The position numbers and the translations under genes are program-made. From the NCBI GenBank assembly GCA_030612405.1, contig JAUWNY010000002.1, forward strand, positions 1-36,849: a stretch of 36,849 nucleotides of DNA, read 5' to 3'. Positions 1 through 36,849 of this stretch are shown here, piece after piece. Positions within the stretch are counted from its first letter, which is position 1; each line of letters begins with the position of its first letter. The notes beneath the pieces were generated by a model, which saw nothing but the letters and a program-made list of their open reading frames with translations, did not search any database and had not been told where the DNA came from. The DNA is from Candidatus Methanophagales archaeon. GTDB lineage: Archaea > Halobacteriota > Syntropharchaeia > Alkanophagales > Methanospirareceae.

Positions 1-65
1 CTGAGCGAGATTCTGCGTAACTCCGTTTGGTAGCCCCCATCGTTGGGGGTCGAATACAGATTCAT
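1..65 (-). CDS. 5' part of an unidentified ORF running off the left edge (MNLYSTPNDGGYQTELRRISL...), possibly a transposase of an inserted element
   Basis: ATG at 65 (minus), open to the edge; TATA-like TTTATATA about 40 nt upstream; lies just past the point where the upstream methyltransferase stops short. Confidence 0.3.
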   Translation of the reverse strand, partial: MNLYSTPNDGGYQTELRRISL

Positions 66-133
66 ATTTTTTTTAGTGTACATACTTTGCAGTAGAAGTA
101 TGGGTTATATAAAGTTTATTAAATGTGACATTG

Positions 134-901
134 TCAAAGTAGTTCCTCCATTAGTTTCTCTTTGTCACTTACCATCTGAAACACATCGTATAATAAAACA
201 ACATCTACACTCTCATCCGGCAATCCCGTTTCCCGTGCAGAGAGAATCGTTTTGATGTTAGCTATTTGTTTCTTTTCGATTTTTTTTTCAACCGCTTTTA
301 TAGCCAGAGGATGAATATCTAAAGCATAAACAACGCCATCATCGCCGACCATTTTCGCCGCCGGGATACTGAAACTCCCTATTCCACATCCGTAATCCAG
401 AACAGTTTGTCCTTCCCGTAGTCCCATCTCATGTAAGATTCTTTCTGGCTTTTTAAATAGGCTGCGCAGGGTTAATACCATCTTCATTATCGCAAACCCA
501 ATGCGGGGCATCTTCTGCTTATCCGTTCCACGTTTGAATATCAAACCCCGGAACATCAAAATAGCCACGATGAATTGAGCAACTGCGATGCCTTCAAATA
601 CCATAAATGGGGTCATTTTCTCCATCAGAAACGTCCTGAGCCCTAAATGAAGAATCATAATAATAGGAGTAAGTGGAATGATAATCAGAGGTATCAGAGC
701 ACCCAGCCAGTGCCACACAGGCTTATCCGCTCCATCATACTCTTTGAGTGCGAGAATTCCAACGCTGATTGTCAAAACGCCTGCAATTACCCCATATATC
801 ACTCCACGCAGGTAAACAAGACCGTTGATATAGCAAATTACCTTGACTACGGGGTATAATACTGCAATCAAAATGTAGTAAAAGTATATCTTCTTGTTCA
901 T
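134..901 (-). CDS. 4-TM membrane domain fused to a C-terminally truncated class I SAM-dependent methyltransferase (probable pseudogene)
   Basis: Hydrophobic N-terminal ~120 aa; SAM motif VLDYGCGIG, YALDIHP and LPDESVDVVLL; stops at EELL* before the usual RVLKPxG motif and final strands. Confidence 0.7.
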   Translation of the reverse strand: MNKKIYFYYILIAVLYPVVKVICYINGLVYLRGVIYGVIAGVLTISVGILALKEYDGADKPVWHWLGALIPLIIIPLTPIIMILHLGLRTFLMEKMTPFMVFEGIAVAQFIVAILMFRGLIFKRGTDKQKMPRIGFAIMKMVLTLRSLFKKPERILHEMGLREGQTVLDYGCGIGSFSIPAAKMVGDDGVVYALDIHPLAIKAVEKKIEKKQIANIKTILSARETGLPDESVDVVLLYDVFQMVSDKEKLMEELL

Positions 902-1746
902 CTCTTTTCTCCTCTTCCATACGATTTAACTTTCCTCCCGCTCAAATACCCCATTTCCCAGATATGCGCGAGCCTACCGAGATTGACACCCGCCTCCTTA
1001 AAACTCACAAACTTCGCGTCTTCAACTCCCATCCGCTGCACCTTTTCGAGTAGTTCAGGCATGTTCTTCACTTTATATGCCTTCAAGAAAGAACCACTGA
1101 AAGGGTCGCATATCACGAACGCACCGCCGGGTGCAAGGACTCGGATGGCTTCTTTGAAGAGAACCGTTCGGTCTGGCACTTTAATCTCGTGAAAGGCAAA
1201 TGAACTTACCACTAATTGAAATTCTCCATCCTCAAACGGCAAGTCAAGCGCACTATCAGTTTGGAATGTGCATCTGCCACTCACACCTTCAATTATCGCA
1301 TTTTTCTCCGCACCTGCTTTCGTCATTCCAAATAATTTCCAGCCTTTCGTCCACGTATCCACGCCAATTACCTGTGCTTCCGGAAACTGCTTGGCTATTT
1401 CAATTGCTACACGACCAAGCCCCGTTCCCATGTCCAGCACTTTACCATTGCCAGCCCAGACGTTTCCTAACTGGTTTGAGAACTTATCCTTTACGAGCTC
1501 TATTTTCTCAGGATCGTTCACCCAGCCCATCGAAAGATGCAAGAACACACCTGAGGAGAATAAGATTGCTCCTAAAACCCAGCATGAAATAGAAACCCAG
1601 GCTGTGAAAGTAATTGCAAGTGCTATGCTCACAATGCCCCCTATTATTAAAGCCACTGTGAGATACCTCATTATGCTATATCCATAATATGGCTTTTCGA
1701 TGTTTTCCTTTAACTTTCCACGGTTATCGTTATCGGTATCGTTCAT
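898..1746 (-). CDS. Membrane-anchored class I SAM-dependent methyltransferase
   Basis: Two N-terminal TM helices; VLDMGTGLG, LPFEDGEFQLVVS and RVLAPGG motifs; ATGA overlap with the next gene. Confidence 0.9.
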   Translation of the reverse strand: MNDTDNDNRGKLKENIEKPYYGYSIMRYLTVALIIGGIVSIALAITFTAWVSISCWVLGAILFSSGVFLHLSMGWVNDPEKIELVKDKFSNQLGNVWAGNGKVLDMGTGLGRVAIEIAKQFPEAQVIGVDTWTKGWKLFGMTKAGAEKNAIIEGVSGRCTFQTDSALDLPFEDGEFQLVVSSFAFHEIKVPDRTVLFKEAIRVLAPGGAFVICDPFSGSFLKAYKVKNMPELLEKVQRMGVEDAKFVSFKEAGVNLGRLAHIWEMGYLSGRKVKSYGRGEKR

Positions 1747-1982
1747 AGGTTCAAGATATAGCCTGCCGTACCCTCGGTTACGACATATGCCTTACGTTTT
1801 GTCACCTCCTCAACCACCTGCTTGACTATATTCTCGAGTGAATTCACATGTATCGGCCGACTATGAACCTGAACTCGGTCAGTTATGGCATTGGAACCTA
1901 TGCGGTTCTCATTGTACATCACAGGCACCGACTTGCAGATGCCTTCCGTTATGCGAAGCCATTCAATGTCTTCTTTATTCAT
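1743..1982 (-). CDS. Small hypothetical protein
   Basis: 79-aa ORF with ATGA overlap to the methyltransferase; no recognisable motif. Confidence 0.4.
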   Translation of the reverse strand: MNKEDIEWLRITEGICKSVPVMYNENRIGSNAITDRVQVHSRPIHVNSLENIVKQVVEEVTKRKAYVVTEGTAGYILNL

Positions 1983-2290
1983 TATTTATATTAATGTTGT
2001 TAGGTAGATAAATAGGTTACCCTAAAAATGTTAGGAGGGGTGGTATTTTCCGAACGTTTTGCTCTTAGGAATACTTTATATACAAGCCAGAAACTGCACC
2101 TTTTCTAACCTGAACTCTGTTACAATCATAAATCCAAGCTAATAATTACCGGATTATGATCGCTATATCTTCTCACCTTATCATTATCAATAACTCCACA
2201 ATTCAGCAATTTCGTTGAGATGGATTCGCTGATGAAGAAATAATCATTTATATTTAAAGCCACTGTTAAAAGCCGAATAAAATTAGGATT

Positions 2291-3349
2291 TTATACGTAT
2301 TTCCTCTCCACCAGTACTTCGGCATTCAATATGGACGCACCCGCAGCACCTCGTACCGTATTGTGACCCTGTGCAATGTACTTCACCTCGTTCTTCATTC
2401 TTCCTGCTCTTATTCTCCCTACCGATACACTCATACCCCTCCCGGCATCACGGTCTAACCTGGGCTGCGGTCTATCCTGTTCCTCACGCAGTATTATAGG
2501 CTTCTCAGGAGCAAAAGGTGTTTTTATGTCAGTGGTGAAGTCCTTAAACGCCTTCTTAGCTTCTTCTTCAGTTATGCCTTCCTCAAACTTTACCCATATC
2601 ACCTCGGTATGACCATCCATCACCGGAACCCGATGACAAGAAGCACACACGTTGAATGCGGCGTTTTTTATTCCTGAACCTTCTTTTTCCACGGTGCCGA
2701 GAATCTTCAGCGGTTCACTTTCCATCTTATCTTCTTCACTTTCTATAAACGGTATCACGTTATCCAGAATCGCCATTGACGGCACACCTGCATATCCCGC
2801 ACCCGATACCGCCTGCATGGTTGACACCCGCACTTCTTTTATCCCGTATCTCATCAGCGGTTTCAAACTCAACGTCATGACGATGGCCGAACAGTTAGGA
2901 TTTGTTATGATGAATCCGTCCCATCCCCGCTTCTCTTTTTGCACCTCGATTAATGCTAAGTGGTCGGCGTTTATCTCAGGAATGACCAGAGGCACATCAG
3001 GCTCCATTCTATGCACCGAGACATTACTTGCCACGCAATATCCTGCCTGTGCACATCTCTTCTCTACCTCGCTTGCAACCGAGCCAGGCAAAGCAGAAAA
3101 CATAATTGCGATGTCTTCGTTCTTTGAAGTATCCACATCGTTCAGTGATTGCACTACCATCTCTGCTGCTTCCGCGGGCATCTCATAGGGAAGAAACCAC
3201 TTCGATACCTCGCGGTATTTCTTACCCGCACTTCGTTCAGAAGCAAACAGCGATTCGAGTTCAAACCAGGGGTGTCCATCCAAAAGCTGCACAAATCGCT
3301 GCCCTACGCTTCCGGTCGCACCTAATACTCCAACTTTTATTTTTTTCAT
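2291..3349 (-). CDS. asd: Aspartate-semialdehyde dehydrogenase (archaeal type)
   Basis: GVLGATGSVGQ Rossmann motif, catalytic NPNCS, SGAGY, HNTVRGAAGAS. Confidence 0.97.
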   Translation of the reverse strand: MKKIKVGVLGATGSVGQRFVQLLDGHPWFELESLFASERSAGKKYREVSKWFLPYEMPAEAAEMVVQSLNDVDTSKNEDIAIMFSALPGSVASEVEKRCAQAGYCVASNVSVHRMEPDVPLVIPEINADHLALIEVQKEKRGWDGFIITNPNCSAIVMTLSLKPLMRYGIKEVRVSTMQAVSGAGYAGVPSMAILDNVIPFIESEEDKMESEPLKILGTVEKEGSGIKNAAFNVCASCHRVPVMDGHTEVIWVKFEEGITEEEAKKAFKDFTTDIKTPFAPEKPIILREEQDRPQPRLDRDAGRGMSVSVGRIRAGRMKNEVKYIAQGHNTVRGAAGASILNAEVLVERKYV

Positions 3350-3412
3350 TGTATATAAAGTATAACTTCTTTCTATTTAAGACACGGATTAACACTGATT
3401 TACGCGGATTTA
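3349..3412. repeat. Dispersed repeat, left-arm copy (TTGTATATAAAGTATAAC head + ACACGGATT-type 9-mers)
   Basis: Near-identical head at 15011, 23801 and 25157, partial at 20360. Confidence 0.8.
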
Positions 3413-3513
3413 TTTTCTTTCCTTTATTTGTGAAATCATTTAAAGGTTTTTATGCAGTAGATATAAATAAAGGGTTGTAGAATAGATATACCAAGGAGGA
3501 GTGAGAACCGAAA

Positions 3514-3660
3514 ATGGCAAGATTCCCGGAGGCGGAAGCAAGACTCTTCCGTGTGAAAATATGCATGGACTGCAATGCAAGGAATGCGATCAGAGCAACG
3601 AGATGCAGGAAATGCGGGTCGAAGGATTTGAGAATGAAATCCAGTCACAGAGGGAAGTAA
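3514..3660 (+). CDS. rpl40e: 50S ribosomal protein L40e (48 aa; absent from the ORF track)
   Basis: Manual translation [48 protein letters not shown] with zinc ribbon CxxC...CxxC; GGAGG upstream. Confidence 0.95.
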
Positions 3661-3827
3661 ACAGGTTTGGAGTAGTGAAGGTGAGTGCTGTGAGCTGTAA
3701 GCTGTGAGTTCAATTGGCGGTTTAGAATGTCCGCAGGGGTTTAGCCGCGATTAGATAACCGGAAGAAACAAACAAACCACGCCTTCTTGTACAAATCTGA
3801 ACTTTGAACCCAAGCGAGGAGAATCTT

Positions 3828-4592
3828 ATGATGCGAAAAGGCAAAATAATCGCGGTAGCGGGGAAGGGGGGAACAGGGAAAACAGCTATTTCCGCGCGGT
3901 TAATCATCGAAATCCTGAAAATTGCAGGTCCGGACATTTGCATATTAGCCGTGGATGCGGATGCCGATTCAAACTTGCCTGAGGCACTTGGGATATCGTA
4001 TAATAAGACGGCGGGTGATGTACGGGAGGGTCTGCTGGAGGATAAGCATCGGGACGTTACGTTAGACGTGAGGTCGCAATTCGAGGCTAAAATAGCGGAG
4101 ATAATAGAAGAGGAAGAGCAGTATGACCTGCTGGTTATGGGCCGCCCCGAGGGACCGGGCTGCTACTGCCCGGTAAATCACATCATACGGATGATTATAG
4201 ACACGTTGACGAAGAACTACGATTACACGATAATAGATTGCGAAGCGGGTCTGGAGCACCTCAGCAGGAGAACGACAAGGGACGTTGACGTGATGCTTGT
4301 CGTGCTGGACACGACGCTGAAGAGCATAAAAACCGCATTGCGGCTCAGGCGGATTGCCGAGGAAATAGATGCTGACGTGAAGCAAATGATGAACATAGCG
4401 AATAAAATACCAGAGGGCATGGAGGCGATGATAATAGAAGAAGCGAAGAAATACGGTCTCACCATAGAGGAAATAATACCCTTTGACCCTTTAATCCCGG
4501 AATATGACTTTAAAGGCGTGCCAATTGTGGATTTACCTGACGATGCGCCGTCTGTTATCGGTATAAGAAGAATAGCGAGAGCTATAATGTGA
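3828..4592 (+). CDS. cooC: CooC/AcsF-type nickel-insertion ATPase (MinD/ParA family)
   Basis: Deviant Walker A GKGGTGKT, DAD, GPGCYC metal motif, DCEAGLEHLSR; ATG 3828 follows GAGGAG. Confidence 0.88.
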   Translation: MMRKGKIIAVAGKGGTGKTAISARLIIEILKIAGPDICILAVDADADSNLPEALGISYNKTAGDVREGLLEDKHRDVTLDVRSQFEAKIAEIIEEEEQYDLLVMGRPEGPGCYCPVNHIIRMIIDTLTKNYDYTIIDCEAGLEHLSRRTTRDVDVMLVVLDTTLKSIKTALRLRRIAEEIDADVKQMMNIANKIPEGMEAMIIEEAKKYGLTIEEIIPFDPLIPEYDFKGVPIVDLPDDAPSVIGIRRIARAIM

Positions 4593-4607
4593 GGGGGGAT
4601 ATTAGCT

Positions 4608-6137
4608 ATGCAAACTAAAACCATAGGGGAGATAAACGAAAAAATCGGGGATGGCAGTGTTCGCGTAGTAACAGCGGATAGAATGAGCGAGATAGTGAGC
4701 GAGTTAGGGGCAGAAGAAGCAGCAAAGGAAGTAGACGTCGTAACCACCGGGACGTTTGGCCCTATGTGTTCCTCAGGTGTGCTCATCAACTTCGGGCATT
4801 CCGAACCACCGCTAAAAATGCAGCGTGTGTGGCTTAACGACGTAGAAGCATATACGGGAATTGCAGCGGTAGATGCGTATTTAGGAGCAGCACAATTATC
4901 CGAGGAGAAAGGAATGGAATATGGCGGCGGGCATGCAATAGAGGATTTAGTGGCGGGTAAGCAATTAGAGATGAAGGCTATCGGCTACGGCACAGACTGC
5001 TATCCTCGTAAAGAAATAGAAACAACAATTACGCTTGACGAGGTGAATCAAGCGATAATGATAAATCCGCGGAATTCATCACAACGGCATGAAGTCGGGG
5101 CGAACTCCACGGACAGGACTTTATATACCTATATGGGCACGCTGCTACCTAATTACCGTAATGCGACTTATTGTGGTGCAGGAGCCCTTTCTCCTCTTTC
5201 TAACGACCCCGATTTCGAGACCACAGGATTGGGAACAAGGATTTTTCTTTGCGGTGCAAGCGGATATGTGGTGGGAACGGGAACGCAGCACAACCCTGCC
5301 GACCGCTTTGGAACGTTAATGGTCACGGGGAACCTGAAGGAAATGAGTACAGAATACCTCCGTGGTGCTACATTCCACAAATATGGCGTGACGCTGTATG
5401 TGGGTATTGGAATACCGATACCTGTACTGAACGAGGGTATAGCGAAGAAAACGGGAATAAGAGATGTGGATATTGTAACAGAAGTGCTTGATTATGGCGT
5501 TGGCAGAAGGGAACGACCAGTAGTGAGGAAAGTTACCTACGAGGAGTTAAAAACAGGGATGATAGAAATAGAAGGTAATGAAGTGCCAACATCGCCTCTT
5601 TCAAGTTTTTATATGGCGAAGCGAATTGCGGACGAGTTAAAGAGTGAAATAGAAGCGGGGGAGTTTTTATTGTCGCTGCCCGTAGGGCGGCTGCCAACGG
5701 ATACCGTGTTAAAGCCGATGAAACAGACAGAGGAGCTGCCTCTGGTGAAGGATATAATGATACGCGAAGTGACCACAATAAGTGAACGGGCGAGCATAGC
5801 AGATGCAGCGAAATTACTCCTGAAAACACAGACTACGCATATCCCTGTTGTATCCGCAGGGAACAAACTCGTGGGTATCGTAACCGCATGGGATATCTCA
5901 ACGGCAGTGGCAACGCAACACAGAGGGTTGGCAGAAATAATGACAAGAAACGTGATTACCGCTGATTCGGATGAGCCCCTCGAACTGGTAATACGCAAAT
6001 TGGAGAAATACAACATCTCTGCGTTACCTGTCGTGAGTAAGGATAGAAGCGTGATAGGAATGGTAACAAGCGATGAGATAAGCAAATTGATAGGTAAAAG
6101 AAGGATGAAGAGATGGCAGTGGAAATTAAGGATTTAA
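4608..6137 (+). CDS. DUF39 + tandem CBS protein: L-aspartate-semialdehyde sulfurtransferase / homocysteine biosynthesis protein (MA1821/MJ0100 family)
   Basis: VDVVTTGTFGPMCSSG, YGGGH, GTDCYPR, TLYTYMG motifs and C-terminal CBS pair. Confidence 0.92.
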   Translation: MQTKTIGEINEKIGDGSVRVVTADRMSEIVSELGAEEAAKEVDVVTTGTFGPMCSSGVLINFGHSEPPLKMQRVWLNDVEAYTGIAAVDAYLGAAQLSEEKGMEYGGGHAIEDLVAGKQLEMKAIGYGTDCYPRKEIETTITLDEVNQAIMINPRNSSQRHEVGANSTDRTLYTYMGTLLPNYRNATYCGAGALSPLSNDPDFETTGLGTRIFLCGASGYVVGTGTQHNPADRFGTLMVTGNLKEMSTEYLRGATFHKYGVTLYVGIGIPIPVLNEGIAKKTGIRDVDIVTEVLDYGVGRRERPVVRKVTYEELKTGMIEIEGNEVPTSPLSSFYMAKRIADELKSEIEAGEFLLSLPVGRLPTDTVLKPMKQTEELPLVKDIMIREVTTISERASIADAAKLLLKTQTTHIPVVSAGNKLVGIVTAWDISTAVATQHRGLAEIMTRNVITADSDEPLELVIRKLEKYNISALPVVSKDRSVIGMVTSDEISKLIGKRRMKRWQWKLRI

Positions 6138-6140
6138 AAT

Positions 6141-6158
6141 GAAAAGGTATTATATAAA
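6141..6158 (+). promoter_or_regulatory. BRE-TATA promoter of the DUF4178-pspA operon (probably leaderless mRNA)
   Basis: GAAAAGG-TATTATATAAA ending about 25 nt before ATG 6183. Confidence 0.6.
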
Positions 6159-6182
6159 TCAAAGACAAAGAAAAAGTTAAGA

Positions 6183-6731
6183 ATGGGATTATTCGAGCGA
6201 AGTAAAAGGATACTTGAAATAAGAAAAGAAAAAAAGAAGAAGCAGCGGGGAGAGGTTAGACCAGATACCAAACCAGAAGAATTAAGAGAAGGCAGTATCG
6301 GAACGATAGATGGATTAGATTTCACCGTGCTTGGAAAGCTGGTATATGACTGGGGAGGAGGGCAGTGGGAAGAGTTCTATTTGGAGTTCTCAGACACGGA
6401 AGAGCACAAATGGTTATCAAAGGAAGGGACGACACTTGAATTACTTGACGAAGTCGAATCTGCGGATGCACCAGACCCTGATGAACTAAAAGAAGGAACT
6501 GTATTTGACTTTCAAGGGGAAAAAGTGAAGGTGAACGAAGTGGGAAAAGCAAGGATTGTCCTGGTTGAGGGGTCTTTTCCGTGGGACGTTGCTGCTGGAA
6601 CGCAGGTAACGTATGCCGATTGCGAGTTCGAGCGAACAGGAGAAATCCTCAGCTTGGAAAAGCCCGCAGGGGCAAGGCAGGAAGTATATAGGGGAAATGA
6701 ATTATCGAGGAGAAGTTTGGAAATTTTTTAG
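6183..6731 (+). CDS. DUF4178 domain protein
   Basis: G..F.V.G...Y....G.W.E.YL pattern, WLS, EGSFPW, LSLEK, YRG; first gene ahead of pspA. Confidence 0.8.
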   Translation: MGLFERSKRILEIRKEKKKKQRGEVRPDTKPEELREGSIGTIDGLDFTVLGKLVYDWGGGQWEEFYLEFSDTEEHKWLSKEGTTLELLDEVESADAPDPDELKEGTVFDFQGEKVKVNEVGKARIVLVEGSFPWDVAAGTQVTYADCEFERTGEILSLEKPAGARQEVYRGNELSRRSLEIF

Positions 6732-6743
6732 GGGTGATGAAAA

Positions 6744-7490
6744 ATGGGATTGATTGATAGGTTCTCAAATGTGGCTAAAGCGAAGATGAGCAAAATAGTA
6801 GAGCGATTTGAAGACCCGGCAGAGCAGCTTGACTACGCACACGAGAAATTGGTTGAGGAGAATAAGAGGGTGGCGGTCGCAGTGCGGGATTCAATCGCGG
6901 CGAAGAACCTGAAAAAGCGGGAATTGAACGAGGCACAGAAGAAGGTGGGCTCGGTGCACAACAAGGCGTTGGAGTACAGAAAGCGGGCGGTGGCGTTAGA
7001 GGAGAGAGTGGCGGAGTTAGAGGGCGAGAAGCGCGAGAAGGCGGAACTGCAGGTGGAGCAACTGAACAGTGCGGCGGCGCAACTGTTGGAGGAGGAGACG
7101 AGGACGAGGGAGAGAATACCGCTGCTTCAGCAGTCCGTTGCGGAAATGGAGAAGAAAGTGAGGATGCTGAAGGACAAGCAGGTGGATTTAAACGCGAAGA
7201 TCCGGCGGTTCGCGGACAAGCGAGCGGATTTAAAATCCGATTACGCGATGGCGAAGGCGAGTAAACGCGTTAACGAGGCGCTCTCGGGAATAGACGGCGA
7301 GATTAGCGACGTTGATTTGACGGTGCAGCGTATGACGGAGAAGATACGGATGGAAGAGGCAAGGGCGGAGGCATCAGCGGAACTCGGCACCGGCGCGGGG
7401 ACTGCGGACTTGGGTACAAGCGAAATCGAGCGAGAACTGAAAGTCTCAGGGTCGCTTTCCTCTCTTGACGAGGAGCTGAAGGGGAAGTGA
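6744..7490 (+). CDS. pspA: PspA/IM30 (ESCRT-III-like) family protein
   Basis: N-terminal amphipathic MGLIDRFSNVAKAK...EDP, long coiled coil, EARAEASAEL motif. Confidence 0.92.
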   Translation: MGLIDRFSNVAKAKMSKIVERFEDPAEQLDYAHEKLVEENKRVAVAVRDSIAAKNLKKRELNEAQKKVGSVHNKALEYRKRAVALEERVAELEGEKREKAELQVEQLNSAAAQLLEEETRTRERIPLLQQSVAEMEKKVRMLKDKQVDLNAKIRRFADKRADLKSDYAMAKASKRVNEALSGIDGEISDVDLTVQRMTEKIRMEEARAEASAELGTGAGTADLGTSEIERELKVSGSLSSLDEELKGK

Positions 7491-7840
7491 AGAAAATGTC
7501 GCGTGAATATTTATTAATTGGTATTTCTGGTGGCGGGACGTGGGCGTTCCCAGTGGCGAACAAAGCGGAGATATTAGATAAGATAAACGAGCCGGACAAC
7601 GAACTCGCGACTCTTAATGAACGCGGGGAGCTTGCAGAAGAGAAGTTCAACGAACTTTATCCGCAGATATTTGAACTGATAAGGTCGAGGGGGCTGCTCG
7701 TGGGTGAAGACATTGAGATGGACGAGGTGCTGGACGAAGAGGAAGTGTTTCCAAAGCCGGATTTGACACTTCCGCCTGAGGATTTGAGCTACGAGGAGGC
7801 AATTTTGGTGTTCAAGGGAGAGGGGTTGGTCCCCGGGTGA
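7487..7840 (+). CDS. PspA-associated protein, PspAA type
   Basis: I.ISGGG.W...DNEL...DLTLPPEDLSYEEA...F.GEGLVPG C-terminus; overlaps the pspA stop. Confidence 0.8.
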   Translation: MKKMSREYLLIGISGGGTWAFPVANKAEILDKINEPDNELATLNERGELAEEKFNELYPQIFELIRSRGLLVGEDIEMDEVLDEEEVFPKPDLTLPPEDLSYEEAILVFKGEGLVPG

Positions 7841-7851
7841 GGAGAAGAGAA

Positions 7852-8193
7852 ATGGCAAGGATTCAAGCTATTATAGGACTAATAAAGGATTGCAATGTGG
7901 AAAAGCTGGAAAATATAGCGTTGATGGAAGAGATGTTAGAGAAAGCGGCGAAGCTGATGGATTTGACGTTACTGAAAACTGTCAGCCATAAGTTCTCACC
8001 ACAGGGACTGACTGCGGTTGCATTGCTTGCCGAGAGCCATATCGCCGTTCATACGTATCCGGAAGAGAATTCGATATTCGTAGAGGTGATGTCATGCGGG
8101 CAGGGGGATGCGAAAAAGGTTCTGGAGCTCATGGAAGATATGCTGGGAGGTAAAGCGGAGATTGTACTGGATAAAATAATAGGAGGTGAATAA
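7852..8193 (+). CDS. speD: Pyruvoyl-dependent S-adenosylmethionine decarboxylase proenzyme (class 1B)
   Basis: HKFSPQGLT, LLAE/SHIAVHTYPE self-cleavage site, conserved SCG; RBS GAGGAG. Confidence 0.9.
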   Translation: MARIQAIIGLIKDCNVEKLENIALMEEMLEKAAKLMDLTLLKTVSHKFSPQGLTAVALLAESHIAVHTYPEENSIFVEVMSCGQGDAKKVLELMEDMLGGKAEIVLDKIIGGE

Positions 8194-8194
8194 A

Positions 8195-8632
8195 ATGGTA
8201 AATGAAATGATAGTAACGGCGTGGGTAGCACTCTTATGGCTGGTAATAGGGATAGGTCTTAGCATGCTGTTAGTGAAAGTTTACGATATTCTCGTGTTTC
8301 GAAAATTCGACTTGCAGGAAGCGATAGAAGGAAAGAATAGCGCGGTTGCGATATTTTTCAGTTTGATGTTGCTCGGCATAGGTATGGTGGTTGCGGCGAC
8401 GATTATGTCACCAGGAACCGGTTTACTGGTTCATGACATAGCTTTAACAATTGGCTGGAGCATAGGGATTTCGCTCGTTGCAACACTCCTTTTCTTCGTG
8501 TTTGATATATTATTAGTGCCGAAGATAAAACTGCAAGAGGCGATAAGTAACGGGAACATCGCGGCAGGGATACTTTCAGGTGTTGTATACGTTGCAGTTT
8601 CGGTGGTGGCAATGGCGGTGATAATAACGTGA
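8195..8632 (+). CDS. Tandem DUF350 membrane protein (4 TM)
   Basis: Two internal repeats FDLQEAIEGKNSAVAI and IKLQEAISNGNIAAGI; RBS GGAGGTGA. Confidence 0.82.
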   Translation: MVNEMIVTAWVALLWLVIGIGLSMLLVKVYDILVFRKFDLQEAIEGKNSAVAIFFSLMLLGIGMVVAATIMSPGTGLLVHDIALTIGWSIGISLVATLLFFVFDILLVPKIKLQEAISNGNIAAGILSGVVYVAVSVVAMAVIIT

Positions 8633-8649
8633 ATGGCTTCCAGGTAAGA

Positions 8650-8731
8650 AACCACGAGATTACACAAGATTAACACAGAAGAGAGAAAATAAAAAGAAAA
8701 ATCCCGTGAAAATCTGTGTAATCTTGTGGTT
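8650..8731. repeat. Inverted-arm element with 9-mer tandem arms, inside the operon
   Basis: AACCACGAGATTACACAAGATT ... AATCTGTGTAATCTTGTGGTT are near-perfect reverse complements. Confidence 0.8.
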
Positions 8732-8762
8732 ATAAATTGACACGGGAGGGATAAAAGAAGAA

Positions 8763-9707
8763 ATGGTAGCTAAAGAGGATATAGGCATATTAGCAGCTAT
8801 GGTTGTTATAGTGATACTCATTGTGGCTTCGATTCCGTTCGTTATAGGACCGCTTTTAGCACCTCCGAAATACACAGAAGACCAGCAAATAGCTCTTTCT
8901 TTAGTTTCGTACCTTGGCTATCACACGCTTGGCGACGATTCTATAGACCATTACAGTGCACAGAAGGTGCATGAAAATGGCGTTGCCGGGATAATGTACA
9001 AATATGGGAGAGAGGCGAAGGATATTGATAAAACGGTGCACGAGAAGTTAGAGGAGGTAGGTTTTGTCACAACTGCGATAGAAAGCGAGAAAAGTGGTGC
9101 ATGGGAGCCGTTCTGGGATTATTCGTGGTTCTCGGCTGCGAATGGTGATATAGTTGCTTATGTTACGACTTATTCTGATGGTCGCAGCAAATATGTTTGT
9201 ATAGCTGCGGGTTCAGACGATTATGAAGAGGAGGTATTCAAGATTCGTGCGGAAGGAAATGACTTCGTATCGTTGAGGAGTGATGTCAGGTATAAATCAG
9301 GAGAACCCGCAGAGATTGAGCACGTTGCACCTCTTGCGGGGACGATGTATGCGATAAAGTATCCTCAACACAAGTTGAGTGGACCGAGAGATGCGGCGGT
9401 GAACATAGAGGCGAGGAAGTCGTACGACGAGGTGCTTGCGCTGAAAGAGAAAGTGGCGACGAACGAAACGTTCCAGCGAGAGTTCTTCAACGTTACTGCT
9501 GATAATGAGACGGCGGCGGTAAATGATACTCGTGTAGTCAGAGAGAGAACAAGGTATTACCCCTGGGGCTTCTTTTGGGTCTGTGGTGGTGGATATGGAT
9601 ACTACTCGCCTTACAGGTACGATCGTCCCGGCTCAGGTCCTATTGTCAGGCCGAGAGGTACGGGATATACTATCCGGGGTGGGGGAGGTCCGGGGATGGC
9701 GAAGTGA
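8763..9707 (+). CDS. N-terminally membrane-anchored exported protein with Gly/Tyr-rich, DUF4247-like C-terminal tail
   Basis: One N-terminal TM helix, N-x-T sequons, C-terminus ...GYTIRGGGGPGMAK. Confidence 0.75.
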   Translation: MVAKEDIGILAAMVVIVILIVASIPFVIGPLLAPPKYTEDQQIALSLVSYLGYHTLGDDSIDHYSAQKVHENGVAGIMYKYGREAKDIDKTVHEKLEEVGFVTTAIESEKSGAWEPFWDYSWFSAANGDIVAYVTTYSDGRSKYVCIAAGSDDYEEEVFKIRAEGNDFVSLRSDVRYKSGEPAEIEHVAPLAGTMYAIKYPQHKLSGPRDAAVNIEARKSYDEVLALKEKVATNETFQREFFNVTADNETAAVNDTRVVRERTRYYPWGFFWVCGGGYGYYSPYRYDRPGSGPIVRPRGTGYTIRGGGGPGMAK

Positions 9708-9714
9708 GGGGAAC

Positions 9715-11880
9715 ATGGAATTAGCGTATCAAGCACTACAAAAATACTTTGGTTATACTTCATTTCTTCCTCTTCAAGAGGAGATCGTCAAGGATATTCT
9801 GCTAAAAAACGATGTTTTTGCCCTGATGCCAACGGGCGGGGGTAAATCTTTGTGTTATCAATTACCAGCCCTTCTTTTGGACGGTGTGACGATTGTTGTC
9901 TCACCGCTTATTGCTTTAATGAAAGACCAGGTCGATGGGTTAAAAGCAAATGGAATTGCGGCAGCATATATCAACAGCTCTTTGCGTTTTGATGAGATAC
10001 AACACATAAAATTGGAATTGCTGGAGAACAGAATCAGCATTCTTTATGTGGCTCCCGAAAGAATAATGCTACCCGACTTCTTGCTATTCTTACAGCGTTT
10101 GAATATCAGTTTGATTGCCGTTGACGAAGCCCACTGCATCTCAGAATGGGGGCATGATTTTAGACCAGAATACCGTCAGTTGAAATTGCTTAAAGAGCAT
10201 TTCCCTCAAGCTCCTTTAATTGCACTGACCGCAACCGCTATTCCCGAGGTACAAAAGGATATTATAACACAGTTAAGGCTAACCAATTCAAAGATATATA
10301 AAGCGAGTTTAAACCGGGAAAATTTATTCTACCAGGTTAAACCAAAAGATAATGCCTATCACCAATTGCTCCAGTATTTAAATTTAAAGAACCATAAAAG
10401 AGATCCAGGGATAATTTATTGTTACAGCCGTAAATCTGCCGATGATCTGGCAAATAAACTACAAAAAGACGGTTTTCGCGCTTTACCGTACCACGCAGGC
10501 TTGGGAGCTGATTTAAGGGCGGAAACGCAGGATAAATTTGTTAAAGACGATGTTGAGATAATCGTGGCAACAATAGCCTTTGGAATGGGCGTGGATAAGT
10601 CGAATATACGTTTTGTGATACATTACGATTTACCTAAAAATCTTGAGAGCTATTATCAAGAGACAGGAAGGGCAGGCAGAGACGGACTTAGAAGCGATTG
10701 CATTCTCTTTTTCAGTCATGGCGATAAGCGAAAAATAGAGTACTTCATCGAGCAAAAAGGAGATGAAACAGAAAAGCGAATTGGATATAAGAAATTGCTT
10801 GACATGGTTAATTTTTGTGAAGGCAGAACATGTCGCAGGAAAATTTTGTTGGATTATTTCGGTGAAGCGTGTAATGAAAATGAAACGAATTGCGGGAATT
10901 GCGATAATTGCCTGGAGCCGAAGGAAACGATTGATGGAACATTTATCGCTCAAAAGATCATATCGTGCGTTTCCCAGGTTCGGGAAAGGTTCGGGATGAG
11001 TTACATCGCTGATGTTTTGTGCGGCTCAAAGAGTCAAAAAATAATTTGCAATCTGCACGATACTTTAACAACTTATGGTACTGGCAAAGAATACGCAAAA
11101 AAGCAGTGGCAGGCTTTTATCAGGGAACTCGTTCAACTCGGGTATCTGAAATCGGAAGGTGACAAATACCCAATCGTAAAACTGACACCGCGGAGTCGCG
11201 ATATTTTATCCAAAAAAGAAAGGGTTTTGTTGACCAAGCCGACAGAAGAAGTTCAGATAGCGCAAAAATATTTCGATGTGGGCTTCGATCACGGTTTATT
11301 TGAAATTTTAAGAAGTTTGAGGAAGGGACTCGCTGATGCAGAGGGTATGCCACCGTATATCATCTTTCACGATTCGTGTTTGAAGGCGATGGCAACTCAG
11401 TTCCCGCGAAGTCTATCAGATTTTCGGAAGATCGGCGGCGTTGGTGAAAGCAAATTCGAGAAATACGGGGAATTATTCGTAAAAGAAATTGTTGATTATT
11501 GTAAGGAACATAATGTTGAGCCCAAAGCAATCAACGTACGCGACTATAATCCAGCACCTGGCAAAACAATGAAGACATCTACGCTGCAAGAAACACTGGA
11601 ACTTTACAAACAAAATTTAACAATTGAGGAAATCGCTCAGAAAAGAAATCTGGCAATAGGCACGATAGCATCACATATTGAAAAACTAATTTTATCGGGC
11701 GAAGAAATTTCTATTGATAAATTCGTTGATATTTATAGGCAAGAGCATATCATAAGGGCGATGTCAATTCTGGGTATCGAGAGATTAGCACCTATAAAAG
11801 AAAAGCTGGGTGATGATTATTCTTATGAAGAAATACGCCTGGTAATGGCCTCTAAAATGAGCAATCGTAAAATATCTTAG
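9715..11880 (+). CDS. recQ: ATP-dependent DNA helicase RecQ (helicase, Zn-binding, RQC, HRDC, C-terminal HTH)
   Basis: MPTGGGKSLCYQLP, VDEAHCISEWGHDFRPEY, QETGRAGRDG, CGNCDNC; true start is ATG 9715. Confidence 0.96.
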   Translation: MELAYQALQKYFGYTSFLPLQEEIVKDILLKNDVFALMPTGGGKSLCYQLPALLLDGVTIVVSPLIALMKDQVDGLKANGIAAAYINSSLRFDEIQHIKLELLENRISILYVAPERIMLPDFLLFLQRLNISLIAVDEAHCISEWGHDFRPEYRQLKLLKEHFPQAPLIALTATAIPEVQKDIITQLRLTNSKIYKASLNRENLFYQVKPKDNAYHQLLQYLNLKNHKRDPGIIYCYSRKSADDLANKLQKDGFRALPYHAGLGADLRAETQDKFVKDDVEIIVATIAFGMGVDKSNIRFVIHYDLPKNLESYYQETGRAGRDGLRSDCILFFSHGDKRKIEYFIEQKGDETEKRIGYKKLLDMVNFCEGRTCRRKILLDYFGEACNENETNCGNCDNCLEPKETIDGTFIAQKIISCVSQVRERFGMSYIADVLCGSKSQKIICNLHDTLTTYGTGKEYAKKQWQAFIRELVQLGYLKSEGDKYPIVKLTPRSRDILSKKERVLLTKPTEEVQIAQKYFDVGFDHGLFEILRSLRKGLADAEGMPPYIIFHDSCLKAMATQFPRSLSDFRKIGGVGESKFEKYGELFVKEIVDYCKEHNVEPKAINVRDYNPAPGKTMKTSTLQETLELYKQNLTIEEIAQKRNLAIGTIASHIEKLILSGEEISIDKFVDIYRQEHIIRAMSILGIERLAPIKEKLGDDYSYEEIRLVMASKMSNRKIS

Positions 11881-11964
11881 AGTTGTTTAAGTGGATGGAA
11901 AAATCTCTGTCTAATTAAAAACGTATCTGCATATTAAACTGGTAAGGATATGAATATGTGCAAT

Positions 11965-12936
11965 TTAACGTGAAGAAGATATTACCACCAGATAATCTCC
12001 TTCCTCCAACGTAATATCTGCCGTGAAGTCGAAAATAAACCTTCCCCTTTTGTATAACGCTATCACCTTTTCATTCTCACCCCGCGACATATCCACCAAC
12101 CTCGTTTTCTCGCCCACTTTTATCTGCTTCAGGTCAAACCCTTCAACCGAAGTCGAAGCATCCATAATGAAATTCACAACCACTGGCTCGGTAACCGCAT
12201 GAGCAAGTAATCTCCCGCTTAGCTCTGCATAAGATATTATATGGTCAATCCCAGCTCCACGCATCATCTCCACGTGCTCCCGCGTCTCGCATGTCGCAAC
12301 GATTTTTATACCGGGATTCAGTCTCCGGGTTGCGAGAGCAATCATTATCGTCTCGGAATCGTTCTCCAGTGGTATCATCATCGTCTTTGCATCTTCGATC
12401 CCGCATCTATTCAACGTCTCGCTCTTTGTCGGGTCTCCACTAATATGGGGTATCTCCCGCGCATTCAGCTCTGCTTGATCCAATTCGCTTCCCACCACTA
12501 AAAACTCCTCATTTTCGTTCCTTAGCTCTTTTATCGCCTCTTCTGCTTTGGTATTCCAGCCCACGATAATGGTATGCTTCTTCATCTTCACCGCCCCCGA
12601 CCCAAATAATTTTTTTAATGCACTCTTAGTAGAAAAGGATACAAGTTGTTCAATTACATACGCAATGGTTCCTATTCCCCCCAATGCAACCAGCACAAAT
12701 GTAATCCGTCCACCCATTGTTTTTGGCGTGAAATCACCGTAGCCCACGGTCGTAATCGTCACGATTACCCAATAAACGGCGTCCCATATCTCTTCTACTC
12801 CTTCACTGCCTCTTTCAAAATGGTAAAATGCTATGGAGCCGAATATGAGCACGAAAAGGAGTAGGGATAGAATCCTGAATTTATCTACGTGTCGCCTTAA
12901 AGCTCTTATCCTGTTTATCAGCCGTAGTAGTAGCAT
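11965..12936 (-). CDS. MthK-like 2-TM potassium channel with RCK (TrkA-N) domain
   Basis: Selectivity filter TTVGYGD between two TM helices; IIVGWN and GDPT RCK motifs; 1-bp gap to the upstream gene. Confidence 0.93.
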   Translation of the reverse strand: MLLLRLINRIRALRRHVDKFRILSLLLFVLIFGSIAFYHFERGSEGVEEIWDAVYWVIVTITTVGYGDFTPKTMGGRITFVLVALGGIGTIAYVIEQLVSFSTKSALKKLFGSGAVKMKKHTIIVGWNTKAEEAIKELRNENEEFLVVGSELDQAELNAREIPHISGDPTKSETLNRCGIEDAKTMMIPLENDSETIMIALATRRLNPGIKIVATCETREHVEMMRGAGIDHIISYAELSGRLLAHAVTEPVVVNFIMDASTSVEGFDLKQIKVGEKTRLVDMSRGENEKVIALYKRGRFIFDFTADITLEEGDYLVVISSSR

Positions 12937-12937
12937 C

Positions 12938-14665
12938 TTAATACTCCTTAATTATTACCGGTTTATCAATCGTATTTATAAAATGCGTATTCTCCATATC
13001 TTGTAGAAGCCACGGAGGAAGTGCGAAGAGCGAAAAATGTGTCTCTTCGCTGTACGTGTTTGTTTCGATAGCCGCTATAACAGCCGCAATCTCATCGTCA
13101 CTTATTTGCAGTGGGTCATAATGTTTGGATGCGATTGCGAACCCCCATTGCCCGAAACTTGGTATATATTGCGTATACATCCGAACAACCGGAAATCGTG
13201 ACTGTCGCAATGTATTTGCAATTATTATGTATCCGTCAGCGTCTAACGCCCAATCTGCCTGCGTAGCCTGCGTAGCCATCATTCCATCTTCATCCAGCAA
13301 AGAATAAACGTCATTATAGAACTCCAGCGAATAAAAAGTTGCGAGAATATCATTGTTGGGGTCAGGCAGGTCTAAAATAACGAGGTCGAACTTTTTACTG
13401 TCCCTAAGCGCTTCTTCTATATATTTTCTTCCGTCCATCGCCACATACTTATATCTAAGGTCTTTCCATGAATCGTTGTGTATGCTTCGCAGATATTTCT
13501 TTGATATTTCTATTACTTCGGGGTCTAAGTCCACGAGTGTTATATTTCCTATTTTGTCATCTGAGAACCTCGTTAATACTTCTAAGACGCCGAGGTCGCC
13601 ACCGCCAATGATGAGGACATCAAGATTATGTTTATGTGCGTTATTCAGTAAAGTAACTGCGGCGGGTAATACCAGCGCCTCCGAATATGGCTCATCATCA
13701 CTCTCGGATATTTGCACGCTGCCATCGAGGAACAAAACACGTCCAAGAATATCATGGTCTATTACTGTTATCGTCTGGTATCTGCTCTGTGTTCGCTCAA
13801 GGATAACCTGTCCACGATACAAATCCCCAACCGTGGTATATTCCAACTGCTCTGCCTTGTGGTAGCCCATGGCAAATAGGGAGAAAAAAAGAGCAAAAAA
13901 TATAATCACGGGAATCATCTTGTATCGATTATTTCGACGTTTGTTCTTTGGAAAGAGTGCCTTTGAAGGGTTATCAGAACTCCGAAAGAATATCATGAAC
14001 AGCGCCACACTCACTGCTCCTGTTGTATTCAGCATTCCTCCGGTGTGTACTGTCGTTATTGAGCCGAATAGGGGGATCATTATGAACCCGGCAGAAATCG
14101 CCCCTGAGACTCCTCCTATGGTATCCAGAAAATATGAATATCCGGATACTTCGCCGATTTTTTCCGTTTTGTATTTTGATAATATGTTTATGGCTACCGG
14201 GAGTTCTCCACCCATCAATACGGCGGGAACGAGCAAAATGCACGAACTGTAGAATACCAGGACATGCCATGAAGTGGGGTTGAGATTGATGAACTCGAAT
14301 GCATAAATTATTCCGTCAGTTAGCATCCATGTATCGCAAAGTGCGAGTCTCCTCGTGACTGGCACGATAACAAGAGAAATAAGGGCAATAAGCATTTCTA
14401 AGATGAAGAGCAGGAGGAATGGATTCTTGGTTCTATCAGAGAGTTTGCCGATGACAAGGCTTCCAACTGCGAGACCGCCCATTATCGAAGCTAAAACTAT
14501 CGAGCCGGAATAAAAAGAAGAGCCGAGAAGTAGTGTAAATTCCCTTAAAAGGACGACTTCGTAGATCATCGCTGCTGCTCCGGTAGAAAGCAGGGTTATT
14601 GCAATGACAATGAATACGGCTCTGTGATGCCCATTTACTGTCATAGTGTTATGTGCATGATGCAT
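12938..14665 (-). CDS. speE: Polyamine aminopropyltransferase (spermidine synthase) fused to an N-terminal ~7-TM MFS-like domain
   Basis: Hydrophobic N-half; LFLDGSVQ, LIIGGGDLG, VDLDPEVIE, DLPDP, IPSFGQWGF; start may be 14644. Confidence 0.9.
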   Translation of the reverse strand: MHHAHNTMTVNGHHRAVFIVIAITLLSTGAAAMIYEVVLLREFTLLLGSSFYSGSIVLASIMGGLAVGSLVIGKLSDRTKNPFLLLFILEMLIALISLVIVPVTRRLALCDTWMLTDGIIYAFEFINLNPTSWHVLVFYSSCILLVPAVLMGGELPVAINILSKYKTEKIGEVSGYSYFLDTIGGVSGAISAGFIMIPLFGSITTVHTGGMLNTTGAVSVALFMIFFRSSDNPSKALFPKNKRRNNRYKMIPVIIFFALFFSLFAMGYHKAEQLEYTTVGDLYRGQVILERTQSRYQTITVIDHDILGRVLFLDGSVQISESDDEPYSEALVLPAAVTLLNNAHKHNLDVLIIGGGDLGVLEVLTRFSDDKIGNITLVDLDPEVIEISKKYLRSIHNDSWKDLRYKYVAMDGRKYIEEALRDSKKFDLVILDLPDPNNDILATFYSLEFYNDVYSLLDEDGMMATQATQADWALDADGYIIIANTLRQSRFPVVRMYTQYIPSFGQWGFAIASKHYDPLQISDDEIAAVIAAIETNTYSEETHFSLFALPPWLLQDMENTHFINTIDKPVIIKEY

Positions 14666-14702
14666 GCATGTTATTACTTTAGTGAATGTTATATTTTAAA
14701 CT

Positions 14703-15020
14703 ATGGATAAAAATTTCCATGAGGCAGTATTGAAGTTGGTAAAGCAAATACCAGAGGGTAAAGTAACAACTTATGGTGAGATAGCGAGAGAAATAACAGG
14801 TTCAGTCCATGCTGCTCGTGCTGTTGGACAGGCAGTTGCTACAAATCCGTATCCTATTGTTGTTCCTTGTCATCGTGTCGTGAGAAGCGATGGAGACATT
14901 GGAGGTTATAGTTTGGGTGTGGATAAGAAGATAAGGCTTTTGAGCGCGGAAGGAGCAGAGATAAAAGGGAGAAAGGTGTTGAATTTCGAGCAAAGGCTTT
15001 TCCTTTTCGATTGTATATAA
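14703..15020 (+). CDS. ogt: O6-methylguanine-DNA methyltransferase (single-domain MGMT)
   Basis: IPEGKVTTYG, ARAVG and active-site PCHRVV. Confidence 0.9.
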   Translation: MDKNFHEAVLKLVKQIPEGKVTTYGEIAREITGSVHAARAVGQAVATNPYPIVVPCHRVVRSDGDIGGYSLGVDKKIRLLSAEGAEIKGRKVLNFEQRLFLFDCI

Positions 15021-15297
15021 AGTATAACATCTACCTATTTAGGACGCAGATTTACGCGGATTTACGCAGAAAACTATTTCCTCAAACTATCAAATGCCTT
15101 ACGTTTAACTTCCAGTTTAGTGTCAAAATTAAATTCTATCATCCTTGCATTCTCATAAACCTTTTCCAGAAAGCCATAACCCCTTTATTATAAACTCAAT
15201 AGAAGATTCTAATAATCCCCTCCGCCAATTCCTTATATTTTAAATCCTGATTATCTGCGGTCATCTGCGTCCGATTATCAAAAATTATTCTTTCTTG
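15011..15297. mobile_element. Inverted-arm repeat element carrying a GxxExxY remnant
   Basis: Arms GGACGCAGATTTACGCGGATTTACGCAGA and ATCTGCGGTCATCTGCGTCC; both ends match 23801-23956. Confidence 0.7.
15074..15264 (-). pseudogene. GxxExxY (PD-(D/E)XK-like) protein remnant with stop, frameshift and internal deletion
   Basis: MTADNQDLKYKELAEGIIRIFY*VYNK / GYGFLEKVYENARMIEF joined to NFDTKLEVKRKAFDSLRK*. Confidence 0.85.
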
Positions 15298-15348
15298 CTT
15301 TAAAAAATAAAAGAAGAGGAAGAAGTCCTCCTTATACTTTGTATTTAC

Positions 15349-16266
15349 TTATGCCGCAGTTGTAGCTGTTTGATTCATCGGTGGAAACATTGGATACTCG
15401 CCTGCACTTTCCGCCTCTTTTGGCAATTCTATCGTCACTGGCTTGTTATAGTCGTAGAAAACTATGTTGGTCCTCTGATTGCTCGTCATTGTAAATCCCG
15501 CCTCCGTTTCAGGTATGTTCAGGTCCTCCGAGCTTATCACCATTTCCATCTGCATTTCTGTCTTCATCGGGAACTTCGTATCCTTTGCAATCCAGTACTT
15601 CAGAGACATCTCCTTTATCATTTCCCCTATGTCGAAGCTATCGTTCTGTCGCAGGCTTTGCATTAGTTCGCCCAGCCCCTCTTGCTTCATCAAGATCTCC
15701 CCGTACTTTTCGGTGTCTATCGTGATATTTAGCACGTAGCAATCCACACCGTTCACCTCTTCATCCTCTAAAAGCTCCACTTCCGAAACATTCAGCAGTT
15801 CCATTTGTTGGCCTATCCGGTTCTGCGATTCCCAGTATTCTTCGGGCATTTCCGTCTTTGTCCATTGCGCTGGCATCTCTGGAATACCCCTATCCATCTT
15901 CATGTACATGGCGTTATTGATGAAATACATCTCCATCGTCATCTCCATTGTTTCCTGCGGCGCACCTTCAGGCAGTTCCATCGTCATCTCCATCTTCATC
16001 TTTTTATTTATGTTATCCACTGCACCTTTTCCAGTGCTTGTCATCGTCATCTCTGTCTCATCAGTCTCGTTGCTTATTAGCGTCTTTTGTGTCATATCCA
16101 TGTCAAACTTGTAAGTATCTGTGTTTTCAGCAGTAGCAAGGACCATCTCTTTTATTTCCGCTGTACTCATTCGCTCCTCCTCAATGCATCCTGCACACAT
16201 CGCAACCGCTACGATTGCAACTACGGCTATTAATCCTGCAATTGCTTTTCTTTTCATTTTTTTCAC
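15349..16266 (-). CDS. Met-rich lipoprotein, LppX/LprAFG/DUF6612-like fold
   Basis: Basic N-region, hydrophobic core, lipobox CAGC; EEVNGVDCYVL, YWIAKDT, FYDYNKPVTIELPKEA. Confidence 0.75.
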   Translation of the reverse strand: MKKMKRKAIAGLIAVVAIVAVAMCAGCIEEERMSTAEIKEMVLATAENTDTYKFDMDMTQKTLISNETDETEMTMTSTGKGAVDNINKKMKMEMTMELPEGAPQETMEMTMEMYFINNAMYMKMDRGIPEMPAQWTKTEMPEEYWESQNRIGQQMELLNVSEVELLEDEEVNGVDCYVLNITIDTEKYGEILMKQEGLGELMQSLRQNDSFDIGEMIKEMSLKYWIAKDTKFPMKTEMQMEMVISSEDLNIPETEAGFTMTSNQRTNIVFYDYNKPVTIELPKEAESAGEYPMFPPMNQTATTAA

Positions 16267-16429
16267 CTCCTTTTAATGAAAAAAGTCTTCCTTTTATATA
16301 GCATTATTCCATGGTGTAAATACCTTTGATGTTGTAGAAACGCTCCCTGTTTTGCACTACTTAGAATTCAAGTGAAAGCTCTGATGATGAATTAAAGGGG
16401 TAAGTAGAGAAAAAAAAGAGGAAGGAACC

Positions 16430-16921
16430 TTGCGATTCGTGACTGACAGGATGTTAGGAAAGCTAAGCACGTGGCTTCGTATTCTTGGGCACGATACCGT
16501 TTTTGCTGCGGACATAACGATTAATAAAGACGAAGAAGACGAGGACAATGCTCTTATCTCTTTAGCGAAGCAGGAAGCACGAATATTGCTCACCGGGGAT
16601 AAAAATCTCGTGCTGGCTGCAAGGAAAAAGGGTGTGCAATGCGTTCAAATAAAAACCGATGATGCGATGGAACAGTTAGAGGAGCTGCTTCGGCATAATA
16701 TCGCCTTAAACCTCGAACCCGTTCCGGTCAGGTGCAGCGAGTGCAATGCAAGGATAAGGAAAGTAGAGGGTGGGGAAGAAGAGATACTGAGAGAGAAAAG
16801 TTATGTGCCAAAGAGCAAGATAGGAGCGTGGGATTTCTGGGTTTGCGAACGCTGCGGTAGGATATACTGGGAAGGGAGTCATTGGGAGAATATGCGTGAG
16901 CGGTTAAAGGAGTTGAAATAA
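16430..16921 (+). CDS. Mut7-C RNase (PIN-fold, DUF82) domain protein
   Basis: FVTDRMLGKLSTWLRILGHDT, RCSECN, CERCGRIYWEGSH; TTG start after GAGGAAGG. Confidence 0.9.
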   Translation: MRFVTDRMLGKLSTWLRILGHDTVFAADITINKDEEDEDNALISLAKQEARILLTGDKNLVLAARKKGVQCVQIKTDDAMEQLEELLRHNIALNLEPVPVRCSECNARIRKVEGGEEEILREKSYVPKSKIGAWDFWVCERCGRIYWEGSHWENMRERLKELK

Positions 16922-16968
16922 GGAGGCGGCAGGAATTGTGTGGTGGCTTCTAAATCGCAGGGCATCAC

Positions 16969-17019
16969 ATTTGGTATATTAGCAAATATAAACACATTAG
17001 AATCCACAAAAACTCTCAT
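16969..17019 (-). pseudogene. 5' stump of a VapC/PIN toxin
   Basis: MRVFVDSNVFIFANIPN begins in an ATGA overlap with the antitoxin stop, then loses PIN similarity. Confidence 0.65.
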
Positions 17020-17255
17020 TTTGTCCACAACTCTTCTTCAAGCTTTTTTAAATTCTGACGCATCCGTTCTCGATTTATATGTGCTGGTTTTTCAATAATC
17101 TCCATAAGTGAATCTTTCTGTTTTATCCTCTCCAGAATTATTTTTTCTTTCGTTTCTGCTCGTAACAAAAAACGGTCTGTAGGTTTTATATTAAAGCCGT
17201 CACTAACACGCTTTAATGGTATTTTGTATTCCTCATCTACTTCTACGATTGGCAT
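17016..17255 (-). CDS. AbrB/MazE-like antitoxin (VapB)
   Basis: 79 aa; VEVDEEYKIPL...F.IKP.D.F swapped-hairpin pattern; precedes the PIN stump. Confidence 0.65.
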   Translation of the reverse strand: MPIVEVDEEYKIPLKRVSDGFNIKPTDRFLLRAETKEKIILERIKQKDSLMEIIEKPAHINRERMRQNLKKLEEELWTK

Positions 17256-17341
17256 TTTTCTCCCTCTTATATTTCACCTGTTTGGTTTATGTGTACTTGT
17301 ATATGATATTCTTTTATTAAAAACCACAAGATTTTAAAGAA

Positions 17342-18055
17342 ATGTTTATGAAAACTACCGAACAACTGTATTGCATACAGGAAGAAATCGCATCAAAGGC
17401 GATAATAGAAGACAAACTAAGTTTAGAAGGCTTAAAATTAATAGCAGGTGCAGACCAGGCTTTCTTCTACGAATCAAAAAACAATACTGAAAATAAAGAC
17501 AAAGACGAAGCCAAAGATAGACAAGAGAAAATAATATCTGCGGTTGTAGTGCTCGAATACCCCTCCATGAGACTTGTCAATTATTCATACTCGGTGCTGC
17601 CTGTGGATTTTCCTTATATTCCCGGGCTTCTTTCGTTCAGAGAAGCGCCAGCCATAATAGACGCTTTTCACGCACTTGAAAACACAACCAAGCCCGACCT
17701 GTTAGTAATAGATGGTTGCGGGGTAAACCATCCGAGGTTTGCGGGATTAGCCACGCATGTAGGCGTTGTTCTGGACGTAGCGACCGTGGGTGTGGCAAAG
17801 AACCTCCTGTGTGGCAGTGGTGAAGTGCCGATGACCGAAGGCGAAGCGCGTATGATAAAATACAAAGGTAAAGAAATAGGATACTATCTCAAGAGTAAAA
17901 GGGGCTGTAGACCTATAATCGTAGCGCCAGGGCATAAAATATCGCTACAAAGTTCGCTGCGGCTGATAAGAAACTGCATCCGTAAGCATAAACTACCTGA
18001 ACCTACACGAATGGCGCATTTATATGCGAACAAGATAAAGAAGGAATTGGGATAG
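17342..18055 (+). CDS. nfi: Endonuclease V
   Basis: GADQAF, PYIPGLLSFRE, DGCGVNHPR, GVAK, KLPEPTRMAH. Confidence 0.95.
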   Translation: MFMKTTEQLYCIQEEIASKAIIEDKLSLEGLKLIAGADQAFFYESKNNTENKDKDEAKDRQEKIISAVVVLEYPSMRLVNYSYSVLPVDFPYIPGLLSFREAPAIIDAFHALENTTKPDLLVIDGCGVNHPRFAGLATHVGVVLDVATVGVAKNLLCGSGEVPMTEGEARMIKYKGKEIGYYLKSKRGCRPIIVAPGHKISLQSSLRLIRNCIRKHKLPEPTRMAHLYANKIKKELG

Positions 18056-18143
18056 GTTTTAGGTGTTAGGTGTCAGGTTTGAGGTGTTTTAAGCGGTTTA
18101 GAGGCGTAGTTTTTCTTTTTTAGCGGTTTGTTTTTTCCGTTAT

Positions 18144-18269
18144 CTAACGAAATAATAATGCAATCACCGAGCCAATCATTATTAACGCCATCAATATGCC
18201 TATTATCGCTCTCTGCCATCTCCCACTACTTTCTCCCTTCTTCCTGCTCGCTCTCTTATTTTTCACCAT
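18144..18269 (-). CDS. 41-aa single-pass membrane microprotein (absent from the ORF track)
   Basis: MVKNKRASRKKGESSGRWQRAIIGILMALIMIGSVIALLFR; TTTAAATA box about 50 nt upstream. Confidence 0.55.
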   Translation of the reverse strand: MVKNKRASRKKGESSGRWQRAIIGILMALIMIGSVIALLFR

Positions 18270-18376
18270 CTTTTTAGTTTTAGTTTCGTCTCCCCATTTC
18301 TTTTTATCCTTCACTTCATATTTAAATCTTTTCGGATGTTTTTGTTTTGTTTTTGTACAATCCTTTACCGCCTTAC

Positions 18377-18439
18377 AACCACAAGGTTACACAGCTATCC
18401 TATTCCGCATTCCTTCTTTTTTGTGTTAATCTCGTGGTT
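18377..18439. repeat. Degenerate inverted-arm element (same family as 8650)
   Basis: AACCACAAGGTTACACAG ... TGTGTTAATCTCGTGGTT. Confidence 0.65.
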
Positions 18440-18449
18440 TTGTTCTTGT

Positions 18450-18555
18450 TCATTCGAAATCCATCAACGCCGAACAAGCCCGACACCGCACACATCCCGC
18501 CTTGTTCTTTCCATAAAGCCTCTTCTCTCCGCACTTCTCTATCAAAGCTCTCCAC
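18450..18555 (-). pseudogene. Internally deleted remnant of a second copy of the radical SAM gene at 19260
   Basis: Encodes VESFDREVR and KNKAGCVRCRACSALMDFE*, versus VECFDRAVL and KNKAGCVRCRACSALSDFE* in the intact gene. Confidence 0.8.
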
Positions 18556-18563
18556 AGACATAT

Positions 18564-18956
18564 TCAGTATGTCTCGATATTCAATTCTCTTATGCGAGAG
18601 AAGTGCTCGACATTTCTGGTGAGAATTGTCTCATTATTGACAATGGCAATTCCTGCTATCATGGCATCTTCTGGGTCTATCATCTCCCCTCCTTTGATCA
18701 GTCTACCCTGCACTTCCCCAGCTTTTGGTGCACTTTTCGCGTTCAAATCTAAAATGGTCGCAGAGGTCAACACATCGAGAACTTTCCTTTTTTCTTTCTC
18801 TGGCTTATCGCTTAGTGTTATCCCTACATAGAGTTCATAGAGTGTTGGTGAGGCTATGTTTTGTATGGTTTTGTTTTCCTCCAGCTCCTTTAATTTCCTT
18901 ACCGCTGAAGAATCCGCTTTCATCAAATCAATAAGGAAAGTAGTATCCAGGATCAT
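18564..18956 (-). CDS. vapC: VapC PIN-domain toxin
   Basis: MILDTTFLID, YELYVG, EDAMIAGIA, TRNVEHF acidic residues intact. Confidence 0.93.
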   Translation of the reverse strand: MILDTTFLIDLMKADSSAVRKLKELEENKTIQNIASPTLYELYVGITLSDKPEKEKRKVLDVLTSATILDLNAKSAPKAGEVQGRLIKGGEMIDPEDAMIAGIAIVNNETILTRNVEHFSRIRELNIETY

Positions 18957-19192
18957 TATTTTACCATCTCCTCCACGATCTTCCGTGATCTAACTCTGCT
19001 CTTTTCTCGCATTTCCCTGATAACTTTTTCCATCTCTTCAGCCTCTCCTGCTTTGAGAAATCCAACTATATTCAGCAAAGATTTCTTTTCGGTTAAGCGA
19101 TTAAGAACATCGTTGAAACTTTCTCCCTCTCCTTTCTCTGCCTCCAATCTTGCATATACCCCTTCCGATATTGATATGCTCCTCTCACTCAT
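18956..19192 (-). CDS. vapB: VapB antitoxin (DUF217 type)
   Basis: SISISEGVYARL...GESFNDVLNRL; TAATG overlap with vapC. Confidence 0.88.
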   Translation of the reverse strand: MSERSISISEGVYARLEAEKGEGESFNDVLNRLTEKKSLLNIVGFLKAGEAEEMEKVIREMREKSRVRSRKIVEEMVK

Positions 19193-19259
19193 TTTTTCCT
19201 CCTCTGCATTATGCTTATTCTGTAATCAATTTAAATTTTTCAGTTTTAGTATGAAAAGA

Positions 19260-20336
19260 TTACTCGAAATCCGACAGCGCCGAACAAGCCCGACATCGCA
19301 CACATCCTGCCTTGTTCTTCATCCAGCTCACCCCTTCATCATGCAATATCTCCGCCACTTGTTCATATATATACCGCATCCTGCCGGGACTCGGCGGTTT
19401 CGCATTCTCCAGCATTGAACCCGGTATAGGACGCAGCGGCGTAATGAACGGATAAACACCCAGCTCAGCCAATAACTTACTACCTGCTATTATTGAAGCA
19501 TCGCTTTCGCCCACGCCTGCAATTACGTAACTGCTCACCTGACAATCGCCAAAAATGCCCACACTCCGTTTCCACGCATCCACATAATGCTGAAACGGTA
19601 TTTCAACCTTACTTGGAGCCAGCTCTTTCAGTACTGCTCTATCAAAACACTCCACGTGTATGCCTACCGTATCCACGGAATCGTAAAGAACGTCAATCAT
19701 ACTGAGCTCCTTCGGCGGTTCGAACTGAACATGGATAGGCAAGCCCGTTGCTTCTTTTATCGCGTTCGCTGTTTTTGCAAGGTAGTTTATTCCCTTGTCG
19801 GGACTGGGTGTTGTGCCCGTAGTAAGCGTAACATGCGTCACATGGTCCAATCTTTTCGCAGCAATTGCCACTTCGGCAAGCTGTTCCGGTTTCTTCATCG
19901 CTATTGTCGCTCCACTCTTCAATGATAGTTCAATTGCACAGAACTTACACCGCTTTGGTGTGTTCCAGTATACGCAAGTTTGTATCGTGGTAGTGGCTAA
20001 GCAGTCCGCACCGTGCAGAAGAGCGATTTTATAGTATGGTATGCCATCCTCGGTTTTGAGTGCTTGAAACTTCGCATGTGGAAACTCGACTTCGGTGATT
20101 TGCTCACCATCACCATCACCATCCCTCATTATTACGTAGTTACCATTCTCTGCAGCTACGCTATACGGCGACTGAGACACGAACCAGCTCTGCGTTGGCA
20201 CGTTCGCTACCGTGCCGCCAAACAGGAACATCCCACCAGCAGCGGGACCCGCACCCCCTTTCCTGCCTTTATCTAAACCCGGTACTCTCGCACCCAGACA
20301 TAACAATTCCGTTTTCAGAGCTTTTGTTTCCATCAT
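19260..20336 (-). CDS. Radical SAM protein, MSMEG_0568/NitC-like family
   Basis: RKGGAGPA, LHGADCLATT, CX8CX2C motif (CVYWNTPKRCKFC), PLRPIPGS, C-terminal AGCVRCRACS. Confidence 0.85.
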   Translation of the reverse strand: MMETKALKTELLCLGARVPGLDKGRKGGAGPAAGGMFLFGGTVANVPTQSWFVSQSPYSVAAENGNYVIMRDGDGDGEQITEVEFPHAKFQALKTEDGIPYYKIALLHGADCLATTTIQTCVYWNTPKRCKFCAIELSLKSGATIAMKKPEQLAEVAIAAKRLDHVTHVTLTTGTTPSPDKGINYLAKTANAIKEATGLPIHVQFEPPKELSMIDVLYDSVDTVGIHVECFDRAVLKELAPSKVEIPFQHYVDAWKRSVGIFGDCQVSSYVIAGVGESDASIIAGSKLLAELGVYPFITPLRPIPGSMLENAKPPSPGRMRYIYEQVAEILHDEGVSWMKNKAGCVRCRACSALSDFE

Positions 20337-20359
20337 GTTCTATAAGATTGGTTGCAAAT

Positions 20360-20552
20360 GTATAACTTCCTTCTTTTTAAGACACAGATTTACATAGATT
20401 AAGCGAGTTTAGAGGTTTAGCTCGTTAGCGGCTCAGTCCCTTTGACCAAAACGCTAAACCACCAAACCGCTAAACCGCTAAACCGCTATATTATCATCTG
20501 TGTTAATCTGTGTAATCTGTGGTTAATATTTTTTCATGTTAATCTCGTGGTT
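20360..20552. repeat. Composite repeat: 9-mer inverted arms enclosing 8-mer (AAACCGCT) inverted arms
   Basis: ACACAGATTTACATAGATT ... GGTTTAGC ... (AAACCGCT)x3 ... ATCTGTGTTAATCTGTGTAATCTGTGGTT. Confidence 0.75.
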
Positions 20553-20568
20553 TATTAATTGCAATTTG

Positions 20569-21306
20569 TTACTTCGTTCGTAGGCGAAGCAAAGGCACAG
20601 GGATACTCCCATCATGGACTGCGGTAGCAACCAGAGCGCCTTTTACGCCTATCTCTTGCATCTTATCTACATCTTCACAACCGCTAACGCCGCCACCACA
20701 CAGGATGTTATGTTCTGAGGCGTCAACGGCACGAGCGAGGAAATCGAAGTCTATCCCGCTTTTTGTTCCTACTCTGTCCAGTTCCAGCACGATTACGTCC
20801 CGTACACCGCGATACTCGTTCAACTCGTTTAGTAGCAGCAGCGGGTCCGTCTGCACGTGTTTATCCTTCGTCAGCACTTGTTTATTGAAAAGATCAACGC
20901 TTACGCTTACGTTTATGTCTAAATTCTCGTTTTTCGATACCTCGTCAATCAATTCCATAGACGCCGTTTCTGTTCCTAAAATGATACTATCGGCGATTTC
21001 AGCTTCAGCAGCTTCTTCCAGGTCGGCTACCGTTTTTACACCATAATCTACCATTATTCTCGCTTTTCTGTTAGTATCCCTTATCTCCTTTATTATCCCT
21101 TTATTAGAACCCGTGCCCATAAGCCTGTTCAGGTCAGCGATATAAACATCCGCAGGTTTTAGCTCTTCTATGATACGGACAGGGTCCGAGGAGTCAACGA
21201 TAGAACTGAAGAGATGAACTGGCTCGTATTTCTCTCGCTCTCCTCGCTTCGCATGCACTACTACACCGTCGAGCAAATCCAGCACAAAAATCAGTCTGAA
21301 GTTCAT
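20569..21306 (-). CDS. HisA/HisF-related TIM-barrel protein (methanogen/H4MPT-linked hisAF_rel type)
   Basis: IFVLDLLDGVVVHAKRGEREKY, YIADLN, LELDRVGT, GGGV, GALVATAVH; probable start ATG 21306. Confidence 0.85.
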   Translation of the reverse strand: MNFRLIFVLDLLDGVVVHAKRGEREKYEPVHLFSSIVDSSDPVRIIEELKPADVYIADLNRLMGTGSNKGIIKEIRDTNRKARIMVDYGVKTVADLEEAAEAEIADSIILGTETASMELIDEVSKNENLDINVSVSVDLFNKQVLTKDKHVQTDPLLLLNELNEYRGVRDVIVLELDRVGTKSGIDFDFLARAVDASEHNILCGGGVSGCEDVDKMQEIGVKGALVATAVHDGSIPVPLLRLRTK

Positions 21307-21339
21307 GGTTCTATAATTATAGTCATTCCGAAAATAATT

Positions 21340-21371
21340 AACCACAAGATTACACAGATTTTCACAAGATT
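21340..21371. repeat. Solo arm of the 9-mer repeat family
   Basis: AACCACAAGATTACACAGATTTTCACAAGATT. Confidence 0.7.
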
Positions 21372-21407
21372 ATTTATAAAACTTTGTTGTTTTATTTATT
21401 TAGAAGA

Positions 21408-22730
21408 ATGCGAATAGAAAGAGCCCGAGGCACGAGAGATTTCTTGCCTGAGGAGATGAGGAAGAGACGAACAATGGAAGCGCGGATGCGAGACATCGCA
21501 GAGAAATGGGGCTATGGAGAGATACAAACACCCAGTTTTGAGCGCTCTGAACTGTTCACGGTTAAATCAGGCGAGGGAATCCTGAAGGAAATGTATGAAT
21601 TCCGCGACAAGGGCGGCAGGCATTTAGCACTGCGACCTGAACTTACCGCTCCGGTGATAAGAATGTACGTTAACGAGCTGAAGATGGCGCCGAAACCGAC
21701 GAAGGTTTATTATTTCGGCAATTGCTTCAGGTATGAAGAGCCGCAGAAGTCGCGTTACCGGGAGTTCTGGCAGTTCGGCGCTGAGATAATCGGGTCTGAC
21801 CGACCGGAGGCGCAAGCGGAAATAATCGCACTCGCTTACCATATTTTGGAGGGTTTAGGCATACACATAAAGGCAGAGCTGTACGTGGGTCATGTAGGTC
21901 TGATAAGAGAAGTATTACGAGCTGCAAATGTCGAGGCGGAGAGGATAAACAGCGTGATGAGATTAATAGACAAAGGAGAAAGAGAAGAGGTAATCGAGCT
22001 TTTGCGTGAGACGGGTGCAAAAAAGGACTTGATTGATGATTTGATAAGCCTGGTGGATTTAAAGGTAAAGGTAAAGGGTAAAGATGCACTAAAGGAAGCA
22101 CGTGAGCGCGAAATAATTGTTTCTGACAGCGATGCGGCGAAGGAATTGGAGATGCTGCTGCAAATACTCGATTATTACGGCGTTGTATATACTTTAAACC
22201 CTGGAATAGCCCGTGGTCTGGATTATTACACGGGAATGGTATTTGAGATATACGAAACAGGAGGCAGGTTAGGCGCACAGAATCAGATATGCGGTGGCGG
22301 TTCCTATCGGCTGGCTACTTTGTTCGGCGGTGATGACACGCCTTCTACGGGTTTTGCTTTTGGCTTTGACCGGTTAGCAGAACTATTCCCACAAGAAACA
22401 TCGGATTTGAAGCGAGGTGGAGTAGTAGCGGTGGTGATGCCGATACGAGAAAAAAATGCAGACCCGACGGCGGAGGTAGTTGAAGAGGCGATAAAAATAG
22501 CGTCCAGGCTGAGAGAACACATTCCCACGTATATAGACGTGATGAGCAGGAATCTGAGCGCTCAGTTATCTTATGCCAATGCCCTTAATGCTTTGTTTGC
22601 CGTGCTTGTAGGCAGAACCGAAATAAGAGAAGGGAAAGTAACAGTGAGAAATTTAGAGACGGGAGAGCAAGAGAAAATAGGCGTAGAGGAATGCGTTAAA
22701 AAGATAAAAGCGTATTTCGCTGTGGACTGA
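21408..22730 (+). CDS. hisS: Histidine-tRNA ligase
   Basis: RGTRDFLP, LRPELT, FRYEEPQ..RYREFWQ, ARGLDYYTG, GGGSY. Confidence 0.97.
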   Translation: MRIERARGTRDFLPEEMRKRRTMEARMRDIAEKWGYGEIQTPSFERSELFTVKSGEGILKEMYEFRDKGGRHLALRPELTAPVIRMYVNELKMAPKPTKVYYFGNCFRYEEPQKSRYREFWQFGAEIIGSDRPEAQAEIIALAYHILEGLGIHIKAELYVGHVGLIREVLRAANVEAERINSVMRLIDKGEREEVIELLRETGAKKDLIDDLISLVDLKVKVKGKDALKEAREREIIVSDSDAAKELEMLLQILDYYGVVYTLNPGIARGLDYYTGMVFEIYETGGRLGAQNQICGGGSYRLATLFGGDDTPSTGFAFGFDRLAELFPQETSDLKRGGVVAVVMPIREKNADPTAEVVEEAIKIASRLREHIPTYIDVMSRNLSAQLSYANALNALFAVLVGRTEIREGKVTVRNLETGEQEKIGVEECVKKIKAYFAVD

Positions 22731-22734
22731 ACTG

Positions 22735-22803
22735 ATAGCGGGTTAGCGGTATAGCGGTTTGGCGGATTAGCTAACGAGCTGAACCGCTAATAAACTAAAC
22801 CTC
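22735..22803. repeat. 8-mer (TAGCGGTT) tandem/inverted repeat between convergent hisS and purM
   Basis: TAGCGGGTTAGCGGTATAGCGGTTTGGCGG ... AACCGCTA; related to 20402-20488. Confidence 0.65.
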
Positions 22804-23781
22804 TAATTTCACATCCCCTACTTTTATCCCTCTCGCCCGCTCCACGACTTCACCCACGATTTTGCCCCCTGTTACCCGGATAGCTTCCTGCTCCTCGCTT
22901 TTCGGAATTACTACCGCGAAGCCCATACCCATATTGAACGTTTTATACATCTCTTCATCTGTTATATTGCCAAGTTCCTGAATGAATTTGAATATGTCAT
23001 TCGGCACTAAAGGGTCGTGGATGTCGAAGCCGAGGTACGTGATTCTTCGCAGTTTCAGAAACCCACTGCCCGTTATATGTGCCAAGCCATGCACTTCACA
23101 CCTTTCCAGCAGCTCTAAAACCTCTGTATATATCCTCGTTGGCGTGAGTAACTCTTCACCTATGCTTATCGAAGGATTGTATTCAAAGGGGGAATTGTAA
23201 TCCAACCCTGCTGCTTCTATTACTTTCCTCGCGAGTGTTAACCCATTGCTGTGTATTCCCGAACTTTTCAGCCCCAGAACCAGGTCGCCTATTTCTATCT
23301 TTTCGCCTCGTATTACCCTATCCTTTGAAACATATCCTACGCAAGTTCCAGAAAGGTCTAAATCGTTTACCAGTTCTGGTAGTATCGCCGTTTCACCACC
23401 CACGATAGAAATATCCGCAATTCGCGCTCCTTCTTCTAATCCCTTGCCTATTTCCGCGGCAATTAACTCATCTGGCTTTTCCATCGCGAGATAATCAACA
23501 AACGCAATGGGCGTTGCCCCTACACAGTAAACATCGTTGACATTCATCGCGATGCAGTCTATACTGATGGTATCCCATTTGTTTAGCTCTGCAGCAATCA
23601 GGACTTTCGACCCGACACCATCGGTGGAAATAGCGAGCAGATGCTGCGTATCAAAAGGGAGTTCAAAAAGGCCGGAAAACCCTTTTAACTCCTTTATCCG
23701 GGTCATCTCCGCGGATAGCGCCTTTACAACTCCTTGTTCCTTTTTTATGTCCACGCCTGCTTTTGCGTATGTCCACGGCAT
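22795..23781 (-). CDS. purM: Phosphoribosylformylglycinamidine cyclo-ligase (AIR synthetase)
   Basis: YAKAGVDI, DGVGSK, GGETA, SSGIHSNG, HITGSG, FNMGMG. Confidence 0.97.
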   Translation of the reverse strand: MPWTYAKAGVDIKKEQGVVKALSAEMTRIKELKGFSGLFELPFDTQHLLAISTDGVGSKVLIAAELNKWDTISIDCIAMNVNDVYCVGATPIAFVDYLAMEKPDELIAAEIGKGLEEGARIADISIVGGETAILPELVNDLDLSGTCVGYVSKDRVIRGEKIEIGDLVLGLKSSGIHSNGLTLARKVIEAAGLDYNSPFEYNPSISIGEELLTPTRIYTEVLELLERCEVHGLAHITGSGFLKLRRITYLGFDIHDPLVPNDIFKFIQELGNITDEEMYKTFNMGMGFAVVIPKSEEQEAIRVTGGKIVGEVVERARGIKVGDVKLEV

Positions 23782-23800
23782 AGAAAAGAAAAAGTAGTTG

Positions 23801-23956
23801 TGGTATATTAAAGTATAACTTCTACCTATTTAGGACGCAGATTTAGCGGATTTACGCAGAAAACTATTTCCTCAAATTATCAAATGCCTTACGTTTTTTA
23901 AAATCCTGATTATCTGCGTTCATCTGCGTCCGATTTTCAAAAATTATTCTTTCTTG
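23801..23956. mobile_element. Minimal derivative of the GxxExxY inverted-arm element
   Basis: Both ends near-identical to 15011-15297; interior reduced to an in-frame 19-aa fusion MNADNQDFK-KRKAFDNLRK* (23864-23923, minus). Confidence 0.72.
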
Positions 23957-25122
23957 TGTCTCACACACGCTTTTATACGCTCGACATTGCTCATCGCTTC
24001 AGCAACCGCTTCTTCTCTACTATCGCCAATCCCTATTCCCGTGGCAATGGGTTCTCCCTGCTTTACAATTCTGCCTTTTTCCGGAATGTCCACTATTCCT
24101 TGCACATCCCTATCTAAATTTCCCATCACTACCCCTTCTTGTCTTGCAAACACAATCGTTTTTGCAGCATATCTTTTCGCTTCCACTTGTTCTACGAGTA
24201 AATCCCCTCTTACCGCTTTCATAGACGCATCAACTAAATTCAAATTTAGACCTGTGGAAAGCTCAACAGTGTCCAGGCTTCCTTGAAACCGTGGGTTCAC
24301 TTCTATTACGAAAGGTACATCGTCAGTAACAACAAAATCAATCCCGTTAGAGCCTACCAGCCCTAATTCAGTCGTTAAGAACTCGGCAATTTCACACATC
24401 TGCTCTGAAGATTTTGTTACAAACGGGGAGATGTTCCCGCAGTAGGCAAAGGGTCCGGGAGCGTAAACCGAATCCAGACCTATCAACTGCTCATTCACGG
24501 ATACCGAAATCGCCTCATGCTCGGTTGAAATGAGCGATACAGAGGCATGCGTTCCATTTATGTATTCCTGGAATAAGAAATCAGGAAAAAGTTTAGCCCA
24601 GTGAATCAACCCCTTTTCATCAATACAAAAGAAATTAGCCGTTCCCCCACCGCCATAAACGGGTTTTGCCACCACGGGATAGTGAAAGTCTTTCAGTTTC
24701 GCTTTTTCTTCCCATTCTCCTTCTCCTTCCGCTATTTCTCTGCCCGTATAGCTAAGAGGATGCGGGATACCTAAATCGTCTAATCGCGATGAAAGCCATG
24801 CTTTATTCGATACTTCTCTCGTCTTCTCCGGTGTGTTCCCCACTATCTTTTTCCTATCCTTAACAGTTAAGAACCCGAAATCCGCACTCTCAAACCCTGA
24901 GCCTATAATTATACCGTCAGCTTCTTCTACCTCCGCTTTAAGGTGTTTGACGTCAGCGTGAAGCTGAAGCGGATTCAGAGGGAAATATCTGGTGGCACAT
25001 CTCCTCGTATCTATATCGCCAAAAGCATCGGCAGCATACATCTCATAGCCCGCCCTGCTGCCGGAACATACGATATGCCTGACGGAATATCCGATTGCCA
25101 ATATTTTTCTTGTTTGGTGCAT
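23944..25122 (-). CDS. ATP-grasp carboligase (COG2232/MJ0776-like)
   Basis: DAFGDID, KPVYGGGG, FQEYING, GSNGIDF, IEVNPRFQGS. Confidence 0.85.
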   Translation of the reverse strand: MHQTRKILAIGYSVRHIVCSGSRAGYEMYAADAFGDIDTRRCATRYFPLNPLQLHADVKHLKAEVEEADGIIIGSGFESADFGFLTVKDRKKIVGNTPEKTREVSNKAWLSSRLDDLGIPHPLSYTGREIAEGEGEWEEKAKLKDFHYPVVAKPVYGGGGTANFFCIDEKGLIHWAKLFPDFLFQEYINGTHASVSLISTEHEAISVSVNEQLIGLDSVYAPGPFAYCGNISPFVTKSSEQMCEIAEFLTTELGLVGSNGIDFVVTDDVPFVIEVNPRFQGSLDTVELSTGLNLNLVDASMKAVRGDLLVEQVEAKRYAAKTIVFARQEGVVMGNLDRDVQGIVDIPEKGRIVKQGEPIATGIGIGDSREEAVAEAMSNVERIKACVRHKKE

Positions 25123-25156
25123 GTTTGCCTAATGCTTATCGTAGAGCTTTTTTTAA

Positions 25157-25308
25157 TTGTATATAAAGTATAACTTCCTTCTATTTGAGACACGGATTTA
25201 CACGGACTTATTTTAATTTAACATTGTTGATTTTTATCATCTGTGTTAATTAAGCCCTTTCTTGGCTTGCGGAGACGTGGGCAGAGCCCACGAGCGTTAA
25301 TCTGTGTC
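25157..25308. repeat. Inverted-arm element whose right arm is interrupted by a 45-bp hairpin insertion
   Basis: Head TTGTATATAAAGTATAAC, ACACGGATTTACACGGA; GTTAAT repeated at 25245-25250 and 25296-25301. Confidence 0.7.
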
Positions 25309-25331
25309 AACGATTTATTTTCTTGTGAAAC

Positions 25332-25348
25332 CGAAAAGCTTTTATACC
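25332..25348 (+). promoter_or_regulatory. BRE-TATA promoter of the giant surface-protein gene
   Basis: CGAAAAGC-TTTTATAC matches the archaeal consensus, about 240 nt before the ATG. Confidence 0.6.
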
Positions 25349-25583
25349 CCTAAGTAAGAAATATGTTTTTATGGTAACAGCAGGTAAGATGAAGGGGGGA
25401 GAACATCAGAGAAAAAGGTGAAGAAAAGGGGAAAAATATGTTTCCCCCTCCTTCCTTTCTCCGCCCCTTCATGGGTAGGGTATAGCCGGATAGGCAATAG
25501 GCAAGTAGCCAATAGGAAACGGGGAAATTTTCCCTATTTGGCTATTCCCCATTCGCTAAGAAGAAGAAGGTGAACGGGAGAAA

Positions 25584-28500
25584 ATGAGAAAAAGAAAAAG
25601 CATTGCGGGAAAAAAGGATGTGAAACGAGCAATAGTGATGTTTGCAATTGTAATTGCAGCGTTAGCATTGTTCAGCATAATGCCAATGCCGGTCAGTGCA
25701 GATGCACCCGGAAATCCTGGCGCCGGGTGCCACTCGGAAACTAAATACTATGGCACAATCAACGGCGGCATGTACTTCGAGCAATATGGTTTTTTGCAAT
25801 TCCGTTCAATGACCAAGACCTTTGATAATGTGCCTGACGGAATAAAATTTGCTCGTGTGTACACCGGTGTGTGGGCTGGCTCTCCAGGTAAAGGTGGCAA
25901 ATTCAACATTACCATCGCTAATGCCACCAGCTCTTACACCACTACCACATATCAAGCATGTGACCCATGCCCTGGAGAACCATGTGCAGACTATCAATCT
26001 CTGCGATGCGATACGCTGAACTGGTCTGGCAACGTGCCACCGAACGTTCCGTCAGGCGATATACACGACTATGTCACTGGCTGCAACGTCCATTTTATCA
26101 GCTATAATGCAACGCCATATATAACTCCCGGAAGCAACACGATAACAGTTAACACTAGCTGCAGTGATAATTGTACTTGCTGGGACGGCAGGATATACCT
26201 TGCTGCTCTTCTCGTTGTGTATGAGGATGCGAGCATGCCGGAGATTACGTACTGGATCAATGAAGGAGCGCCGTTTATGGAAGATAATAGCACGTGCGAC
26301 GGCCCTGATGACCATCTCAACATTTCTTTCTATTTCAACGGCACACACATAAGCAACCCGGCAAAAGTAAAGTACTGGACGTTGGGTTTCCCGCATGTCG
26401 CTAATGCAACCACGGAGCCGGCATACATGAAACTCAACGGAAACAGCATCGGTGAGTATGACTATATGGAGAAGTATGGTGGATATGAAGTTTTCTACCG
26501 GTGGGACGATATACCACCTGGTTATTTAAACCCGTCAAGCAATCTCTTCTGTTACTCTAACCCAAATCCTTTTTATGAGCGTGTTAACGTTGCTGCGTTG
26601 ATATTGGAAGGAGAATCACCAACACCAACACCCACGCCAGCACCAGCACCAATAACAGAACAATGGAACATGACGTTCGGAGGAGCGGGCGATGATTATG
26701 GCTATTCCGTCCAGCAAACCGCAGACGGCGGTTACATCCTCGCAGGCGACACGCGTTCTTACGGCGCTGGTGATGCTGACGTATGGTTGATAAAGACCGA
26801 TTCAAAGGGAAATGAACAGTGGAGCAGAACCTTCGGAGGAGCAGAAGCAGACCTCCTGGACCGCGGCTCCGTCCGGCAGACCTCTGACGGCGGGTACGTC
26901 ATCACAAGCTACACATATTCTTATGGTGCAGATAATGGCAGCGTCTGGCTGCTCAAGACAAATCAAAATGGAAATGAAGAATGGAACAGGACTTTCGGTG
27001 GAGAGGGTCTTGACTGGGGGCATTCAGTCCGGCAGACTTCTGACGGCGGCTACGTCATTGCAGGACGTATAATTCCTCCTTATGCCGGCGATCGTGCCGA
27101 TGCATGGCTTATACGAACCGATTCAAATGGTGTTGAACAGTGGAACAGGACTTTCGGTGCTGATGGCTGCGAGTACGCCGCTTCCGTTCAGCAGACCGCG
27201 GATGACGGTTACGTCATGACAGGACGCACAACTTCTTTCGGCGCTGCCGAGGCTGACGCATGGCTTATACGAACTGATTCAAACGGTATTGAACAGTGGA
27301 ACAGGACGTTTGGAGGAGCAGGTTATGATTATGGATATTCGGTTCAGCAGACCTCTGACGGCGGCTATGTAATAGCAGGGAGCACTAACGGTCGCCAGGA
27401 CGTATGGCTCATAAAGACGCGTCCGGATGGAACAGAAGAATGGAACACTATTTTTGGTGGTCCCGCAAAGGCAGATGAAGGTTATTCTGTCCAGCAGACT
27501 TCTGATGGCGGATACATCCTTGCAGGCTACACGGAGTCCTACGGCACTGCTGGTTCGGCTGACGTATGGCTTATACGGACAGATTCGGATGGTATTGAAC
27601 AGTGGAACATGACCGTAGGAGGAACGGGACTGGAGAAAGGCTATTCGGTCCACCAGACGGCAGATGGCGACTATATCGCAGCAGGATACACAAACTCTTT
27701 CGGCGCTGGTGGTTATGACCTCTGGCTGATAAAATTATCAACTCCAGTAGTGAGGCAAATTGACCTTCTTACAACTGCTCTCGAAACTCCTTCAACGTTG
27801 TATGCTAATTTAACCAACACGATCAGCGCTACGATAAAGAACAATGGCACGGGTGATGCATCTTCGTTCAACGTCTCTTTAAGTGCTGACGGTAGCCCGG
27901 TAGATGAGGTAGTGGTATCAGGATTAGGTGCTGGCAAGAGCACAGCGGTAAGCTTTTCATGGTCTCCTTCCCGCACCGGCGACTTTGAACTTTGCGTAGC
28001 TGCGGACTGCGACTTCGAGGTAAATGAAAGTAACGAAGGCAACAACGTGCTGTGTAAAAATGTGACTGTCTTGCCATTCGAGATTGACCTTCTTCCCACT
28101 GCTCTCGAAACACAGTCAACACCTTATGCCAATTTCACCAACACGATCAGAACTACGATAAAGAATAATGGCACTGGCAATGCATCCTCGTTCAATGTCT
28201 CGTTAACTGCTGGCGACGTCGTGGTGGATAAGACAGGGGTATCTGGTCTGAGTGTTGGGGAGAGCGTAGTTGTGAACCTTTACTGGACTCCTTCCTACAC
28301 CGGTGACTTTGAACTTTGCGTAGCTGCGGACTGCGACAGTAATATAAACGAGAGTGAAGAAGACAACAATGTGCTATGTGAAAATGTAACCGTGTTGTCG
28401 TTCGAGCATCCATGCTGGAACGACACCTTTGACGACGAAACAAAAATCGCTGAGATGCAGAAAGTGGTCGTGAGCGAGGGTGACGTTAAAATAGACCTCG

Positions 28501-31500
28501 AGAATGTTTCGTGGATATGGGAGTCCAATCCTTTGTTGGTCGCTGGACTTGGAACAGCTAATAATCCTAACCCTGCAATAGCCTTCAACATCACCGGGGA
28601 TGAAAAGTGGAACCTGATAGTTGGCGAAAATTACAAGTATAGTGGATTTTACTGGGATGGCACGCAATGGATTAAAAGTTCTTCCCTGGTATCTGGACTT
28701 GCGTGGCACGCAGGACCCAGCGGATCTATTTCACCGACAATTGCTTTTAACATCACAGGAGATGGAAGATGGAACCTGCTCGCTGGAAAGTATTATTATC
28801 CTATGGTCTATGGATATTACTGGAATGGCATGCAATGGATCGAGAATTCTTCACTGGTCGCTGGACTTGGAGGAGGAGGAGGGTCACCGGAATTAGCATT
28901 CAACATCACCGGGGACAGAAGATGGAACCTGATTAACAGGGCGCGCGGATACTATTGGAATGACAACCAGTGGGTAGAAAACCCGTCGCTGGTCGCTGGA
29001 CTGGGAGGCGAGGTACCGGCAATTGCATTCAACATTACTGGAGACGGAAGGTGGAACCTGATCGCCGGACATAGCAGTGGCGAGTTTCTTGGATTCTACT
29101 GGAATGGAACGCAATGGATTAGTGATCCTTCCCTGGTGTCTGGACTGGGTAACATATATCTTCCCCAATCAGTAATAGCCTTCAACATTACCGGGGAGGG
29201 AAGGTGGAACCTGATCGCTGGAGAATTGGGTGGTGATAACAGAAGATTCTATGGCTATCAGTGGATCGTAGAGAAAGGAAGCATGAAATCAGTTGTGATT
29301 CATTCTGTATCGTACTTCAAGAACTGGACTGTATTTAATGCTAATGCTACTGTGCCAGCAGGAACGGGCATCACCTATAAAATCCTTGACGAGAAGAACG
29401 ACACGATAATGACCGTTACGGACGGGCACGATATCTCAGGCATCACTCAAACTTCTATTAGACTATTCGCTGAATTAACCACCGTGAATCCATCTTACAC
29501 GCCAGTGCTGCACGATTGGAGCGTGAGCTGGGAAACGGGAGAGGTTGACCTCCTGCCAACTGCTATTGAAACGCCGGCAAATTTGTATCCAAATGAAACC
29601 TGGAAGATTAGTGCTGCGGTCAAGAACGATGGCGGTGCTCATTCCGGCGGGTTCAAAGCGGCACTATACGCAAATGATACCGAAGTGGATACAGAATTCA
29701 TTGACGATATACCCGCGGGAGAGAGCACAAGTGTAACATTTGAATGGACTCCAAATCATGTTGGAAACTACAATCTTACGGTAATTGCAGATTCTGATGC
29801 TGCAATAACCGAATCAAATGAGACCAACAACGAGTTGACAAAAGAAGTGTCGGTTCTGCATTCCACTGTGCGGAGGCTCACGTTTGATACTAATTCTTCG
29901 ATTAACCCAGCTATAGCAACGGACAGTGAGGGCAACCTGCATTTAGTATGGAGCGATCCCCGAGACAGAAATGGTGAGGGCTGCAAGTGGCATAATGGCC
30001 ATACGGAATGGATTATATTCTATGATCTCTATTACAAGAAGCTCGCACCTAATGGTATGGTGCTGGTGGACGACATAAAATTGACAGAGTTAGCAGGGAC
30101 ACCCTTATCAGCAGTCAATCCAGCAATCGCAGTTGATTCAAATGATAACGTACATGTAGTGTGGGACAATGAGACGTGGACAGGGATTGGGGTTCTTGGA
30201 TGTACCCACAGCACCAGTCCCTATTATATGAAGCTCGATAACGATGGAAACATAGTGGTAGAACCCAAGCTTATAATTCAACTGCCAGAGTATCAATCTG
30301 TTCCAGCAAGAGGAATAGCAGTTGACCACGACGGCAATTTCCACATCGTGGTGGTTAAATCTCGTGTGGAATATGCAGATGTGAAATATAAGAAGTTAGA
30401 CAAAGAAGGCAATGAACTCCTAAATTATACTGTTGATTGCCAGCCTGGTTCAGATAAGAACTGGGCGTATATGGATGTACTTGATATAGCTCTGGACTCG
30501 GACAGTAATGCCCATATAGTGTACACTAAAGGTCCGTGTGGCTGTTATGGTATGGGGTGTGAGAACTATCCTTGTAGGGGTGTACTAAACTGTCAAGATG
30601 CATGGTACGCAAAGATAGATGACGAAGGAGTGCATCTACAAGACTTAAATGGCGACCTTCCGCTTCCTTCTCTGTATCCATCCGTGTGCGTTGATTCCGG
30701 TGACAACAAGCACGTGATCTGGAGCCAGCATAATGGAAGTGGAAGTGGCGATCTATTAGAAGGGGGCGGCTTCGATTTCTACTACTCCAAGTTCGATAAG
30801 TCCGGTAACAAGGTTATAGATGGCAAGCGGCTAACTTATGAGGATTATCTTCCAGAAGGGTATGCTGATGAAGGAGGTTATTACCTACCTGGTGTTGCTC
30901 ATCCAATCGTTGACACCGAATCCGGCGTCATGCACGTAACATGGTCACGGGAATCAGAGAAAGAGATATATTACATGGCATTTGATACCAGCGGCGATGA
31001 GATAACAAACAAGACCTTGATTTCATTTGAAGATGGAGATTCCTGGGAGCCGGGCATAGATGCATGCTCAGATGGTGCACATCTCGTCTGGACCGATAAT
31101 AGAGACGGCAATAATGAAATCTATTATGCGAGGATGTTTCTTCCGGAAAACCGGGTTTTCATACTCTGCCCGTCGGATAAATGGACACCTCCGAATGTGA
31201 ATGCAACTTATGCAATTGGTATCATGCACACGATGCCAGGAAGCGAGACATTCGATCTGACACTGGCTAATCTTGACGGTGCAGACGTTGCCGAACTCAA
31301 CAAATCTGCCATAACGCTGAACCCCAATGATATCGGTGAAGTAATCCTGAACGTTACGGATGCCGTTTTAGGTGATTACCGGGTGAAGGTAAACGTGGAA
31401 TCGCAATCAAACCCGGGGATAAATACCAGTGCAATCATAACCACGAGCGTTATTACGCCAAAGCATGATTTAGTCATAACGGCAATGGATGCATATCACA

Positions 31501-33236
31501 ACAACACTGCCGAATCGCCCTGGTTCAACCTATCAAACGAGGTGGACGTTGAGGTGAAGAACGTTGGTACTGCCGATGCTGGCGCGTTTAACGTGAGTTT
31601 GTATGCAGACGGTGAATACGTTGATAAGAAAAGGATATCAGACTTAGGAACCGGGAGTTCTACAATCCTGCAGTTCAAGTGGACTCCGGTTGGAGCGGAC
31701 TGCTTCAAGGACTGCTCCTTCACCGATACGTCCCGGGACTACAATCTCTCCGCGGTAGCTGACTGCGACAACGAAGTGAACGAGAGTGATGAGACGAACA
31801 ACAATTTGACGGAGGTGGAAAAAGCATGCTACAATGGCTACATGGCAGATGAGCCTCTGGAAAACGTTGCACACGGCTTGCTTCATGGCGGGCTACTGTT
31901 CACGACTGGAGATGGAACATACGGCGGTCTGTATAGCCCCGGTGATTCGATAGATACAACCTACGAAATAACGCTTCCAGCGGGTGCATCGGTTGTGCTT
32001 GCACGCCTTAATGTTTACTACACATGGCATTATGAAAAGGACAGTTGTCCCGCGATGGAGGTGAGCATTGATGGAACCATTGTTCCACTTGACGTGAGCT
32101 ACAACGACATCAAATGCTACGGGGCGGCGTGGGTCTTCCCCTGGGGTAACTACGTGTATAACCTGACAGACTACATCCAGGGTAACGGCACTTACACGGT
32201 GACCGTGAAGAGAACAGGGGGTCCAAGCTTCTGCATCGCCGCTCCGGGCATTGAAGTGCTTTACGAAGACGAGACCAGGCCGCTCATAGAATACTGGATA
32301 AATGAAGGAGCAGACGTTCTGATTGGAGGCAGAAGAGGGGATGGCGGACATCTATCTTTAGAAGAGTGCATAAACAACGCAACGTTCCCGGGAAACGTTG
32401 ACGCGGGTAAAGTGGAGAATGCAACGCTCGGCGTGGTGTCGCCGTGGGCTGGAGCAGCATGGACGCCCGGGATGACAAACTACCTGTTCTTCAACGACTT
32501 TGAGCTTGGACAGGGCGTGTATCATGACGAAACGTATGAAGAAGCAATAGGCGGCATATCAATGCACATAGGAAGCACGGGTGCGCAGGTCGGTGTGAAT
32601 CTGAGTGACGTAACGGATTATCTGCTGGCAAGCGACAACCGGGTTGGTCAGGGCGATGACGGCGACAACATGATGCCTTGCAATGCGTTTTTGGTGGTGG
32701 AGTACGGAGAAGAACCACCGCCGACAGCGTTCATGGTCTATGGCTGGGTTAACGACAGCACGGGTGCGCCTGTTTTGAATCCGAATGTAACGATAACAAA
32801 TCTGAACACCGCTGAGGTTTTTATTGCAGAGACGAATGCGAGTTCAAGCTACTATCAGGTTCTAACCACCTCAGAGAATGTAAACGCAGGCAATGTGCTG
32901 CGCTTCTATGCGAGTGACAATGGAAACAAAACAGAGTTCAACCACATGGTTATGCAAGAGGAGATGGATACTGGTGGCTTCGAGCAGAATATAACGGTCG
33001 TGGGTGTGCCAGCAGGAATATGCGGCGACGTTGATGGTAAAGGAGGAGTGACAATGTTTGATGGAAGACAAATATGGATGAACATCATCTACGGCGCCGG
33101 GGATTATCCAATTGCGAATGAATGGGTGGCAGACGTTGATGGTAAAGGAGGAATAACCATGTTTGACGGAAGGCAGATATGGATGAACATCATCTATGGT
33201 GCAGAAGATTATCCGCTGACCTGTAAACCCTTTTAG
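25584..33236 (+). CDS. 2550-aa secreted cell-surface protein: DUF3344 - PT linker - beta-propeller - 2x CARDB - Trp-rich repeats - CARDB - propeller - CARDB - DUF3344 - Ig-like - dockerin
   Basis: Signal peptide; YWINEG motif twice; WNRTFGG...QTSDGGY repeats; ESNExNN CARDB ends; duplicated DVDGKGG(V/I)TMFDGRQIWMNIIYG. Confidence 0.9.
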   Translation: MRKRKSIAGKKDVKRAIVMFAIVIAALALFSIMPMPVSADAPGNPGAGCHSETKYYGTINGGMYFEQYGFLQFRSMTKTFDNVPDGIKFARVYTGVWAGSPGKGGKFNITIANATSSYTTTTYQACDPCPGEPCADYQSLRCDTLNWSGNVPPNVPSGDIHDYVTGCNVHFISYNATPYITPGSNTITVNTSCSDNCTCWDGRIYLAALLVVYEDASMPEITYWINEGAPFMEDNSTCDGPDDHLNISFYFNGTHISNPAKVKYWTLGFPHVANATTEPAYMKLNGNSIGEYDYMEKYGGYEVFYRWDDIPPGYLNPSSNLFCYSNPNPFYERVNVAALILEGESPTPTPTPAPAPITEQWNMTFGGAGDDYGYSVQQTADGGYILAGDTRSYGAGDADVWLIKTDSKGNEQWSRTFGGAEADLLDRGSVRQTSDGGYVITSYTYSYGADNGSVWLLKTNQNGNEEWNRTFGGEGLDWGHSVRQTSDGGYVIAGRIIPPYAGDRADAWLIRTDSNGVEQWNRTFGADGCEYAASVQQTADDGYVMTGRTTSFGAAEADAWLIRTDSNGIEQWNRTFGGAGYDYGYSVQQTSDGGYVIAGSTNGRQDVWLIKTRPDGTEEWNTIFGGPAKADEGYSVQQTSDGGYILAGYTESYGTAGSADVWLIRTDSDGIEQWNMTVGGTGLEKGYSVHQTADGDYIAAGYTNSFGAGGYDLWLIKLSTPVVRQIDLLTTALETPSTLYANLTNTISATIKNNGTGDASSFNVSLSADGSPVDEVVVSGLGAGKSTAVSFSWSPSRTGDFELCVAADCDFEVNESNEGNNVLCKNVTVLPFEIDLLPTALETQSTPYANFTNTIRTTIKNNGTGNASSFNVSLTAGDVVVDKTGVSGLSVGESVVVNLYWTPSYTGDFELCVAADCDSNINESEEDNNVLCENVTVLSFEHPCWNDTFDDETKIAEMQKVVVSEGDVKIDLENVSWIWESNPLLVAGLGTANNPNPAIAFNITGDEKWNLIVGENYKYSGFYWDGTQWIKSSSLVSGLAWHAGPSGSISPTIAFNITGDGRWNLLAGKYYYPMVYGYYWNGMQWIENSSLVAGLGGGGGSPELAFNITGDRRWNLINRARGYYWNDNQWVENPSLVAGLGGEVPAIAFNITGDGRWNLIAGHSSGEFLGFYWNGTQWISDPSLVSGLGNIYLPQSVIAFNITGEGRWNLIAGELGGDNRRFYGYQWIVEKGSMKSVVIHSVSYFKNWTVFNANATVPAGTGITYKILDEKNDTIMTVTDGHDISGITQTSIRLFAELTTVNPSYTPVLHDWSVSWETGEVDLLPTAIETPANLYPNETWKISAAVKNDGGAHSGGFKAALYANDTEVDTEFIDDIPAGESTSVTFEWTPNHVGNYNLTVIADSDAAITESNETNNELTKEVSVLHSTVRRLTFDTNSSINPAIATDSEGNLHLVWSDPRDRNGEGCKWHNGHTEWIIFYDLYYKKLAPNGMVLVDDIKLTELAGTPLSAVNPAIAVDSNDNVHVVWDNETWTGIGVLGCTHSTSPYYMKLDNDGNIVVEPKLIIQLPEYQSVPARGIAVDHDGNFHIVVVKSRVEYADVKYKKLDKEGNELLNYTVDCQPGSDKNWAYMDVLDIALDSDSNAHIVYTKGPCGCYGMGCENYPCRGVLNCQDAWYAKIDDEGVHLQDLNGDLPLPSLYPSVCVDSGDNKHVIWSQHNGSGSGDLLEGGGFDFYYSKFDKSGNKVIDGKRLTYEDYLPEGYADEGGYYLPGVAHPIVDTESGVMHVTWSRESEKEIYYMAFDTSGDEITNKTLISFEDGDSWEPGIDACSDGAHLVWTDNRDGNNEIYYARMFLPENRVFILCPSDKWTPPNVNATYAIGIMHTMPGSETFDLTLANLDGADVAELNKSAITLNPNDIGEVILNVTDAVLGDYRVKVNVESQSNPGINTSAIITTSVITPKHDLVITAMDAYHNNTAESPWFNLSNEVDVEVKNVGTADAGAFNVSLYADGEYVDKKRISDLGTGSSTILQFKWTPVGADCFKDCSFTDTSRDYNLSAVADCDNEVNESDETNNNLTEVEKACYNGYMADEPLENVAHGLLHGGLLFTTGDGTYGGLYSPGDSIDTTYEITLPAGASVVLARLNVYYTWHYEKDSCPAMEVSIDGTIVPLDVSYNDIKCYGAAWVFPWGNYVYNLTDYIQGNGTYTVTVKRTGGPSFCIAAPGIEVLYEDETRPLIEYWINEGADVLIGGRRGDGGHLSLEECINNATFPGNVDAGKVENATLGVVSPWAGAAWTPGMTNYLFFNDFELGQGVYHDETYEEAIGGISMHIGSTGAQVGVNLSDVTDYLLASDNRVGQGDDGDNMMPCNAFLVVEYGEEPPPTAFMVYGWVNDSTGAPVLNPNVTITNLNTAEVFIAETNASSSYYQVLTTSENVNAGNVLRFYASDNGNKTEFNHMVMQEEMDTGGFEQNITVVGVPAGICGDVDGKGGVTMFDGRQIWMNIIYGAGDYPIANEWVADVDGKGGITMFDGRQIWMNIIYGAEDYPLTCKPF

Positions 33237-33325
33237 AAAACACTTTCTTTCTAAAAACTTTTTTGCTTCGCAAAAACCTTTACTAAAAATTCGCTTCGCA
33301 GAAAGAACCTGTACTAAGAAAGAAA
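33237..33325. repeat. A/T-rich dispersed repeat, also at 33881-33924 and 34721-34770
   Basis: AAAACACTTTCTTTCT ... AAAGAACCTGT(A/G)CTAAGAAAGAAA. Confidence 0.65.
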
Positions 33326-33403
33326 CCCTTTTTGCAACGCAAAAAGCCTTTACTAAAAGATATGCGTTTTTTGGGAAAGAAAGTTTGTTGGTAAAGCTTT
33401 TCT

Positions 33404-33494
33404 ATAAGCCCTTACAGGGCTTGCGGGTAAACCCTTACAGGGTTTTCGGGGTGGTAGGGGCGGAGCCCCTACATGGGGCAGAGCCCCACAGTGC
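33404..33494. repeat. GC-rich multi-hairpin mini-element
   Basis: AAGCCCTTACAGGGCTT, AAACCCTTACAGGGTTT, GTAGGGGCGGAGCCCCTAC, TGGGGCAGAGCCCCA; related to 25251-25295. Confidence 0.7.
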
Positions 33495-33589
33495 TAAAAG
33501 AAAAAGTGGAGGTGAAAAAGAGAGGAAATGGAGGAAACGAACGTGAAAATGGAAAAAGGAGAAGCTGCTTTTGATGTGGCGAGCTATGG

Positions 33590-33844
33590 TCATGCCTGGG
33601 ACAGAAAGGAATACAAATCAGAAGTTGAGAATACATCTACTACGGATTGCTTCTTGAACGCCTTTTCACCAGACCAGATTGGAAAATCGAACCTTAACGC
33701 TAATGCGAAATATTCTACATCTTTTGGATGTGGAGCGAGTTTTAAATCAATAGCTTTTAGCGCAACCTCTGACCAATCCTCCTCTGGTATCTCTTCTATT
33801 TCCTTCTCCAATTCATTTGGTATTTTAATCACCAATTCCGCCAT
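33590..33844 (-). pseudogene. In-frame antitoxin N-terminus / PIN toxin C-terminus deletion fusion
   Basis: MAELVIKIP...EEDW (paralogous to the 34684 antitoxin) joined to APHPKDVEYFALAL...IWSGEKAFKKQ...VFSTSDL. Confidence 0.78.
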
Positions 33845-34174
33845 TTCTACCACCGCTAATAATATTGGCAATGCATATATAAAACACTTTCTTTCTGAAG
33901 AAAGAACCTGTGCTAAGAAAGAAAATAAAAAGAAAAAAAATGAAGGTGAAGAGATAAAAATGGAAGAGGAAGGTGAAAAGGAGAAAAAAAATGGAGGGAA
34001 TAAGCGTGGGAATAGGAGTAAAAAGTGAAGGAATGGAAAAAGGAGAAGTTGTTTGTGAAGATGCACGATACAAGATGCAAACGCCTATGGCGTAATTTCC
34101 AAATCACAACTGCCAAATCCCAAAATAACAACAGAAGATGATGGCGAATTGTTGATTTCACCGGTGCATAGGGT

Positions 34175-34447
34175 TTATGGTGCGGTCCTACCAAATAGAA
34201 TTTCTAGGGCTTCAGAGGGTGTAATAACTCTATCAGGCAAGCATTCCTTTAATCCCTTATCTCCAGAGAGAATCTTACAATCAAATTTGAGTATTTTATC
34301 CACTCTTTTACCAACCTCAAAGAACAGGAACTCAGGGGCTATAAATTCAAATTTCATGAGAAGCTTGTTTAACTCAAAAACCTTTAAAGGCTTGCCCCTT
34401 CTCATCAGGGCAGAGAATACGACATTAGCGTCAACTATCAGTAGCAT
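34175..34447 (-). pseudogene. PIN toxin with internal deletion
   Basis: LIVDANVVFSAL...APEFLFFE joined directly to CKILSGDKGL; only 90 aa; lacks the helix carrying the third acidic residue. Confidence 0.75.
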
Positions 34448-34453
34448 CTCGAA

Positions 34454-34684
34454 TCACTTCTCAATCTTAAGAAGCCTTTTAGCAATCGCTAAACTTACTT
34501 CGTCTGCTAATTCTTTGGCTTGTTCCTCAGTTAGTTTTGATTTAGACACTATCGATTCGACTTCTCTTATTTCTTCCAGCTCTCTTCTCAGGAATCTTGA
34601 GAATAGCAATTGCCAATCCTCCTTTGGTATTTTACCAAGTTCTATTCCAATATCCTCCGGTATCTTAACAACTAATTCTGCCAT
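34454..34684 (-). CDS. Antitoxin (RHH-like)
   Basis: MAELVVKIPED...SKSKLTEEQAKELADEV; immediately upstream of the PIN gene; TATA about 35 nt upstream. Confidence 0.75.
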   Translation of the reverse strand: MAELVVKIPEDIGIELGKIPKEDWQLLFSRFLRRELEEIREVESIVSKSKLTEEQAKELADEVSLAIAKRLLKIEK

Positions 34685-35272
34685 TTCTACCACCGCTAAT
34701 AATATTGGCAATGAGTATATAAACACTTTTTCTTTTTTGTAAAAAAAGAAAACCTGTGCTAAAAGAAAAAAGTCCCTTTCATTTTAAAGGAAGGGCTTAA
34801 AAGTAATACTTCGAAGATATTTCTCATATCTTGTGTTAATATTTTTAAATATGGTCTTTTGTACTTATACTATTAAAACCAAAAAACTTAAGTAGTATTT
34901 ATATAAGATTATAATGTATTATTTTTTAGCGGCAAAATGAAGCGGAGTATGAGCGATGGAAAAGCAATGGGGAAGAGCAGAGATTTTGGGAAAATATGTC
35001 CCTTACAGGTTCGAATCCCGGAGGGGCGATGGGGAAGAAGGCGAGGTGAAGAAGGTGAAAACAAACTTAGTGGGGTGATGAAATGGGCAAAAGCGGTGTA
35101 ACACGGGCATGCCTATTCCCTATTTAGATAAAAAGCAAAGGGAGCGAAGGGAGAAGATGAGAATAAAAGAAGGAGGTGATGCGAAGAACCTTTCCTTCCA
35201 AAGAAAAAGCTTTTTAGTCAAGGTTTTTATCGCATGGTAAAAAAGTTGTTAGGAGGTGAAAAAAAGAAAAAA

Positions 35273-36652
35273 ATGAAAACAAGATATATAGCAATACCAA
35301 TAGTGGTGATAGCAGTGTTAGCATTAGCATTAGCAGCATTAAGCACGCCGGCGATGGCTTGCACTAATTGCTGCTGCGAATGCGATGTAGAAACGACTGG
35401 CACATGCGCGGGCACATTATGCTCGCACGGCACAAACGGCACGGTTAATGGCACTATATACATAGATGGAAATGGAGAAAGTGATTCGGGAATGCGTCAG
35501 AACGACGTAACTGTGATTTTTGAAGACATACCCGATGGGGTGACTGTAAAATGGGCACGTGTTTACTGGCACATCTGGGGTGGTAATCCAGATTCTGGTG
35601 GATGGACGAACGCAACGTTTTGCAATGCAACCCAGTGCTGGACCGACAATCAGTCTATTCCTGCTTTTAATAATGGTGGTAACCCTGCAACCAATTGCGA
35701 CCATGATGAAACCGATGGGTTTTACATGGGCGGTTCCGGCACACACTGGGTGTACTGGAACGTGACCAATAACGTAAGCACCGGGTCTAATAATATAACA
35801 GTAGATAACACCGACTGGTGGGATGGCAGATGTATGTGGGTGTATATGGTCGCGGTGCTTGAGAATACGACAAAGTACTCGGAAATGCACTACTGGGTCA
35901 ACCAGGGTTATGAGGACCTCGGGGCGACTACCAGCACGACATGGTTCAACGGACCTGTTACTACCGGGAGGAATGGCACGCTGTGGCATCTTGCTCTAAC
36001 TGCAGGCTCGTCCGAAGGGGTATACTTCAATATGCATAAAGTGCATAATGGTATACCGCGGACCACGGTGACGAAAGAGATAATACCAAGCGGTTGGATA
36101 GAGAACGACAATACTCAAAACATGACGTGGGACAATACTGTGAATATCGATCCCTCTGTTCATCCAGTGATGGGGATTTTTATGGACAAGGTGGAGCAGG
36201 ATCTTACGGTCACCGAGATTGACGTTGGCACACCGAGACCAAACCATGCCTCTACGATAAAAGCAACGGTAAAGAATTGGGGCAGTGTTGACATTGATAA
36301 TCAGTTCAACGTGAGTCTATATGCCAACGATGTCTTGAAGAGCACAAAACAAACGGTCGCGTCACTGAATGCAGGCAGCAGCACAGAGGTAAGCTTTACG
36401 GGTGTGAGCCTATCGAAAGGCTGTTACGACTTCAAGGTGATTGCCGACGTTGACGGCGACATACCGGAATCAAACGAGAACAACAACGCAACAACCGTGA
36501 AAGGACAGGTAGGCTACGTCATCGATGTAGAGGACTACGGCGACTTTGACGACCTCGTGACAGAGAGCAGCAGTGGCTTATTGGGAAGCGGTAGTGTTAC
36601 GCACAGCGGAGATACCTACTGTCTCAACAAATTAGTTTTTAGACAACTATAA
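35273..36652 (+). pseudogene. DUF3344 + CARDB cell-surface protein truncated by IS insertion
   Basis: Signal peptide, WARVYW, HYWVNQG, CARDB ending ESNENNN; last residues (CLNKLVFRQL*) are read from IS sequence. Confidence 0.8.
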
Positions 36653-36849
36653 ATACTGTGAGTTTATCCTATATTTTATGAAAAGGATAGAACTCGCGGA
36701 AGAGGAGATAAAGTATCTCGGAGAATTTACAAAGAGAGGTCAGAAAAGCGCAAGAGCATTGACAAGAGCCCATGTTTTGCTTTTGGTTCATAAAGGGAAA
36801 AAGGAAACGACAATAGCAGAGATATTAAACATAAGCCGAGCAACTGTCT
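36619..36849 (+). mobile_element. Left end of an IS630-family element (partial)
   Basis: Begins after a TA dinucleotide (36617-36618); abrupt A/T-rich shift; transposase ORF follows. Confidence 0.78.
36678..36849 (+). CDS. IS630-family transposase N-terminal HTH (partial)
   Basis: MKRIELAEEEIKYLGEFTKRGQKSARALTRAHVLLLVHKGKKETTIAEILNISRATV... Confidence 0.82.
   Translation, partial: MKRIELAEEEIKYLGEFTKRGQKSARALTRAHVLLLVHKGKKETTIAEILNISRATV

Follow-up and report, generated by a model that had tools for sequence, protein, structure and literature searches.

The locus at positions 6183–14665 of the analysed window (a 36,849-nucleotide stretch of contig JAUWNY010000002.1 from Candidatus Methanophagales archaeon) is an archaeal (ANME-1, Methanophagales) variant of a widespread bacterial gene module already in print. 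It is viewed here, with a probability of roughly 0.55, as an accessory envelope module coupling membrane remodelling by PspA to aminopropyl transfer at the membrane. The bacterial neighbourhood of PspA, DUF350, DUF4178 and fused SpeE is described in PMC11237479 (Ravi 2024), which proposes that the operons monitor polyamines or perform 'aminopropylation of other substrates', citing Li 2019. The preliminary description's inference that an ether-lipid headgroup or surface protein is aminopropylated essentially repeats this hypothesis for the bacterial systems. New here are the archaeal PspA-PspAA pair in place of CesT-PspA and the outside placement of the catalytic SpeE domain, as predicted by the positive-inside rule.

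Named genes were scored against curated Pfam cut-offs, and NCBIfam profiles were also run. Comparisons covered 41 related genomes and a 301-genome phylum sample, a core locus being defined as fused SpeE together with DUF350 and/or DUF4178. All genes named in the preliminary description (DUF4178, pspA, pspAA, speD, DUF350, fused speE and RCK channel) were recovered by profile search at their described positions, with Pfam scores above the curated cut-offs. The features are as follows.

6150–6157, forward strand: TATA-like box TTATATAA, 26 nt upstream of the DUF4178 ATG and preceded by purine-rich GAAAAGG
6183–6731, forward strand: DUF4178 (PF13785, 82.3 bits versus cut-off 25, E 4.7e-23)
6744–7490, forward strand: PspA/IM30 (PspA_IM30, PF04012, 47.3 bits versus cut-off 33.9)
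7487–7840, forward strand: PspAA (PF22743, 31.7 bits versus cut-off 27)
7837–8193, forward strand: SpeD (AdoMet_dc, PF02675, 93.4 versus 25; TIGR03330 equivalog, 86.9 versus 75.65)
8186–8632, forward strand: DUF350, YjfL family (PF03994, 81.2 bits versus cut-off 26)
8645–8737, no strand assigned: repeated palindromic (REP/MITE-like) hairpin between the DUF350 and X314 genes
8763–9707, forward strand: X314, a 314-aa protein matching no Pfam or NCBIfam family
9715–11880, forward strand: RecQ helicase with RQC, HRDC and HTH_40 domains (TIGR01389, 772.7 bits)
11965–12936, reverse strand: K+ channel with Ion_trans_2 and TrkA_N domains (PF07885, PF02254)
12938–14665, reverse strand: fused 7-TM-SpeE (Spermine_synth), 575 aa (PF01564, 112.3 bits; NF037959 'fused MFS/spermidine synthase', 60.8 versus 40)

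The tight coupling previously attributed to the operon holds for its first five genes, DUF4178 to DUF350, which are spaced by one 12-nt gap followed by overlaps of 4, 4 and 8 nt; a 130-nt gap containing the hairpin element precedes the X314 gene. On the reverse strand, only 1 nt separates speE from the channel gene. Their convergent orientation had been recognized correctly, the RecQ gene and the repeated hairpin having been overlooked. The complete RecQ gene starts 7 nt past the X314 gene and splits the two sub-operons; among relatives it is whole in three (G020, G004, G010), a remnant in two (G002, G022) and missing in two (G017, G236), and is probably a variable insertion outside the module. 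As already described, no ATP-grasp gene was found within 6183–14665, either in the ORF list or by profile search. Every cluster gene is represented in contigs from three metatranscriptome studies, these contigs stemming from related strains with DNA carry-over being possible.

SpeD and the catalytic site of SpeE are both intact. SpeD belongs to the class 1b S-adenosylmethionine decarboxylases, is a proenzyme carrying a Glu-Ser self-cleavage site (LAESH) and represents the only AdoMet_dc match in the genome (85 % complete), in which the fused SpeE is likewise the only SpeE. The latter comprises a half-MFS-like domain of seven hydrophobic helices followed by the aminopropyltransferase domain, and its homologues start at the second Met (residue 8). 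Its AF2 model has a pLDDT of 87, and comparison of the catalytic domain with solved SpeE enzymes gives TM-scores of 0.83–0.84 (on target) and an rmsd of 1.9 Å, the best matches being broad-specificity archaeal and thermophile enzymes. Residues E36, E90, E154, D181, D432 and D435 are invariant in 49 sequences, as is the GGGD loop; D432 and D435 are catalytic, and the two aspartates found in the acceptor site of free-diamine enzymes are retained. Four invariant TM carboxylates in the membrane domain are a new observation.

Such conservation, the likeness to broad-specificity enzymes and the singularity of both genes would suit ordinary polyamine synthesis, with SpeD and a membrane-tethered SpeE acting as the organism's spermidine (or aminopropylagmatine) synthase and PspA lying nearby because of the stabilising effect of polyamines on membranes and nucleic acids under stress. 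The genome also encodes arginine decarboxylase (PdaD) and an agmatinase-family gene, which together with SpeD/SpeE make this synthesis chemically possible. Furthermore, canonical short SpeE (5 genomes) and fused SpeE (11 genomes) never occur together among the 41 relatives, as functional equivalence would give. These points (sole SpeD/SpeE, PdaD and agmatinase-family gene, retained acceptor-site aspartates, mutual exclusion) are also counted against the module reading. Ordinary synthesis is nonetheless considered unlikely. Neither SpeD nor SpeE was found in 15 of the 41 relatives, 8 of which are at least 90 % complete, yet deoxyhypusine synthase is present in 39 of 41, including all 8 near-complete genomes lacking the pair, which renders a housekeeping role unlikely; of the concern that this might be the sole housekeeping SpeE, only the "sole" thus stands. 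DUF4178 was found in just 12 of the 301 phylum-sample genomes, and the module is accessory and patchily distributed. A bare anchor would have no need of the four membrane carboxylates, nor would it have to be strictly linked, in archaea and bacteria alike, to DUF350, DUF4178 and an outer protein bearing the tail. Li et al. in 2019 reportedly detected no spermidine in fusion-bearing bacteria and saw an E. coli speE mutant left uncomplemented, which also counts against ordinary synthesis.

The orientation of the fused SpeE in the membrane bears on a further alternative. Summed over 15 sequences, 137 K+R residues fall on the N-terminus together with loops 2-3, 4-5 and 6-7, versus 35 on loops 1-2, 3-4 and 5-6; by the positive-inside rule this implies an N-in, C-out arrangement with the loop before TM7 inside. 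The topology of the MFS N-domain plus one more helix gives the same outward reading for the SpeE domain. From both, the catalytic domain is predicted, with somewhat better than even odds, to face outward. We know of no precedent for the decarboxylated SAM that an outward domain would require outside the cell; this requirement, together with a topology derived solely from sequence rules, is counted against the module reading.

Coupled synthesis and export would dispense with extracellular decarboxylated SAM: a cytoplasmic SpeE domain would make free polyamine, to be exported immediately to the surface by the 7-TM domain (with DUF350), while the K+ channel offsets the moved charge and PspA guards the membrane during flux. 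The invariant membrane carboxylates would suit a polycation path. The channel, a two-TM protein whose filter reads TVGYGD and which carries an RCK (TrkA_N) domain, starts 1 nt past the speE stop codon. In the clade's 15 distinct archaeal loci its gene always follows the fused SpeE gene, translationally coupled in each, and it also adjoins that gene in 5 bacterial loci. Acidic tails of second DUF4178-like proteins, described below, could hold polycations outside. Both lines of topological evidence, however, place the loop before TM7 inside and the catalytic domain outside, and export of this kind is regarded as doubtful.

The membrane and surface partners were characterized further. Listed earlier as 'DUF350x2', the DUF350 gene proved to encode one integral membrane protein of 148 aa with a single Pfam match, which corresponds to two DUF350 half-units; some bacteria split DUF350 into two genes of 64–85 aa. 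Of the 59 core loci, most have DUF350 next to the fused enzyme. X314, with just 4 representatives among 1.84 billion proteins, consists of an N-terminal TM anchor, an alpha/beta domain (approximately residues 40–172), an aromatic and Gly-rich stretch and the tail RGGGGPGMAK; its model is poor (pLDDT 51), the core resembling DcrB (Z 9.7, rmsd 3.3, 109 residues aligned). By position X314 corresponds to the DUF4247 lipoproteins of bacteria, with which it has only the C-terminal glycine-rich, lysine-ended tail in common, a likeness newly noted here. This tail ends 37 of 6882 ORFs in the examined loci, all 37 being cluster genes, versus a background of 3 of 4754 ORFs in this genome. The tail pattern matched no ORF in 22 of the 59 core loci; 2 of these have ORFs ending in near-variants, and many of the other 20 possess a second DUF4178-like protein with a TM helix followed by an acidic tail.

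That the six-gene operon and the speE-channel pair belong together is evident from their distribution. The operon is present in 19 related genomes, 16 of which also yielded fused SpeE; conversely, all 11 close fused SpeE genes of the 41-genome sample reside in operon-bearing (DUF4178-positive) genomes. The two share one contig in 6 genomes and are directly convergent in G017 and G236, the two relatives without RecQ. The preliminary description would have abandoned its reading had the pair never accompanied the pspA operon in relatives, which is contradicted by these counts. Observations counted against the module reading are the non-adjacent halves in three genomes (G027, G019, G008) and the operon in G074 (91 % complete), where no fused SpeE was found. 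That the two units are unrelated and merely abut is highly improbable: despite these four genomes and the RecQ gene and repeat element between or inside the units, this notion is already contradicted by the co-occurrence, SpeD, useless without an aminopropyltransferase, is encoded together with PspA and the only SpeE together with the channel, and bacteria carry the same genes side by side.

On the cytoplasmic side, the DUF4178 protein (182 aa) lacks a hydrophobic helix and has a basic N-terminus (MGLFER..., K/R-rich) similar to that of the adjoining PspA. Clostridial versions fuse DUF4178 to the outer domain that bears the tail; a single TM helix connects the two and is flanked towards DUF4178 by a K-rich stretch, from which a cytoplasmic location of DUF4178 is inferred. 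[quoted passage not shown] In the tree it is sister to the PspAs of archaeal PspA-PspAA dyads (support 98/95). The cluster PspAA is a divergent long form (117 aa versus 91–94 aa in canonical dyads) scoring 27–38 bits against PF22743, versus 96–120 bits for canonical forms; among ANME-1 family genomes, 12 carry a canonical and 9 a cluster-type PspAA, and none both. PspAA occupies the slot held by a CesT/Tir-like gene in bacteria and in an Archaeoglobus-like archaeon, the locus of the latter combining a CesT_Tir_1 gene with a bacterial-type PspA. Fused SpeE clusters with this Archaeoglobus-like clade (support 100). The same module has therefore taken up a PspA of another lineage.

In the accessory envelope module favoured here, SpeD would produce decarboxylated SAM in the cytoplasm. 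Fused SpeE, probably dimeric with a cation path formed from two half-MFS domains, would use it at the membrane to aminopropylate an amine other than the bulk putrescine pool. Its outward catalytic domain would lie on the predicted side of X314 and its glycine-rich, lysine-ended tail. DUF350 may serve as an additional membrane subunit, DUF4178, PspA and PspAA may sense or stabilise the membrane from its cytoplasmic face, and the co-translated RCK K+ channel may balance charge or membrane potential. Besides the joint distribution of the two units, this reading draws on the constant order of speE and channel gene, the core shared with bacteria, the exchange of the PspA partner, the accessory distribution, the conserved residues and fold of SpeE, the loop charges, the tail confined to cluster genes and the metatranscriptome contigs.

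The proposal of an archaeal version of the bacterial neighbourhood was borne out, 53 of the 59 examined core loci being bacterial and the arrangement being described in PMC11237479. Its designation as complete calls for a reservation: DUF4247 is replaced by the orphan X314, and PspAA stands in the CesT/Tir-like slot. The bacterial CesT/Tir-PspA operons of PMC11237479 (its 'second group', e.g. AAN56744-47) share with the present locus fused multi-TM SpeE, DUF350, DUF4178, PspA and an outer membrane-anchored protein. In them a CesT/Tir-like gene precedes PspA. The present locus instead has PspAA after PspA, also contains SpeD and the RCK K+ channel, encodes an outer protein of an orphan family without Pfam match, belongs to an archaeal host and is divided into two convergent units. 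The 'third group' of the same source (E. coli yjf-type/actinobacterial variants) is there given as PspA-like YjfJ, DUF350, K+ channel, glutathionylspermidine-synthetase-like ATP-grasp, DUF4247, DUF2617 and AdoMetDC. The locus resembles it in DUF350, the RCK-type K+ channel, AdoMetDC and a tail-bearing outer protein, but has no ATP-grasp ligase, DUF2617, DUF1190 or DUF2491, and the predicted chemistry is aminopropyl transfer rather than ATP-dependent amide ligation. A Halanaerobiales locus has DUF4247 and DUF2617 beside fused SpeE. With the archaeal PspA-PspAA dyad (e.g. AAM04874.1, PMC11237479) the locus shares a PspAA directly after PspA, the start codon of the one overlapping the stop codon of the other. 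Canonical dyads, however, are solitary: none of the 12 examined has any other cluster gene within ~3 kb.

The canonical soluble SpeD/SpeE spermidine pathway has the same folds and catalytic motifs but neither the 7-TM N-terminal domain with invariant carboxylates, nor the predicted outside catalytic domain, nor the accessory distribution; relatives with adjacent canonical speD and speE (G016, G018) lack the module. Li, Kurihara, Kim, Liang and Michael reportedly described in 2019 (Biochem J 476:2579) a bacterial MFS-SpdSyn fusion with class 1b AdoMetDC and DUF350, and their study is said to be the source of the non-putrescine acceptor idea. That system reportedly likewise pairs a functional-looking SpeD with membrane-fused SpeE and DUF350; unlike there, the pair stands here beside PspA-PspAA, and archaeal relatives were counted.

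The operon's own TATA element, as previously proposed, corresponds to the TTATATAA box, which is likely the promoter of the six-gene operon; an A/T-rich box occupies the same aligned site in most of 12 relatives, and the 26-nt distance to the ATG would imply a leaderless or near-leaderless transcript. The hairpin element has 54 matches in this genome and a fold of -29.2 kcal/mol (z -6.0), equalled by 0 of 200 shuffles. Related strains have other letters in its place, with a gap of only ~65 nt in L004, and the conserved module does not include the element, whose 3' end shares letters with a TATA-like TTATAAAT near position 8731.

The locus at 6183-14665 of the window is an archaeal variant of a known, functionally unsolved module and not a new kind of system. 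ORF calling and profile searches resolve it into nine genes:

Genes of the locus (coordinates, strand, assignment)
6183-6731, + strand, DUF4178 protein (PF13785, 82.3 bits)
6744-7490, + strand, PspA (PF04012, 47.3 bits vs cut-off 33.9, residues 3-242)
7487-7840, + strand, PspAA, directly after pspA (PF22743, 31.7 bits vs cut-off 27)
7837-8193, + strand, SpeD, class 1b (TIGR03330, 86.9 bits vs cut-off 75.65)
8186-8632, + strand, DUF350 protein (PF03994, 81.2 bits)
8763-9707, + strand, X314, a protein of 314 aa belonging to no family
9715-11880, + strand, complete bacterial-type RecQ with RQC, HRDC and HTH_40 domains
11965-12936, - strand, two-TM K+ channel with RCK domain (PF07885, 67 bits; PF02254, 80.3 bits)
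12938-14665, - strand, SpeE domain behind seven hydrophobic helices (PF01564, NF037959)

The first five + strand genes are closely packed, with a spacing of 12 nt or overlaps of 4-8 nt. Likewise, 1 nt separates speE from the channel gene, both of which are located on the - strand, convergent to the + strand genes. A TATA-like sequence, TTATATAA, preceded by a purine-rich stretch, is located 26 nt upstream of the first ATG, and an A/T-rich box occupies the matching aligned position in most of 12 relatives. The translated channel contains TVGYGD and is probably an RCK-gated two-TM K+ channel of the MthK-like type. The profile searches confirmed the genes named in a preliminary description of this locus and also its statement that the cluster contains no ATP-grasp gene: no ATP-grasp peptide ligase was found within 6183-14665, where ORF calls and profiles assigned every ORF to other families. 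Its account of the locus overlooked two things, namely RecQ and a 130-nt gap in front of X314.

This gap, between the DUF350 and X314 genes, harbours a palindromic hairpin element (8645-8737, ~90 nt with arms of ~30 nt), which folds far better than its shuffles (-29.2 kcal/mol, z -6.0). It matches 54 places in the source genome G000, often as arm pairs ~100 nt apart, related strains carry other sequence at this site, and the element looks like one of a family of ANME-1 repeats resembling REPs or MITEs. RecQ starts 7 nt past X314, wedged between the two convergent sub-operons; it is whole in four genomes (including G020, G004 and G010), G002 and G022 retain a remnant and G017 and G236 lack the gene, which is therefore regarded as an insertion. 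Genes flanking the locus are ordinary and unrelated: a CooC-like ATPase, a homocysteine-biosynthesis enzyme with CBS domains, an MGMT-like DNA-binding protein, a DUF6612 lipoprotein and a Mut7-C RNase. The homocysteine-biosynthesis enzyme (HcyBio; 4608-6137, two CBS domains), an enzyme on the route to methionine and SAM, is encoded directly upstream of the operon and adjoins it in four genomes of the genus (loci L004, L005, L100 and L102), which may be mere synteny.

The DNA around relatives of the fused SpeE was annotated with iterated profiles, using one genome per species. Fused SpeE accompanied by DUF350 and/or DUF4178 was found in 59 loci (core loci), 53 of them bacterial, with hosts including Clostridia, Bacillales, Bacteroidota, Campylobacterota, Gammaproteobacteria and Gastranaerophilales. 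Subsets of these loci add SpeD, PspA (in 16 bacterial loci) or a channel gene immediately following speE (in 5 bacterial loci). Passages of Ravi et al. 2024 (PMC11237479) describe the same neighbourhood, name PspAA from archaeal PspA-PspAA pairs and cite Li et al. 2019 for the proposal that such systems aminopropylate 'other substrates'; the inference of aminopropylation made in the preliminary description is thus a published hypothesis moved to an archaeon. Multi-TM-fused SpeE, DUF350 and DUF4178 of group 2 of Ravi et al. and of the module of Li et al. are all present here. In contrast, the CesT/Tir-like gene that is paired with PspA in group 2 had no match in the cluster by profile search, PspAA following PspA instead. 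X314, which has no Pfam match, may be the counterpart of the outer lipoprotein of DUF4247 or Ctha_1186 type. The yjf-type glutathionylspermidine-synthetase-like system differs by its ATP-grasp ligase. Thus, the locus is an archaeal counterpart of the bacterial module, as had been proposed, except for the CesT/Tir gene and with X314 as a candidate for the outer protein. No description of the ANME-1 cluster was found in the literature searched, including passages of PMC13197434 and PMC13385816; Tables S2-S4 of PMC11237479 and the supplements of Li et al. 2019 may hold archaeal examples. The module crosses the divide between bacteria and archaea with its core intact. What thousands of membrane-fused SpeE enzymes use as acceptor has been a question since the first description of the fusion, and the company of PspA systems and polyamine genes is equally unexplained; the present locus sharpens this question.

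The translated SpeD, a probable class 1b S-adenosylmethionine decarboxylase by its equivalog-level match, has an intact catalytic site, with LAESH...SCG containing the Glu-Ser self-processing site plus the downstream His and Cys. The spermidine-synthase fold and the catalytic motifs are present in the fused SpeE (PF01564, 112.3 bits, residues 342-515; NF037959 'fused MFS/spermidine synthase', 60.8 bits vs cut-off 40). Its AF2 model is confident (pLDDT 87), and the C-terminal half superimposes on solved SpeE enzymes with a TM-score of 0.83-0.84 on the target and an rmsd of 1.9 A, sharing 33-34% identity with the Pyrobaculum enzyme in the structure match; the sequence match has an E of 9.5e-40. 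The catalytic site is intact: neither the GGGD loop nor the two aspartates of the D-L-P-D-P motif vary among 49 fused homologues of 23-93% identity. The protein scores below the equivalog cut-offs for spermidine synthase (TIGR00417, 164 vs 249.6; PRK00811, 194 vs 260). Four acidic residues within the membrane helices (E36, E90, E154 and D181) are likewise invariant among the 49 homologues, so that the membrane domain is more than an anchor and has a conserved working role. Carboxylates buried in this way would fit a cation path, used e.g. by a polyamine or by decarboxylated SAM. Across 15 diverse sequences, lysine and arginine total 137 in the N-terminus and loops 2-3, 4-5 and 6-7 vs 35 in the alternate loops, which would place the strongly basic loop preceding TM7 on the inner side and, consequently, the catalytic domain on the outer. 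With the topology of MFS proteins, the NCBIfam assignment, an MFS N-domain plus one extra helix, points the same way. Judged by these features, the catalytic domain probably faces outward, the weak point of this orientation being that decarboxylated SAM would have to be available externally. Two relatives lacking DUF4178 at the locus (L013, G003:C273; L014, G030:C147) encode SpeE-like membrane fusions of much greater length (767-791 aa, 24-30% identical), which are a different kind of fused aminopropyltransferase.

X314 had no family match in Pfam or NCBIfam even at E up to 10, and its own family is tiny, with 4 representatives in a full scan of 1.84 billion. The protein consists of one N-terminal TM helix, an alpha/beta domain and an aromatic/Gly-rich stretch ending in RGGGGPGMAK; a homologue adjoins DUF350 in an Archaeoglobus-like locus too. 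At the corresponding position, bacterial loci encode a lipoprotein or TM-anchored protein, some of which match DUF4247 (E 1e-10 to 7e-12), and in Clostridia it forms the external part of a fusion with DUF4178 and a TM helix. X314, its bacterial counterparts and the clostridial fusions all possess a Gly-rich tail closed by Gly-Lys. With DUF4247-type proteins X314 shares position, anchor and the Gly-rich, lysine-ended tail; it is not called a DUF4247 member, since only the last five tail columns align in the profile-profile comparison (probability 1.9%). As the globular parts are not detectably related, X314 is referred to as a tail-sharing analogue. The tail pattern occurs in 37 of the 6882 ORFs of the fetched loci, all 37 being cluster genes. 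If a Gly run near the end suffices and the last Lys is not required, 45 ORFs are retrieved, comprising 35 with a terminal Lys, every one a cluster gene, and 10 unrelated ORFs with other ends. The background in G000 amounts to 3 of 4754 ORFs. In the clostridial fusions the helix is flanked by a K-rich stretch towards DUF4178, so DUF4178 would be inside and the tail domain outside. The model of X314, built from six sequences, is poor (pLDDT 51); its core matches DcrB, PA1624 and PsbP/Mog1-like chains with Z scores of 7-9.7, values that are common, and at best suggests an alpha/beta domain of the periplasmic type. No ORF with the tail pattern was found in 22 of the 59 core loci, two of which have near-variant ends. 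Many of the remaining 20 encode a DUF4178-like protein in which a TM helix is followed by an acidic tail at the C-terminus (bacterial loci L045, L047, L050, L051, L055, L057, L059, L067, L071-L073, L086 and L089), the ends being strongly acidic, e.g. Asp/Glu runs; the module would then have two types of tail.

From these parts, the most likely working can be outlined as follows. SpeD would supply decarboxylated SAM, and the fused SpeE would use it at the membrane, most likely on the outer face, with an acceptor that does not belong to the bulk pool of diamines. Its partners in the membrane would be DUF350 and the tail protein, DUF4178, PspA and PspAA would act on the inner face, and the K+ channel would offset charge. 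A more specific version, to which a probability of roughly one in eight is assigned, is aminopropylation of the terminal lysine of the tail outside the cytoplasmic membrane. In a SpeE dimer, the two half-MFS domains, with the four invariant carboxylates as their lining, would pass decarboxylated SAM outward, where the catalytic domains would modify an envelope amine, the leading candidate being the invariant C-terminal Lys of X314 in archaea and of the DUF4247-type tail in bacteria. PspA, PspAA and DUF4178 would read or repair the membrane from inside, the channel offsetting the charge moved. If true, this would place a hypusine-like N-epsilon-aminopropyl-lysine on a surface protein. Complex prediction for the SpeE catalytic domain and the X314 tail scored 0.00 vs a mark of 0.32, which decides neither way. 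The outward catalytic domain, the carboxylate path in the membrane and the lysine-ended tail as candidate acceptor are predictions testable in cultured bacteria; species of Vallitalea, Paramaledivibacter, Gracilibacillus and Bacillus are among those with a type-1 cluster.

Alternatively, the enzymes may serve plain polyamine synthesis. Profile searches of G000 (85% complete) yielded only the SpeD and SpeE of the cluster, the genome contains an arginine decarboxylase and an agmatinase-family gene, and none of the 41 relatives studied combines the fused SpeE with the canonical short SpeE (present in 5). However, 15 of these relatives possess neither SpeD nor SpeE, eight of them at least 90% complete, and deoxyhypusine synthase is encoded in 39 of the 41, including all eight. 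Moreover, DUF4178 is restricted to 12 of 301 genomes sampled from the phylum, 10 of these in the ANME-1 family. This lineage can therefore do without the module, which is patchily distributed in it, i.e. accessory, and plain synthesis is a doubtful reading, if one still to be taken seriously. The earlier view that the cluster is not the sole housekeeping spermidine synthase holds in so far as relatives live without either gene, and fails in so far as G000 has no other copy. Synthesis coupled to the export of a free polyamine is unlikely as well, to about the same degree.

Two side observations concern these enzymes. SpeD-like genes, some with frames of ~360 aa, occur in genomes without any SpeE (G014, G021, G022:C19, G029, G033, G036 and G039) and may encode SpeD-derived arginine or ornithine decarboxylases of the kind described in PMC10407285. 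The deoxyhypusine synthase of G000 (G000:C132:1668-2627) matches its profile in two pieces (positions 1-88 and 87-287) within one open frame of 371 aa, which suggests an insertion of ~29 residues, and is split likewise in G002 and G007 of the genus.

The two halves of the locus, i.e. the six-gene operon from DUF4178 to X314 and the speE-channel pair, had been treated as one system in the preliminary description, and they do co-occur, with fused SpeE in 16 of 19 operon-bearing genomes. Among the 41 relatives of G000, itself a draft assembly of 183 contigs, DUF4178 was detected in 13 and a close fused SpeE (66-95% identical) in 11, all of which lie within the 13; assemblies of the two exceptions are 64% and 69% complete. 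The sample of 301 phylum genomes added six operon-bearing genomes: fused SpeE is present in four, a contig-end fragment in one, and none was detected in G074 (91% complete). Wherever the contig is readable, the order of the six genes is constant, two other families included, and the channel follows speE in 15/15 distinct archaeal loci of this clade. Both halves share one contig in six genomes, being directly convergent without intervening RecQ in G017 and G236. In G027, G019 and G008 they are non-adjacent. Mere chance adjacency of the two halves is very improbable. In locus L105 (G074:C35; 500-4400), from a genome of another family, the operon is convergent with putative oxidative-stress genes in place of speE and the channel, by translation possibly of catalase, rubrerythrin, flavodiiron and rubredoxin type.

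The PspA of the cluster, by its profile match a member of the PspA/IM30 family (ESCRT-III superfamily), is the sole PspA in G000. In ANME-1 genomes with the module, the module is the only PspA system and therefore represents a strain-variable trait of the little-known ANME-1 envelope. PspAA is present in 99 of the 301 phylum genomes, the cluster form being divergent (27-38 bits, 117 aa vs 96-120 bits, 91-94 aa for the canonical form); of the ANME-1 family genomes, 12 carry the canonical form alone and 9 the cluster form alone. A careful tree unites the cluster PspAs in one clade (100/100), sister to canonical archaeal dyad PspAs (98/95), and the PspA of the Archaeoglobus-like locus L023, which contains a CesT_Tir_1 gene (E 1.4e-34), groups with bacterial CesT-type PspAs. 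The fused SpeE of L023, however, forms one clade with that of ANME-1 (support 100, quick tree). The PspA and SpeE phylogenies thus disagree: the aminopropyl core was retained while its PspA partner changed, which supports a functional tie of the module to PspA, and the tolerated swap between CesT-PspA and PspA-PspAA argues that this link is functional and not historical. Recent transfer of the archaeal fused SpeE from the sampled bacteria is unsupported, the archaeal genes forming their own clade on a long branch; as the quick SpeE tree is prone to long-branch joins, neither a donor nor a direction is assigned here. Among stand-alone DUF4178 proteins, those encoded in loci with PspA have a short, basic and amphipathic N-terminal motif resembling the one in the neighbouring PspA (here MGLFER... 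of DUF4178, 6183-6230, beside MGLIDR... of PspA, 6744-6790), and those from loci lacking PspA have Cys-x-x-Cys pairs or TM helices at this end.

All nine genes are covered by contigs of three metatranscriptome studies that share 90-99% identity with the window, one of 2144 nt extending from DUF4178 to SpeD and another of 1953 nt from PspAA to X314; they derive from related strains and attest presence in RNA libraries, not level or structure, with DNA carry-over possible.

What the first reader, a model, noticed from the sequence alone, without database searches (positions are those of the whole stretch)
15011..15297. GxxExxY nuclease gene as the apparent cargo of a repeat-armed mobile element
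Seen: inverted arms of tandem 9-mers enclose a decayed gene retaining GFLEKVY and the C-terminal KRKAFDSLRK; its start codon lies inside the arm. A second copy at 23801-23956 keeps both ends but only 19 codons, and empty or solo-arm relatives occur at 3349, 8650, 18377, 20360, 21340 and 25157. Established: GxxExxY proteins are PD-(D/E)XK-like with unknown role. Inference: a deletion series from an autonomous element to MITE/REP-like derivatives, with GxxExxY as a candidate mobilising nuclease, analogous to RAYT/REP.
Basis: partly seen in the sequence, partly recalled or inferred. Interest (0 to 1): 0.75.

Follow-up and report, generated by a model that had tools for sequence, protein, structure and literature searches.

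The report
Dead nuclease-gene cassette that jumps
This stretch is a broken copy of a small mobile DNA cassette, a nuclease gene framed by mirror-image repeat arms, that has multiplied in methane-oxidising archaea and also occurs in many bacteria, and no paper describing such an element was found.

Summary
Window 15016-15298 (- strand) is a dead GxxExxY (PF13366) gene between inverted arms. The arms are built of 10-nt units, not 9-mers: an ACGCAGAT core plus 2 nt. The start codon lies inside an arm.

It belongs to a family of 29 head+tail copies and 36 solo tails in this genome. All seven congeners searched also carry it.

Three congeners hold an intact 131-aa gene with the same arms, at three different loci, under purifying selection (pN/pS 0.06-0.17).

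Four congeners have the exact empty site, with no target duplication. The same 200-nt-deleted form sits at other loci in two other genomes, one of another genus, so it moved while already dead.

In-situ decay and swapping of the interior between unchanged arms are also seen.

In a survey of the 80 best-matching loci, mostly bacterial, 46 of 77 with both flanks had bracketing inverted repeats. Swapped-partner controls gave 0 of 77.

That the nuclease itself drives movement stays an inference (about 0.5).

This scan noted such cassettes before on other DNA (261 notes). The nearest published parallels are REP/RAYT and Ssn/NTS.

The parts
15016..15298 (-). Whole inserted unit: a non-autonomous copy of the cassette
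   Evidence: G004, G007, G002 and G003 have the two flanks joined directly. The empty site reads TTTTTGATT^TTAAAAAATAAAAG. The same ends appear in the 29-copy alignment.
15273..15298 (-). Head: a conserved 26 nt outside the arm, A/T-rich, about 23 nt upstream of the ATG. Probably an archaeal promoter (inferred).
   Evidence: Conserved in the copies aligned. Absent from the bacterial relatives L060 and L061.
15244..15272 (-). Head (5') arm: three 10-nt-phased units GGACGCAGAT-GA-CCGCAGAT-AA-TCAGGAT. The start codon is at 15264-15262.
15196..15264 (-). N-terminal gene fragment: 22 codons ending at a CGA>TGA stop
   Evidence: comparison with the intact G001 gene
15074..15181 (-). Frameshifted fragment with GFLEKVY and the C-terminal KRKAFDSLRK*. 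The 200-nt internal deletion junction lies at about 15129-15132.
   Evidence: PF13366 scores only 12.4 bits on it.
15042..15071 (-). Tail (3') arm: the inverted partner of the head arm, three units
15012..15041 (-). Tail: a conserved 30 nt ending in an outward-facing TTTATATA box
   Evidence: Of 69 such modules, 36 have a co-oriented ORF start within 150 nt, against 7 in the opposite direction.
23802..23956 (-). Second copy, deletion form q69>205, with a 19-codon ORF at 23923-23864. Its tail lies 20 nt upstream of the start of gene 22795-23781.
   Evidence: G004 has the same copy at this site, and G002 a further-deleted one.
3348..3412 (-). Solo tail plus arm (ACACGGAT-type) next to the start of gene 2291-3349
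20340..20402 (-). Solo tail plus arm. G001 has a full gene-less copy at the orthologous site.
25148..25335 (-). Gene-less hairpin element with a tail, of the type that flanks the 52-54% GxxExxY lineage. A 46-nt GC-rich module is nested in its arm (25251-25296).
8650..8735 (.). Empty hairpin of the CACRAGAT arm family, the arms of the intact C127 GxxExxY gene
21330..21374 (+). Solo arm of the CACRAGAT family
   Evidence: (I1, I3)

Best explanation
The feature is a dead, non-autonomous copy of a selfish cassette about 0.5 kb long. From 5' to 3' the cassette has a head (probable promoter), an arm of three helically phased ACGCAGAT units, a 131-aa GxxExxY PD-(D/E)XK nuclease gene whose start codon lies in that arm, the inverted arm, and a tail with an outward TATA box.

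Shown:
- The unit enters and leaves sites without target duplication.
- Internally deleted forms spread to new loci, so they are moved in trans.
- Copies decay in place to solo tails.
- The interior can be exchanged between unchanged arms.
- Arms plus gene travel together across Archaea and Bacteria.

Inferred (about 0.5): the cognate GxxExxY protein recognises its own arm heptamers and cuts at or near them. Break repair, by copying from a filled copy or by end capture, then spreads the cassette and its gene-less derivatives. This would parallel RAYT with REP and Ssn with NTS.

Also inferred: retained tails can serve as promoters for neighbouring genes.
For: Copy number and ends:
- 29 head+tail copies, 3 head-only and 36 solo tails in this genome.
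- The ends are sharp and the flanks unrelated. Deletion junctions are shared by 3 to 9 loci each.

Intact relatives:
- Cognate genes with the same arms lie at three different loci in G001, G002 and G006. They are 96-97% identical to each other.
- pN/pS is 0.06-0.17.
- E34, D73, E83 and K85 are invariant in 78 aligned proteins.

Polymorphism:
- The site is empty in G004, G007, G002 and G003.
- The same 200-nt-deleted form sits at other loci in G005 and G017.
- At the EgsA/UPF0179 locus, three genomes have the intact gene, two have the same arms around a different filler, one has a remnant and one is empty.

Arms follow the protein lineage:
- Four protein lineages in this genus each have their own arm type. 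All 15 intact genes examined have arrays within 160 nt on both sides.
- L060 and L061 (bacterial; protein 79-81% identical) carry the same GGACGC.GAT arms but no archaeal head or tail.

Wider survey:
- 46 of 77 loci have a bracketing inverted repeat scoring 14 or more, against 0 of 77 swapped controls.
- The commonest heptamer spacing is 10 nt.
- Spacers are never complementary while cores are, which fits protein sites better than a stem.

Metagenomes and structure:
- Arm depth is 200-400 times that of the flanks. Many loose ends fall at 15010-15013 and 15295-15302 in three DNA studies.
- The model's nearest solved folds are Cas4, lambda-exonuclease-like enzymes and Hjc.
Against: - No biochemical evidence bears on this, and no cognate intact gene was found in this genome (85% complete).
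- G003 (75% complete, 25 element matches), G022 (61%, 14 matches), G009 (98%, 5 matches), G008 and G010 show no PF13366 match at E <= 0.001.
- The unit's ends lie 26 nt and 30 nt outside the arms, so cutting at the arms alone does not explain them.
- A hydrolytic PD-(D/E)XK nuclease cannot rejoin DNA by itself.
- PF05635 four-helix-bundle genes, which are not nucleases, are bracketed in the same way by other tandem-unit arms. The layout therefore need not be made by the enclosed protein.
- A Y1 transposase gene is present in this genome.
- RNA evidence is one short contig of a deleted copy.
- The promoter role rests on a crude ORF caller.
Confidence: 0.5

Rival explanations
1. The arms are hairpin repeats moved by some other enzyme, such as a Y1 (IS200/IS605 or RAYT-like) transposase or an unknown host factor. 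GxxExxY is then a passenger, or a homing-type parasite that invades existing arm pairs by cutting them and being copied in.
For: - A Y1_Tnp ORF is present at C13.
- IS200/IS605-type movement also leaves no target duplication (recalled knowledge, not tested here).
- The interior differs between identical arms at one orthologous locus.
- Genomes hold copies but no PF13366 gene.
- PF05635 cassettes have the same layout.
- Gene-less hairpins far outnumber genes: 89 close forward-reverse arm pairs.
Against: - Each of four co-resident protein lineages keeps its own arm type.
- Arms and gene cross domains together, without host-specific parts.
- The C13 Y1 gene shows no heptamer arms around it.
- The arms are not self-folding subterminal hairpins of the IS200/IS605 kind.
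- The clean insertion brought arms and gene remnant into a site that had no arms.
Confidence: 0.3
2. There is no dedicated transposition. The copies spread and turn over only through general recombination, slippage and template switching at repeat-rich intergenic DNA. The gene is kept for a cellular function.
For: - There is no target duplication.
- Deletions show microhomology.
- Unit number varies from 1 to 4.
- Intergenic regions are highly variable, with modules exchanged.
- The intact C127-type gene is stable at one locus in three species.
Against: - 29 copies have identical sharp ends in unrelated flanks.
- One 283-nt unit entered a site precisely.
- One deleted form sits at several loci in three genomes of two genera.
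- Hundreds of junctions share the same ends in metagenomes.
Confidence: 0.12
3. The arms are regulatory or RNA-processing signals, either operator arrays or an IVS-like stem around the mRNA. The arrangement would then be a fixed gene-control feature and not mobile DNA.
For: - Tails with arms lie upstream of gene starts (36 of 69 against 7 of 69).
- The arms can pair (z -2.8 as DNA, -1.9 as RNA).
- PF05635 genes are known from 23S rRNA intervening sequences (recalled).
Against: - Presence/absence polymorphism and multi-copy deletion derivatives are seen.
- The stem is only 10 + 8 bp, with spacers that never pair.
- There is almost no RNA evidence.
Confidence: 0.05

Closest known systems
REP/REPIN sequences with RAYT (REP-associated Y1 tyrosine transposases). 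Known to me from recall and from the discussion of PMC11893778, passages read.
   Same: Short inverted-repeat units are dispersed in intergenic DNA in tens to hundreds of copies. There are few gene copies, framed by the same repeats. Gene-less doublets spread in trans.
   Different: - The enzyme fold is PD-(D/E)XK, not HUH/Y1.
- The arms are arrays of 10-nt-phased heptamers, not one palindrome.
- The gene lies inside the arms, and the derivatives keep gene ends.
- Intact copies lie at different loci in close species and cross domains.
Ssn (GIY-YIG) site-specific ssDNA nucleases with NTS/SRM hairpin repeats: Chenal et al. 2025, PMC11893778. I read the abstract, section 7 and the passages returned.
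   Same: A small single-domain nuclease gene is flanked on both sides by its own repeat. The repeat also occurs in hundreds of copies, and protein-repeat pairs co-vary. The authors note that the layout resembles an IS.
   Different: - The nuclease fold and the repeat type differ.
- Movement was not shown for Ssn. Here filled and empty sites and spreading deletion derivatives are shown.
- Ssn biochemistry is known, and GxxExxY biochemistry is not.
MITEs and their autonomous parent elements
   Same: They have terminal inverted repeats, internal-deletion derivatives, many copies, intergenic positions and trans-mobilisation.
   Different: There is no target-site duplication and no DDE transposase. 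Conserved non-inverted head and tail segments lie outside the repeats.
23S rRNA intervening-sequence ORF elements (PF05635 four-helix-bundle proteins); the link to rRNA intervening sequences is recalled
   Same: A small ORF is bracketed by inverted arms and is multicopy. Eight matches co-reside in this genome, with arms built of tandem units.
   Different: The protein is unrelated and the arm units differ (period 7-8, GGTTTAGC and others). Those copies were not studied further here.
Free-standing homing endonuclease genes (recalled)
   Same: A small selfish nuclease gene spreads by break and repair. Exchange of the interior between constant arms fits such copying.
   Different: This element spreads to non-homologous sites within a genome and leaves gene-less derivatives.

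Membership tests
GxxExxY / PDDEXK_3 (PF13366, TIGR04256) | Profile score over the curated cut-off | tested here: inconclusive
   The window remnant scores 12.4 bits (E 0.27) against a cut-off of 22. It is nevertheless 93-96% identical in DNA to intact genes that score 145 bits. C127 and C133 score 160 and 140 bits on TIGR04256.
GxxExxY / PDDEXK_3 (PF13366, TIGR04256) | G-x-x-E-x-x-Y motif | tested here: met
   GFLEKVY is read on the - strand. G31, E34 and Y37 are conserved in 78 sequences.
GxxExxY / PDDEXK_3 (PF13366, TIGR04256) | Catalytic D...E-x-K core | tested here: not met
   The 200-nt gap removes it from the window copy, so this copy is dead. It is present and invariant (D73, E83, K85) in intact relatives.
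MITE | Terminal or subterminal inverted repeats, small, non-coding, many copies | tested here: met
MITE | Target-site duplication | tested here: not met
   At most 1 nt at 15016/15298. None at the EgsA locus, where 3 nt are replaced.
MITE | Autonomous partner that encodes the transposase | tested here: inconclusive
   An intact gene-bearing partner exists. Its enzymatic role is untested.
REP/RAYT (REPtron) | Y1 HUH transposase gene flanked by the repeats | tested here: not met
   The enclosed gene is PF13366. The genome's Y1_Tnp ORF lies elsewhere, without these arms.
Ssn/SRM | GIY-YIG nuclease domain | tested here: not met
   Pfam finds only PF13366.
Ssn/SRM | Site-specific cleavage of the cognate repeat as ssDNA | not testable with these tools
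   This needs protein and oligonucleotide assays.
IS200/IS605 | Self-folding subterminal hairpins at each end and a TnpA/TnpB gene | tested here: not met
   Each arm is a tandem array, not a hairpin. Pairing is only between the two arms. No such gene lies inside.

The most novel reading that the evidence does not exclude
GxxExxY proteins found a new class of mobile-element enzyme. A minimal 125-130-aa PD-(D/E)XK nuclease would read helically phased heptamers in its own arms and drive duplication-free spread of its cassette and of MITE-like derivatives. This would occur throughout Bacteria and Archaea, including recent exchange between ANME-1 archaea and deltaproteobacteria. In the archaea, the cassette would also scatter ready-made promoters.
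Probability: 0.4. Interest if true: 0.9.

Novelty: new variant of a known kind. Interest (0 to 1): 0.72.

Why it matters
PF13366 is a very large family listed with unknown function (table row of PMC3424549, passage read).

A link to a mobile cassette would give the family a testable role. It would add a third nuclease fold, after Y1/RAYT and GIY-YIG/Ssn, to the known nuclease-repeat pairs.

It would also explain much of the intergenic repeat load and hypervariability of ANME-1 genomes. These archaea are uncultured, and repeats fragment their assemblies.

The element offers a small sequence-reading nuclease for study. It is also a marker of DNA exchange between methane-oxidising archaea and bacteria.

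Tried and rejected
The job never ran, so nothing can be said about dimers.
- Sequence search of solved structures: no relative (best E 0.86).
- PADLOC: only weak Cas4-like hits (E 0.001-0.006). I do not read this as a defence role.
- RNA evidence: run X17 gave a single 161-nt contig of a deleted copy. It shows neither transcription nor processing. No joint skipping the whole element appeared among the joints printed, and 22 joints were not shown.
- Preference for landing inside other hairpins: 6 of 29 against 8% of random intergenic points with the heptamer regex, but 5 of 29 against 14% with TRF arrays (p 0.38). Inconclusive.
- Copy number against presence of the cognate gene: not usable, because the tool's match counts are not copy numbers.
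- The site upstream of 17342 and the G001/C173 site are polymorphic but hold different fillers, so they give no clean junction.
- ISDra2-like TTGAT targeting: considered because the empty site reads ...TTGATT^. Dropped because the flanks of the other copies show no common word.
- Literature searches that found no description of the cassette. Subscription journals and unseen supplements may hold one.

Full report
**1. What is there**

On the - strand, window 15012-15298 reads as follows.
- A 26-nt A/T-rich head.
- An arm of three 10-nt-phased units (GGACGCAGAT-GA-CCGCAGAT-AA-TCAGGAT) that contains the ATG.
- 22 codons that end at a stop.
- A frameshifted piece reading GYGFLEKVYE...KRKAFDSLRK*.
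- The inverted arm.
- A 30-nt tail that ends in TTTATATA.

The copy at 23802-23956 keeps both ends and 19 codons. The unit period is 10 nt, not 9.

In 27 copies, the outer 10 nt of the two arms are complementary in 27 of 27. The 2-nt spacer is complementary in 0 of 27. The second unit is mostly complementary and the third is not.

**2. The genome**

The assembly holds 2.23 Mb in 183 contigs and is 85% complete. Earlier notes of this scan call it ANME-1. I did not check that, but an archaeal G1P dehydrogenase-like ORF lies next to one copy (named from recall). The DNA occurs in cold-seep and marine-sediment metagenomes.

**3. A multicopy family with sharp ends**

blastn of the element against the genome gives 29 head+tail copies, 3 head-only and 36 solo tails at E <= 1e-3. 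The window copy, at 287 nt, is the longest.

The alignment shows identical ends and unrelated flanks. It also shows deletion junctions shared by several loci:
- q69>179 in nine copies;
- q74>176 in four;
- q69>205 in three.

Two copies share their flanks (C77 and C157), so they may be one locus assembled twice.

Genome-wide, phased heptamer arms number 415 against 4 in a shuffle. Adjacent arms within 100 nt are forward-then-reverse 89 times and reverse-then-forward 3 times.

**4. Intact parents**

This genome has two intact GxxExxY genes of other lineages, at C127 and C133. Each is framed by its own arrays.

The cognate intact gene (131 aa, PF13366 at 145 bits) lies in three congeners, G001, G002 and G006. 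It has the same head, arms and, in two of them, the same tail. The three loci have unrelated flanks, and the elements are 96-97% identical over 469 nt. In G002 the ATG reads ATA, and an upstream in-frame start exists.

pN/pS among the three copies is 0.06-0.17.

Against the intact gene, the window copy has a CGA>TGA stop, a 1-nt deletion and a 200-nt deletion with 4 nt of microhomology.

**5. Movement**

- Four congeners (G004, G007, G002, G003) have the window's two flanks joined directly. The insert is 15016-15298, with at most 1 nt duplicated. G005 has a different array at that spot.
- The same 200-nt-deleted form lies at other loci in G005 and in G017, which is another genus. The window copy was therefore already dead when it moved.
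- At 23802-23956, G004 has the same copy. G002 keeps only the tail and 17 nt of head.
- The solo tail at 20340 matches a full gene-less copy in G001.
- At the EgsA/UPF0179 locus, G000, G004 and G001 have the intact C127-type gene. G003 and G007 have the same arms around a 100-nt non-coding palindromic filler. G002 has a 13-nt arm remnant. G005 is empty, with 3 nt replaced and no duplication.
- In three DNA studies the arms are 200-400 times deeper than the flanks. Many contigs break off at 15010-15013 and at 15295-15302. At least 12 internal skips of 68-146 nt occur, and the filled junctions are bridged.

**6. Arms go with the protein**

Within this genus and its family, four protein lineages (100%, 52-54%, 50% and 39% identity to the cognate protein) have four arm types:
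- ACGCAGAT;
- ACACGGAT;
- CACRAGAT;
- CGCNGAG or CACAGAGGA.

All 15 intact genes examined have arrays within 160 nt on both sides. Some sit between two complete hairpins.

Two bacterial MAGs (protein 79-81% identical, DNA 85% identical over 374 nt) carry the same GGACGC.GAT arms. One also has a deleted gene-less copy. Neither has the archaeal head or tail.

The survey kept the best 80 of 564 confirmed relatives, and 77 of these had both flanks.
- The best upstream-versus-downstream inverted repeat scores a median of 16, against 8 with swapped partners.
- 46 of 77 score 14 or more, against 0 of 77.
- With the narrow heptamer pattern, 17 of 77 have arms on both sides in the expected orientation, 2 of 77 in the opposite one, and 0 after shuffling.
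- The commonest spacing is 10 nt.

**7. The protein**

The AlphaFold2 model has pLDDT 93.4. Its nearest solved folds are Cas4 SSO0001 (E 1.7e-4, TM 0.55), LHK-Exo and lambda exonuclease, and Hjc. E34, D73, E83 and K85 are invariant in 78 sequences.

**8. Points against the nuclease as driver**

- No cognate gene was found in this genome.
- PF13366 was not found in G003, G022, G009, G008 or G010, although they have 25, 14, 5, 4 and 3 element matches. Their completeness is 75, 61, 98, 85 and 81%.
- The unit's ends lie outside the arms.
- A Y1 transposase ORF exists.
- Eight PF05635 matches include genes bracketed in the same way by other tandem-unit arms, such as GGTTTAGC with period 8.

**9. 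Side effect**

Of 69 tail TATA modules, 36 have a co-oriented ORF start within 150 nt. Only 7 do in the opposite direction. Solo tails face gene starts in 23 of 32 cases. Full copies have a gene end at their head side in 20 of 24 cases (crude ORF caller). This fits promoter donation or selective retention, but it is not shown.

**10. Literature**

PF13366 is listed with unknown function (PMC3424549, passage read). GxxExxY appears only in passing elsewhere.

Seven searches found no description of the cassette.

The nearest published case is Ssn with NTS/SRM (PMC11893778; abstract, section 7 and passages read). The scan holds 261 earlier notes on GxxExxY genes with inverted arms in at least 235 genomes. 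I re-tested their core claim myself.

**11. Verdict**

A mobile, MITE-like family derived from an arm-bracketed GxxExxY cassette is well supported (about 0.9). The enzyme that moves it is not established. I put the cognate nuclease at about 0.5.

Noticed in passing
window 20409-20489 and 22735-22806: Inverted arrays of the 8-nt unit GCTAAACC (37 nt, 89% complementary) bracket a 2.2-kb segment with two genes (20569-21345 on the - strand, 21384-22730 on the + strand). G001 lacks this segment at the orthologous place. The same unit type frames PF05635 four-helix-bundle genes at C18 and C181.
   Followed up: partly
G000 C18:5233-5547, C181:7200-7514, C61:3866-4180, C4:28359-28523, C107:11311-11601: Genes of the 23S-rRNA-IVS-protein family (PF05635) are each bracketed by inverted tandem-unit arms of their own kind. 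This is a second cassette class alongside GxxExxY.
   Followed up: partly
window 25251-25296; also L030 (G001:C245) and C137, C97: A GC-rich module of about 46 nt (TAAGCCC...GGGCAGAGCCCAC...) sits inside heptamer arms, splitting them. It has 36 blastn hits in the genome, 18 of them 40 nt or longer. It looks like a smaller insert that targets the arms.
   Followed up: partly
window 33225-33401; G003 and G007 at the EgsA locus: An A/T-rich palindromic module (CTTTTTCTTTTT...AAGAAAAGGTTT type) has 38 hits on 31 contigs. It replaces the GxxExxY gene between the same arms in two congeners.
   Followed up: partly
L061 (Deltaproteobacteria MAG) and L060 (Proteobacteria MAG): The closest relatives of this archaeal cassette are bacterial: 85% DNA identity over 374 nt. 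This points to fairly recent exchange between domains.
   Followed up: partly
window 16921-17342: The region upstream of gene 17342 differs completely among five congeners. G004 has a gene-less cassette copy and G002 another element. Both place a TATA module right at the annotated ATG.
   Followed up: partly
window 25584-33236: A 2550-aa ORF holds several internal repeat series with periods of about 156-162 nt and about 130-168 nt.
   Followed up: no
G000 C13:3644-4036 (-): A Y1_Tnp ORF of 217 aa matches the profile in two pieces, which suggests an insertion in the domain. No heptamer arms lie nearby.
   Followed up: no
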